A model generated the notes under the pieces. That model was not told where the DNA came from. It saw only the letters and a program-made list of their open reading frames with translations, and ran no database searches. From positions 13,764,001 to 13,828,000 of the forward strand of contig OZ360237.1 in the NCBI GenBank assembly GCA_977017645.1: a stretch of DNA of 64,000 nucleotides, written 5' to 3'. Shown piece after piece: positions 1-64,000 of this stretch (the first letter of the stretch is position 1; every line of letters starts with the position of its first letter). A program made the position numbers and the translations under genes. The stretch is from Torpedo marmorata. Lineage: Eukaryota.

Positions 1-244
1 TAAAATTTGTATTTTGGAAAGGAATGAGAATTGTACTTTGTAAGAAATTTAAGTCCGGGGAGGTGAATCAAATAGTTAGTAGGTTACTGGTTCTGAGACA
101 TGGCAAGAGCTGGAACTTCTGTCCAGTGGGAATATGTCTTGCATCTGGCTATTTGATGGGTAGTACATTGGAGAATGAGTTGCATGCATAGAGGTCAATA
201 TCAGCTAACAACAAATGATCCAAATCAGTATGTTTTTCATTTAT

Positions 245-440
245 AAAAACACAGATGTTGAAGGAACTCAGCCAGTCTTGCAGCGTCTATAGGAGGTATT
301 ACTGACGTTTTGGGCCTGAGCCCTTCCTCAAGGTATAAGTAATACATCTTTACCCCCTAAGGACATTGCAAGACCAGCTGAGTTCCTCTAGCATCTGTTT
401 TTATTACAATCACAGTGTCTGCAGACTTTCATGCTTCACA
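245..440. mobile_element. Degenerate Penelope-terminus fold-back fragment
   Basis: Imperfect inverted arms (acagatgttgaaggaactcagc / gctgagttcctctagcatctgt) resembling the Penelope ends at 55670 and 42250. Confidence 0.6.
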
Positions 441-1254
441 TGTATTTCATTTGGCTAATTGAGCTGTACAGAGACATCCTTTGGCCCATTGAGTCGGTGC
501 TGGCCATCAACCATCCGCTTCAGCAATTGTTTTTTAAATCCTCTGCTCCTGAGACCAGTGTTTATCCTTTGGTACAGCAGTGAAGCCCTCACATTGTACC
601 TTGTTATTGCACTCCAACCCTGCTGCTGTAATAACATCAATTTTCCTTCCTCACAGCTGTCTGCCACTATAATACAAGGAGCCAAGAAATCTTCGCACCA
701 GCTATTGCTATTTTAAGCGTTATCTCCTACCCACCTACCCAACCTGCATTTTCATTTGTATTCCAACTGCTGCTACTTGGTCCACTTTGTATCCTTGGCC
801 AAACAGTTCCGCCAAATTTTGTGGCAAAACTTTAAAAAGGTGGTAATTTTTACTAGGCAAGAGGGTGAATATTTTTCTCAGACTGCAAGGTAAATGGGGG
901 TGTTGCCCTAATATTCGGTATTTTTAATCTATTATAGATCTAAATTTGGTGCAAGCCATTATTTAAATTGTTCATGGCAATATTGTGTACTGAGGACTAA
1001 AGTGATTACTACTGAAAATATATAGGTTCAAAAGGTCAAGACACTGCAGATGAAGTGCAATGTAGAGATATGAAGATGCATTTTGGTGGGAAGAATGAGA
1101 ATTGAATGAAGGAAATTATTCTGAATGTTAGACCCTAGTGTGCACAAACCCTTGAAAAGGAGGCCAGGTTGAAGCTGTGAAAGAATGCACAGTTTTGATC
1201 TTTAACAGTTGGTGATCAGGCTTTACTTTTCTAAAACTAGCTGGTCTTAATTGG

Positions 1255-1362
1255 AGTAAAAACACAATGCTGGAGAAACTCAGCTGGTCAAACAGTGTCC
1301 TTTATATAGCAAAAGATAAAAATACATAACTGAAGTTTCAGGCTTGAGCCCTTCATCAAGGT
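1255..1362 (-). mobile_element. Penelope terminal fragment
   Basis: Near-identical to 58735-58845. Confidence 0.7.
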
Positions 1363-3797
1363 ACCTGGTCCAATCTGATTGTTATTCAGGGATATTGGTA
1401 GTACAGGAAACTGCTGGAACTGTTTAATGGATTTGGAATTACAAGGATAGAATAAAGGCTGGGACTGCTCTTCAAAGAAAAGTTGAAGACAGATTTGATC
1501 ACATGTAAAATGAGTGGACGTCGACTGTTCTCTTGGGCTGATTAAGGACCAGAGGTCAGCATACAAAGGAGAAAACATGGTAAAATTGGAAATTTTGGGA
1601 ATGCAGTGTGTATGTAAAGACCTATTGAAGGCAGGCAGAGAACACCAAACACTTGGCCACCCATCATTTGAGGATATAACTGCTGAACTACCAGAGCTGC
1701 TATAATGGCAGCATTGCTGCTGATGTGGACTTGGGAGCAGAGATGCAGCGCTGCTCTAAAGGGTTCAACTGCCCGGTCTTTATGCTGATGACTCCATGCA
1801 GGTGATAAAGCAGCTTGTAGAGGAGCTGACAGGATCAGTGGCCAGATGGCAGCGCCTGTCCTTGGCAGCAGCCACAAGGGATTGCTGACTGCAGGGGAGC
1901 AGCAGACTGGCACAGGGCACCACAAACAGAACACCCTCCCCCCCCCACACACACACACACCGGTTGACCCTACAGGATAGTGACCGTGGCAGCAGCTCAG
2001 TAGCTGAGGGACCCACAGGCTGCGGTGACGAGTGAGGTCAGGGGACCCACACTGGCTGTGGGCTGCTGAAGACTGGTTCATGGGAACTAGGTATCGGAAC
2101 TGGGATTCAAGAGGGTGCTGAGGGCAAGGAGGGCTCCCGATGGGACTTGTGCGCTGAAGGCTTCCTGATCGTGTTGGAGGTTTGGATCTGGAGCCCAGGT
2201 TGCCGATGGATTGAACAGGTGGCTGTAGGGGTGCTGGAGGTGAATTCACGGACACACAGTACCTCTGAAGGGACTCTTGTACTGTAAGGGGTGCTGGGTT
2301 ATACTGATGGGAACTCTGCCTTACAACAAGCAGAAGGCATTTAAAAAAAATATTACATGTTCTGTACTGTTGCATGACAATAAAGGAATCTTGATGCTGT
2401 AATTGGAAGAAAATGAAAGAAGGCAACAGCAGTGGAGGCATTGGCATGATTGATGCTTCAAGCTGAGACCCTTCGTCAGGACTTAAAAATTATTTGAGAA
2501 TAGAGGGAAATTGCTATAATTTATTACTTAGGAACTGCATACGAGGTATTTTAGAAACTAAATTGGATGAGGCGGTCATGAATGTATGAAAGGGAAATCA
2601 TGTTAGATGTGTCCTTTTTAAGGAAGTCCCTTTGGCCCATGAAATCTGCAGCCAAGATTTAGGTCTACCTAAAACCATCATATTCCTCTATTCCCTACTT
2701 GTTCATGTGTCTGAATTGTATCTGTTTCTACTACAGTACCTCCCTTTGCAGTGTTCCAGGGTGGGGGAGGTGGGGGACAGGGGGACTTGCCTTACACATT
2801 GTTAAACTTTCACCTCTCTCATCTTAAAGCTATGTCCTTTAGTATTTGATATATCTATGCTGGGGAAAAAGACAACTATCCCATCTATGCTGCTAATAAT
2901 TTTATGTCTATTGGGTTGCCCCTCAGCCTCTGGTGCTACAGAGAAAATAGTCAATTTTTCCAACCTTCCTTACAACTAATACACTCTCATCCAAGCAATG
3001 CCAGAGCCAAGCCAGTTCTGATCCAATCTGCCAAAGTTCCATGGGTCCTCTATGCCTTAAATCTACATGAACCTACCTTGATGCCTTGTATACCTTAAAT
3101 CTTAATCTACCTCCATGGTCTTAGCCTAATTTTGCAATCTTACGGTTTTCTGTTAGGGACCAAGTCAAAAGCTTTACTTAAGTCCATGTTAACAACATCA
3201 CTGCCCTACCCTCATCTTATGGTGTCGTTTTTACCATTATTGGTCACATATTTAAGGCAGAGATGAGTAATATATTTTGAATTCCCTCTCCCAGAAGGTA
3301 GAGGTAGTGGAGGAGGAGGAGTGGGCTGCCACTGTTTTTATTACATTTTTATTTTCTATCCATGCCAAATAATTGTTGCAGAATCTATTCGGTTTTATTA
3401 AAATACTTGAAAATCCATACTGCATTCATTTGTTCTTCATGCTAGTAATGTACTCAAAAACTTAATTTATCATTTTTCCTCATCTTTCAAAGCATTCCAT
3501 GCCTAATGTATACAATATCTCAACTACTTTATTCCTATTAGATTTTTTATCCTATAGGATCGTCAGTTTTTATCACTATTTTATATAGTTATAAAAGCTC
3601 TTGCAGTATTTTGTTTTGCTAATTTGCTTTCATAATCACTTTCTACCATTTTAGTCATTTATTGCTGCTACCAGAACACTTTTTGTTCTGCATAATAATT
3701 AGAAACACTTAAAAATCTTTTTTTAAATCTCCTTTGCCATCACTTGTGAAATTTGGAAGATATAGATGATCTCAAATGGGGTCTGTAGAATTGACAG

Positions 3798-4628
3798 AGT
3801 ACATATGTCCAAACTTAAATTATCTCATTTCTATGCAGATATTGACCCACTATGTGAGAAATGTAAAATTTTTGAAGCTTCATTGATTCATATGTTTTGG
3901 GAATATCCAAATTTGGGAAGATTCTGGGGAAATATTTTTCAAATTTTATCAATGATTTTTAAGATCAAATGACAACCATGCCCATTAATTGCCTTGTTTG
4001 GTTTTCTCGAGCACCAGATATGCTTCTATTGGCAAATCAGGAGAAAGTTTTAGCTTTCACCATGTTGATCGCCAGACGAGCGATTTTATTGAAATGGAAA
4101 GAAGATTCTTTACCTACTCATACACAGTGGTTACACAATGTAATGTCTTGTTTAAACTTAGAGAAAATTAGATACAACATTAAAGACAATAACTTTCAAT
4201 TTGATAAGATCTGGGGTCCATTCATGGAATATTATCACGATTGGCAGATTTAGGATACTCAGAAGTTTGGATGCTCCGAGGATTCTTGTCTAGTGTCTGG
4301 AGGTCGCTACTTGATCCATATTTGTACCTTTTTTTCAATGGCAACCTTGATTAGAGGAAGGGATTAGATTAGAATTAGGTTACTTTTTTTTTTGTTGGAC
4401 TTTTTTTCTTTTATTTTTATTTTTTACTTTTTTTTAATCCTTTTTTTGAGTAATTAGGAAATGGGTTTAATTATGTCTGTTACTGTTTATTTTAAATCAA
4501 ACAGAATTTAACTTCGGTTAATATGGAAAATAGTTCTATGTTGTTCTAATATGTTATTTTACATGTATACGAAAAGATTTGTTACCTGTTTATATATTAA
4601 ACTCAATAAAAATATCTTAAAAAGAAAA
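3798..4628 (+). mobile_element. 5'-truncated L1 (ORF2 C-terminal CCHC region, 3'UTR, A-rich tail)
   Basis: CEKC...HMFWEYP and LEKIRY motifs; AATAAA and tail; TSD agaattgacag at 3787-3797 and 4629-4639. Confidence 0.88.
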
Positions 4629-5611
4629 AGAATTGACAGGGTAGATGTTGGACAGCTCTAAGTAGAAAGTAGAACAGGGGCAGACCTTTCAGATAATTGA
4701 CCATTTAGAAGTGAGGTTGAAGGGTTGTAGATCTGGAGAATACTCTACCACAGCTGGCTGTGGGAGGACTAATGTTGAGCATTTTGCAGTGATAGAGTTT
4801 GAGCACAGTCAATGTAGCTGTCAGGAACAGCCATGATCTTATTAAATTATTACTTCTTCATTGCTTCTAGTTTTAAAGATTTTAAGTACTATTCTGCAGG
4901 GCACTTTTAGTTTAAAATTGTGATTTGTGAGGTTTGCTTTGGGCTTCAGATAATGACATAAAAGAGTAGTTGTGGTTCCAAAGTATCTGTTGTTGGGCAT
5001 TCACAGACAACAAGGTTTTTAAAAAAAGTGCTGCTAGCTTTGCAAGGGTCTGATTTTCGAGGTCTCCCTGAGCAGGTTCCAGCCTTTTTTATTTTGCAGT
5101 CCCTCAGTGTTGAGGGTGACTTGCTTCTATTCAGTTTTTAGGTCATTGAGGCCAATACGAGACCCTTAGATTCTGGTGTAGGAGGTGCTTGATGGAGCAG
5201 GCAGGTAGTTTGGGAATTGGTGCATTCCTTTCCCCACTTATAATGGGATTCTTTGTGCCTCTAATATCCCAAATACCGTACTTTGGCCATGAGCCAGTCA
5301 GCCTTGATTACACTTTTTCAAAGAGGCTATGAGAGCATCTACCTGACTAGCCGGTCATCTTGTTAATGATGGAAATTGGAATGGAGTATCTATTTTGGAG
5401 GTTCAGAGCATCTCTAATTGTTTGTGGTGCCCAAACACATTGTCAATTATGCAAATCTGCACTGGAGGGTAGAGGACACTCCTAACTGGTCAACTGTAAC
5501 CCTTATGCTAGGTTTGATTCTCAAACACTGTTTTCCCCAGAGAGTCAAAACTTATGCTGGAGCATTGAAGACAATGGCAAACTTTAACATTAATACCCAC
5601 CTTCACTAAGA

Positions 5612-5843
5612 GGTAAACACGAAAATCTGTAGACACCGTGGTTAGAGTAAAAAACACAAAAGCTGGAGAACTCAGCAGGTCAAACAGTGTCTTTTATGTA
5701 GCAAAGGTAGAAATACATAACCGACGTTTCAGGCTTGAGCCCTTGAAGGGCTCAAGCCTGAAACGTCGGTTATGTATTTCTACCTTTGCTACATAAAAGA
5801 CACTGTTTGACCTGCTGAGTTCTCCAGCTTTTGTGTTTTTCAC
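5612..5843. repeat. Perfect ~95-bp-arm palindrome made of Penelope terminal sequence
   Basis: 5650-5744 is the reverse complement of 5746-5840 with a 1-nt spacer. Confidence 0.9.
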
Positions 5844-7248
5844 TAAGAGATGGTTACTGAGGAATGGACACTGATGCATATTGAGTGAAATGGTAGCTTG
5901 TTGTGGGCCCTTACTATTGGATGATCTTATGCACCAAGGATAGATTGATAATGCATCTTTATTTTGTGGATGTTAAGGTAAGACCTACCTTCTTGTACGC
6001 TTAAGTGAGTACGTCAACCATAATTTGTTATTTCTGTATGGAACCCTTTGTATTTGGTGCAAGTGAATTTGTCTAATTTCTTGAAAATAGAACATGATTT
6101 TGGTCTCCTGATACATCCTTGCTCTTCCTGGATGTGAGAGATAATTTCATGAATTTGTGAATGAATTTCCTCTGCTAAGTCTTGGAACTTCAAACATGAT
6201 GTCTGCTCCAAGGTGTATTTTATTTTTTTTCGCATCTGGCCTTTTTCACTGTTTGCCAGGGTTAAGGAGAAGCCTGGGAGACTTCACTTCTCTATCTTTT
6301 AACACTCTCCTCCTTCAATCCTTCTCCTTTCCTCTCAGTTCCCTGACTCTCGCAGCCCAGCTTCTTTCACTTAGGGTTATGGAGAAATAGCAAAGAAGCA
6401 GATAGTTGGATAGTTCAATTGGATAATCGGGCAATTAGATGGTTAAACTAGAGTTGCATGGCTTCCTTTAAATCTAAATTAGAGGAGAGATCTAAATGGA
6501 AGTATACAAGCTAATAAATGTTTAGCACGGTAAACTCTTGACCATTAATTTAATTAATGTTTGGAATATCATATGGATGTGGAAAGATATTTGTGAGTTA
6601 AAATGTCATAAGTATTCATTTCAATGAGCTTCATTTGTCCTTAATTGGCTTCTAATCGTGAGTTGATTTTTAAATCTCCCACCTTGTCCAAGACAGCTGA
6701 TGGCACACTTAGCAGATGCTGATTTACTGCAGGTATGAGCTGGTTGAGGAGGTCTGAAATATATTTTAGTGGCTTGAATTGTCAGGGCCTGTTAATGGTA
6801 AATGCTTTTGCTAAAGAAATTAATAAAATAATTGAGTTAATTTTATCTTATTTTTATGTAATGAGAAGGAAAGGAAGTTATTTATTTTCTGTAAAGTATA
6901 TGCTGGTTTATACATATTTTATAATATTAGGCATATTTTTGCTTCCTATGGACGCTGCTGGACCTGCTGAGTTTCTCCAGCAATTTTGTGTATTCACTAC
7001 AATCACTGTGTCTGCACACTTCCTTGTTTCACTGCTGGTTTACCATCCTGCCATGCCTCAATACTGCTTTTCAGCCCACCTTCCAAATAGCAGGAACACT
7101 TAGTCGACAGCACATTCTATTTTTCCATAGTTGGAATGTGGAGCAAAGGTATCTCAAGATAAACAGTGATATAATTTTTGGTAAGAAGGTTTATCTATGG
7201 TTGCAAGACATGACAGTACTGCTTATGGGATTGAACATTAAGAAAGCT

Positions 7249-7470
7249 GGCGCCATGGCTTAATTGGTTAAAGCACCTGTCAAGTAAACAGGAGATCCTG
7301 AGTTGGTACATTCTCCCCATGTCCACGTGGGCTTTCTTCGGATGCTCCGGTTTCCTCCAACGTTCCAAAGATGTATGGGGGGTTGTACGTTAATTAGTCA
7401 CAGAGGTGTATTTGGGCAGCGTGGGCTGGAAGGCCCTGTTACCTGTGCTGTATCTTTTTTTTTTTTTAAA
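7249..7470 (+). mobile_element. V-SINE body with a tRNA-Thr(AGT)-derived head
   Basis: 7249-7304 follows vertebrate tRNA-Thr(AGT) up to the T-arm, then switches to the V-domain (ttctccccatgtccacgtgggc...tccggtttcctcc). Confidence 0.75.
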
Positions 7471-7586
7471 CTTCCTATTTTTAAACTCCAACCATTTTGT
7501 AATGAAGGCCAAAGTACCATTTACTGCCTTAACTACTTTTTGGATCTGCTTGCTAGCTTTTAGTGATTAATGCTCCAGAAAACATA

Positions 7587-9134
7587 CAGTGCCCTCCATA
7601 ATGTTTGGGACAAAGACACTTTTTTCCTTTATTTGTCCCTGTGCTCCACAGTTTTACATTTGTAATCAAACAATTCACATGTAATTAAAGTGCACATTCC
7701 AGATTTTATTCAAGGTTATTTGTATATATTTTGGTTTGACCATGTAGAAATTACAGCACTTTTTATACATAGTCCCCTCATTTCATTTCAGGGCACCATA
7801 ATATTTGGAACATAGCAATGGTATATAGTTTGTTGCATATCCCTTGCATGCAATGACTGCTTGAAAGCTGTGATTCATAGACATCAGGTGCTGAGTATCT
7901 TCTCTAGTGATGCTCTGCCAGGCCTCTACTGCAGCCATCTTCAGCTCCTGCTTGTTTTGGGGGCTTGTCCCCTTAAGTTTTCTCTTCAGTATATGGAAGG
8001 CATGCTCAATTAAATTTAGATCGGGTGACTGACTTGGCCATTCAAGAATTTTCCAGTTTTTAGCTTTGAAAAACACCTTTGTTGCTTTAGCAGTATGTTT
8101 AGGATCATTGTCTTGCTGTAGGATGAAGTGCCGCCAATGAGTTTGGCGGCATTTGCTTGAACTTGAGCAGATGTTTCTATATACCTCAGAATTCATTTTG
8201 CCATACATGCCCAAGCCTTAACACCCCCACCACCATGTTTCACAGATGAGGTGGTATGCTTTGGATCTTGGGCAGTTCCTTTACACCTCCACACTTTGCT
8301 CTTGCCATCACTCTGATACAGGTTAATCTTGGTCTCATCTGTCCACAACACCTTTTTCCAGAATTCTGCAGGCTCTTTTAAATCTTAGCAAACTGTAATC
8401 CGACCATCCTGTTTCTGTGGCTAACTAGTGGTTTGCATCTTGCAGTGTAGCCTCTGTATTTCTGTTCATGAAGTCTTCTGACGACAGTAGTTATTGACAT
8501 ATCCACACCTGCCTCCTGAAGAGTGTTTCTGATCTGTCGGACATGCATTTGGGGATTTTTCTTCATTATGATGAGAATTCTTCTGTTATCAGCAGTGGCG
8601 GTCTTCCTTGGCCAACCAGTTCCTTTGCGATTACTGAGCTCACCAGTACGCTCTTTCTTCTTAATGATATTCCAAACTGTTGATTTTGGTAATCCTAAGG
8701 TTTGGGTGATGTCTCTTACTGTTTTATTCTTGTTTTTCAGCCTCATAATGGCTTCTTTGTCTTTCATTGGCACAACTCTGGTCCTCATGTTGAAAAATGG
8801 CAACTACAGTCTCCAAAAGTGATCAAAAAGTTGGAAACAAGCCTAACTCTCTTATACCTGCACCAATGAGGCAAATAAACATACCTGAGTACTCACAAAC
8901 ACCCGTGAAGCCAAATGTCCCAAACATTATAGTGCCCTGAAATGGGGGACTATGTATAAAAAGTACTGTAATTACTACATGGACAAACCAAAATGTATTC
9001 AAATACCCTTGAATAAAATCTGGAATGTGCACTTTAATCACGTGAATTGTTTGATTACACATTTAAAACTGTGGAGTACAGGGGCAAGTAAAGGAAAAAA
9101 AGGGTCTTTGTCCCAAACATTATGGAAGGCACTG
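7587..9134 (-). mobile_element. Full-length Tc1 DNA transposon with frameshifted transposase
   Basis: TA TSD; ~225-bp TIRs starting cagtgcc with internal direct repeats (IR/DR type); HTH ORF 8378-8803 and QQDNDPKH...SPDLNLIE ORF 7783-8214. Confidence 0.95.
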
Positions 9135-11321
9135 TAGATCCCGGTTTATTTCTCTCAATTCCAGCCTCTCTTGATTTACATAATCCACTTTTGATTCCTC
9201 ATACTTATACTTCCCCACATCTAATGCCATTTGCCAGTCTTTTTCTCGATCTACAATCCCAAATGCTGAATCACAGTACCCTTATCAGTAACCTTGTGAC
9301 CTTCCAACTATTTTTATAGCTTCAATTAATTTGGAAACCTTGCATACTGTTGCTTTCTCCAGGTCATTCATATAAATAGTGATTGACTGCAGGCCAAGAA
9401 CAATACTCCACTGGGTATTTTCCAGTCTGAAAACCCATTTATTCCAACTGTTTTCTATGAGAATGCCAGTTTCCAATCCATTCTAATACTCTTTCTCCAA
9501 AACTGTGGGCTTTAAATTATGCACCAATGTCTTGCACGATATCTTGTCAAACACCTTTTGAAAATCTAAATTCACGACAAATGTAATTCCCCTCTAATAC
9601 CCCTCCAGGTTACATCCACAAAGAATTCGAGTAAATTTGTCAAACATGATTTTCTTTCATAAAATAATATTGACTTGGTTTAATTATATTCAGTTTTCCT
9701 GAATGATCAGCTATTTCCTCTTTGTTTATTGAGTTCAACATGTTGTCAATAATAGTTGTTAAACTGACTGGTCTGGGTTCCCTGCCTTTTATCTTTCACT
9801 TTCTTTTGAACAAAAATCATAGAGGTTAATTGAAAACACAAACAATATAAACTGACTGAAAAGATTAGACAAAGCATTGAGGCTTATGAAAGAAACACTT
9901 GCATTTTATATTTGACTTTAGAAACTTGGGAAGATTCAAAGTTTATTTCAACTAATAAAATACTGTACTTAAGTGTAAAATCTCTATTGTTTTATATGGT
10001 AGGTAGACGATGTGCAACAAGGTCCCATTACGGGGTAACAATGACCACATATTCTATATTATTGGTTGAGGAATCAGTATTCACCAGGACACTGGAGCTA
10101 ATTTCCTTTGAAATAGTGTGGTGGGAACTTGTGCTTCTACTTTATAGAGCAAATGTGTCTGAGGTTTATAATTTCATTTGAAAGATGCCCCCAGTAATGC
10201 ACAGAAACAAGTGTTTCTGCTCAAATCTCTGGGGTACAAGGTACAACATTCTGAGTATATAGAGTTTTCAATATATTAATTTCAAGGATGTGTATATTGG
10301 TGGTAAGAGCAACCTTTTTGCCTAAATTCTCTTAATAATTTGCTGGTGGACTGTCCTTTGTAAACTTTTGAGGCCTGTTTGTTGAAGCTAACTCCCACAA
10401 TGCTTTTAAGATAGTGGGTTCCAGAATTTAGAACAGGTGATAATGAAGGAATTGTGATACATTTCCATTTGAAGATGGTGTACAACTTTAGGGACACTGC
10501 AGTTTATAGTGTTATCTTGTACTTTTGTCTTATCCTTCTAAATGGTAGCAGTTACATACATGTCAGGGATACAAATTGAGCAAACCTCAGCAAGCAGCTG
10601 CAATGTACCTATGACATACCTAATGATCCAGTGTTTGAGGGAAGTGAGTATTAACTGGTGAGTGGTGTACCAGTCGAGTTGCTTTAACCTGCGTGGTGTC
10701 AGACATATTGTGGTTGAAGCTTGCTCATTCAGACAAGTGGACAGTATTCTGTCACCATGGAGATGTTGTAAACTGTTTTGAGGCTGGAAGGGACTAGCAG
10801 CAGGAAGTTCAGGGTCACCCTGCAAACTAGACACAGGCACTCTACAAGGTGTAGGCCATACTGTGAATGTTGAATGCGAGGTAGAGTGAGTTATTGCTTC
10901 ACCTGTGCTTGCATAGGAGAGTGCAATGAGGAGGGGAATGATTAGTGAATGCAGACATTACCATCACTGAGTCTCTTACCATTAACGTCCTGAGCACACA
11001 ATTGATTGTGTGCATAATTGGCCAGCCACATAATATTGAAGCTGTAAAACCAGATTGGAGACTCGGTAATCTGGAGTGAATAACTTTCATCCTGATTCAA
11101 AACCCTTTTATAACATATTAGAAGCTTAAGACGTGCGTTGGAATGCTCTCTGCTTGCCTGGATGAGCACAGAATCACGCAACCATCTCCTTTTATTTCCC
11201 TGAAGGTGATAACAAATGCTGGTCTTCCCAGTGATGTCCGAATCTTGTAAGTGAATACTATTAACCCACTTGGGAATGCTGTGAGGGTGAACTTAACTTT
11301 CACATGTCTTACAACATCATC

Positions 11322-12635
11322 GTAGAGTTATACAGCACAGAAACAAAGGTACTTTCCTGAAGGGGTCCCATTTGGTCACTGTCCCTCTAAACTGTGAATC
11401 TATCCAAATGTCTTAAAATTTGATATTGTATCTGCCTCTGCCACTTCCTCTGGCAGCTCATTCCATATACCCAGCACCCTCCATGTGGAAAAACTGGCTT
11501 CTCAAGACCCCTGCAAATCTTTCCCTCACCTTAAACCTATGCCCTCCAGTTTGAGACTTCTTCCTACCCTGGGAAAAAAAGACTGTGATCGTGCACCCTA
11601 TCTATGCTCCTCATGATTTTATTAACCTCCATAATGGCAGGATTTTTAACAGTGTGGAGGAACACAGAGATCTTGGGGTCCAGGTACATAGATCCCTCAA
11701 GGTTGCCGCAAAAGATAGGGTGGTTAAGAATGCATATGGGGTGTTGGTTTTATTAGTTGAGGGATTGAGCTCAAGAACTATGAGGTAACATTGCAACTCT
11801 ACAAAACTCTGGTTAGACCACACTTGGGGTATTGTGTTCCAGTCGCCTAATTATAGGAAAGCTGTAGATGCTTTAGAGAAGGTGCAGACGAGATTTATCA
11901 GTATGTTGCCTGGATTGGAGAACATGTCTTATGAAGCAAGATTGACAGAGCTAGGGCTTTTCTCTTTGGAGCGACGAAGGATGAGAGGTGGCTTAATAGA
12001 GGTATATAAGATTGTGAGGCTTAAATAGGATGGAGAGCTGGGTCGACAATAGCAAATACCTGAGGACATCTGTTTAAGGTGAGTGGAGGAAAGCTTAAGG
12101 GAGATGTCAGAGGTAAGTTTTTTTTAAACACAGAGTAGTGGGTGCCTGGAATGCATTGCTTGGGGTGGTGATGGAGGCTGGTACAAGAGGAAGATTTTAC
12201 AAAAAATTCTTAGATAGGCACATGGATGTAAGAAAAATAGGGGGTTATGGGTGTGAGGTAGGGAAAAGTTAGACTCTTGTGGAGTAGGTTTACTTAGGTC
12301 AGCACAACATTATGGGCCGAAGGGCCTGTACTGTGCTGTAATGTTCTATGTTCTGATGTCACCCCTCAGTGTCCTTTGCTCCTGGGAAAACTGTCTCAGC
12401 CTGTCCAGCCTTTACTAGTAACTCAGTCCCTCTTGCCCCAGCAACATTTCTGTGAGTATTTTCTGTATCTCTGGCGTAATCACATTCTTTCTGTAATATG
12501 GCGATGAAACTTACACGCAATATTCCAGGTATGATCTTACCAGCAACTCTATACATCTGTAACATGATGTCTCTGCCCTTGTACTAAAAGCCCTGTCTGA
12601 TGAAGGCAAGTGGGCCATATAACTTCTTTATCAAC
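11322..12635. mobile_element. CR1 3' fragment (+, ~11633-12355) nested in an older CR1 (-)
   Basis: RDLGVQVHRSLK and LFSLERRRMRG motifs; the minus-strand CR1 resumes at ~12358. Confidence 0.8.
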
Positions 12636-12699
12636 TTAGATTTGCAATACCTTCAATTTTGATCATGCCATTTTGGTCATATTTCCAACCGATAAACCA

Positions 12700-13547
12700 C
12701 CACTAAGAAATGTAATAATTTTATTTCTTTTCAAAAGCGGTACATAGAAACACGGCAAGACTTGCCCAGTCATACCCTATGAGAGCAGCAGAGTGGCAAG
12801 AACTTCTGCACCTTTCTCATTACACTCAGCTACAGCAGTGCATTTAGATATGGAAAAGAGTCGGTGATTCACTCACTAGCCTCTTTCTATGGCAGCTTAT
12901 GCATTTTCAAGCAACATCAAAAAATGTACCAAGTATCTTCAGTGTAACTTTATCACATTTTGTTGCCAGAATGCAGAAAAGAGGGCCAAAAGACATACAA
13001 TCGGAACTCTATAGCTACATCAAGAGGAAAAAATGATAGTTCATTGTTTTTCATACAGTTCCAAGTTGATAGAATCGCACACACTCTCCATAATCACGCC
13101 AGAAAAAATAATCGTTGTAAATCGATGAGAAGATTGTGTTTCCCACCCCTGTCCCCAACACACTGCATCTTCTGCACATGCTCAGTTAGACCATTCATCC
13201 TCCCAAGTCATTAGTCACTCTGGCATCACCAAAATCTGTTGCAGTCAACTCATTACAGATATTCAGCATAAATGACTGCTAAATCCATACAATAAAATAC
13301 TAATAAAAACACAGCAAATATATTTACAATATACAATCTAATCTGCATCGAAGATGGCTAAATGTACTTGTTGCACTTTGGATTCTTCTCTGATACTGTT
13401 TTGTAGTTCAGTCTGGGAAAAAGAGCTGAAGATTTTGTGAAGATGGTAAGGGTATAATCTTTTTTTTTCCCAAAACTTTTATGGGTCAGAGAAAGCTGAT
13501 GTGTAACCGTCAATGGTCCTTGTAACGTCAACACAGTATGAATGCAA
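12700..13547 (-). other. DENND2B: Probable DENND2B 3'UTR with AATAAA at 12720-12725
   Basis: Non-repetitive stretch after the stop codon; tttatt on the plus strand at 12720-12725 just before repeat-derived DNA resumes. Confidence 0.6.
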
Positions 13548-13582
13548 CTAACTCTTCTTGTGAAGGAATTTCATTTTATTTC
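13548..13582 (-). CDS. DENND2B: DENND2B terminal coding exon (GNKMKFLHKKS-stop)
   Basis: Read manually on the minus strand: tcttgcag|GA AAT AAA ATG AAA TTC CTT CAC AAG AAG AGT TAG; conserved DENND2 C-terminus; too short for the ORF track. Confidence 0.93.
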
Positions 13583-14199
13583 CTGCAAGAAACAAGAGTT
13601 TCATTAGTGTTGTAAACCAGGATTTAAAAAAAACAACAATGTTCTTGAAAACAAAAGCCTGAATTGTGGGAACTTTCTGAGCATTTCAATTTTCACAAAT
13701 TTGTCTTTGTTTTCCTTTATATTGAGTGGGCAGCTGCTTTATTTCTGTTTCCAGTTTTTATTAGAAACAGGTCATATATGAGATGCATAGGGTTGAGGTG
13801 CTTTTCTGATATCCCTTTGAGAGTGCATCAAATAGATGGCCAACTTCTGAAAGCCTTCAGAGAATCATCCAGCATATGGTGCCTGTGCCAGCTCTTTGAA
13901 CCTGCTAGTCAATCAGTTGTGTTTTCTTATCTTTCCCCATAACCTTACATGTCTTCTCCATTCAAGTATTTATCCAGTCCCTCTTTAAACATGATTACTG
14001 GGTATATTTGAGCTGGCTGCAGTTGCTGATTCCTAAGGTATCCATCATAGTCAATTATTTATAAGTAAGTGGTCCTGGACAAGCTAAGTGATAGACAGTG
14101 ATGTTTCACCCTGCTCTACTGCTGATTATGTACCTCTGCTGTCCTGGTTTAAGTTTGCAATCCCTGATCATTTGGAATGGGGATTCTCAAATTATAAAT

Positions 14200-14560
14200 G
14201 TATAGAAAGATGGAACAGTACAGCACGGTATGGGCCATTTGGCCCAAAGTGTTGTGCCAACCTATTCCAGCATCAATCTAACCCTTCCCAACCTCACAGC
14301 TCATAACCTTCTATTTTTATTACATCCATGTGCCTATCTAAGAGTCTTTTAAATGTTTTTATTGTACCAGCGTCCACCACCACAACCGGCAATGCATGCT
14401 AGGCACCCACCACTCTGTGTTTATATTTTTTAAAAAAACTTATCTCTGATGTTTCCCCTAAACTTTCCTCCCCTCCACCTCTGGTATTGGGCATTGCCTC
14501 CCTGGGGAAAAGGTGCTGGCTGTCCACCCCATCTTTTCCTCTCATAATCGATCCAGTCAC
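14200..14560 (-). mobile_element. CR1 3' end fragment
   Basis: Resembles the CR1 3'UTRs at 38480-38760 and 36060-36380. Confidence 0.65.
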
Positions 14561-14709
14561 CTCTCAAATTGGAGGAAGATAATTTATTTTACTCAGTGCT
14601 TGGTGTCTTAATTTTTCAGTAATTTAAATCAATTTTAATACTTAAAAAATTAAACAAATCTGACAGACTTTGACAGGAGGCAAGGCTTTGTCCTGGTTCT
14701 TTGAGGTCA

Positions 14710-15305
14710 GGTATAATATGGCAACTGACGACCTGGAATGCATTGCCCAAAAAGATGGCAGTAATAGATCCAATAGGTCAGCTTTGGCCTGATTCAACAA
14801 ATCGCCCAGAGTTGCCAGCACCTAACCCCCATGCTCTGCCTTTACTTGGACTGATCGGGTCACACAGGTGGGCCCAGTTGCCAGAGGCCCCTGCACAAGG
14901 CCTCCTTGTGAACAGTCTAGACCAAGGCTGGCCAAATTTTTAATTTAGGCATACAGCACGGTAACAGGCCATTTCGGCCCACGAGTACGTACCGGAGGTG
15001 TAGGTTAATTGGGCGGCACGGACTCGTGGGCCGAAATGGCCTGTTACCGTGCTGTATGTCTAAATTAAAAATTAAAAGGTTGGCCACCCCTGGTCTAGAC
15101 TGTTCACAAGGAGGCCTTGTGCAGGGGCCTCTGGCAACTGGGCCCACCTGTGTGACCCGATCAGTCCAAGTAAAGGCAGAGCATGGGGGTTAGGTGCTGG
15201 CAACTCTGGGCGATTTGTTGAATCAGGCCAAAGCTGACCTATTGGATCTATTACTGCCATCTTTTTGGGCAATGCATTCCAGGTCATCATTTGCCATATT
15301 ATACC
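14710..15305. repeat. ~600-bp inverted duplication centred on two opposed V-SINE 3' ends
   Basis: 14710-14986 is near-identical to the reverse complement of 15022-15305; mirrored ORFs in the track. Confidence 0.92.
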
Positions 15306-15484
15306 ATACATGGAGAGGATCGTCTGGTGTGTAATGAGCAGAGTAGTTTGTATGTTATGAGAAGAGAAGGTCTGCTTGGAACTTGCAGAATTTTGCTGTG
15401 CTTCCTGTTGACTAGGTACTGCTCAAGTTTTTATTGTTGTTGACTCAATCTGAGTTTCACATCACCTGCAGGTTTTTACAATTA

Positions 15485-15650
15485 CCGTCATATACGCGGA
15501 AAATAGTCGATAGCGTGTAAACGTCGACCCCTATTTTTGGCCCAAAAATATGGTATTTTCCATATATCGCATGTAAAAGTCGACCCCCCCTATTTTTGGC
15601 CCCGGCTGCCCGAACTCCGGCACTCCTGACTATCACTCGTGAATATACGG
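15485..15650. mobile_element. Tc1/pogo-type MITE
   Basis: ta|ccgt...acgg|ta termini with imperfect TIRs. Confidence 0.6.
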
Positions 15651-16270
15651 TATTTCCAGTACACCCACATTCTGGTAATTTATAAAGGTCAAAAAGAGGT
15701 CAACACTGTCCCCTGGTATCAATAAATCCTTAAATTCCTTATAAATTCTGATGGGAAACCATCCTCCCCGGGTGATTTTCCACCAGTTAAAGAACTAAGA
15801 ACCTCATTAACTTCTCTCATCGTAAATGGTGAATCTAAAAATTCTTTACTATAAATATTTAACCTCGGCATCTTAATTTTGGATAAAAATTCATTAATTT
15901 TAGAATCATCTTTATCAGTTTGAGATTTATATAAATTTAAATAAAAATCCTTAAAAGAATCATTTATTTCTCGCGGTTTATAAGTTATTTTCTTAGATTT
16001 CTTTTTTATAGCTGTTATAGTTCTAGAAGTTTGTTCTTTCTTTAATTGCCAGGCTAAGACTTTATGAGCTCTTTCTCCCAATTCATAATACCTTTGCTTA
16101 GTTCTTTCAATTAATTTTTCCATTTTATATGTTTGTAATGTATTATAATATAATTTTTCTCAATTAAATTTCTCCTCTTTCTTCTGATCTCTTTTTTTGC
16201 AAATCTTTCTCCAAAAACTCAATCTCCTTCTCCAAGTTATCCAATTCCTGAGTATATTCCTTCTTAATTT

Positions 16271-16840
16271 TTTTTAAATAATTTTATTTAACTTTTAAAA
16301 TCACAAAATACATGAATCAAAAATAGTATATCATTCAAAATACATGTGATATATTACCTCCCCCCCCACCCTTCCCTCCCCAACCCTCCCACACTATTCT
16401 AATAAAAAAAAAAGAAAGAGAAAAAAAAAGTATTAGTTAAAAAGAAAAAAGAAGAATAGAATTGAATAATAAAGATTTAAGAGTTAGAATGAGGAGAAAA
16501 CAATTACAAGCTAACTCTACTTATATATTGGAGGTTACATTTGTCAGCGGTACCAACTTTTAGAGAATTAATTCATACCCATAATTCTCATATATGGGCT
16601 CCAAATTTTCAAAAAGAAATGATATTTATCTCGTAAATTATATGTAATTTTTTCCAATGGTATACAAGAACGTAATTCTGCATGTAGTCTATCTAAATTC
16701 AAATCTAAATCTGATTTCCAAGTAATAGCGATACATTTTTTTGAAATCGCTAACACAATTCGTAAAAATTCTATTTGATACATATTCAATCTATTTCTAA
16801 TACTAATTTTTTTAATATCTCCAAATAAAAATACCATAGG
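16271..16840 (-). mobile_element. 5'-truncated L1 (family B) nested in the family A L1
   Basis: TSD attccttcttaattt on both sides; 3'UTR shared with 20285 and 26122 copies. Confidence 0.9.
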
Positions 16841-19800
16841 AATTCCTTCTTAATTTTTGCTGAATAACTTACTATTTGACCTCTTAAATAAGCTTTCAAA
16901 GCTTCCCAAATAATAAATTTATTATCAATGGAGTCAGAATTATTCTGTAAAAATTCCTGAATTTCTCTTATATAATCACAAAAATCCATTCTTTTCAATA
17001 AAGAAGAATTAAATCTCTATCTATATATTTTTTCTTTTTCTGGGATTATATATGACATTAATAGAGGTGAATGATCAGAAATTATTCTTGCCTTATATTG
17101 CGCTTGGGTCACCCTATCTTCTAATTGTGATGACAGTAAAAACATATCTATTCTAGAATAAGAATCATGTCTAAAGGAATAAAAAGAATAATCTTTTTCT
17201 CTTGGATTCAACTTCCTCCAAATATCAATTAAATTTAAATCGTTCATCATAATAAGAATTCGTTTAGCAATTTTAGTTCTAATAGTTGATTTCGATGTTT
17301 TATCCATTACTGGATCTAAACAACAGTTGAAATTACCACCAATTAAAATATTATCATTTGCTTCTGATAAATGCATTAAGGAATCTTGGATAAACTGTTC
17401 ATCTTGCATATTCGGCACATATATATTCATAAGAGTCCACATTTCTGAATATATCTGACAGTTTATTAAAACATATCTTCCTGACACATCTGTAACCACC
17501 GATTGTATTTTAAAAGGTAACTTCTTATTAATTAATATAGCAACTCCTTTTGCTTTAGAATTAAATGAAGATGCAACCACTTGACCAACCCATTCTCTTT
17601 TCAATTTCTGATGTTCTAAATCCGTCAAATGAGACTCTTGTAGAAAAGGTATATCTACATTCAACTTTTTAATATATGCTAAGGTTTTCTTCCTTTTAAT
17701 CAGATTATTTAGCCCATTTATATTAATACTAACTACATTTATTAATTTACTATCCACCATTTCTAATATTTAATAACTCTCTCTCCATCAGATCCGCTGG
17801 CTCCCCCTTCCACATTTGTAATCCATTTGACATCTCATTAGAAAGAAAAAAAGATATAAAAGAAAAATAAAAAAATAAAAAGCCCTCTATATATAATACT
17901 GGTATATTTACACCAGTACTACTACCCTTCATTGCTCGGGAAGTGGCCCTCGCCACTAAGATGACGCGTGACTAGGTACGGAGAAGACAAAAAGTCCACC
18001 TCCCCCCAAACAGATTTTCCAAAAAAATTTGTTATTGTTTCTTCATCCAGCTTCTTCAAGATCTTTATTAGCTTGATCCTCATCGATTACGAACACATTT
18101 TCTTGTCCCGAAACTCTTAGTGAAAGCAATTCCTGAGTCGGTAGAATAACTTGGTATTGTCCCAAAAAATCTTGATCTTTCTTTAATTCCGGAAGTAAAT
18201 TTGCATGCTGTAAAGCTTCTTGATGATCAGTGAAAAAAAATGGTTGGTTATCTGCAGACTGTACCTTCAATATCGCAGGATATCTAAATGAAAATTTATA
18301 TCCTTTACCCCACAAAACTGCTTTCGCCGGATTAAATTCTTTTCCCTTTTTTATTATTGCCGTACTCAAATCGGCATAAAAGAAAACCTTATTTTTATCA
18401 ATCATCAGTGGACCATGGTTCTTTCTTGCATTTTGAACAGCCAATTTCAATATCTTCTCTTTATCCTGATATCTAAGACATCTAATTAAAACTGAACGTG
18501 GCCTTTGATCCGGATATGGTTTTCTCCTACTATCTCTATGAGCTCTATCTAGTTCAAGTCCATCTGGAAAATAATCAATACCCAGTCTCTGGAATCCATT
18601 TTTGAAAAAATATAGTTGAATTCATCCCTTCAAAATCTTCAGGCAATCCCACGATTTTAACGTTATTTCTCCGACTGATTCTCCAATACATCTATTTTTT
18701 GTAAAAGTTCATTTCTTTGTAGCTCCCAACCTGTAAATGAATCTTCCACTTTATCCACTCTATCTTTGCAGTCCACCATTTCTTCAATTTTTTGGACCTT
18801 CAATGTTACTTTATCCACAATATTTGTATATTTTTTTATATCTTGTTTAATATCTTTCATTGGAGGTGTTAAAACAAATAACGGAAACTCATTCTCTACC
18901 GGAAACTTTTTCAAATGCAATAATAACAGTTATACCAAAAAAAGATAGAGATCCGTTGAAAACAGAATCATATAGACCAATTTCGTTGCTAAATGTGGAC
19001 TATAAGATAATGGCGAAAATTTTAGCAAATAGAGTGGCTAAATATTTACCAGATTTAATTCATGTAGATCAAGCAGGTTATATTAAGAACAGATATTCAA
19101 AAGATAATATAGCTAGATTAATTAGTTTAACAAATGTGGCACAAAAGAGAGAGGAATTAGCATTAGTATTAACATTAGATGCTGAAAAGGCTTTTGCTAG
19201 ATTAGAGTGGAATTATTTATTTAAGGTACTGGAAAAATTTGGTTTTGGAACTACATTTATTAATTGGATTAAAACTATATATAAAGAACCATCTGCTAGA
19301 GTGGTGACAAATGGACAAATTTCTTCAAAATTTTCTTTGACTAGGTCAACCAGACAAGGTTGTCCTTTATCGCCAGCATTGTTTACTTTAGCTATAGAAC
19401 CTTTAGCAGAATTAATATAATTAGACAGGATATTAAGATTGCAGGTATTAAAGTTGGTAATGAAGAGCATAAAATCAGTTTATTTGCAGATGATGTATTG
19501 ATTTATATGACAAAACCTATTACTTCGTTAATGCAATTGACTGTTTTATTGAGAGAATATGGGGAAATATCTGGTTATAAGATTAATTCTGATAAAAGTG
19601 AAATTATGGCATTAACACAAGGGGATTATAGTAAATGTAAAGAAATTACACAATTTAAATGGTCAAAGGAAGGAATTAAATATTTGGGAATAAAGATTGA
19701 TACAAAATTATCTAATCTATATAAATTAAATTATCTACCATTATTTATGAATATTAAAAAGGATTTAGAAAGTTGGAAGGACTTACCTATAACTTTAATG

Positions 19801-20284
19801 GGAAGGGTAAATTGTATTAAAATGAACGTTTTTCCGAGAATTCAATATCTTTTTCAATTAATTCCTTATGAAATCCCTCAAATTTTTTAAAGATTTAAAT
19901 TTAATTATTAGGAAATTCTTGTGGAAAGGAAAGTTGGCTAGAGTAGGTATGGAAAAATTAACTTGGAATTATGAAATGGGTGGGTTACAACTTCCTAATT
20001 TTCAATATTATTATAAAGCAGCCCAATTAAAATTTATTAATGAAATGTTTGATTTAGGAAAATCTTCTGCTTGGATTAGAATAGAATTAAATAATATAGG
20101 AGAAGATTTAAAATAAGTTATTTATAAATGGAATTCTAAATTATTATTAACAAAAGGGAAAAATTCTCCTATTTTTAGACATTTGTTAGAAATATTGAAT
20201 AGAGTAGATAGAGAGATAGGAGCGAAAGGGTTAATTTCTCGAAAAATGCCTCTGTATCAAAATAAACTTATTCCATTTACTGTT

Positions 20285-21512
20285 TTTTTTAAAAAATAAT
20301 TTTATTTAAATTTTAAAATCACAAAATACATGAATCAAAAATAGTATATTATTCAAAATACATGTGATATATTACCTCCCCCCCTCCCCTCCCCAACCCC
20401 CCCAGCACTATTCTAAAAAAAAAGAAAAAAAAAGAATGTTAGTTAAAAAGAAAGAATTGAAAATAAAGAATTAAAGAGTTAAAGTGAGGAGAAAACAAAT
20501 TACAAGCTAATTCTATTTATATATTGGAGGTTATTTTTGCCAGCGGTACCAACTTCTAGAGAATTAATTCATACCCATAATTCTCATATATGGGCTCCAA
20601 ATTTTCAAAAAGAAATGATAATTATTCTGTAAATTATATGTAATTTTTTCCAATGGTATACAAGAACGTAATTCTGCATGTAATCTATCTAAATTCAAAT
20701 CTAAATCTGATTTCCAAGTAATAGCGATACATTTTTTTGAAACCGCTAAGACAATTCGTAAAAATTCTATTTGATACATATTCAATCTATTTCTAATACT
20801 AAATTTTTTAATATCTCCAAATAAAAATAACATAGGGTCCATTGGAACCGTAATATTAAAAATTCTACATCTAAAACACATATCTGATAGTGCCGGATTA
20901 AATTTCTTTAATTTTTTAGGTGTTAAATATAATTGATGAAAAAAATTATATTGTACTAATCTATATCTAACATTAATAATTTTAGTCATACTCAATTTAC
21001 ATAATTCTTTCCAATGTTTTTCATCTATATTAATATTTAAATCTGATTCCCAACTTAATCTTGATTTATGTAATCCTACCTTAGGCATTTTTCTCTGAAG
21101 TAATTTATACATTTGTGATATAAATTTGTTAACATTTCCATTAGTAATTAATAATTCTAATCCATCCGTCTTGGAGTTGTTAATTGATTCCCCAATTTCT
21201 CAACTAAAAATCCTCTAACCTGATAGTAAGCCAAAATTGTATTATCCATTATTCCAAATTTTTCTTTCAACCTAGAGAATGTAACAAATCTTCCAGCCTC
21301 AAAACAATCTTTAATCTTCTTAATTCCTTTTTGAAACCATAGTTTTAAAAATTGATTATCAATAGAAAAAGGTAACAATAAATTCTGATAACAATGGCAT
21401 ATTCAGAGATAATGACCCTTTTCGTCCTATCTCATTGTCTAACTGAGTCCAGATTTCCAATAAATGTTTAATAATCGTTGATTTTTTCTTTTTAACTCAT
21501 AATAATTTAGAA
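20285..21512 (-). mobile_element. 5'-truncated L1 (family B) with small internal deletion, nested in the family A L1
   Basis: TSD tattccatttactgtt at 20269-20284 and 21513-21528. Confidence 0.9.
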
Positions 21513-22713
21513 TATTCCATTTACTGTTGATAACCAATTATTTAAAATTTGGTTCCAAAAGGGAATTAAGAAAATAAATGATTGTTTTGAAGCTAGTAAA
21601 TTTATTACTTTTCAAAGAATGAAAGATAAGTTTAATGTATCAAATAATACACTTTTTGCTAATTATCAAATTAGAGCATTTTTAGTTGAAAGGTTGGGCT
21701 ATAGTTTGATTCTACCAAGACAGAGTGAATTGGAATTATTAGTTACTAATGGAGGTGTAAATAAATTTATTTCTCAAATGTATGATTGTTACAGAGGAAA
21801 ATGCCTAAACTTGGAATTCATAAATCAAGATTAAATTGGGAATCAGATTTGAATGTAACAATAGATGAAGAACATTGGAAAGAATTATGTAAACAAAGTA
21901 TGACGAAGATTATTAATGTTAGATATAGATTAGTGCAATATAACTTTTTTCATCAATTATATTTAACACCTAAAAAACTAAAGAAATTTAATCCGACATT
22001 ATCCGGTTTATGCTTTAGATGTAATAGAGAGGAAGGTTCTTTTGTACATTCTACATGGTTTTGTCCAAAAGTATATGATTTTTGGTTGAAAGTTAAAGTT
22101 TTTAGATAAAGTATTAAAAACTACACTCCCAATGGATCCTATGATATTTTTGTTTGGAGATATTAAAACAATTAGTGTTAAGATGAAATTAAATATGTAT
22201 CAAACAGAATTTTTGCGAATTGCTTTAGCTGTTTCTAAGAAATGCATTGCTATTACATGAAAATCTGATGTAGATTTAGGGTTAGAAAGATGGCAAGCAG
22301 AACTTCGTTCATGTATACCACTTGAAAAAATTACTTAAAATTTACGTAATAAATATCATTTCTTTTTGAAAATATGGAGCGCATATATAAAAACTGTTGG
22401 GTTAAGGATTTGAAGATCTCTGGATATTGGATCTGATTGGCGAACCTGTGTTCCACAATAAAATTAGTTTTTAGTTGTTCTTTTTTAGAGTGACATTCTC
22501 CTTACTTTATCTTTTTTCTTCTTCTTTCTTTCTTTTCGGGAGGGTTAGGGAGGGGAGGGAGGGACGGTGAAAATGTATCACATGTAATCTGATAATTTTG
22601 CATTTTAAACTATGTACTGTGTGATTTTAAAAATTTTAAATAAAATATTTTTTTTTAAAAACTGTCCCCTGGGGAAAACAATGCATATAAAAATAACCAT
22701 TACTCTCGGCGAG

Positions 22714-22943
22714 CAGTGGTTCTCAACCTTTTTCCATCCACAGACCAGTGGTGGTTGGGGGCTGGAGCTTTGTTTTGGTGGGAAATCTTCAAAGTTACAA
22801 ATACAAAGTTGTAAATTTGATGACAAAATATACAACTTCGTATTTATATAATATCTGCAATATTTACCATAGGCCACTTTTAACTACCCCCCCCCCCTCA
22901 CCAGACCACCAGTGGTCCAGGAACCAGAAGTTAAGAAATACTG
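22714..22943. mobile_element. hAT-type MITE
   Basis: cagtggttctcaacc left end and degenerate right end; TSD not clear. Confidence 0.5.
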
Positions 22944-23037
22944 TCCGAGATAATTTTGTTTCATGCCCCTGGTGTCCTTATGACCTCCAGATTTGCTATT
23001 CTATCAGCAGTTCGGAAATTGTGTATAAAGCACTCAC

Positions 23038-23124
23038 CAAGACCTTTCAGAAATTTGTTCACTCCACTCTGTTCTGTGTCTGGTAGCTCCTCCAAATATT
23101 GTTCAACTCTCTGCTCAAACAGAC
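23038..23124 (-). CDS. DENND2B: DENND2B penultimate coding exon (GLFEQRVEQYLEELPDTEQSGVNKFLKGL)
   Basis: 87 bp, phase 1/1, ttttcctcag acceptor and gtgagt donor; EQYLEELPDTEQSG fits ST5 better than DENND2A/C. Confidence 0.94.
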
Positions 23125-25699
23125 CTGAGGAAAATAAAATTAAACGGCATTCATAAGGCTTTAAATGTGATTGTGAATTTATGAATTCTATCAACTGCTA
23201 CAATAGAAGTGAAAGCTCTTAGGAAAATTTTAATTGATACACGTGGTACCAGATTTCCTATTGTGAGTTTGATCAAACTAAAGTACTAGCAAGTTTACCA
23301 TGTTTAAGCTTGCAATCCCTGGATGGCTGTGATTCCTGCTAAAATAACTAACCTTGTGAATCTTAGTCACAAAAGATTTTAGAAATTAATGTTTACTGTC
23401 CATGGATTATGCCCCCATTGTGGCGTCTGTGGGGAAAATTGTTTGTCTTCAGCTGATGCAAGCTCATCAAAGCTATAGGAAAAATAACTACTGGGGTAAG
23501 TATTCCAGAGAATCATTTCTGACAGTCAAACAAACGTGTAAACACTTCATGGTGCATCACCAGTTTTACAACTTTAAGGCCACTTTCTCTCTAAGCTTGT
23601 GTGTAACTAAATTATGAATTCCTTTACTTAAAAAATCATTTGATATTGCTACAAACTGTACATAGAACATCTTTTTCCAATGTTTACATTTTATTTATTA
23701 GATCAAATATTGAAAGTACAGTACCTAGTAATTGAAATGGTAGACTAAAGTTGTCCCTTCTCTGTTACAGAGTACACTTGTTGCAAGTTGGGTGGGGTTA
23801 CTGATTTACATGCATTTGGAGAGAATACAGAGCCACCAGCTTTGACATGCTTGAAGCCAAATAATAAGATATTCCCAAGGGTCAAATATGCATAATATGG
23901 CAGTAATGACACCAAGCCCATGTCTGTTGCATTTACATGGTTGGGTCACAAGGTTGGAGAGGACAAGGAAATCTCTGCAAGACTAAAGCTTGAAATATGC
24001 TGGGAGGTATTAGTTGAGAGGGAGAAACTTCACCAAGAAGGATCATCCTCATTATAACATATTTGTACAGAGCTTAAATGATTGTCTGAAAGTTCTTGAT
24101 CTGAAACCTATTGCAGAATATTTGGTATTGAAGATGTTAATGACAATTTCAAGAATATCTCAGCTTGTTATAAATCAACATAAACAATTCTTGAATTGAG
24201 ATTTAAGTTAGACATTTAGAAAGATTTAGAATATTTCAAATCAAATAATATTGATGTGTTTTATGCTTGATTTTGTTGTATTTTGATCTAACCACGTTTT
24301 GAGATGTAACGTGCTGGACTCATTAACAATTTCCTTTGCTCATCTCTGAAGTGGTGTGAGCATTTTCATTTGAACCTCTGTAAAGTGACTTTGTAATCTT
24401 TAATCCATGTTTGAATGGGTAACGTCAACTGCTATAAATTTCTGAAATAGCCAGAAGGATTTATTCTTCTCCCCTCCACCTATCTCTCGGCTCATCCCAA
24501 AAATATTGATGCTGGTTCCGGTTTTATTGTTCAGCCATTCTGTGGATTCAAATAATTTACTAAATCCTTCAATTTAAACCAGCAAGTATGATTGTTAAAT
24601 CGAACATTTCTTGGGCTTTTGAGATCAAAATAAACTAAGGTGTATTGTCCATGGAACACAATATCCTGGAGGTAAATGTGGGGAAAAAAAAAAGAGATGT
24701 TGATGATGTGAATATGAGAAAGATGTTTCAACAAAGTCCCATGTGACAGCTTGATAAGGATATTAAAAACCTGTGGAATCTAAAGGAAAATGGTTTAAAG
24801 TTGGCTCTTTGCAAGAAATCAAATTAATTGGGAGTTTTTCACTAGAGAACTGTGGGCAGTAGGGTTGTGGAAGGCACAGTATTACATCCTTGTTTTCTGG
24901 TTGTGTTACAAGTATTCCTCAATTTAATTCCTCATATTTTCACTGTAATGCCTTAATATTTTGGTGCACATGTCTTTGATGTACAAATCTACTATTCACT
25001 TTGAATAGTGCATCATTCTGTACATCAATATCTGTGAATACTGCACCAAAATACCCATAATGCAAGTCAGCCAGGCATTTCCATGTATGAAATTTCACGA
25101 CAAATTATTATTTTTATACATCATGCAATAGCTATAATGACTTTGGTTTAAATATTGGGCGATGATTTAAGATATTTTGTGATGATACTAAAATTGCAAA
25201 TGATAGCAAGGAAGTACATTCTGGGCTGAAGGAAACTTTCAATGGACTGGTCAGATGGGCCCAACTGTGATATCTCGAACTTCGTCTACAGAAATGCAAG
25301 GTAATGCTCTGGGGAGAATGAAGGCAGAAAAAAAAAGTGATTTCTAGAAACGCTAAAATGTGTGGCAGAACAGAGGAATCTTGGAGTGTAAGCATACAAA
25401 TAAATCCCTGTTGATAACAGGAACAGGTAGATAAGATGGTGAAGAATGCATGTGAGATTCTTATATTTATTTATTGGTTGACGCAATGAATAGAAAAGCA
25501 ATGATATAGCTGGAATACAATTTGCAATTCTGATCACCACAATATGGAAAAGATGTGATGACACTCTGAAAGGATTCAGATTTATTAAACTTTTGTCATA
25601 ATTGGGAATAATCTTCTGTCCCTTTTGTTCCAAAAAAAACCCAAAAAACAATCTAGCCAAGTCATTCTCTCCTCGTAACCATATTTAATAAAAAATGTG

Positions 25700-27685
25700 C
25701 AAGATTGATATCCATCTTTTTGTTGTTTCCTATATCTTGTTTTTTTGTTTGTGTGTGGATACACACTGTGGCTACGGCTTTACCTTCGTTTTCACTGGCT
25801 TTTGCACTACCACTGAACTTTTTCGCGTGCTGCAGAGCTAAATCACTGGCGTGGCATATCTTCACAGTTCCAGCTAAGGTAAGCTCTGTCTCTCGTAGCA
25901 ACCTCTCTCTCACTTTCTTATCAATAATCCCGAACACAATTTGATCACGGATCATTGAATCTTGCAGCGATCCAAAATTGCATGTTCTTGCTTTTAATTT
26001 CAAGTCTGTTAAAAAAGTATCAAAGCTCTCTCCCTGCAGCTGCGTGCGCGAGTGAAACATGTACCTCTCGAACGTTTCATTTTTCTTTGGTGAACAGTGT
26101 TCATCAAACATCTTGATAACCGTTAAAGGATTTTTAGTTGAGAAATTGGGGAATCAATTAATATCTCCTAGACAAGATGGATTAGAGTTGTTAATTACTA
26201 ATGGAAATGTTAATAAATTTATATCACAAATGTATAAACTACTTCAGAGAAAGATGCCTAAAGTAGGATTACATAAATCTAGATTAAATTGGGAGTCAGA
26301 TTTAAATATTAGTATAGATGAACAACATTGGAAAGAATTATGTAAATTGAGTATGAATAAAATTATTAATGTTAGATATAGATTAGTACAATATAATTTT
26401 TTTCATCAATTATATATAACACCTAAAAAATTAAAGAAATTTAATTCGGCATTATCAGATATGTGTTTTAGGTGTAAAGATGAAATAGGTTCTTTTGTAC
26501 ACTGTACATGGTCATGTTTAAAAATTCAAAATTTTTGGTCTAAAGTTAAGGATTTTTTAGATAGAATTTTTAATATTACGATTCCAATGGATCCTATGGT
26601 ATTTTTATTTGGAGATATTAAAAAAATTAGTATTAGAAATAGATTGAATATGTATCAAATAGAATTTTTACGAATTGTGTTAGCGATTTCAATAAAATGT
26701 ATCGCTATTACTTGGAAATCAGATTTAGATTTGAATTTAGATAGATTACATGCAGAATTACGTTCTTGTATACCATTGGAAAAAATTACATATAATTTAC
26801 GAGATAAATATCATTTCTTTTTGAAAATTTGGAGCCCATATATGAGAATTATGGGTATGAATTAATTCTCTAAAAGTTGGTACCGCTGACAAATGTAACC
26901 TCCAATATATAAGTAGAGTTAGCTTGTAATTGTTTTCTCCTCATTCTAACTCTTAAATCTTTAATATTCAATTCTATTCTTTTTTTTTCTTCTTTTTAAC
27001 TAATACCTCTTTTTTTTTTTCTCTTTCCTTTTTTTTTATTAGAATAGTGTGGGAGGGTTGGGGAGGGGAGGGTGGGAGGGGGGGAGGTAATATATCACAT
27101 GTATTTTGAATGATATACTATTTTTGATTTATGTATTTTGTGATTTTAAAAGTTAAATAAAATTATAAAAAAAAACAAAAAAAAAAAAACATCTTGATAA
27201 CCTTGTCGAACTTGCCATGGTCTTCTGCCTCGGCAAAAATAAATGTATTGAAAACCTCTAGTGCTTGAGGTCCCGCCACGGTAAGTAGCAGTGCAATCTT
27301 CCGTGCATCAGGTTTGCTATCGAGTCCAATGGCTTGCAGGTACAGCATGAATCTTTGTTTGAACAACTTCCACTCGTGGTCGATATTTCCAGTCCAATTT
27401 ACAGCATCAGGAGCCTTTACACTCTCCATATCTCTGCTGCTATCGACTGACCCCACTCCTGGTACCATGTGATGTTTCTTTTTATTGTAATAAAGAAACT
27501 TGGGTTCTTTTAAAAACAACTATACTTTATTAGCTATAGAGCTATAGAACTCATGACCGTGTGGAGGCATCCATCTTCAATCCAACTGAGCTGCAACAAA
27601 CTAGTCTCCGACTCTCTCTCGTGATCAGGAGGATCACTTGCACTCTATCATTACAATCACAGCAACAAATATTGTGCTCATAACA
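25700..27685 (-). mobile_element. Truncated Gypsy element: 5' LTR 27468-27685, tRNA-Leu PBS, gag interrupted by an L1
   Basis: TG...CA LTR; PBS TGGTACCAGGAGTGGGG; gag WKLFKQRF...ERYMFHSRTQ...IRDQIVFGI continuous across the L1. Confidence 0.88.
26122..27186 (+). mobile_element. 5'-truncated L1 (family B) inserted in the Gypsy gag
   Basis: TSD aaacatcttgataacc at 26106-26121 and 27187-27202; open ORF2 C-terminus; poly(A). Confidence 0.92.
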
Positions 27686-28202
27686 TCATTCTTATTTGGA
27701 GTAAATCACAGACTTTTTAATCTTGAAACAACTAATATTTTTAACATTATTTGCTTTGGGGTATTTATTTTTAGTGTTTGTTCATCCAAGCACAAGATAA
27801 TCCATCGATCTCATCTTTAATAATCTCTTTACTCCTTCTGTACGTTCATTTTGATGGGCTGAAGGGCCTGTTTCTGTGCTGCATCACTTAATAAGCTTTC
27901 ACAATTTACTTTTTAAGTTGATTCTCAGACAGTCTTCATTCAGAATCCTGTCTTTCATTCCTAGTTGGTTTTTTATTAAATATTGTTCTTTGCATAAAAC
28001 TTTTATTTTGGTACTACATCATCTAACTTGGATCTAACTGAGCTATTTCTGGCAATGAGTAAGGAGCACAAATATAATTTCTATTTCATTCCTCTGGTTG
28101 TGGGTATGAGGTAAGAAAGGATTAGATTGTTGTGGAGTAGGTTTACGTAGGCCGTCATTAACATCGTGGGCTGAAGGGCCTGTACTGTGCTGTATTGTCC
28201 AA

Positions 28203-29285
28203 GTCAGCGGCGGCGCGAGCATCTCGCAGCAGCTCCTCCGGGCATGTGCACGTTGCATGTTAAGTTTGAGAGCCGTGCACAATCGACAAGCAGGAGGATT
28301 GGACAAATGGAGCGTCGGGGATCACCTGGAACCCAACAACAGCACCGGGGTACCTCTGGGTGAGGTCCCCGGGCACTGCTGATGGACCGGCCCACCACTG
28401 CAGTAGCAGGCCTCCAGTCCTCGGTGTCGAGTGGCGTCGGCGGCCGAGGAGAGGGTGCGGAGCGAGGTGCGGGAGGAAGAGGACGGGTTCGGAAGTCGGT
28501 GGCGGAGCGACTGGTTTGGAGCTCGGAGGGACGGGAGTTGGGACCCGCTTCCACGCAGGTACTCACGGATAGCTGCGGCTGTGAGGACTGGAGAACGTTA
28601 CGGAGACCAATGCGAGGTCGGCCGGGGCGGACGTCGGGACCACTGGCCGTAGCAGGTACTTCGGAGTGCGGTGTTGGAGGGAGACGGTGGCGACGTTGGC
28701 GGCCATGGGCACAGTGTGGGGGTTCTCCCCTTCTGGACAACGGCGCGGGGACGCTGAACTCTGCGGAACTCTGGGGTAAAAATGGACTGGGTGGCAGATC
28801 TGTGCTGAAAGTAGCGGACATTTAATATCTTGCCTACTACTATGTTGTTGGGGTATCAAGGCTATTGTCTAGTCCTACTGATTGCTGTATTGTAGTCACT
28901 GCAGTAACGAGGAGGGTTATTCGGGTATTTGGTGTCTTTTATGAATTTTGTGTTGTTCAGTGTGTCCTTACTGCAAGCGTGCTTAAGATGGTGACAGTAG
29001 ATTGCGACGCCTTGCGGGTAAGTGGTCTGGGCTTGGTTATATGTTTTGTCTGGTGCTCATGTTTGTTGCTTGCTTGTTTGGGATGGCTGCGCGTAAATCC
29101 GCAGCGGCTTCCTTGATAGGCTGAGTGGCGTGCAGGGGCTGTCTTGGTCAGTCTTGTTTTGTCTTGTCTGTTAGAGGCATTGTCTTGGCCTTGTCTTGTG
29201 ATTTATGGGCACTGTTCGGGATACGTTTTTTCGTTTTATGCTATGTATGTAGTTTGTAACGACAATAAATTGATTCTGATTATTC
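28203..29285 (+). mobile_element. CpG-rich putative non-autonomous retroposon with LINE-like tail
   Basis: Abrupt GC/CpG-rich start inside a CR1 tail; ends acaataaattgattctgatt; no recognisable protein. Confidence 0.5.
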
Positions 29286-30540
29286 TATGTGCAGCATGGA
29301 CAATTCTTGCCTTGTTTATGTTGACAGGGGTAAGATTTGTACGGAAGAGGATATCCTAAAGATGTTGAACTGATTAACGCAGAAGATGTGATAAATTATA
29401 GACAATAAATAATGTAGCTTACACAGAGGTAATAATTTTAAGACCTTTGCTTGTGGAACACCAGATGATTGGCAAGCAAGTAGCAGAAATTGGGGTCAGG
29501 TTTTAACTCTAAAAACAATAGTTATTGTAAGGCAATGTCCATTGAGCAACTTTCAAATTTGCCCTTGAGAACGAATAAATGCACATGTTGGAAACAAAAT
29601 CATTTACCCTCTACCCCTTGAATCTCCCAACAATCCACTTTAATTGAAGCAAGATTGATCCAATGCCCTATTCTATTATAGCCAGTAGCTCCATACTTTT
29701 GTAATCTTAGTGTTACTACCAGCAGTTGGCTGAAGCCACGTTAAACAACGAGGGCAAGGGGTAAGCCATTTAGGACAGATGAGAAGTTTCTTAACTCAGT
29801 TGTGGAACTCCGTGCAATATAAAATTGTTGAGTCTGGTTCAATAGATATCTTCAAAAGGGAGATAGACATGGCCCTTGTGGTTAAAAGGATGAAGGGGTA
29901 TGGAGATAAAGCAAGAATAAGGTACAAATGTCGCATGATCAGTACTGAATGGTGGTGCAGGCTACTCCTGCAGCTATTTTGTATGATTCCATTGCAGGTC
30001 CTTGCAAGTAAAGTGCCACCTTGTGTTAAATAAAATAACGTACAGTATAACTTGTCCATGGATTTTAACCACCTTTTCACAGTGGCACTTAAACTCCTTG
30101 TCAAATAGAAGGATTGCCCATTCCGACAGCGTTCATACCACATTTACCTCAGTTATCATTAACTAAGATAGGAGACCGCTTAAGTGTTACTGAATTGTAC
30201 TCATCTAAATGGCTTGTGTTTATTGTACCACTACATGGTGGATTCGCACATTGTAGAAAATGTTTATGGTCTTAATTTCTCCAAACAAAAATGGGAGAAA
30301 GCCTGATTTTCTTTTAACTATAACTTCTAACTATACGTAATAGGAATTACGTATTCCTACATTATAAATAATAGCTAATAAGTCTCTTTGTGATTTTAAA
30401 CTGTTCTTTGTTATTTTTAATTATAGAAAAAATTTGAGGTTTTCTCTTTTTTTGCAATTATTGCAGTCTCACCATTTGTTGTCCTACTATTGATTATATT
30501 TCATTCCATGTTTTTGGAAATCCTCCTTTTTTAATTTTAT

Positions 30541-30549
30541 GTGTGTGTG

Positions 30550-30596
<47 letters not shown>

Positions 30597-30640
30597 CAAT
30601 TATAATCTCTCTTTTATATGTATAAGAGAGAGAGAGAGAG
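30541..30640. repeat. Compound (GT)n/(AT)n/(AG)n microsatellite
   Basis: Seen directly. Confidence 0.9.
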
Positions 30641-31472
30641 GTTTGCTCATTTTGTTGTGCTCATCCTGTAGCTTTATAACATTTATATCTATAGTGTGTG
30701 TCCAATGTAGCAACCATCGCAAAGCATTTTAGAGAGATGAATATCTACCAGGAATTGCAATGGGACTTGTAGATGTGGTCAAAGAGAAACATGTGAAAGT
30801 AACTCTTAAAGAGGGAGTAATGAATGTGAGAAGATGCCAGCAAAGGATTTTTGAATGCGTTAAGTTTTTATTGGATAAAGTTTGGCCTTATGGAAAAGGT
30901 AATCTCAACAGCGAGCAAGAAGATTATAGTAAGCAGTAGGGACACAACTGGAATTCAGTCATTGCAGCCCAAAAGGAGGCCTTTTGACCTTCTGCAGTGC
31001 ACTCTTAGATCTATCTCATTCCCTTATTCTGCCCCATAATTCTGCATTTATTTCCCTCAAAAATGCCTATCCAATTTCTTTTTTTGACATCGCGTGTCTC
31101 CACTTACACCATCGTTGTGGGCAGTGAGTTCCTGGTCAATATCATTTGCTTGGGCTATAAAATGGTTCTTTCTAACATTCCCCTCTGTAACTCTTGCCCA
31201 AAACATTTGAACGGTTCCCTGGTTCTTGTAGCATCAGGTAATGAGAAGAGTTTATTCTTTATCAATATTCCCAAACTGTCGTGATCTTGCATGTAAAGGA
31301 GCTTCAGCTGCAGTTTGCATGAGAGAGTGGAGTGAAGATGGACATGGACATGAACACAAACTGGATCATTACAGTAACAAGAACAACGGAAAGAGGAGTA
31401 CAGGATACTTTATGAAAACTCAATCAGTTTAGAGAATTTAAAAAAATACTTGAAATGCAATAATCCAAAACA

Positions 31473-31700
31473 CGGCACAGTTAGCGTAGCGGTTAATGCA
31501 ACGCTATTACAGAGCCAGCGACCCAGCTTTGAATCCGGCGCTCTCCATAAGGAGTTTGTATGTTCTCCCCATGTCTGCGTGGGTTTCTTCCAGGTGCTCC
31601 GGTTTCCTCCCACCCTTTAAAATGTATGGGGGTTTTAGGTTAATTGGGGTATTTGGGCAGCACGGGTTACCGTGCTGTATGTTAAAATTAAAAGTGAAAT
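31473..31700 (+). mobile_element. tRNA-derived V-SINE (HE1-like)
   Basis: A/B-box-like head plus V-domain ggagtttgtatgttctccccatgtctgcgtgggtt. Confidence 0.85.
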
Positions 31701-31945
31701 AATGCTAGAAATTTTGGTGAATTTGAGATGGGGAGAAAATCACCAGTCAATGCAATAGATTTTGTTATCTTAAGCTGGATTCTATTTGGTAAGCTGTGTT
31801 TACTGGGGTTGCAAGTCTCTCATGCAGTAGAGCAGCAATTTGAACTAATAAACCACCAGCGTAGTAGGTTAAAGGAAGAAAGCCTGGAATGTTTAACAGA
31901 GGTGTATGCAGAGGTAATATTGTGCCCTGAGAGCTTGAGCTCTAC

Positions 31946-32185
31946 CTTTCGCTCTGCACTTTCGCAGTTCCCTGTCCTGTATGAATCCAGCAAACATCTG
32001 TGACTCCATGAAGACCTCCAGAAAGCGTCGGATGCTCTTGGATGCCACTGACTTGCGGAAGGCTTCTCTCTGGAATATTCGTTCATTCCTCTCATTTTGG
32101 GTCAAAAATAGCGAATAATGGCCGATAGTTTCCACAAAGAAACGGATGAAAGCTTCTGAGACCAGATTGTTCAGTGTGTTGCACT
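31946..32185 (-). CDS. DENND2B: DENND2B exon (dDENN; ECNTLNNLVSEAFIRFFVETIGHY...DRELRKCRAK)
   Basis: 240 bp, ctcag acceptor and gtaga donor; FRKSVASKSIRRFLEVFMESQMFAGFIQDRELRKCRAKG matches ST5 as recalled. Confidence 0.95.
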
Positions 32186-33844
32186 CTGAGGATAAGATAA
32201 AGACGAAGGGTTATTTTGAGTTTAGTTTTTCACATCATTTCTCTAATTCTATCTCTGCTTGCGGAATGGCTGGATTTCACAGCACTGGTGACAGCTGAGA
32301 TGCAGTTTTTAAAAGTTGTGAGGCATAACTTTACATTCTAGCCATCGGCCATTCACAATGCCAAGGTGTCCATGCTGAACATCCGTGCTTTGGAGCCTCA
32401 ACCAGTGTATCAGTGCTTGCTGAGACTGATTCACTCTCCCACCCTTTAAGGTTCTGCTGATGCCCAAGACTGGATGCTAAAACGCAGGTCCAGGATGTTC
32501 TCCCATTTTAGTGCCTTGGTGCCATTACACAGAGCTACAAGTTCTTGTTCAGAGTTTGTAGGAACCAAATTTAAGATATTTATCAGCATTAACACCAAAT
32601 TTAAAAGAGCAAGAACCGAGCAGAATGATCGCATTGGTTTGAAAGAGAATGGTGTGAATAGGGTTAAAATAGGTGAAACTGTGGGAAGGTGTAAATGAAT
32701 GTCATGAAACAAAGTGGCAGAAGCCTATGTTTTGTGGGGAGGAGGATCTAGTAACTTGTGGATTGTTGGGTGATAGAGGAGGAAAAGAATTGCAACATTT
32801 ATAAAGATGGAAATAAGAAGGTGAAGGTTAGCTTAAAATGGGAGTACTGTGGCATGTAACACCAACTGAACACAGAATAATTACAGGTTGCAGGGAAGAA
32901 GTGATTAGTAGAAGAATGGAATAAACAGGTGTTTTGGAAGAGAGGTCTGTGTATTTCCGGGTTGGATGGTGTGCAGTATGAGCAGGCTCCATCTGCATGA
33001 AAGTGAATGTCGCAGAACATTTTGGACGGATACACTGAAAATACCATTCTCACTGATGAATGTTTGTCACTTGCTAACACAAGTCCAAAATGAATTTTCA
33101 AAATCTTGATTTCAACATTTTTATTTCCTGTTTCATGATTGTTTCTAAAACTACGACAGTCCTGTTATATTTATAAATTCCCTACAATGATACCTGGGTG
33201 GGAGTGAGGGTGGATGTGAGAACAGATCGTGGGAGCAATTCAGCTGGATAGAGCAATCTATACAGACATTCATAGCTTTACAAAGACCTTGAAGCAGTTT
33301 GTTTTCATGCATCAGCACTGCAAGTCTGCAGTGTGTGGAAGTAATATTTTTTATTGTATGGGAAGCTTTTTAGATAGCAACTGCAGCCAACAATACCACA
33401 GCAATTTTCTGACTTAATTCCACAGACCCAGCTTCAAGAGGAAATTGCATTTTAGGCTCCAAGTTGGCCTGGACATGGGATTGTTACGTTGTTCATTTCA
33501 TTGCCGAGTGTCAACAAAACCAGCAGTCCCAAACAGGTCATGGTGCACTGTATCAAGTATGTACTAAATGTGCATATGTCAGAACCAATGTTATTACTGG
33601 AGTGGCCCCTTTATTAATTAAGAACATTGAGAAGAGTTTTTCTTGCTCAATACAAATATTGTACAGGGAAAAACAAAGAAGCACAATTTTTTGTACATGA
33701 CAAAGGAACGTACATTTTGCATAAATGATTTCCCACAAATATTATGCTTATCCAGGCACTATCTACTTCTACACAACACAAAAAATGTCCAGAAGAGAGT
33801 GATATTTTTAATGGCAGTAAAGAAATATCCAAGAGAGTTCTCAC

Positions 33845-33956
33845 CATCATCAGACTCGCTATCTGAATCTTGATTGACAAGTTCATTCTTCTGCTCCAGA
33901 GCCTGATCCAAAGCAGCCTGCAGTTTGCGTGGCAGAAGTGAGTCTTCATCATCCAT
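33845..33956 (-). CDS. DENND2B: DENND2B exon (MDDEDSLLPRKLQAALDQALEQKNELVNQDSDSESDD)
   Basis: 112 bp, ctag acceptor and gtgag donor; DENND2-type LPRKLQAAL motif. Confidence 0.93.
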
Positions 33957-34244
33957 CTAGTGATGACAAAATAAATTGCGGATGTTCATCTATTCTAGAG
34001 TCTAGTGTTTTTTGATAAATTATCGTCAGTTATGTTCATACATTGTGCATTACGTACTTCAAGCAGAGACAATCGAAAACTTCAATTACATAATGTCTGT
34101 GTTTCAGTATTTATTTCATTTATGGTAGCATCAGTGCGGCCTGCCGTTCAACCACTGACACACCATCCGGCCCATGCATGGTAAAAGGTTGCCCGCCCCT
34201 GATCTAGACTGTGAGTCCTTTATATTCGTTAAGGAAGTAATTAC

Positions 34245-34870
34245 TCCCACACCTTCCCCTTCCCATTTCCCTCTCCTCCCCTTCATTCCCATTCTCCCAC
34301 CCCCATTTCATTCCCCCCTTCAATCCCACCCGCCCTTCGTTCCATCTCTCACCCCCCCTTCGTTCACCCCTCTCTCACCCCTCCGTTCCCCCCCTTACCA
34401 TTCCCCCTCTCTCACCCCCCACCGTTCCCTCTCACCCCTTTTCCTCCCTCTTATCCCCTCTTCAGTCCTCCCTCTCTCACCCTCCCATTTCGTTCCCCCT
34501 TCTCTCATCCCCTTCGTTCCCCTTCTCTCACCCCCTTCTCTCACCCCCCTATTTTGTTCCCCTCTCTCGCCCCCCATTTCGTTCCCCCCCTCCCTCACCC
34601 CCATTTTGTTCTCCCCTCCCTCACCCCGCTCTCACCCCTTTTGTTCCCCCCTCTCTCACCCCCTTTGTTCCCCATTCTCGCACCCCCCCTTCGTTCCACC
34701 CTCTCATCCCCCCCATTTCGTTCCACCCTCTCATCCCACCCATTTCGTTCCAACCTCTCACCCCCCTTCGTTCCCCCCTCTCTCACCCCCCCTTCGTTCC
34801 TCACTTCCTTCCCCCCTCTCTCATCCCCCCTTTCCCTTGCCCTCTCCTCCCTGTTTCCCTCTCCCTATTT
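34245..34870. repeat. Pyrimidine-rich degenerate minisatellite (ttcgttcccccctctctcacccc-like units)
   Basis: Strong C/T strand bias with recurring 20-25 bp units. Confidence 0.85.
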
Positions 34871-35037
34871 TAACCAGCATCCCTGGCACTTCAATTTGAC
34901 TTCACTGCCACACTTGATTTTCATGTGTAATGGAGATCTGCACACATAATCCTTGATAACATTAAATCCTGGTTTTAATGCATGCACATGTTTTCCCACT
35001 TTGGACAGAAAGATGGTTCTGCTGAAATCGTCCTTAC

Positions 35038-35079
35038 CTGTCGCAGAAAGCGATCAGCTCCTAGATCAACCATCAGTGC
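35038..35079 (-). CDS. DENND2B: DENND2B exon (ALMVDLGADRFLRQ)
   Basis: 42-bp phase 0/0 exon with cag acceptor and gtaagg donor; continues the DENN domain. Confidence 0.9.
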
Positions 35080-36064
35080 CTGAATAAATAAACACACACA
35101 ATTTATATATTCATGGTCAGCAGAATTTCTTATTGAAAGTATGCCCGACCCTAAAGCAAGGTTAATCCTTAGACCTGGCTTGTTGCAAAAATTAAATCTG
35201 CCTGTCAAACCCTTCACCAAAATCTAATAGGGTTCCACTCCTTGCCTTGGAATTCAAAATAATGAAATTCAGTGTTTACAATGGATGTCATAGCTTGTGG
35301 CTGGGATTTTCCAAGAAAAAGAAAAGCTGTTGTCTTTAGCATTGGCCAGAAGCAATGAAACACTCAGTGCTGACATCAAATCTTTACTGTTGTCGTTCTC
35401 AATCTTACCATTTATTTCAACCCCGAGTGTAAGCTCCCCTTTATTTCTGTGTCACCAAGACATCTGTCTGCGTGTACTTCAATCTTACAACTTCCAACTC
35501 CGTGTCACCCACCATAACGTCACTCTCCTCCACCCCTCCATAAATCTCACACCTCTGCCCTGGCCTCTATCCTTCAATATTTAAAATTCTACGAGCCACT
35601 GTGTACAGTATAGTACCAGTCACTCATTACCTTGGCCTTACCAATCCACACTGGCTTCCAGAAATCCAGTACCTCAAAGTTAAAATTCTTCCTTTACCGT
35701 TTTACCCCTTCCTAACTTGCTAAGGCCTCCCAATCTTTTTCATTTCTCTGCATGGTTTCCGGTACATACCTGCACTCTACTTTTCCAACAGCAGCTGGGG
35801 CCTAGGTACTGGTGACCTTATCCTGAACATTTCCTTATCCTTCTCCAATGTATGTTTTTTTTTAAAAACAAAGCTTTTGGTCAGCTCTCCTATAATGTTT
35901 ATATTTAGCTTTTCTGCTATGCTTCTTTTTCCTTAATCACCTGGAAAGAACCCTGAACTATTTTTCTATGTAACTGATGCTACATGTTTGCAAATTATTG
36001 TTTCCTGCTTATTATGTTTCCCAGAAAGTAATTTAAACACATGATATACCGGTAGTTGCTTTGT

Positions 36065-36380
36065 AGAACACAGAAATCTACAGCACAGTACTGGCACTTT
36101 GGCCCACAGTGTTGTGCCGACCTAATAACCTACTCTCACATTGGCCTAAAATTTCCCTCTTGCATAACCCTCCATTTTTTTCAGTTCCATATACCTATCT
36201 AATAGCCTCTTAAAAGATCCTTTCATACCTGCCTCCACCACCGTTGCTGGCAGCGCATTCCATGCACCCAACACTCTCTGTGGAAAAACTTGCCTTTTAC
36301 CTTGTACTTACTCCCAAGCACCTTAAAACGATGCCCCCTCCTGTTAGCCATTTCAGCCCTGGGTAAAAGCCTCTGGCCAT
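36065..36380 (-). mobile_element. CR1 3' end fragment
   Basis: Typical CR1 3'UTR on the reverse strand. Confidence 0.65.
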
Positions 36381-36789
36381 CCACATTCTGTGTTTATTCT
36401 GATTTCTGAGTTTATTAAAAGCAATAGATTGTAATTTTGGAGGCAGAGCACAATTAACTTGCATGACCATGGAGGTGAATTTCTCGGTATGAAGATCCAT
36501 CCAAACCACTTAATCACTTTGGCACTCAAACATTCTGTGTGCTTAACTTGTATATGAGCTTGCAGTGGAAGTGACGAAAGCCTTGTTGAGATGACGCAAT
36601 ACTTTCTGGACACAGGTCAGAGCCCCCAGACAGCCAATGTAGAAGATCTATAATGTACTTGTGGTTGCAATGTCGGGAAATTAAGATTTGACATTTCATT
36701 TCTTTCAGCGCAAGGATTTGACACTGGGGCACATCGATTATCATTGAAACCTGCACTAGGAAACCTGCCTTTATAAAATGTGTTCTTAC

Positions 36790-36967
36790 CTCTTCCACTG
36801 GAAGTTCCTTTAGTTTGGGGAGAGAGTTAGAGAGCAAGCCCACCAGGAAGGGTGTTGGACAGCAGACAATGTCGATCATGGAGGATGGAAGCACTGGTAT
36901 GAAGGTGTGTTGCCAGGAGAACGGGTACAGCAGGGCCACCACTGCATGGGCACAGTTGGACAAAGTG
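36790..36967 (-). CDS. DENND2B: DENND2B/ST5 internal exon (DENN core; STLSNCAHAVVALLYPFSWQHTFIPVLP...ELPVEE)
   Basis: DENN motif LLYPFSWQHTFIPVLP...CCPTPFLVG; tacag acceptor and gtaaga donor; 178 bp, ends in phase 0 like the start of the next exon. Confidence 0.93.
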
Positions 36968-37179
36968 CTGTATAAACATATCATCAACAAGTTAATTCTG
37001 CTGTTCACTGTGATTTATTGCCTTCCTAAAATATGATCTGAAATAAAAGAGATGATAATCCTTAAAATTAGTGATTTTACTTAGAAACTGGATGCATCAC
37101 AGTTTGCTGCAGGAACTGTCGTTTTAACTGAACTTTTCTCTGTTACACTATATTCTGCACTTTTGTTTTATTATTAAAC

Positions 37180-38290
37180 AAAGTTTTTCACAAGGTATCC
37201 ATGGAGAGGTTGTAAACTGGATTCGAAATTTGCTGAATTGGGAGAAGACAGAGTGGTAGTGGATGATTGCTTCTCCGACTGGAGGCCTGTGATTAGTGGT
37301 GTGCCTCAGGGATCGGTGTTGGGACCATTATTGTTTGTTGTCTATATCAATGATCTGGATGATAATGTAGTAAATTGATCAGCAAGTTTGCTGATGACAC
37401 TAAGATTGGAGACATTGTGGACAGCAAGGAAGGCTTTCAAAGCTTGCAGAGGGATCTGGACCAACTGGAAAAATGGGCCAGAAAGTGGCAGATGGAATTT
37501 AATGCAGAAAAGTGTGAGGTGTTGCATTTTGGAAGGGCAAACCAAGGTAGGACATACATGGTAAATGGTAGGGCACTGAGGAGTGCGGTAGAACAAAGGG
37601 ATCTGGGAATTCAGATACATAATTCCCTGAACGTGGCGTCACAGGTAGACAGGGTTGTGAAGAAAACTTTTGGCATCTTGGCCTTCGTAAATCAAAGTAT
37701 TGAGTACAGGAGTTGGGATGTTATGGTGAGGTTGTATAAGACATTGGTGAGGCTAAATTTGGAGTATTGTGTGCAGTTCTGGTCGCCTAACTACAGGAAG
37801 GATATCAGTAAGATTGAAAGAGTGCAGAGAAGATTTACTAGGATGTTGCCGGGTCTTCAGGAGTTGAGTTACACGGAAAGATTAAACAGGTTAGGACTTT
37901 ATTCCTTGGAGTGTAGAAGAATGAGGGGAAATTTGATAGAGGTTTACAAAATTATGAGAGGTATAGACAGAGTAAATGCGAGTAGGATCTTTCTACTTAG
38001 ATTAGGAGAGATAAATACAAGAGGACATGGCTTTAGGGGGAAAGGTTTAGGGGAACATTAGGGGGAATGACTTCACTCAGAGTGTGGTGGGAGTGTGGAA
38101 CGAGTTGCCATCTGATGTGGTAAATGCGGGGTCACTCAAGTTTTAAAAATAAATTGGATAGATACATGGATGGGAGAGGTCTGGAGGGTTATGGAACAGG
38201 TGCAGGTCAGTGGGACTAGCGGTATGATGTTTTCGGCACAGACTAGAATGGCCGAATGGCCTGTTTTCTGTGCTGTAGTGTTCTATGGTT
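37180..38290 (+). mobile_element. CR1 LINE 3' part (RT)
   Basis: [35 protein letters not shown]; ttctatggttc tail. Confidence 0.92.
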
Positions 38291-38476
38291 CGACAGTACC
38301 AGGTGTACTTAAGTATAGGGTGACTTCCTGGATAGCACACAAAACGAAGTTTTTCACTGCATCTCAGTACAGTACACGTGACAGTTCAATGAAACTTAAA
38401 GATAGAATGATACCCAAATCGAAGAATGCACAAAAGAAATGTCAGTAATTTCAACCAGAAACTCATCACACTTCCT

Positions 38477-40170
38477 TAACCATATAACCATATAACAATT
38501 ACAGCACGGAAACAGGCCATTAGGCCCTTCCAGTCTGCACCGAACCAAACATTCCTATCTAGTCCCACCTACCTGCACCCTGCCCATAACTCTCCACTTC
38601 CTTCTCATCCATATACTTGTCCAACTTTTTCTTAAATAATAAAATTGACTCTGCCGCCACTACTTCTCCCGGAAGCTCATTCCACACTGCTACCACTCTC
38701 TGAGTAAAGAAGTTCCCCCTCATGTTACCTCTAAACCTCTGCCCCTTAACTCTTAGCTCATGTCCTCTTGTTTCAATCTCTCCTACTCTTAATGGAAATA
38801 GTCTATCCACATCCACTCTGTCTATCCCTTTCATAATTTTAAATACCTCTATCAAATCCCCTCTCAACCTTCTACGCTCCAAAGAATAAAGACCTAATCT
38901 GCTCAATCTCTCCTTGTACTCTAGATTCTTAAACCCAGGTAACATTCTGGTAAACCTTCTCTGCACTCTCTCCACCTTGTTGATATCCTTCCTATAATTT
39001 GGCGACCAGAACTGCACACAGAACTCTAAATTAGGCCGCACCAAAGCCTTATATAATCTCAACATCACTTCCCAACTCCTATATTCTATGCAATGATTGA
39101 TAAAGGCCAGCATACTAAAAGCCTTCTTCACCACCCTATTCACATGAGTTTCCACCTTCAGGGAACGATGCACCGTTATTCCTAAATCTTTCTGCTCGTC
39201 TGTATTCATCAATGCTCTCCCATTTACTACATATGTCCTGTTCTGATTCTTCTTACCAAAATGAAGCACCTCACACTTATCAGCATTAAACTCCATCTGC
39301 CATTTTTCAGCCCACTTTTCTAAGCAGCCCAAATCCCTCTGCAATCCTTGAAAACCTTCTTCATTATCCACTATTCCACCTATCTTAGTATCATCTGCAT
39401 ATTTACTAATCCAGTTTACCACCCCATCATCTAGATCATTGATATATATAATGAACAACAATGGGCCCAATACAGATCCCTGAGGCACACCGCTGGTCAC
39501 CGGCCTCCAACCTGACAGACAATTATCCACTACCACTCTCTGGGCTCTCCCTTCCAGCCAAAGTTCAATCCATTTGACTATCTCAGAATTTATACCTAAA
39601 GACTGCACCTTCCTAACTAACCTTCCATGCGGAACCTTATCGAAGGCCTTACTGAAGTCCATATAGACAACATCCACCGCGCTACCCTCATCCATATTCC
39701 TAGTCACCTCTTCAAAAAATTCAATCAGATTGGTCAAACAGGACCTTCTGCTCACAAATCCGTGTTGAGAGTTCCTGATCAGACCCTGTCTATCCAGATA
39801 TTTATAAGTACTATCTCTGAGAACTTTTTCCATTAATTTACCTACCACAGACGCCAAACTTACAGGCCAATAATTGCCAGGCTTCCTCCTTGAACCCTTT
39901 TTAAATAACGGAACCACATGCGCAATACGCCAATCCTCCGGCACAATCCCCATCTCTAATGACATTTGGAAAATCACCATCAGAGCCTCTGCTATTTCTT
40001 CACTTACTTCTCTCAAGGTCCTGGGGAAGATCCCGTCGGGTCCCGGAGACTTATCCACCTTTATATGCCTCAAAAGCCCTAACACTACATCTTTCGTAAT
40101 CCCTATATTCTCCATATTTACCCAATTTGCTTTTTTTATCTCGCATATCTCAATATCCTTCTCCTTGATA
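38477..40170 (-). mobile_element. Young 5'-truncated CR1 with 518-aa open ORF2 RT segment
   Basis: [28 protein letters not shown] uninterrupted; (taaccata)n tail. Confidence 0.95.
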
Positions 40171-40944
40171 AAACATTTTGGGTTGTTATAATTTTTTTTT
40201 ATTGAAGTGGAGGAGGTTGCTCGTCAAGGTGGTTAATAGGTAGAAATTTAACCAGTAGCACTCATGGTTTGCCTTGAAATGAGGATTTCATACGAGGATT
40301 CCACGTCCCAATCTTATGGCTTTTTAATGAAACCAAATGGTGTAAATATATCATACAACCCAAATCAAAAGCAAAATCAATTTTAGTTGATTAAACATTT
40401 TCCCAGCAGCTTAAGTAAATTATGAGTAATAATTCAATATAATAATATGATCACAAAGTATGACTTTCTCCATGATATCACTGCTGACCAGCCTGTTGAC
40501 TAGATTGATTCATGGGACACGTATTTATGAACATACAAATTAGGTTCAGGAGTAGGCCACTCAGCCCGTCAAGTTTGCTCCACCTTTCAGTAAGCTCACA
40601 GCTGATCTGACATCCAATCATATTCCAGCCTCCAACCCATTTGTTTACCAAAAATCTATCAAGGTCAATATTTAAAATATTCATAGACTCTGCTTCTACT
40701 GCCCTTTGAGGAAGAGAATTCATGACAGTCCAACATAGAAAATATTTTGCCTCATTTTTATTATTATTATAATTATTATATTTTATAATTCTGCAATTCC
40801 CTAGTTCCAAATTCTCCCACACCAGCAATCATCTCTCCATATCCAGTTTGTCAAGACTTCTCAGGGCCTTGTATGTCTAACCCAAGTCCCTCCTCACTCT
40901 ACCAAACTCTATCAACTACACGCCCAGCATGTGTAACCTGTCCT

Positions 40945-41108
40945 CATCTAGCAGCTTGCCTCTTCCAGGTATCAGTTAACTAAGTCACCTGGCAGCCTGT
41001 CTCTTCCAGGTATCGGTTAATTAAATCATCTAGCTGCCTACCTCTTCCAGGTATTGGTTATCTAAATTATCTAGCAGCCTGCCACTTCCAGATATCAGTT
41101 AACAAAAC
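40945..41108. repeat. Four ~41-bp tandem units inside an old CR1
   Basis: catctagcagc...cttccaggtatcagttaa repeated four times. Confidence 0.8.
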
Positions 41109-41496
41109 CATCTTTGGACTACTCTAACATTTTAGCACCATTCCCTAAATAAGAAGACCAATACTCTACATCAGTGGTTTTCAAACTGCCCCCCTAAACT
41201 CACATTCCACCTTAAGCAATCCCTATGCCATAAGTGCTCTGTGATTAGTAAGGGATTTCTAAAGGTGGTATGTGAGTGGGAAGGGAAGGTTGAGAACCAC
41301 GGCTCTAGACCCAATTGTTACTGAAATATTTTGCTTGAGAAAAATTGTCATTGGCCCATTTCCTTTGGAGTTATGAAACCGTGCACCTAACGAGTCAATT
41401 AGGTACAATTAAAACAGTGGTTTTCCACCTTTTTCTTTCCACTCACATACCACCTTAAGCAATTCCTTACTAATCACAGAGCACTTATGGCATAGG

Positions 41497-42314
41497 AAAG
41501 TAAATCACGAAAATCTGTAGACACCGTGGTTGAAGTGGATTCCACCACCAGACACATTTTTCCTTCTTCTCCCCTCTCGGCCTTCCGCAGGGACCACTCC
41601 CTCCGCGATTCCCCTGTGCCCGCAGGAGGGGCAACACCTGCGCCCTCACCTCCCCCCTCACCACGGTCCGGGGCCCCAAACAGGCCTTTCAAGTGAAGCT
41701 ACACTTCACTTGTACATCCAGAGAACTTATTTACTGCATCCGGTGCTCCCTTTGAGGCATTCTCTACATCGGAGAGACCGGTCGTAGATTGGGAGATCGC
41801 TTCGCTGAGCACCTCCTCTCCGTCCGCAACAACAGCGACCTCTCAGTAGCCAGCCATTTCAATTCTGAGTCACACTCCCACACTCACATGTCTGTCCATG
41901 GCCTTGTGTACTATCCCACCCAGACCACCTGCAAATTGGAGGAACAACATCTCATTTTCCGTCTGGGCACTCTCTAGCCAGATGGCATTAACGTTGACTT
42001 TTCTACTTTCCACTAAACCTGCTTGCCTTTTCCTTCCCCTCCCCCCTTACCTGTCCTTCCAGTTTTTTTCAACCCACCCAGCCATCCCTCCTCCCCCTCT
42101 TTGCTGCTGTCCCCTCCCTCCTTTCTCCACCTATCATCTCCTGCCTTTGCCACCCCCCCCCTTCCCCCCCTCACTCTTTTGTTCGGACGCCTGCCGGCAT
42201 TTTCTCATACTTTGATGAAGGGCTCAAGCCCGAAACGTCGGTTATGTATTTCTACCTTTGCTACATAAAAGACACTGTTTGACCTGCTGAGTTTCTCCAG
42301 CATCTGTTTTTTTT
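41497..42314 (+). mobile_element. 5'-truncated Penelope-like element (GIY-YIG remnant) with short inverted terminal piece at its 5' end
   Basis: YIGETGRRLGDRFAEH...VASHFN...EEQHLIFRLGTL; flanking duplication acttatggcatagg. Confidence 0.9.
42206..42246 (+). ncRNA. Minimal hammerhead ribozyme motif in Penelope terminus (second copy 58804-58844 on -)
   Basis: UUGAUGA-A-GGGC(UCAA)GCCC-GAAAC-GUC with imperfect stem I; Penelope elements are known to carry minimal hammerheads. Confidence 0.7.
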
Positions 42315-42727
42315 ACTTATGGCATAGGGATTGCTTAAGGTGGAATGTGAGTTTAGGGGGGCAGTTTGAAAACCACTGCTCTACATGGTCTTCCAGAAAG
42401 GATTTGAACTTTGGAAGGATGAAGAGGAAAAGGAAATTAATAGGAGAACCCAGGGAGTACTGAGAAACAGGGACCTTGGTTATTAGTTCAAGGATCCCCA
42501 AAGTTGGCAGTAGAGATAGAAAAGGTAGTGAAGAAGGCATACGGGATGCAAGCCTTCATTACCCAGGACATAGAATATAAAGCAGGATGGGTACGGTCAA
42601 CTTTATGAAGCACTAACATGGCCAAAGCTGGAGTGCTGTGTAGAGTTCTGTTGATCACACTACTGTAAGGATTCAATTGGGCTGGAGAGAGTGCATGGGA
42701 TGGAGCATCTTACTTGCAAGAGACTGA

Positions 42728-43415
42728 CTTACATAAGAACATAAGATATAGGAGCAAGAGTAGGCCATTCGTCCTGTTGAGCCTGCTCCTACATTCAATG
42801 AGATCATGGCTGATCTGATGATAGGCTCATCTCTACCTGCCTGTCTTTTCCCCATATCCCTTAATTCCCCTCCTATGTAAAAATCTATCCAACCTTTTCT
42901 TAAATATACCGGTATTTACTGAGGTACTCTTCACTGCTTCAATGGGCAGTGAATTCTATAGATTCACCACCCTCTGGGAAAAGCAGTTCCTCCTCATCTC
43001 CGTCCTAAATCTACTACCCTGAATCTTGAGGCTATGCCTCCTAGCTCTAGTCTCCCCCGTCAATGGAAACAGCTTACTTACCTCTATCTTATAGAAACGT
43101 ATAAAATTATGAAAGGCAAAGATAAGATCCCCTCTCATTCTTCTAAATTCCAGTGAGTACAGTCCCAGACGACTCAATCTCTCCTCGTAGGCTAAACCCC
43201 TCATCTCTGGAATCAACCTGGTGAACCTCCTCTGCACTGCCTCCAAAGCCAGTACATCCTTCCTCAAGAAAGGAGACCAGAACTGCACTCAGTACTCCAA
43301 ATGCGGCCTCACCAGTACCTTGTACAGTTGCAGCATAACCTCCCTGCTCCTAAATTAAATCCTTCTAGCAATGAAGGCCAACATTCCATTTGCCTTCTTG
43401 ATAGCCTGCTGCACC
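42728..43415 (-). mobile_element. CR1 3' fragment inserted into an older + strand CR1
   Basis: QFWSPFLRKD...YSLEFRRMRGDL; (cataagaa)n tail. Confidence 0.85.
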
Positions 43416-44094
43416 TTGGCTGGGTTTACCTTGGTACAGAGGAGGTGGAGCAGGTTATTGAGGTATACATATAAATCAGAACAATATAGAGAGAGCAAAT
43501 GGTAGGGATCCTTACACCACCATGTCAAAACTGAAGATATATGTTTAGAAAAAGGAGGAAGTGATTTAGAAGAGATCTGAGGAAGATTTCTTTTCCACCT
43601 GGAGGATAGCTGGAATGTAAATACATGTCTGAGAGGCTGGTGGAAAGCAGGGACTCCCAAAACACAAAGTATTTCGATTGCCTTGGCATAAAAAGCCATA
43701 GACCAAGTGCTGGTAAATGAGATGAGTGTAGATGGGCAATTGGTGGTTGGCATGGACACTACTTAACCAACCCATATCTTTTCTGAGAGTCCTTAACCCT
43801 TCTTGACAACTTACCTCATACCTATCTGTGTACAATCCACAAATTTATCAATTATATATTTGGTTCCTTCATCCAAACTATTTATAATAATTGTAAAAAG
43901 TTGAGCCCCAACACTGATCACATGTTACAACTTCAACCAGAAAAAGCCCATTTTATGCACTCTTCTATTAGCCAGCCAAAGTTCCATCCATGCCAGTATG
44001 TTGTCTCCTAACCAACACCATGAGCTTTTACTATTCACAATCATCTTTGAAGCAGCACTGTAAGAGCCGTAGGCTCGTTAACTTACCATTGTTG

Positions 44095-44371
44095 CGGCGC
44101 TCCGATGTCTCGTCGGGCCTTGGAGCGCTCGCGTAGTTCGGTGGGCCGTCCTCGGAGCGCTCCTAGGCCACGTCGGGCCATTGAGCGCTCGCGTTGTTCG
44201 CTGGGCCGTCCTCGGAGCGCTCCGAGGCCACGTCGGGCCTTGGAGCGCTTGCGTTGTTCTGTGGGCCGTCGTCGGCCCGTTCTTTGATATGCGCATGCGC
44301 GGGAGTGCCGACGGGCGCATGCGCAGTATGGAGTGACGTCATTGTGCGCGTGGGAGGCTGGGAGTTGTAGT
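44095..44371 (+). promoter_or_regulatory. LTR U3 CpG-rich promoter: 3 x 60-bp repeats, two NRF1-type sites, CRE, ZNF143/THAP11-type motif (duplicated in the 3' LTR)
   Basis: GCGCATGCGC at 44291-44300 and 44315-44324; TGACGTCA 44334-44341; ACTACAACTCCCAGC on the reverse strand at 44357-44371. Confidence 0.7.
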
Positions 44372-45195
44372 ATGCGCGGGGTAGGATGCGCAGAGCCATT
44401 AGAGAGAGATAGAGAAGGAAAGGAAAAGATGTATGGAGGGTGAGTCTGGTCTCCACATCTTTATTGACCGTTTTATATCGTTTTATAATGTTTTTATAAC
44501 TTCAACATCATCTACAGTGTTTCATATCGTTTTGGAATTGTTTAAGGAATAATTTAAAGGAACTCATCATACATCGTTTACAATAACTGTTTATATTAAA
44601 GTCATTGAAGATTACTGCAAGTCATGTGTGAAAATAAAGGTTTTGAACATATTGGACTTTGTTAGTAAATTAATTAAAACGCGTCAAAAGCAAGGACCAC
44701 ACTTAGCCTCCAGGTGACTATTGGTGGAGCGAAGTCACCGTTACTTATAGTCAATAAAGGGCTGGCTGTTTGGAACAGAAGTTTGAAAGAAAGAAGATAG
44801 AAAAAACTCTCTGTGCTTTGGACTGATATAAATTGGTGGCCATTTTGGAGTTGCCTCGAGTTGGGGGCAGTTTGTAATCCACATCCATCTGCCATGAATA
44901 ACAGCCAGAGAGGGATTTAAAGCTTCAAATCTTATAATAAAGTGTCCTATAAATACGTTGGAGAAACTATTTTTGGAAAATCAGTGATATTAGTGACGGA
45001 TGTTGTGGTTGAAACTCGTTTAAGGATTGCAGCACATTACAGTCATTAGAAGTGGTAGGCATAAGTCTGTGGACTCCTTCTGTGTATCTTTAGCAAGTAA
45101 GAACACAGATTGGAATTGCTGCCGCTGGTCCATTGGGGACTGTTGTTTGACTAGTGTTGTGTATGCTTGAAGGAAAGAGGAACAAGACGAGTAAA

Positions 45196-48100
45196 ATGGC
45201 CGCAGCAGCCACTGATACAGCAGCTACTGATTTATCAGCAGCTGACGCAGCAACCGCTGATGTTGCTGTTGAGGACCAACGTATTGAAGACATGAAGGTT
45301 GCGGATATTAAAGAAGAATTGAAGCGACTGAAAAAGGACATAAGTGGAAATAAAAAGGTTCTTATTGAAAGATTGAAGCAGGCAAAGGATGAAGAGGCAG
45401 CTTTATTAGTGGAACAAGAAGATAACTTGGAAATGGCTGAAATTGTATCAACAAATGATGAACAATTTGAATTGGATAAAGAGGTAAGTATGAAGACAAC
45501 ATATGAACTGCAGGACGAAATACAAGCAAGTGACAGTGTCTCAAATGCTGAAAGCAGGAGAAGCAAAAGAAGTTCTGGTTCGAGCTCCAGAGTTTCTCGT
45601 ATTTCAAGTTCTACATCGTCACGTACAAAGATTGAAGTTGACTTGGCCGCTCTTCTTGCACAACAAAAAACGCTTAAGGATAAATTTATATTAGAACAAG
45701 AAGAGGAACAACTAAGACAAAAGGAGGAGCAGCTAAGACAAAATGAGGAGCAGCTAAAGGAGCAGCTAAGACAAAATGAGGAGCAGCTAAAGGAGCAGCT
45801 AAGACAAAATGAGAAGAAGCTAAAGGAGCAGCTAAGACAAGAGGAGGAGCAGCTAAAGGAGCAGCTAAGACAAAAGGAGGAGCAGCTAAGACAAAATGAG
45901 AAGCAGCTAAAGGAGCAGCTAAGACAAAAGGAGGAGCAGCTAAGACGAGAGAAGGAGCAGCTAAGGCAGAGAAAAGAACTGCAGGAGCTGGAAGCAAACA
46001 TTGCTATTGCCAAGGCAAAAAAGAAAGCAACAGAAGGCTCAATGGTATCTGGTGCTAGCAGTAAATCATCTAAATTATCTGATAATAAAAGGTCATATTT
46101 AAAAAAGGAGTCACAGGAAAAGAAACCAACCAAAAGGATAGATATTTTAGAACCAAGGATACAAAACTTACATATACAAGGACAAACCTTTCAAGAGCAT
46201 ATTGGTATCGAGTCACATGTACCAATGATAACATCTGAAAGCAAAGCTGCGGATTGGGTTCGGTCGAACGAAGTAGCTTCTTTGTTATGTGAGTCAAGCA
46301 TCAGAAATATGGAAGAAACTATACCAGTAAGGTATCCAGATACATTGCATGCAACAAGAAACAGTGAACAGAGCAATGTATTGTCATCCAAGGAAAGACA
46401 AAATGAAATTGCTGCATCATTGTTTCAGTTACAGTCTCTCTCTTCTTTACCCAAGAAAGAGATACAAACTTTTGATGGTGATCCACTTCAATATCAATCG
46501 TTTATGAGATCTTTCAAACGCAATATTGAAGATAAATGCCAAGATCGAGATGAATGTCTTTATTATTTGGAAATGTTCACAAAGGGACATCCAAAAGAAC
46601 TGGTTAAAAGTTGTAACCAAATGTCTTCAGGAAGAGGATTAGACAAAGCTAAGGCTTTATTGGAACAATATTTTGGCAACAAACATCGAATTGCTTTAGC
46701 TTATATGGATAAAGCTCTTAAATGGACATCAATAAAACAAAATGATGTAAAGGCTTTGCAAGAATATACTTTGTTTTTAAGAGGATGTTGTAATGCTATG
46801 GAAGAAATCGATGGTATTCGTGAGCTTGATGTGCATAGTAATATGCGAATCATTTTAGAAAAATTACCTTACAAGGTATGGGATAGATGGAGAAATTTGG
46901 CTTGTGATTTACAAGTAAATTATGGTCGAAGAATTACTTTAAAGGATTTGGTAAATTTTCTTGAACGACAAGTGTATGTTGAAACAGATCCACTATATGG
47001 AAATACCAGAGATAATTCAATGAGCAAAGATGTAAGGAAGTCTAATTCACAGTCTAGTCCGAAAGTGAAAAGGAGTACTTTTGCTACTAATGTGCAAGTT
47101 ATAAGTAAAGAAAAGGACAAAATAAATAAGGAAAAGGAAAGTTTGCCTAATGAAAAGAGTTGTTTGTTCTGTAAAGGTGGACATGCTTTGGAAATGTGTT
47201 TACAATTGGAAAGGAAGGAACATAAAGAAAGGATCGCTTTCTTAAAGGAAAATGGAATATGTTTTAGCTGTCTGTGTAAAGGGCACATCAGTAAAAACTG
47301 CGAGAAGCAAATTAATTGTGACATATGCAATTTTAAACATCCTAGAATTTTGCATGTCCATAACAGAAACAAGGAATTGGAAAAGGAGCAAACAGAAACA
47401 AAGGAAACAACAGAAAATAATGTTATAACCTCGGTTCAGACAAGTGGTCTTACTGGGGCCGGGGTGAATAACTGCAAACTTTCAATAGTGCCTGTACAAG
47501 TTAAGGCCAAGAAAGGGGATGCAATAGTAAAAACATATGCATTTCTAGACCCAGGTAGCACTGCATCTTTTTGCACGGAAGGACTAATGAATAAACTTAA
47601 TATTCAAGGAAGAAAATCAAGAATTATGTTAAAAACCATGGGACAAGAAAAGGTTGTTGAAACTAACATTGTTTCAGGCTTAGAGGTTGCTGGATTGGAT
47701 GACAAAAAATTTTGTGATCTTCCAAGTGTATATACTCAGAAGACTATGCCTGTGAACGAAGGAAATATTCCTCATCAAAGTGATATCCATCATTTAGCTT
47801 ATCTGTGGAAGGTTTATTTACCTGAAATTAATTCTGAGATAGAAATGCTGATTGGTTCAGATGTGCCAAAGGTTTTGGTACCAAAAGAAGTAATAGAAAG
47901 TAAAAGGAATGGACCTTACGCTATTAGAACCATACTTGGTTGGGCAATCAATGGACCAATGGAAAGAAATAATGATATTGCTCAGGCACAGGTAGCGATA
48001 AATGTTAATAAAATTTCAATTGAGAAAGTTGAAGAGTTAAGAGAAGAGCAAAAAACCGTGAATAAGAAAATCACTTATGAAGAAAAGAAAACAGATCAAT

Positions 48101-48942
48101 GTGAAAATAAATCAATGGTATTTAAAACAACATTGAAGGAATTAATTTCGTCAGAAATGGATGAAAGTGAAGTGTTAGAGGATGAAAGTGAAGTATTAAA
48201 AGATGTTGCAAATAATACTATTGATCATTCATGTGTAATTGAATCAGATACAGGAATAAAACAAGTGACTGAAAACAAATCTGAATGTAGATTTTGTAGT
48301 TCAGAGATTACAACAGACAAAGCTAATGAAGAAATATTACAATGTGATGTAAAACTGGAAAACACAGAAAATTGTGCTGATGGAATAAAGAATAATGTGA
48401 ATGATAATTCAATGCAATTGAATCCAGAGAACAAAATGTTGAAAGGGGAATTGGAAATATTAGATAATCAAGAAAACAGTAAACAGAAAGATTTAATTGT
48501 AAGTAAAACTCGCAAAGTCAGAAAGCAGAAGAAAAGAATAACTGCTGAAGAAATGAATACAGTTATCGAAGAAAGAGATTCAGCATTATCAAAATGTAAA
48601 AGGTTGGAGGAAGAGATTAATGTTTTAAAAGAGAACAAGTTATTGGTTAATAACACAAAACAGTTGACTTTAAAAACCAATCAAGAATGTAAATTGAATG
48701 TTCAACAATTAACAATGCAGAAAGAATGTGATATTGCATTGCAGAAATGTAACAAACAAGATGAAGAAATAAAAAAATTTCAAGTTTGTCGCGACAGGAT
48801 TGACAATAGAAATATCAATGTACTATATGATATTTTGACTTCAGATCAAATTATTAATTTCTCGGAAGGAGCTGAGACTGAATTGAAAGTTGCAAAATTG
48901 GATTTAGAATTGCAGGAAAGAGCCATAGAAACCAGTGGTTAA
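45196..48942 (+). CDS. Intact ~1248-aa chimeric Gag-protease: SAP domain, coiled-coil repeats, BEL Gag, zinc knuckles, aspartic protease, host-like coiled-coil tail
   Basis: Uninterrupted ORF; likely start aaaATGg at 45196; CLFCKGGHALEMC / CFSCLCKGHISKNC / CDICNFKHPRILH; no RT YxDD or integrase DDE seen. Confidence 0.88.
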   Translation: MAAAATDTAATDLSAADAATADVAVEDQRIEDMKVADIKEELKRLKKDISGNKKVLIERLKQAKDEEAALLVEQEDNLEMAEIVSTNDEQFELDKEVSMKTTYELQDEIQASDSVSNAESRRSKRSSGSSSRVSRISSSTSSRTKIEVDLAALLAQQKTLKDKFILEQEEEQLRQKEEQLRQNEEQLKEQLRQNEEQLKEQLRQNEKKLKEQLRQEEEQLKEQLRQKEEQLRQNEKQLKEQLRQKEEQLRREKEQLRQRKELQELEANIAIAKAKKKATEGSMVSGASSKSSKLSDNKRSYLKKESQEKKPTKRIDILEPRIQNLHIQGQTFQEHIGIESHVPMITSESKAADWVRSNEVASLLCESSIRNMEETIPVRYPDTLHATRNSEQSNVLSSKERQNEIAASLFQLQSLSSLPKKEIQTFDGDPLQYQSFMRSFKRNIEDKCQDRDECLYYLEMFTKGHPKELVKSCNQMSSGRGLDKAKALLEQYFGNKHRIALAYMDKALKWTSIKQNDVKALQEYTLFLRGCCNAMEEIDGIRELDVHSNMRIILEKLPYKVWDRWRNLACDLQVNYGRRITLKDLVNFLERQVYVETDPLYGNTRDNSMSKDVRKSNSQSSPKVKRSTFATNVQVISKEKDKINKEKESLPNEKSCLFCKGGHALEMCLQLERKEHKERIAFLKENGICFSCLCKGHISKNCEKQINCDICNFKHPRILHVHNRNKELEKEQTETKETTENNVITSVQTSGLTGAGVNNCKLSIVPVQVKAKKGDAIVKTYAFLDPGSTASFCTEGLMNKLNIQGRKSRIMLKTMGQEKVVETNIVSGLEVAGLDDKKFCDLPSVYTQKTMPVNEGNIPHQSDIHHLAYLWKVYLPEINSEIEMLIGSDVPKVLVPKEVIESKRNGPYAIRTILGWAINGPMERNNDIAQAQVAINVNKISIEKVEELREEQKTVNKKITYEEKKTDQCENKSMVFKTTLKELISSEMDESEVLEDESEVLKDVANNTIDHSCVIESDTGIKQVTENKSECRFCSSEITTDKANEEILQCDVKLENTENCADGIKNNVNDNSMQLNPENKMLKGELEILDNQENSKQKDLIVSKTRKVRKQKKRITAEEMNTVIEERDSALSKCKRLEEEINVLKENKLLVNNTKQLTLKTNQECKLNVQQLTMQKECDIALQKCNKQDEEIKKFQVCRDRIDNRNINVLYDILTSDQIINFSEGAETELKVAKLDLELQERAIETSG

Positions 48943-50426
48943 ACAGACCTGTTTAAAATCGAAAGAATCAGATAAATATTCAAATTCTAATTCTAAGAGT
49001 TTAAATTCTTCACATGAGAAGTGGAATACTGAAGAAAGGAATAAAGTGAAACGACGTGCTGAAGAAGTGCCTTGTGTTAAATTCAAAAGAAAAACTGTAT
49101 CTATTTTATCTGAGGAGGATTTGAGGTTTACTGGTTAACGTTTTGACTCGGATTGTGAAGATGGAAGAACTTTAAAGAGACATTGTGATTGTTATGGATG
49201 GTTCAACTTCAAGAAATTCCTGGTTACTTGGAAAAGATTATTGAGACTTTTCAAGACAAAGAGGACTTGTGCGTCAAGTGCGAATTAAAGCTAAGACTGG
49301 TTTTCTAAACAGACCTATTAACCAGGTCTGTCTTTTGTTGGAGACAGAGGAACTTTGATAAATAGAAACTGACTTTATTTGTTATTGTATATTTCACAGG
49401 TTACAGACTTTTGTTGAATCAGAGTTATGGTAAACTCTAGATTTATGAAGAAGGAAGAAAGAAGATTTGTATTGTTTTGAATGTTATGGTTATTATTATT
49501 TATAGTGTAATTATTATTCAAGACATTACGTCTAATTATAATAATTAGGGGCCGGTGTAAGAGCCGTAGGCTCGTTAACTTACCATTGTTGCGGCGCTCC
49601 GATGTCTCGTCGGGCCTTGGAGCGCTCGCGTAGTTCGGTGGGCCGTCCTCGGAGCGCTCCTAGGCCACGTCGGGCCATTGAGCGCTCGCGTTGTTCGCTG
49701 GGCCGTCCTCGGAGCGCTCCGAGGCCACGTCGGGCCTTGGAGCGCTTGCGTTGTTCTGTGGGCCGTCGTCGGCCCGTTCTTTGATATGCGCATGCGCGGG
49801 AGTGCCGACGGGCGCATGCGCAGTATGGAGTGACGTCATTGTGCGCGTGGGAGGCTGGGAGTTGTAGTATGCGCGGGGTAGGATGCGCAGAGCCATTAGA
49901 GAGAGATAGAGAAGGAAAGGAAAAGATGTATGGAGGGTGAGTCTGGTCTCCACATCTTTATTGACCGTTTTATATCGTTTTATAATGTTTTTATAACTTC
50001 AACATCATCTACAGTGTTTCATATCGTTTTGGAATTGTTTAAGGAATAATTTAAAGGAACTCATCATACATCGTTTACAATAACTGTTTATATTAAAGTC
50101 ATTGAAGATTACTGCAAGTCATGTGTGAAAATAAAGGTTTTGAACATATTGGACTTTGTTAGTAAATTAATTAAAACGCGTCAAAAGCAAGGACCACACT
50201 TAGCCTCCAGGTGACTATTGGTGGAGCGAAGTCACCGTTACTTATACTTATCAAATGCTTTCTGGAAATCTTATTGTAGTACATCAACTGGTTCCATTTA
50301 TCCACAGAATTTACTTCAAAGTAGTACAACAAAGAAAATCAAGCACAATTTCCCTTTCATTAAACTCTGTTTAATCTTGCTGAATACCTTGAATTTTTCT
50401 AGTACCTTGCTGTAACTTTGCTAATT

Positions 50427-51851
50427 CAGTACGTTTCTGATTATCCGAAAACAACTTACCGTATTTGATGGCATATAGGACCCACGGGCGTATAGAACCC
50501 CCCCCCACCCCCCCATTTTTAGCGTGAGATTTCAGGAAAAAATTGTTTTAGTGTATTTACCTTCACAGCAGCAACACGTCCTCCTGCCCGCCGAGGCTCA
50601 GGCTGCTTTCCCCCACACCGTCCAAATGCTGATTGATTGACAGGCGCGCCGGGACCCGCGAGGGTGTGAGGGAGAGAAGCCAGGACAACGGGCAGGGCCC
50701 AGGCCCACCGTCGCAGGGAGCAGGCGATCGATCGCTTGCTTTGAGGGGAGCGCTGGGCCTCGGTGATCAGGCTCCACGCTGAGCCTTTGTTCCACGCGCA
50801 CGGCCCCCCGAACAGATTGAATGAGGTGCGGGTGGCAGTGAGCGAGCGGCTTGTTGAGCTGAGCTTGACAGGCTGCTTGCTCACTACCACCCGCCCCCGC
50901 GCCTCATTCAATTTGCTCCGGGGTCGGTGCTCGTCGAACAAAGCCTGATCATAGAGGCCCAGTGCTCCCCTCAAAGCTCTGTGGGAGAGAACGGGCGGGA
51001 AGGAGGGAGAGAGCGAGCTTTCTTACCAGGGGAAGTGAGCGGAGGTGGCGGCGACTCCGGAAAGCACGGGCCACCCAAGGGAAGGTGGTCCGCGAAGCTG
51101 CGGGCCCGCTTCCTGGACAGCCGCAGCACATCCGCGGCCTTCTTGAAGCTGGGTGAGTAGTTTGAGCGCTTTCCTCCTGTCGACATCTTGCGGATGAAAG
51201 CCTCCACTATGTGCCCAAAATGGCGGCACCAAAATGTCACCTTCGCGTATAAGACCCGGGGTGGTTTTTGAGGCGATTTTTGGGGAAAAAAGGGGGGTCT
51301 TATATGCCGTCAAATACGGTAACCGAAATTCTCAGTTATCCGAATTTTTTTTTGACGGCAACATGACGTCACAAGTTGACAAAAAAATTTCACACGACGT
51401 GCTCATGTGGGGCTCTAACGCGCTGTTAGCGCCAGTTTGGTAACATCAGTGAGCGACTGGAGGAAGTCAGCGGGTCAGGCAGCGCATGGGGAGATTGTAC
51501 TCGTTTCAGGTAACTCCCTCCCCTCTCTCTTTCCATTTCTTCTTTACCCTCCACTGTACTTGGTTCTCCGCTGTCCCCAGAGTCGGCGTCAGAAAAAATC
51601 TAATCGGGGGGCATTAGGGTAACCGTTGGGGGGGCACTGATTTTTCAGCGGCGTTGGACCTGGGGTGGGGGGGTGGCAGCAGCAGGAGCGGGGACCTTGG
51701 GCTCCGGGGCAGGTTCGGCGACGGCTGATACAAGTACCGGTATTCTGCTGATGCTTCTGGGCTGCTTAAAGCCATTTCTCAGTTATTCAAAAAATGCAGT
51801 TAACCGGTACACGTCCGGTCCCGAGCGTTTCGGATAATCGGAAACGTAGTG
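50427..51851. mobile_element. Tigger/pogo-like non-autonomous element containing a second pogo-type element (50459-51319)
   Basis: Outer TIR cagtacgtttctgattatccgaa / ttcggataatcggaaacgtagtg; inner TIR ccgtatttgatggcatata with TA TSD. Confidence 0.85.
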
Positions 51852-52391
51852 TATTAGCTTCTAACATTCTCTCAAAGACAGATGTTAAGCTAACTAGCCT
51901 GTAGTTCCCCATTTTCTCTCTCCTTCCCTTTTCAAATAAAGGAGTTATATTTGCCACTTGCTATTTCACAAACTGATGGAACCTTCCCCAAATCTGGGGA
52001 ATTTTGGAAAATTAAAGCCAACATAGCAAGTATCTTGATATCCACCTTTGTTTGGATGAAGTTTATCATGACCTGGGAACTTGCCAAACTGCAGTTCCAA
52101 CAAGTTGCTCAGAACCACCGCCCTTGATGATAATCAAACAACTTCAGACAAAGTAAGTAATTTATGTAAAGACTTGGCTGGGAATTCTTATTTGGAAGTA
52201 TTTAATCATTCAGTTGCTAGATTAAAAATGTAGCATTCTCAGCGCATTACAATAATTCATTTAATTGACTCATCTCTGGCATTTTTCAAGCATTTTTCGA
52301 GAAGAACGAATATTGATTAAAGTTATCATCACAATTTATATTGCTCAGCACAATTACTGATGTTTGTCATTGTTAGCAGGTCAGGAGTTGC

Positions 52392-52818
52392 TGGGGCTAT
52401 TGAATACTATCATGATTGGAAGAATTAACAAAACTGACTATCCCGAGGACTCTCTGTCCGATGCTTGGAGGTGGCTACAGGATCCATACCTTTTTTTTGT
52501 TGTTCTTTTCCTTCCTTTTTTTCCAACATCAAGGTAACCTTGCTTAGAGGGAGGGGTTAGAATAGATTAGTTATTAGTGTTTTTTTTGTCTTTTTTTTTC
52601 TTTCTTTTTATTTTATTTTTAATTGGGTTTTTTTTAAGATAATTATACGGAACTAGAGTTTTAACCTATATTCAGAATTTAGTTACGACAATTTACTTAG
52701 TTTTTTTTTTATATATACATGTATGAATACCAGCTGATTTTTTGAATGTTTTTCTTAATTCTGTTACTCTGTATACATGTTTATTACTGAAACTCAATAA
52801 AAATATTTTGAAAAGAAA
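52392..52818 (+). mobile_element. L1 3' end, related to the 3798-4628 copy
   Basis: TSD aggagttgc; shared 3'UTR motifs; AATAAA plus A-rich tail. Confidence 0.8.
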
Positions 52819-53627
52819 AGGAGTTGCCAAATTGTATTTTAATCATACAGAATCATGAACAGATGCAGTCATGAGAATGCACTGTACTTTCAACTCTTCA
52901 TAGCAAGAGCCTGTCGCTGCACCGGTATAGATAACCTTAACTGGGACACTGAAGATCCATACCCAGCCCAATCAATGTTAGCACTTGGAGCTCCTCAGGA
53001 GCTCAGTTATTTTACCAAGTTACAAGGAGACAGGGAAACAGTCAGAAACAATCACTTTTGGAGTGATAAATTTCAACCCTGCTCTGTGAAAAAGTGCTTA
53101 CACATACAGGCAGGCAGTTTTTAGCTTGACTGACAATGAGAACAAACATTCAAACTGAATGCACACACAAGAAGCAAAAACACTGCATAAAACTATATAG
53201 TTCAAAATACACTATATACTGTATAGTATAATATAAGAGTTGAGTGTCTCCTCGTTATTTACTGAGCACTCCTTGATTGACTAGAAGAGTCTGGGAATTC
53301 AACCATTTTAAACTCCAGGAATCTGATAACATTTTTGCTTCAACGATTGAAGGTTTTTCTTTTCAACACCCTATTTTATTCATCATTATTGGTCATACCA
53401 CTGAACAAAGATTAAATATCACAGGATGAGACAAAGCAAAGTGGTAAAGTGCAAGAAAAATCATTACCAACTCTTTTCAGATGAACAATCTTCAAAATTA
53501 ACTTTTATCTTGGTTTCAGGAAATAGAATTTTGATTTTCCAGTATGTGCAATATTCTACAAAGTCTTAAATGCATTAGTACTTGTGTCAATTTCCCATAG
53601 AGCAACAATAGATTAAGCAAATGGGAT

Positions 53628-53875
53628 TTAATTTTTTTAAATTTAGACATACAGGCCATTTCAGCCCACGAGTCCATACCGCCCAATTTACACCCCATTA
53701 ACCTACACCCCGGTACGCTTTGAATGGTGTGAGGAAACCGGAGCCCCTGGAGAAAACCCACTCAGACATGGGGAGAACGTACAATCTCCTTACAGACAGC
53801 GCGGGATTTGAACCCCGATCTGATCCCGATCGCTGGCGCTGTAAAGGCATTGCGCTAACCGCTACGCCAACCGTG
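53628..53875 (-). mobile_element. V-SINE (HE1-like)
   Basis: Reverse-complement match to 56520-56775. Confidence 0.88.
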
Positions 53876-53928
53876 ATGATTAATGAAATGATTCAGCCAA
53901 TTTCATCTCAGTGTATGTTGTGCAATGT

Positions 53929-54969
53929 TGTAATTTCATGTACAGTGTTGAATTTTGATCAGTAAGTTTCAAGGAAAAGATGGTTCCAAATGCTGATCAT
54001 TAACATCAAATCATTAACTTATGAGGAACTGGAAACAGGTTTTTCAGTATTGATTCATGGACTAGGTAAAGTACTTTTTGGAAGGTTACCTTATATATGG
54101 ACCATGACTGACCATTTGGACTGCGGACAGTCAGCAGGAAGGATGAAGTCTTTTGGAGTACACACTGGGACCTGGTACTGAAAGAGTTAACTTGTCCAGG
54201 ACTTGTACGCACAGAGAGAGAGAGACACCAGAGAGAGACAGACTGTGGAGAGATACTTTGTTGCACTTTTGCAAAAGCTGGTGCAAAACTCTGCAAAAAG
54301 CATTGAGGTTCAGTTGTGTTTTGGAGTTGCAAAGGCTGGAGAACACAGCAAAATCCAGGCTTGTGCATCCCAGGGGAAAAGGCTGGGAGAATAGCACATG
54401 GCCTCCTGTTTCAGCAAAATCCTGAGTTAAAACAACTTTTGTGAAGCACAGGCGTGAGATCAGCGAGACAGGCTGTAAGATCCAAGTACACGCCTCAATC
54501 AGTGGTATACTGATTTGGAGTTGCAATCCTCGTGAATCTACAAAAAGGGAAAGTCATCAGAGAAGAAAAGCAGGCCAAGCATTCGTAAGCTTAAACAGTC
54601 ATTGTCTCTCTCTCCAACGTTCATTAAGAAGTCCTTCTTGCCAGCACACAGAGCTGAATTTGGACCCTGAACATAGAGAGTGAATTTTTGTGGACTGTAT
54701 TTTTGGGACTGACTTATTTTTATGACTGACCTGGGGGTTTTGGGGAAGGTTTTCCATTTTTACATGAGGGTTGGGCACAGACTGTAATGATCTGGGCTTT
54801 ATACACACACACACACACACACACACACTCTTTAGATAAGAATAGCGTTTATAGACATTTATAGTGGGGTTAATTGTTGTGAAATTATATGTTTAATTGT
54901 CTTTAATAAATTTCAATTTTACCCCTTTTGCATTGCGTCTTCTGTCGTTGCTGGTTTGAATTTGTAACA
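53929..54969 (+). mobile_element. Probable solo LTR
   Basis: tgtaat...gtaaca termini, internal (AG)n and (AC)n, AATAAA near the end; left boundary uncertain. Confidence 0.5.
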
Positions 54970-55197
54970 ATGGCTAAAAGGTGAGGCTAATTGAGAAGAA
55001 TTATGACAGAATATCAGAATAAGAGGATTTATGTTAAAATTGGTGAAACTAAAACTGGATAAATGTTGGGAAGAATGCCTTCACAAAGTCTAATTTCTTC
55101 AAAAATCAGCCAACTTACCAACCACCTTCTGTTCAGTAACCTTCCACTGACTTCCGATACACCACTTTGAATGTATGATCTTCATCTGGGCAATTAA

Positions 55198-55337
55198 CTC
55201 TTTGGGCTCCGTGTCCCCGTTTTCCGGGACTGGTTTTATACCCAACCACCAGCTGGTTCATACTGGTGTTCGCACTGTAGTTTACCCATGGACCCAATCC
55301 AGTGTATATAAGTTAAAAATGTCCGGAGTCCAAAGGG
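55198..55337. mobile_element. piggyBac-type MITE
   Basis: TTAA on both sides; TIR ctctttgggctccg / cggagtccaaaggg. Confidence 0.7.
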
Positions 55338-55669
55338 TTAACTTTAGTAGTTGCTCCTGCACCATCTCTGCCACCTCCTTCTTTAATTTCTAATCTGCCT
55401 TCCCTCTTCCTATTAATGGTGACAATACTGTCAGTCATTTCAACCCTTCCCTGCAATTTGCTGGCCAACCCATCTGTTTTTCTTCTCACTTTAAAAGCCA
55501 TCTTTGTACCAACAAGTCTGATAGTTAGCATGATGTTCTGAAAGTAGTCAAAACAAAATGAAAAATAGTATTTTAATTCTAACTACAATGCATCAAAGAG
55601 CCCTTCTTTTCTGCATTTAATTTGGTTTTGTGAGCTCTTGGAAGCTGAGAATAGATTCACTGCCATAAA

Positions 55670-56255
55670 GCACACAGAAATGCTGGAGGAACTCATCCAG
55701 TCTCGCAGTGTCCATAGGAGGTAAAGATATATTACTGACATTTCAGGCCTGAGCATTTCCTCAAGGTATAAGCAAAGAACAGGATGGCATCAGAATAAAG
55801 ACTGAAGACTGGCAAGGGGGAGGAATCCAGACCAACAAAAGGTGTTAATTGGATATGATAAGAGGAAAGGTGAGAAATGATTTTGGCTAATGAGACAGAG
55901 GATAAAGGGAAGAGAGAGAGACAGAGGTAGGGGAAAAAACGACAGGGGAAAGAAAAAAGGGGGGTGGGTTTAACGGAAACCGGAGAAGTCGATGTTAATG
56001 CCATTCAGTTGGAGGGTGCCCTGTCGGAAGATGAGGTGTTATTCCTCCAATTTGCAGGTGGAGGAATAGTCTGGCAGTGCGTGAGACCATGGACAGACAT
56101 GTCATCCAGGGAATGGGATGGCAAATTGAAATGGGTGGCCACTGAGAGATCCATGCTATTGCGGCAGACAGACCTGAGGTGCTCAAAAAAGTGATCTCCC
56201 AGTCTGTACCCAGTTTCTCCGATGTGGAGGGGACCACAATGGGAGCACCACATTC
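55670..56255 (-). mobile_element. Older Penelope-like fragment (GIY-YIG remnant)
   Basis: CSHCGPLHIGETGYRLGDHFFEHLRSV...VATHFN. Confidence 0.85.
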
Positions 56256-56519
56256 AGAAGAAGACCCCTGCAGATTCACTGCCAGGCCACCAGGTGGCAA
56301 CATTCACTGTTATTCATTAATAAAGAGTTGTGCATTCCTATAGTTGTGTATAAATTGCTAACTCTGCTCTTAATAAAGCTCTAAAAACTTTTCTTCAAAC
56401 ATTCACATCACTTTGCAGGGTTTTGAAATCCAATATTATGTTAACTGTGGGCTAGACAAAATTGTATTTTTAAAAATTTGTTAATGATTTCTTTGTAAAA
56501 GTAATTTTAAAAGTAATTT

Positions 56520-56775
56520 GGGTGGCACGGTTGGCGTAGCGGTTAGCGCAACGCCTTTACAGCGCCAGCGATCAGTAACAAGGTTCAAATCCCACGCTGT
56601 CTGTAAGGAGTTTGTACGTTCTCCCCGTGTCTGCATGGGTTTTCCCCGTGGGCTCTGATTTCCTCCCACCGTTCGAAACGTACCGGGGGTTGTAGGTTAA
56701 TTGGGTATAAATTGGGCGGCACGGACTCGTGGGCCTAAATGGCCTGTTACCATGCTGTATGTCTAAAAAAAAAAC
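56520..56775 (+). mobile_element. V-SINE (HE1-like)
   Basis: tRNA-like head, V-domain, A tail. Confidence 0.88.
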
Positions 56776-57086
56776 CAACATAATATCAGGTCAACAACCA
56801 TAAGAGATCTTTAATTTAGATTCTATTAGTATTAAAAATATAGGATACTCACTAGGTTTTGACCTCACAACACGACTGCCTGGTTGACATTGTCAAGAAT
56901 GAGTCAAAATTTCATGCAACTGAATATTGTGAAATACAACCTGGCTAAATCATGTCATGTGAAACCTTCCATTCCTGCTTGGTTAAAAGCAGAGCTTCAT
57001 ATTCATACTCCTTTGCACCCCCAAATCAATTTACTTCCACCTAAAAAACAGGACCTACTTCCAGCTAACTCATTCCCATCATTACT

Positions 57087-58288
57087 TTAAAAAAAAAAAT
57101 ATTTTATTTAAAATTTTTAAATCACACAGTACACAGTTTAAAATGCAAATTTCTCAAATTACATGTGATACATTTTCACCCCCCCTCCCGAAAAGAAAGA
57201 AAGAAGAAGAAAAAGATAGAGTAAGGAGAATGTCAATCTAAAAAGAACAACTATAAACTGATTTTATTGTGGAGGATAGGTTCGCCAGCCAGACCCGATG
57301 TCCAGAGATCTTCAAATCCTTAAACCAACAGTTTTTATATATGGGCTCCATACTTTCAAAAAGAAATGATACTTATCACGTAAATTATATGTAATTTTTT
57401 TGAGTGGTATACATGAACGCAATTCTGCGTGCCATCTTTCCAACCCTAAATCTACATCCGACTTCCATGTAATGGCAATACATTTCTTAGAAACGGCTAA
57501 AGCAATACGTAAAAATTCTGTCTGATACATATTTAATTTCACTTTAACACTGGTTCCTTCAATATCTCCAAACAAAAATATCATAGGATCCATTGGGAGT
57601 GTAACTCCCAGTACCCTATCCAAAAACTTTTTAACCTTCAACCAAAAATCATACACTTTTGGACAAAACCATGTGGAGTGTACAAGGGAACCTTCCTCAC
57701 TGTTACATCTAAAACATAAACCAGATAACGTCGGATTAAATTTCTTTAGTCTTTTAGGCGTTAAATACAATTGATGAAAAAAATTATATTGCACCAATCT
57801 ATATCTAACATTAATAATCTTCGTCATACTTTGTTTACATAATTTTTTCCAGTGTTCTTCATCTATTGTTACATTCAAATCTTTTTCCCAATTTAATCTT
57901 GATTTATGAATTCCTGTTTTAGGAAGTTTCCTCTGTAACAATCTGTACAGAGTGGATAGAGAAATAGGAGCGAAAGGATCAATTTCTCGAAGAATGCATC
58001 TGTATCAAAATAAACTTATCCCATTTACTGTTGATAATCAATTATTTAAAATCTGGTTCCAAAAGGGTATTAGGGAAATAAATGATTGTTTTGAAGCTGG
58101 TAAATTTATTACGTTTCAGAGAATGAAAGACAAGTTTAGTGTAGCAAATAATACAATCTTTGCTTACTATCAAATTAGGGCATTTTTAGTTGAAAGGTTG
58201 GGTCATGGTTTGACCTTACCAAGACAGACTGAATTGGAATTATTAGTTACTAATGGAGGTGTGCCTAAATTTATTTCTCAAATGTACA
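57087..58288 (-). mobile_element. L1 (family A) with 5' inversion (inverted segment ~57945-58288)
   Basis: TSD cattcccatcattact at 57071-57086 and 58289-58304; the two segments are adjacent parts of ORF2 in opposite orientation. Confidence 0.92.
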
Positions 58289-58644
58289 CATTCCCATCAT
58301 TACTACACAGGCCTCCCACATACATGCTTTCAGTAACAAGCACTGCTGACTGTAATTCACTTTGGGATATCCCAGCAATATCACAATGCTATACAAATGA
58401 CTGTTATTTCTTGTTGAGTTTATATCAGTAAACGGTATTTTTGCTGGAATCCCATCCACTCATTTCATACTCCAATTTCATCAAACCTCAACCGTCTGTA
58501 TTACATTTTGTAGTATGTTCTGCATTTGAATGGATTTGCCCAGGTACTTCGTTCCTTTTGTGATTAATGTGCCCATTTCTGCTATCTCTTTCTGAAACCT
58601 TTGATTCCAGGATTCAACTCCATCCCATTACTGGGGCAGTACTG

Positions 58645-61600
58645 TGTGGTTGAACGCGGTACTGCGGGTATGTCCGGCCATGTCTGGACATGTCCTAAAG
58701 TAAAACACGAAAATCTGCAGACACCGTGGTTGAAGTAAAAAACACAAATCCTGGAGAACTCAGCAGGTCAAACAGTGTCTTTTATGTAGCAAAGGTAGAA
58801 ATACATAACCGACGTTTCGGGCTTGAGCCCTTCATCAAAGTATGAGAAAATGCCGGCAGGCGTCCGAACAAAGGAGTGAGGGGGGGAAGTGGGGGGGTGT
58901 GGCAAAGGCAGGAGATGATAGGTGGAGAAAGGAGGGAGGGGACAGCAGCAAAGAGGGGGAGGAGGGATGGCTGGGTAGGTGGGAAAAAACAGGAAGGACA
59001 GGTGAGGGGGGAGGGGAAGGAAACGACAAGCAGGTTTAGTGGAAAGCAGAAAAGTCAATGTTAATGCCATCTGGCTGGAGAGTGCCCAGATGGAAAATGA
59101 GATGTTGTTCCTCCAATTTGCGGGTAGTCTGGGTGGGATAGTACATAAGGCCATGGACAGACATGTGAGTGTGGGAGTGTGACTCGGAATTGAAATGGTT
59201 GGCTACTGGGAGGTCGCTGTTGTTGCGGACGGAGAGGAGGTGCTCAGCAAAGCGATCTCCCAATCTACGACCAGTCTCTCCGATGAAGGGAAAGCCACAA
59301 AGGCAGCACTGGATGCAGTAAATAACTTCTCTGGATGTACAAGTGAACATGTCCTCACTGGCTCACCGGGCTAACCTGTAGCCCCTCCCCATTACATCCC
59401 CTAATAAAGGCTGAGAGCCATAGTCTCCTCCCCTATACCTGCCTTGGAAGTGAGCCAGCAGCATGTTGAGGCATGCTCGAACTTTCTGATCAACAAAGCC
59501 TTTGATCACTTTCTTCATGTCTGCAAGTGGTCATTGATCGCGCTACAATTTATTGATCAGAATTTTAAGTGCCATGGAGAAGGCAATTAGACTGGAGAAG
59601 CTGGACACCAACCCCAAGGAACCAGAGGCCTCCGTAAAGTTCGATATGTGCCTACATTGCTTGGCCTATCCGAGGCGCCACGATATCACAACCGACCCGG
59701 ATAAGTACGATCTGCTCTTCGCAGCGGTGGGCCACAGAGCGTACCAAATTATCCGAGACTGCACCGAATATGAAGAGGCAATGGCTCTACTTCGACAACA
59801 ATACAGAGCCCCGGCGAACGCCATATACGCACGCTTCCAGCTGGGCTCCCGACACCAGGGTCCTGGTGAGTCAGTAGACGAGTTCGTGAGGGCCATGCGG
59901 GAGCTGGGATGAGCTTGCGGGTACCGGGACGTGAGCGCGGTGCTCTACCAAGAGGAGCATCCGCGATGGGCTCGTCGCGGGCTTCCGCTCCCAACACATA
60001 AGGGAGCGACTCCTGGAGGAAGGAGATCGGTCCCTCCAGGTAGTGGTGCAGATGGCCCGAGCGATGGAGACGGCTCAAAAGAACGTGGAGGCCTACTCAG
60101 AGGGCACGCGGCCACCAGGTGGGGAGAACGGGCGGCGCCATCTTGGAACTCGGGGCCCCTGACTGCAGCGGCCACAGCCGACCACGCGAGGTGCAACTAC
60201 TGCGGCCAAAGTAGACACCCGTGGAAGTACTGTCCGGCCCGTAGCGCAACCTGCTCAAACTGCCAGAGGAAGGGACATTATGCCAGAGTATGTCGCTCCA
60301 AGCCCCACTCCAGCAGTGCCGCATGCGGACCGCGACTCTCCTCGCCATCTTGGACCCACCCACTTCCGCCGTCATTTCCGGCTGCCGAAAATCGAGCTTC
60401 CAGAATAGGGGCGCAACAAAGAGGACAGACGTCACTTCCTGCTTCTTCTCCGGACTCAACCACGTACGATCCATGGGTGCGGCCATCTTCACGACCTCCC
60501 GGGCGGCCATCTTGGCGGCAGCCGCCCCGAAACAGCAGCAGCGACTCGGATGGTGAGCTGACGCTGGCGTCCATCGTGCTGGACCAAGGGAGACCACACC
60601 AGCTGGAGCGATCGATGATGGACGTTGAGGTAAACGGTCACTCCACTGGCTGCCTGTTCGACACGGGAAGCACTGAGAGCTTCATACACCCGGGCACTGC
60701 CGAGCGTTATTCCTCGACTGTGTCCCCAGCCAAAGGAAAGGTAGCACTAGCCTCCAAATCCCTCTCTGTGGAAATCCGTGGAAGCTGCACCGTGACCCTA
60801 ACTGTGGGGGGCACCAATTATAAGAATTTTAAACTGCTGGTAATGCCCCACCTCTGCGCACCCGTCATATTGGGGCTAGATTTCCAGTGCCAGTTTAAAG
60901 GGGTGCTGATGAACTCTGATGGGCCCCACCCCCCACTCACCGTCACTAATAACCAGTACTGGGAGGCCCGGCCCATTCCCCAGAGGAGGCCCAATCACAC
61001 GATTGAAAGCCGGGCTGGGTACCTGACCTGCGGACTAACCACCCTCCGGGTCCCTCCGCCCCCGCTGTTCCAAAACCTCACCCCGGACTGCAAAACCGAT
61101 TGCTATTAAGAGCAGGCGATACAGCCCCGGGGACAGAAAATTCATTAAAACGGAGGTGGAGCGGCTGCGGGAGGAGGGCATTATATAGCCAAGCAATAGT
61201 CCCTGGAGGGCGCAAGTAGTGGTGGTGAAGAGTGGGGAGAAACATCGTATGGTCATTGATTACAGTCAGACCATCAACCAGTTCACCTTACTGGACGCCT
61301 ACCCTTTGCCCTGCATATCGGAGATGGTAAATGAGATCGCCAAGTACAGGGATTTTTCGACCATAAACCTAAAATCGGCGTACCACCAAATCCCGATTCA
61401 CCCAAAAGACCAGCTGTACACGGCATTTGAGGCCAACGGCCGACTCTACCATTTCCTGTGGGTCCCATTCGGTCTCACGAATGGGGTGTCAGTGTTCCAA
61501 AGGGAAATGGACCGCATGGTGGATGACAATAAGCTGAAGGCTACGTTTCCATACTTGGACAATGTCACCATCTGCAGCCATGACCAAAAGGAGCACAACG

Positions 61601-63841
61601 AGAACCTGCAGAGGTTTCTGGCCACCGCAAAGACACTCAACCTCACATATAATGAGAAAAAGTGTGTCCTCAGCACCAAAAGGCTGGCAATCCTGGGGTA
61701 CGTGGTGGAGCATGGGGCTATCGCCCCCAACCCTGAGCGTATGCGCCCCCTACTGGAATTACCCTTGCCACAGAACACCAAGCCTTTAAAAAGGTGCCTG
61801 GGGCTTTTCTTCTATTATGCCCAGTGGATCCCTAACTATGCGGACAAGGCCCAACCTCTAGTGAGAACCATGACTTTTCCCCCATCGGCGGAGGCCCGTA
61901 AGGCTTTCCAGGGCATCAGAGGCGAGATTGCCAAGGCGGGAATGCACGCCATTGATGAATCCATCTCTTTCCAAGTGGAAAGTGATGCCTCTGCCTTCGC
62001 CCTGGCCGCCACGCTGAACCAAGCAGGCAGGCTAGTCGCATTTTTTTCCCGTACCCTCCAAGGCCCCGAACGCAGGCACTCCGCCATCGAGAAGGAGGAA
62101 CAGGCTATAGTGGAGGCAGTGCATCACTGGAGGGACTACTTGGCCAGCAGACCATTCACCCTGCTGACGGACTAGAGAGCCGTTGCGTTCATGTTTAACA
62201 ATAAACAGCGGGGTAAGATCAAAAATGACAAAATCATGAGGTGGAGAATTGAGCTGTCCACCTACAATTATGAAATATGGTACTGGCCGGGTAAGCTCAA
62301 TGAGCCACCCGATGCCCTGTCCAGGGGAACCTGCGTCAGGGTGCAAGTTGATCGCCTCCAGGCCCTCCACGATAGCCTCTGCCATCCTGGGGTCACGAGG
62401 CTCTACCATTTTGTGAGAGCCCGGAACCTTCCCTACTCAGTGGAGGAAGTAAGGGAGCTGACTCACAATTGCCAGGTCTGTGCCGAATGCAAGCCTCAAT
62501 TTTACAGACCGGATAGAGCTCAACTGATCAAAGCCACTCACCCTTTTGAACATCTCAGCATTGACTTCAAGGGGCCCCTCCCGTCCACGAATCGGAACTC
62601 CTACTTCCTGAACATCGTGGACGAGTACTCACGTTTCCCATTCGCCATCCCCTGCCCGGATATGACTACATCCACGGTCATTAAAGCACTCCGCTCAGTA
62701 TTCACTCTGTTTGGATAACCTAGTTACGTTCATAGTGACCGGGGATCTGCTTTCATGAGTGAGGAGTTGCGGCAATACTTTGTTTCAAGGGGCATAGCTA
62801 CGAGCAGAACCACCAGCTACAACCCCCACGGGAACGGGCAGGTGGAAAGGGAGAATGGTACGATCTGGAGGGCAGTCCTTTTGGCCCTCAAGTCGAAAGG
62901 GATGCCCGTATCCCAGTGGCAAGAGGTCCTCCCAGATGCGCTGCATGCTACCAGGTCCCTACTCTGCACGGCCACCAATGCTACACCCCACGAAAAATTG
63001 TTCTCCTTCCCGAGGAGATCGGCGTCGGGAACCACGCTGCCAGTCTGGCTGACGACCCCAGGGCCGCTGCTTCTTCGGAAGCACGTTAGGACTCATAAGG
63101 CGGACCCACTGGTCGAGGAAGTGCATCTCCTGCATGCCAACCCCCAGTATGCACTGGTAAGGTACCCGGACGGACGGGACGATACAGTGTCCATCCGGGA
63201 TCTGGCGCAAGCGGGGGATCTGGCGCAAGCGGGGGCCCCGGCACGGGAGGTGCACCCGATATCCCCAGTCGGCCCCAGGAATCACCCTGACAAATGAAAT
63301 GGGGATCCCACCCCCAAGACGACCCCCCGATTGTTCCCCTTTAAGTGTGTGTCCCTCCCCACTCTTACCAATAAATTCACCACCCCCTTCGGACCCAGGA
63401 CACACAGAAACAGTTCAGCCATCCGACAGCCAGCAGGTCGAACACGACACCGCTCAGCTTGATCCGAAGATACAGCCAGTACTTCGGAGATCTCAGCGCG
63501 AAAGAAAACCACCGGAGCGGCTGAACCTATGAGACTATGAACTGTATGGACATTGCCCTGCGTCACTCCGCCGGACTTTATTTAAAAAAAGAGTGAATGT
63601 GGTGGAACGCGGTACTGCGGGCATGTCCGGACATGTCTGGACATGACCTCACTGGCTCACCGGGCTAACCTGTAGCCCCTCCCCATTACATCCCCTAATA
63701 AAGGCTGAGAGCCATAGTCTCATCCCCTATACCTGCCTTGGAAGTGAGCCAGCAGCATGTAGAGGCATGCTCGAACTTTCTGATTAATAAAGCCTTTGAT
63801 CACTTTGTTCGTGTCTGTAAGTGGTCATTGATCGTGCTACA
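58645..63841 (+). mobile_element. Full-length degenerate Gypsy LTR retrotransposon (5' LTR 58645-59547 interrupted by Penelope; 3' LTR 63598-63841)
   Basis: gag with two CCHC knuckles, FDTGS protease, RT (PFGL, YLDN), RNaseH (SDAS), integrase (HPG, DFKGP, GQVER); several stops and frameshifts; PPT aaaaaaagagtgaa; flanks tactg/cgctg are at best an imperfect TSD. Confidence 0.94.
58697..59346 (-). mobile_element. Penelope-like element inserted in the Gypsy 5' LTR
   Basis: GIY-YIG ORF 59036-59350; duplication acatgtcct at 58688-58696 and 59347-59355. Confidence 0.92.
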
Positions 63842-64000
63842 CGCTGTCAGCCATTTCAACCCATTTCTGGATTCACCTGTCCAAGTCCAACCATGTGTCT
63901 TTCCACTTTAAATGTCCCCTGAATGCATACCTTTTTTCGTCACTCTTTTACTTCACTATTTGTCACTTGGCATATGTTCCTTCACCTGTTTTAATATCTT

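Follow-up and report, generated by a model that had tools for sequence, protein, structure and literature searches.

The self-primer of Tf1 is 11 nt long, and a primer site for the 3' end of a tRNA must begin with TGG because mature tRNAs all end in CCA. Self-priming is described for Tf1/sushi elements, Tj1, Tcn1 and TAR in the accessible sections of the relevant literature (PMC6317226, PMC4600332, PMC10085805, PMC5341516, PMC11042837, PMC6934838, PMC5443660), according to which the primer of Tf1 and Tf2 is released by RT cleavage (PMC4600332, PMC10085805, PMC5341516). For the BEL/Pao superfamily, the ICTV profile of Belpaoviridae gives a tRNA-Arg or tRNA-Gly primer site and describes replication as poorly understood (PMC8742986). 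The available text of de la Chaux and Wagner (PMC3118150) does not mention primer, PBS, tRNA or priming, that of Copeland et al. (PMC554778) does not mention PBS, priming or tRNA, that of Thomas-Bulle et al. (PMC6238403) does not mention PBS, primer or intron, and the excerpts of PMC3601003 and PMC8220671 hold nothing on BEL priming. Within the partly accessible literature that was searched (Repbase and subscription journals lying outside the search), no report of BEL/Pao self-priming or of a primer built by splicing was found. Here we describe a BEL/Pao element from a 64,000-nucleotide stretch of the Torpedo marmorata genome (contig OZ360237.1, hereafter the window, within which all coordinates are counted), together with its relatives.

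Identity and structure of the element

The element in the window is a non-autonomous BEL/Pao retrotransposon. It is bounded by two identical LTRs of 691 bp on the forward strand (5' LTR 44059-44749, 3' LTR 49556-50246; TG...TA), the second of which is preceded by a polypurine tract (AGGGGCCGG, 49547-49555, forward strand) that recurs in the same or a similar form before the 3' LTR of most relatives. The open reading frame (45151-48942, forward strand, 1263 aa from stop to stop) encodes a SAP domain, the BEL/Pao Gag and the protease, followed by an unrelated tail. The SAP domain opens Gag (45283-45384, Pfam E 3e-8), and direct reading of the translation reveals a triple Cys-His box (three motifs at residues 673-737 of P0001), a Gag motif described for BEL/Pao (accessible part of PMC554778). 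RT, RNase H and the integrase core are all absent from this copy, which keeps Gag, PR and a DUF5641 remnant of the integrase C-terminus (49245-49358, forward strand; PF18701, E=0.002, under the curated cut-off). The place of pol is taken by about 300 in-frame codons without Pfam match (about 48050-48942), and Gag also contains an expanding coiled-coil repeat made of 21/33-nt units (45683-45997). The tail region is 98-100% identical in the 40 scored matches (among 1,002 candidates), which marks the non-autonomous family as young.

In relatives that share the LTR, gag-pol runs without interruption over about 2,000 codons (PF05380, RVT_1, PF17921, rve, PF18701), and the Pao-type pol order PR-RT-RH-IN is present in full-length relatives. 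Over 714 aligned Gag-PR residues the window ORF shares 87% identity with the gag-pol of L038, in which PF05380, PF18701, PF17921 and RVT_1 are recognised. The named homologs come mostly from fishes, with one from a hemichordate; the scan found no relatives in viral contigs, and the Rfam search returned two matches only, both at chance level. Furthermore, no chromodomain was matched at E 0.01, which argues against membership of Tf1/sushi (Ty3/gypsy chromoviruses).

The LTR end is fixed by sister insertions, since all 14 of those readable at both ends (19 were fetched, representing 20 loci, two of them from one tandem array) carry a 5-bp target-site duplication directly after ...TATA. LTRs, polypurine tract and target-site duplication, as in BEL/Pao, are present in the family, the duplication being read from sister insertions and not from the window copy, whose flanks differ (AGCAC at 44054-44058, CTTAT at 50247-50251) despite its identical LTRs, and which is possibly a recombinant or an irregular insertion.

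Several features of the LTRs vary within the lineage. The LTR end differs by subfamily: the LTR of L049 ends in ...GTAATA and is followed by CTTATA as a 6-nt spacer, and in the window subfamily (44740-44749) CTTATA is itself the LTR end (spacer 0). Within the lineage, many LTRs terminate in TA and not in CA. U3 holds a 60-nt GC-rich repeat (44097-44282), the copy number of which varies among copies (LTR lengths 540-699 bp). Moreover, one locus (L212/L213, G000:C41:122034854-122053710) is a tandem array of the non-autonomous element, with single shared LTRs and a period of 5,378 bp, comparable to the tandem Tf1/Tf2 insertions described in the accessible part of PMC11042837. Elsewhere in the window, a Gypsy-order LTR element (59344-63841; PR, RT, RH, IN) also has no TGG past its 5' LTR. 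Its post-LTR sequence has a 10-nt complement (offset 5) in the 5' LTR, at 59484 and near the poly(A) signal; in the 3' LTR this complement is imperfect.

The post-LTR site and its complement in the LTR

As the original prediction had it, the sequence adjoining the 5' LTR (GTCAATAAAG, 44750-44759, forward strand) lacks TGG and is the exact reverse complement of a segment inside the LTR (CTTTATTGAC, 44459-44468, forward strand, hereafter the arm; second copy at 49956-49965 in the 3' LTR), to which the G at 44760 opposite the T at 44458 adds the G:U pair it had allowed for. The arm is predicted to form the 3' part of a self-primer, with a cut after 44468. The AATAAA, likewise found where it had been placed (44633-44638, forward strand), is the likely poly(A) signal and lies 164 nt past the arm. 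Priming at the poly(A) site was considered and rejected for the lineage, in which the signal follows the arm by 53-178 nt in 16 of 19 intron-less elements. The 10-mer GTCAATAAAG has three matches in the window against 0.28 expected, one in each LTR and one at the post-LTR site. Shuffling of the 30 post-LTR bases yielded a 10-nt complement in 52 of 20,000 trials, none of the 673 internal 30-mers of the element reached one, and both motifs are kept in all 30 best-matching genomic copies (window included). The window duplex has only 10 bp and is AU-rich.

The comparison with host tRNAs, which the original prediction had named as a check, gave no long match in a set of 32 tRNA genes, taken from 30 own loci and covering 9 anticodons only: the best matches to the four sites compared spanned 5-6 nt along the whole tRNA and 1-2 nt at its 3' end. 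The stronger argument against a tRNA primer is that 30 site variants, unlike one another at 9/10 positions, follow their own LTRs.

We assessed the compensatory covariation between site and LTR, which the original prediction had named as a check, in 36 elements: 32 metagenome clusters with junction and LTR (from a scan giving 79 loci of 51-76% identity, in 43 clusters at 90%, 11 of which lacked junction or arm) and four own elements. The pass rule took the longest perfect complement starting 0-6 nt past the LTR end, contiguous or donor/acceptor-split. The covariation holds: a perfect complement of at least 10 nt (10-15 nt) is found in the own LTR of 31/36 elements, being contiguous in 16 and present only across a GT-AG intron junction in 15. 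At the same threshold, shuffled sites gave 11 matches in 2,160 and the LTRs of other families 39 in 1,260, many of these 39 being between families that share a site, and the own LTR was the best partner in 29/36 elements (25 strictly). LTR ends had been set by eye, after the pairing had been seen, in 21/36; where they were set independently of the pairing (two copies, duplication or contig branch), 12/15 pass. The five misses of the automatic criterion are L034, where the 10 nt begin at offset 7; L065, with one mismatch in 13; L075, with 9 nt; L109, whose 10 nt are visible by eye but whose acceptor was filtered out; and L095/L099, whose donor half is mismatched in a single copy.

In the own genome, 40 loci were picked by gag or protease profiles, 11 of them without junction; the 29 readable junctions comprise 22 with a perfect complement of at least 10 nt, 3 with one mismatch in 12-15 and 4 without arm (including one where the fetched sequence ended early). 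The site variants matched there by their own LTR include GTCAATAAAG, GTCAATGAAA, GTCAATAAAAG, GTCAATAAAAA, GTCAATAGAAT, GTCAACAGAAAAT and ATTCAAAGAAAATAT, and the LTRs of families B and C, whose ends are fixed by duplications, have no blastn similarity to the window LTR. Across the 35 tabulated elements the sites start with 23 different 9-nt sequences, the spacer between LTR end and site measures 0-7 nt, and in all of them the duplex begins with GT or AT. Among 30 site variants, 9/10 positions vary, and a primer abutting the LTR (spacer 0) is peculiar to the window subfamily. Some family B copies have the primer site duplicated about 30 nt apart (L233:1820-1860, L048:2040-2080, element strand).

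TGG occurs at the site in 0/36 elements and in 0/29 readable own-genome junctions, so that the tRNA site of the ICTV description of BEL/Pao is missing; this is a deviation from that description, and the RT-based BEL/Pao identity is not in doubt. Moreover, a search of the own genome for a tRNA-primed BEL family (PF05585, PF03564) returned only the self-complementary lineage, including a fourth family, and thus supplied no negative control within that genome. We consider it very probable that these BEL/Pao elements are primed in a Tf1-like manner by their own 5' RNA; the covariation lends strong support to this core of the original prediction, the geometry of which is probably wrong (see below).

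An intron within the complement

The GT-AG intron that splits the complement in 15 of the 31 passing elements is 67-366 nt long in 14 (in the remaining one it spans contig ends). Its downstream exon contributes 4-7 nt, and in the unspliced sequence of these elements the best contiguous match is 5-9 nt. For instance, exon 1 of L101 ends in AATCG and exon 2 starts with TTTGAC, facing the site GTCAAACGATT; the corresponding exon ends are CACAGTTTT and TTGAAT in L129 (site ATTCAAAAAACTGTG), and AAATATCT and TCAAAC in L121 (site GTTTGAAGATATTT). In L113, which belongs to the L101 cluster, a 168-nt intron is missing exactly at the predicted ends, the contig representing either RNA or an intron-less copy. 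Because the complement exists only across the intron junction in these 15 elements, we infer that the pairing is an RNA event.

The branch of the window is intron-less: 18 intron-less families, together with L111 (outside the pairing test), fall on one side of the tree (SH-aLRT 96), a quick IQ-TREE reconstruction that is unrooted, has no true outgroup and does not fix the ancestral intron state. GG/GTGAGT at about 44438-44445 was considered as a splice donor in the window LTR; it lies in the strand that pairs and co-varies with U5 and was not treated as a donor. In the four contig runs compared, no GT-AG joint was listed over the window LTR, a result given no weight in either direction.

Predicted RNA start and helices

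The original prediction had placed the transcription start at about 44457-44459, just downstream of promoter motifs. No TATA-like motif lies upstream of the arm in the window LTR, and the position of the start is probably wrong: a helix between U5 and the segment upstream of the arm co-varies, and TATA-like motifs stand 53-76 nt before the 3' end of the arm in 5/19 relatives (they are absent in the window), and since both point to 44430-44435, the transcript is suggested to start there, about 25-30 nt upstream of 44459. These same patterns suggest a primer of about 35-40 nt, not 11. The helix, predicted in the MFE fold and by covariation, would join 44434-44453 to the U5 strand 44693-44712 (both forward strand), which would require the transcript to start at or before about 44434. 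It co-varies inside family A, and across 18 intron-less families the upstream segment pairs better with its own U5 than with those of other families (-21.7 versus -16.3 kcal/mol; 0/20,000 permutations). Scanned in 15-nt windows, the signal is present from -30 to 0 and absent from -35 upward, placing the helix 5-30 nt upstream of the arm. The own partner is the best one in only 5/18 intron-less families, one far control window reached p 0.02, and among 15 intron-bearing families the helix fails to reach significance (p 0.077). Furthermore, the primer duplex seems to extend beyond the arm, as the 14 nt before it pair with their own 12 nt past the site at -6.0 kcal/mol, versus -4.4 with those of other families (1/20,000 permutations as good, 35 elements).

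Folding also predicts a U5-terminal hairpin just 5' of the primer site (44713-44739, forward strand), and a stem of at least 7 bp ending no more than 10 nt from the LTR end occurs in 23/36 elements, versus 21% of shuffles and 9/35 upstream controls. A palindrome (ACGCGT, 44679-44684, forward strand) lies in U5, and a similar motif is found 29-88 nt before the LTR end in 13/36. The primer duplex is missing from the MFE fold of 44430-44790, the stability of which is not unusual (z -1.6); the folding energy of the whole region does not discriminate (mean fold z -0.54), and a stem of the Tf1 type, linking U5 to the 3' flank of the site, was not consistent across the elements.

A model for priming and its alternatives

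On the model that we favour, the transcript would begin about 25-30 nt upstream of 44459 and its 5' part would fold onto U5 and onto the primer site. By analogy with Tf1, the RNA would then be cut after 44468, here by an RT-RNase H that full-length relatives would provide in trans, and the freed fragment of about 35-40 nt would prime minus-strand DNA synthesis into U5. Once strand transfer had taken place, the 3' LTR copy would serve to restore whatever precedes the cut. Where relatives bear the intron, splicing of the 5' copy would put the primer together; the persistence of the intron could then be explained by its position, 4-7 nt upstream of the predicted cut and in a stretch of 5' RNA that would never be copied. 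The anatomy and the covariation are observed, whereas start site, folding, cleavage, extension and strand transfer are proposed by analogy with Tf1/Tf2. We regard it as fairly probable, with less assurance than we attach to self-priming as such, that in a widespread aquatic BEL/Pao lineage tRNA priming has given way to a self-primer which the host spliceosome builds from two exon ends within the LTR, so that splicing of the 5' LTR gates reverse transcription, and that the intron-less window branch relies on a capped leader of about 35-40 nt, which is cut only after folding onto U5.

The arm is present in both LTRs, and sequence alone cannot separate the copies, so that the partner of the site might instead be the arm belonging to the RNA's 3' LTR portion, or one in a second RNA of the particle, which would circularise the genome or donate the primer. 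We give this a small chance, as 15 elements need the spliced form, and a spliced 3' copy in the template RNA would strip the intron from the LTRs of the progeny, which have nevertheless kept it; nor does the arm lie at the poly(A) site, given the distance to the signal in the intron-less elements. A second RNA may still be the donor of the primer. A marginally smaller chance falls to the duplex being a leader structure, serving packaging, dimerisation or translation control, with priming left to something else. Further helices surround the duplex and the palindrome in U5 is conserved, as such a function might have it; yet the duplex starts 0-7 nt past the LTR end in all 35 elements, exactly where minus-strand priming must start, its first bases are invariably GT or AT, no other primer site is present, and the position of the intron fits a cut at the end of the duplex.

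Binding of the site by half a host tRNA or by another small RNA, with the LTR match being incidental, seems very improbable to us. Half-tRNA priming is known in Copia lineages (accessible part of PMC6317226), the tRNA comparison extended to 9 anticodons only, and the sites of some relatives begin with GTTCGAA, resembling the T-loop of tRNAs. A conserved host RNA would not, however, track sites that differ at 9/10 positions over 30 variants as their LTRs do; the best tRNA match is 5-6 nt, and chance is excluded as the source of the LTR match by the covariation test on 36 elements.

Should self-priming by the own 5' RNA hold, BEL/Pao would be the third LTR superfamily to have reached tRNA-independent priming, at odds with what ICTV describes for Belpaoviridae. 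Fragments from the 3' ends of tRNAs would then have no hold over such elements, and tools that demand a tRNA site would miss or misjudge them. Moreover, an element with an intron inside its primer would have its replication linked to host splicing, which would also explain how an intron survives in an LTR.

Comparison with known systems

The post-LTR complementarity is a real feature, and it very probably represents a known mechanism in a modified form, within a superfamily whose priming has been attributed to tRNA. With Belpaoviridae as defined by ICTV (PMC8742986), the lineage shares LTRs, a single gag-pol of the order Gag-PR-RT-RH-IN, a short PPT, a vertebrate host and, in the window family, the 5-bp duplication; it differs in that ICTV describes the family as tRNA-primed, whereas the window lineage is without TGG. 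Self-priming had already been proposed outside Tf1/sushi, for the plant TAR elements (Ty1/copia; Houba, Osr-1) and Tcn1, on the basis of a complement that begins 0-5 bp past the LTR and measures at least 10 bp, which is nearly the criterion used for our 36 elements; these are Copia or Gypsy elements, of plants, and the accessible part of the source mentions no intron-split primer (PMC6317226). The likeness to Tf1/Tf2/Tj1 and Tf1/sushi lies in the lack of a tRNA site, in a post-LTR site complementary to a segment of the LTR and in a U5 stem, here a predicted one, beside that site (accessible sections of PMC4600332, PMC10085805 and PMC5341516). On the other hand, Tf1/sushi elements are Ty3/gypsy chromoviruses, whereas the window lineage has BEL/Pao domains and no chromodomain match; the three-duplex 'pretzel' of Tf1 is not reproduced consistently in the BEL/Pao lineage, in which a different second helix (upstream/U5) was found, and in 15 BEL/Pao elements, unlike in Tf1/sushi, an intron splits the predicted primer.

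Follow-up and report, generated by a model that had tools for sequence, protein, structure and literature searches.

A Ty3/Gypsy family of Torpedo marmorata whose PBS position pairs, in a fixed register, with its own LTR

A 64,000-nucleotide stretch of the Torpedo marmorata genome (contig OZ360237.1, forward-strand positions 13,764,001 to 13,828,000; hereafter the window) contains a decayed member of an abundant Ty3/Gypsy family in which the PBS position pairs with the element's own LTR in a fixed register. By analogy with Tf1, we consider it likely that the lineage to which this family belongs is self-primed: its RNA would fold, be cut at the 3′ terminus of the LTR segment that faces the PBS (the arm) and be extended from its own cut end, with no tRNA.

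The element spans approximately 58645–63841 and has the TG...CA LTRs, PPT and gag-PR-RT-RH-IN order of Ty3/Gypsy; its best PDB match is the Ty3 RT. Its true 5′ LTR start, overlooked in the first-pass annotation, is at 58645, and the LTR is interrupted by a later 650-bp insertion (58697–59346, no strand assigned) that is flanked by a 9-bp duplication, is 94% identical to window positions 41706–42318 and is likely the end of a LINE, to judge from a nearby RT frame. The first part of the LTR (58645–58696, plus strand) opens with TG and matches the start of the 3′ LTR and the starts of sister copies; the second (59347–59547, plus strand) ends in CA and is 95% identical to the 3′ LTR over 204 nt. 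A candidate left TSD, TACTG (58640–58644, plus strand), agrees with the right copy, CGCTG (63842–63846), at 3 of 5 positions, the mismatches being of the CpG-decay type, and 5-bp TSDs were found in 14 of 17 relatives as printed. The broken gag-pol (59574–63297, plus strand), interrupted by stops and frameshifts, comprises gag with a CCHC-like knuckle, protease, RT with a YLDN motif, RNase H and integrase, with no chromodomain. Downstream lie a degenerate polypurine tract (63584–63597, plus strand), which ends in AA before TG with the same geometry as in relatives, and the 3′ LTR (63598–63841, plus strand).

The first-pass annotation had reported that no TGG follows the 5′ LTR and that the sequence found there is complementary to both LTRs; both observations held. 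The LTR ends ...gctaca at 59547, a one-base spacer follows (a at 59548, plus strand), and the next 14 nt, the PBS position (59549–59562, plus strand; tttattgatcagaa), are by sequence comparison the reverse complement of the arm at 59484–59497 (plus strand; ttctgatcaacaaa) and of its copy in the 3′ LTR at 63778–63791 (ttctgattaataaa), with one different mismatch in each. The arm, which is the predicted 3′ segment of the self-primer, ends at the AATAAA position, mutated to AACAAA in this 5′ copy, and is followed by GCC; a 50-nt loop with a predicted internal stem (59498–59547, plus strand) connects it to the LTR end. Further upstream, 81 nt before the arm, lies AATAAAGG (59403–59410, plus strand), which may be a TATA-like box or a second hexamer resembling a poly(A) signal, and a sister family has the same motif 70 nt before its arm. 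The complementarity in the window copy is not due to chance (duplex score 11, compared with a maximum of 9 among 300 shuffles). The folding energy of the whole 59460–59600 region was not exceptional (z = −0.89); the signal of pairing is fixed register and covariation, not duplex stability.

Two other elements in the window bear on the same annotation. A Gypsy at 27451, to which that annotation assigned a conventional tRNA-Leu PBS, does carry a TGG-type site (TGGTACCAGGAG after CA on the minus strand); it is truncated (27200–27720, minus strand), retains this PBS and the start of gag, and provides a contrast within the window. The element at 44059–50247 has identical direct repeats of 691 bp and a frame of 1263 aa with a SAP domain and a weak match to an aspartyl protease, and is probably the other tRNA-independent case to which the annotation alluded: part of its left repeat is the reverse complement of the bases that follow that repeat (GTCAATAAAG).

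Pairing was retained across the family, which has approximately 2,000 LTR–PBS junctions in the genome; a DNA search returned 1230 family candidates, and one exact LTR–PBS pattern returned 1710 junctions. The duplex was perfect (14/14) in 25 of the 30 nearest copies and in 17 of 30 selected by pattern. The C/T site that is mismatched in the window's 3′ LTR proved to be a family-wide compensatory polymorphism at arm position 8, with 1273 copies having C in the arm and G in the PBS, 67 having C without G, and 682 having another base in the arm; among the first 100 of this last class as listed, a hand count gave 87 T/A, 10 T/G, and one each of T/C, G/G and G/C. The 682-copy class is one evolutionary event within a large subfamily, not many. 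At arm position 5, by comparison, none of 20 copies mutated in the arm had a matching change in the PBS; ordinary decay therefore does not yield matched pairs, and these 20 copies gave no sign of primer-templated PBS repair at this position, for which the single G/C double at position 8 is insufficient evidence. One further copy (L024, G000:C68:48545178-48545524) has as its left end an inverted 81-nt segment that extends from the end of the LTR through the arm and joins U3 at a stretch resembling the bases upstream of the arm, with no 3′ LTR in reach; this structure likely arose from a template switch.

Covariation between families showed a requirement for the arm and the PBS to pair. Contigs from metagenomes and genomes were scanned and supplied 80 and 8 external loci, 55 of which (of 88) were screened. 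Many of the external loci lacked a junction through truncation or insertion, and near-duplicates were removed before 23 junctions were scored; L074, L070 (complement visible by eye) and L139 (decayed complement) are not counted among them, nor is L075. The related families, some twenty in number, were 39–73% identical in RT where measured. Arms and PBSs differ between families yet pair, as the first-pass annotation had proposed examining: the duplex of each junction with its own PBS scored 10–19 (mean 14.3), compared with a mean of 6.2 and a maximum of 14 for 506 swapped pairs, and the own PBS was strictly the best partner in 21 of 23. Register positions 1–11 were Watson–Crick in 22–23 of the 23, and positions 4–11 were occupied by 2–4 different pair types, although 9 of the 23 junctions were located by a CA-N-TTT pattern that builds in the register, the junction of L076 was placed by eye and several of the rows are closely related. 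Where the junction was defined by an LTR pair, the duplex began one base past CA in 13 of 14 cases. Arms lay 23–77 nt from the LTR end, and most ended in AAA followed by RCC. A PBS starting with TGG was found at none of the 23 junctions. The sister family in the same genome, with 73% RT identity, has a different 15-bp arm/PBS pair, within which copy L203 carries three matched changes; a further matched change separates L090 from L092. Near-identical copies of the sister family occur on many unplaced contigs (C405, C415, C917, C923, C975, C1009, C1135, C1275, C1747, C194 and others), which suggests that it lies within an extensive repeat unit, for example an array or a segmental duplication.

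As a tRNA-type control we used a Gmr1-like family with a TGG PBS from the same genome, in which arm–PBS scores were 5–6 in 8 of 8 copies. This very abundant, young Gypsy family (L206–L218; 41,875 first-look candidates) has integrase before RT, LTRs of about 865 bp that are up to 100% identical, and a TGGGGGCTC PBS 2–3 nt after the LTR; the labels Gmr1-like and CsRn1-like are provisional and based on domain order and motifs. Matches to SH3_Tf2-1 in the T. marmorata genome, considered as a candidate chromovirus-like family, proved to belong to this family and were rejected as such.

Named homologs of the lineage, among 120 listed, came from cartilaginous fish, cnidarians, a sea cucumber, two nematode genera and a damselfly, all known as proteins without a readable LTR; the closest were from sharks and rays. 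Animal-type Gypsy elements also appeared within bacterial MAG records (L141–L148), where they are probably eukaryotic contamination, and relatives of the lineage were not found in scans of viral contigs.

How the duplex might be used can be outlined from Tf1. Genomic RNA would fold the arm onto the PBS and would be cut at the arm's 3′ end, between AAA and RCC in most families, with the element's own RNase H as the probable cutter. The new 3′ OH would serve as the primer for synthesis across the spacer and U5. With the template ending at the cut, strand transfer would need an R downstream of it; such a short R (10–30 nt) would be supplied by a poly(A) signal at the end of the arm, which may explain why arm and hexamer overlap. 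Where the 5′ LTR has a poly(A) signal, this duplex would hide it as well. Among 16 predicted folds, every one had the central duplex and most had loop stems, and a duplex 3′ of the PBS with LTR sequence, the 'pretzel' of Tf1, was not evident in these 16, which had only stems inside the loop. A scan of 16 LTRs found no TATA at a distance of about 30 nt upstream of the arm, and in the two families from the T. marmorata genome a TATA-like motif occurs 70–81 nt upstream; the RNA may therefore have its 5′ end elsewhere than at the arm.

Covariation and register would be accounted for equally well if the same arm sequence acted in trans, as a short LTR-derived RNA or a second packaged genome, without an intramolecular fold and cut. 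Mismatched combinations at position 8 (C/A in about 4% of C-arm copies; T/G in 10 of 100) exceed the background of about 1% at position 5, indicating that arm and PBS are sometimes inherited apart, as a trans primer would allow. However, ordinary template switching explains such copies, and in a 30-copy sample five C/A copies carry the PBS plus leader of the other subfamily and look like LTR/leader recombinants. The arm, moreover, is always 23–77 nt upstream in cis, with stems closing the loop, which favours folding in cis; we therefore regard priming in trans as unlikely.

The first-pass annotation had offered self-priming, a hairpin hiding AATAAA in the 5′ LTR alone, or both. If the duplex served only to mask the 5′ poly(A) signal, in the manner of a retroviral poly(A) hairpin, and another primer were used, one would expect what is partly seen: AATAAA or ATTAAA ends 12 of 23 arms, AAA ends 21 of 23, and the partner strand is present solely behind the 5′ LTR. 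Yet A(A/T)TAAA is found in only those 12 arms, the 11 others (GTTAAA, GGTAAA, GACAAAT, GATGAA and others) are all still paired, and in L063 the AATAAA sits outside the arm. Masking has no need of a one-base register at the LTR end, and another primer site was not found in the first 25 nt past the LTR at any of the 23 junctions. A fixed one-base offset from CA would be required of any primer end if it is to define the integrase end. Covariation, register and phylogeny together lend good support to self-priming in a Gypsy that has no chromodomain. Because of this fixed register and the dispensability of the hexamer in 11 of 23 arms, self-priming is preferred and masking as the sole function is quite improbable; hiding of AATAAA may be a secondary role in the 12 arms that hold the hexamer. 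The remaining candidate, an unusual host RNA resembling the LTR by chance, has a precedent in the half-tRNA priming described in available parts of work on Copia (PMC6317226, PMC10886601) but is very improbable here, as the PBS letters vary from family to family, tracking each family's own LTR, and no Rfam match was found at 58600–59800.

Self-priming invites comparison with the Tf1/sushi chromoviruses, and the tests run do not place the lineage among them. The absence of an evident chromodomain, noted by the first-pass annotation for the window copy, extended to all 120 listed homologs and to 20 relatives rescanned at E 0.05, in which SH3_Tf2-1 was likewise not found; a chromodomain was common in the sushi-type comparison set. 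A Chromo search of the T. marmorata genome gave 15 matches, apparently scattered host genes, and no chromovirus-like family, and a DUF4939 search gave no match, with the control likewise silent. In three quick trees, from which L140 and L148 were excluded for want of a usable frame, the self-complementary elements formed one side of a long branch (SH-aLRT 100), and the chromodomain-bearing rows grouped apart together with one unlabelled row (SH-aLRT 99). RT identity between the lineage and the chromodomain-bearing rows was 26–32%. An AU test rejected a single clade with nine vertebrate and fungal chromodomain rows (p = 0.021, on a quick tree with a long branch); a position as sister to all chromoviruses, absent from the best tree, was not rejected (p = 0.25). 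The Tf1/sushi membership that would have made the finding a familiar one was thus not borne out: by these tests, in trees whose chromodomain-bearing rows came from frogs, fish, fungi and algae and did not include Tf1 and sushi-ichi themselves, the lineage is not a Tf1/sushi member, and it is distinct, without a chromodomain, and separate in these trees from the chromodomain-bearing rows.

A broader reading, which we put forward tentatively, is that this is a large, old lineage of animal Gypsy elements in which self-priming may have arisen independently of Tf1/sushi and with a different design; the primer would be cut directly behind the poly(A) signal and might be longer than the paired arm, so that one duplex would set the primer end, the length of R for strand transfer and the masking of the 5′ poly(A) signal. 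If true, widespread self-priming in chromodomain-less animal Gypsy elements would bear on a question raised in the available text of PMC3601003, namely whether priming by a hairpin is an ancestral trait or a convergent one. Self-primed elements would, if the reading is right, also be expected to evade tRNA-fragment control and to go unnoticed by annotation tools that rely on the PBS. For mapping of RNA ends, the compensatory variants that occur naturally offer ready, specific predictions.

Self-priming has been placed in Tf1/sushi, Tcn1 and Copia TAR elements, according to the portions available of the relevant literature (PMC3601003, PMC6317226, PMC6238403, PMC8556966, PMC6934838, PMC3587641, PMC4600332, PMC3286476, bioRxiv 10.1101/2022.12.06.519325, PMC5006619, PMC8220671, PMC10886601, PMC13524379, PMC11042837); descriptions exist for the Tf1/sushi chromoviruses, and for one Copia lineage of plants there is a prediction. 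The self-primed chromoviruses named in the text available include Tf1 and Tf2 of S. pombe, Tj1, Tosmo1-3 and the Tf1/sushi group including Tcn1 (PMC4600332, PMC6317226, bioRxiv 10.1101/2022.12.06.519325), and the Tf1 primer consists of the first bases of the mRNA (PMC4600332, bioRxiv 10.1101/2022.12.06.519325). Like these elements, as far as their available descriptions go, the present lineage has Ty3/Gypsy domain order, a PBS complementary to its own 5′ LTR with no tRNA site, and a duplex next to the LTR end. Unlike them, it lacks a chromodomain or Tf2-type SH3, its RT is on a separate branch, and about half of its families have an arm that overlaps the poly(A)-signal position; the three-duplex structure of Tf1 was not seen whole in its folds, and the arm as RNA 5′ end is only putative.

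Dictyostelium Skipper also lacks TGG after its LTR but, in the excerpted account, is a chromovirus that has a polypyrimidine tract and lacks a complementary region in its LTR (PMC5006619). Animal non-chromovirus Gypsy elements, a description that also fits the lineage, include Mag, CsRN1, Gmr1, Cigr-1 and MolGy/PolGy in the text available (PMC6238403, PMC8556966, PMC8220671, PMC3286476). Mag-lineage entries in a mosquito table resemble it in short LTRs, a length of 4–4.5 kb and a 5-bp TSD but, unlike it, use tRNA-Leu, -Ser or -Arg (PMC3286476, as tabulated), and surveys of mollusc and annelid Gypsy elements leave the PBS unmentioned in their main text (PMC6238403, PMC8556966). Compared with these clades by their descriptions, the lineage was matched to none by name; one of these animal Gypsy schemes probably has a name for it already. 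Closest in argument is the plant Copia TAR lineage (Houba, Osr-1), of a different superfamily and kingdom, for which self-priming outside Tf1/sushi was predicted from LTR–PBS complementarity (PMC6317226, in the part available). The same source gives the definition of a putative self-primer by Neumann et al., at least 10 bp starting 0–5 bp after the LTR; in the present lineage the complementarity is 10–19 bp and starts one base after the LTR. In the literature searched, much of it in partial text, with subscription papers, GyDB and Repbase notes and some supplements outside the search, no account of an animal Gypsy that is self-primed and not a chromovirus was found. The mechanism itself is known, and what is new, as far as we found, is its likely presence in a non-chromovirus animal Gypsy.
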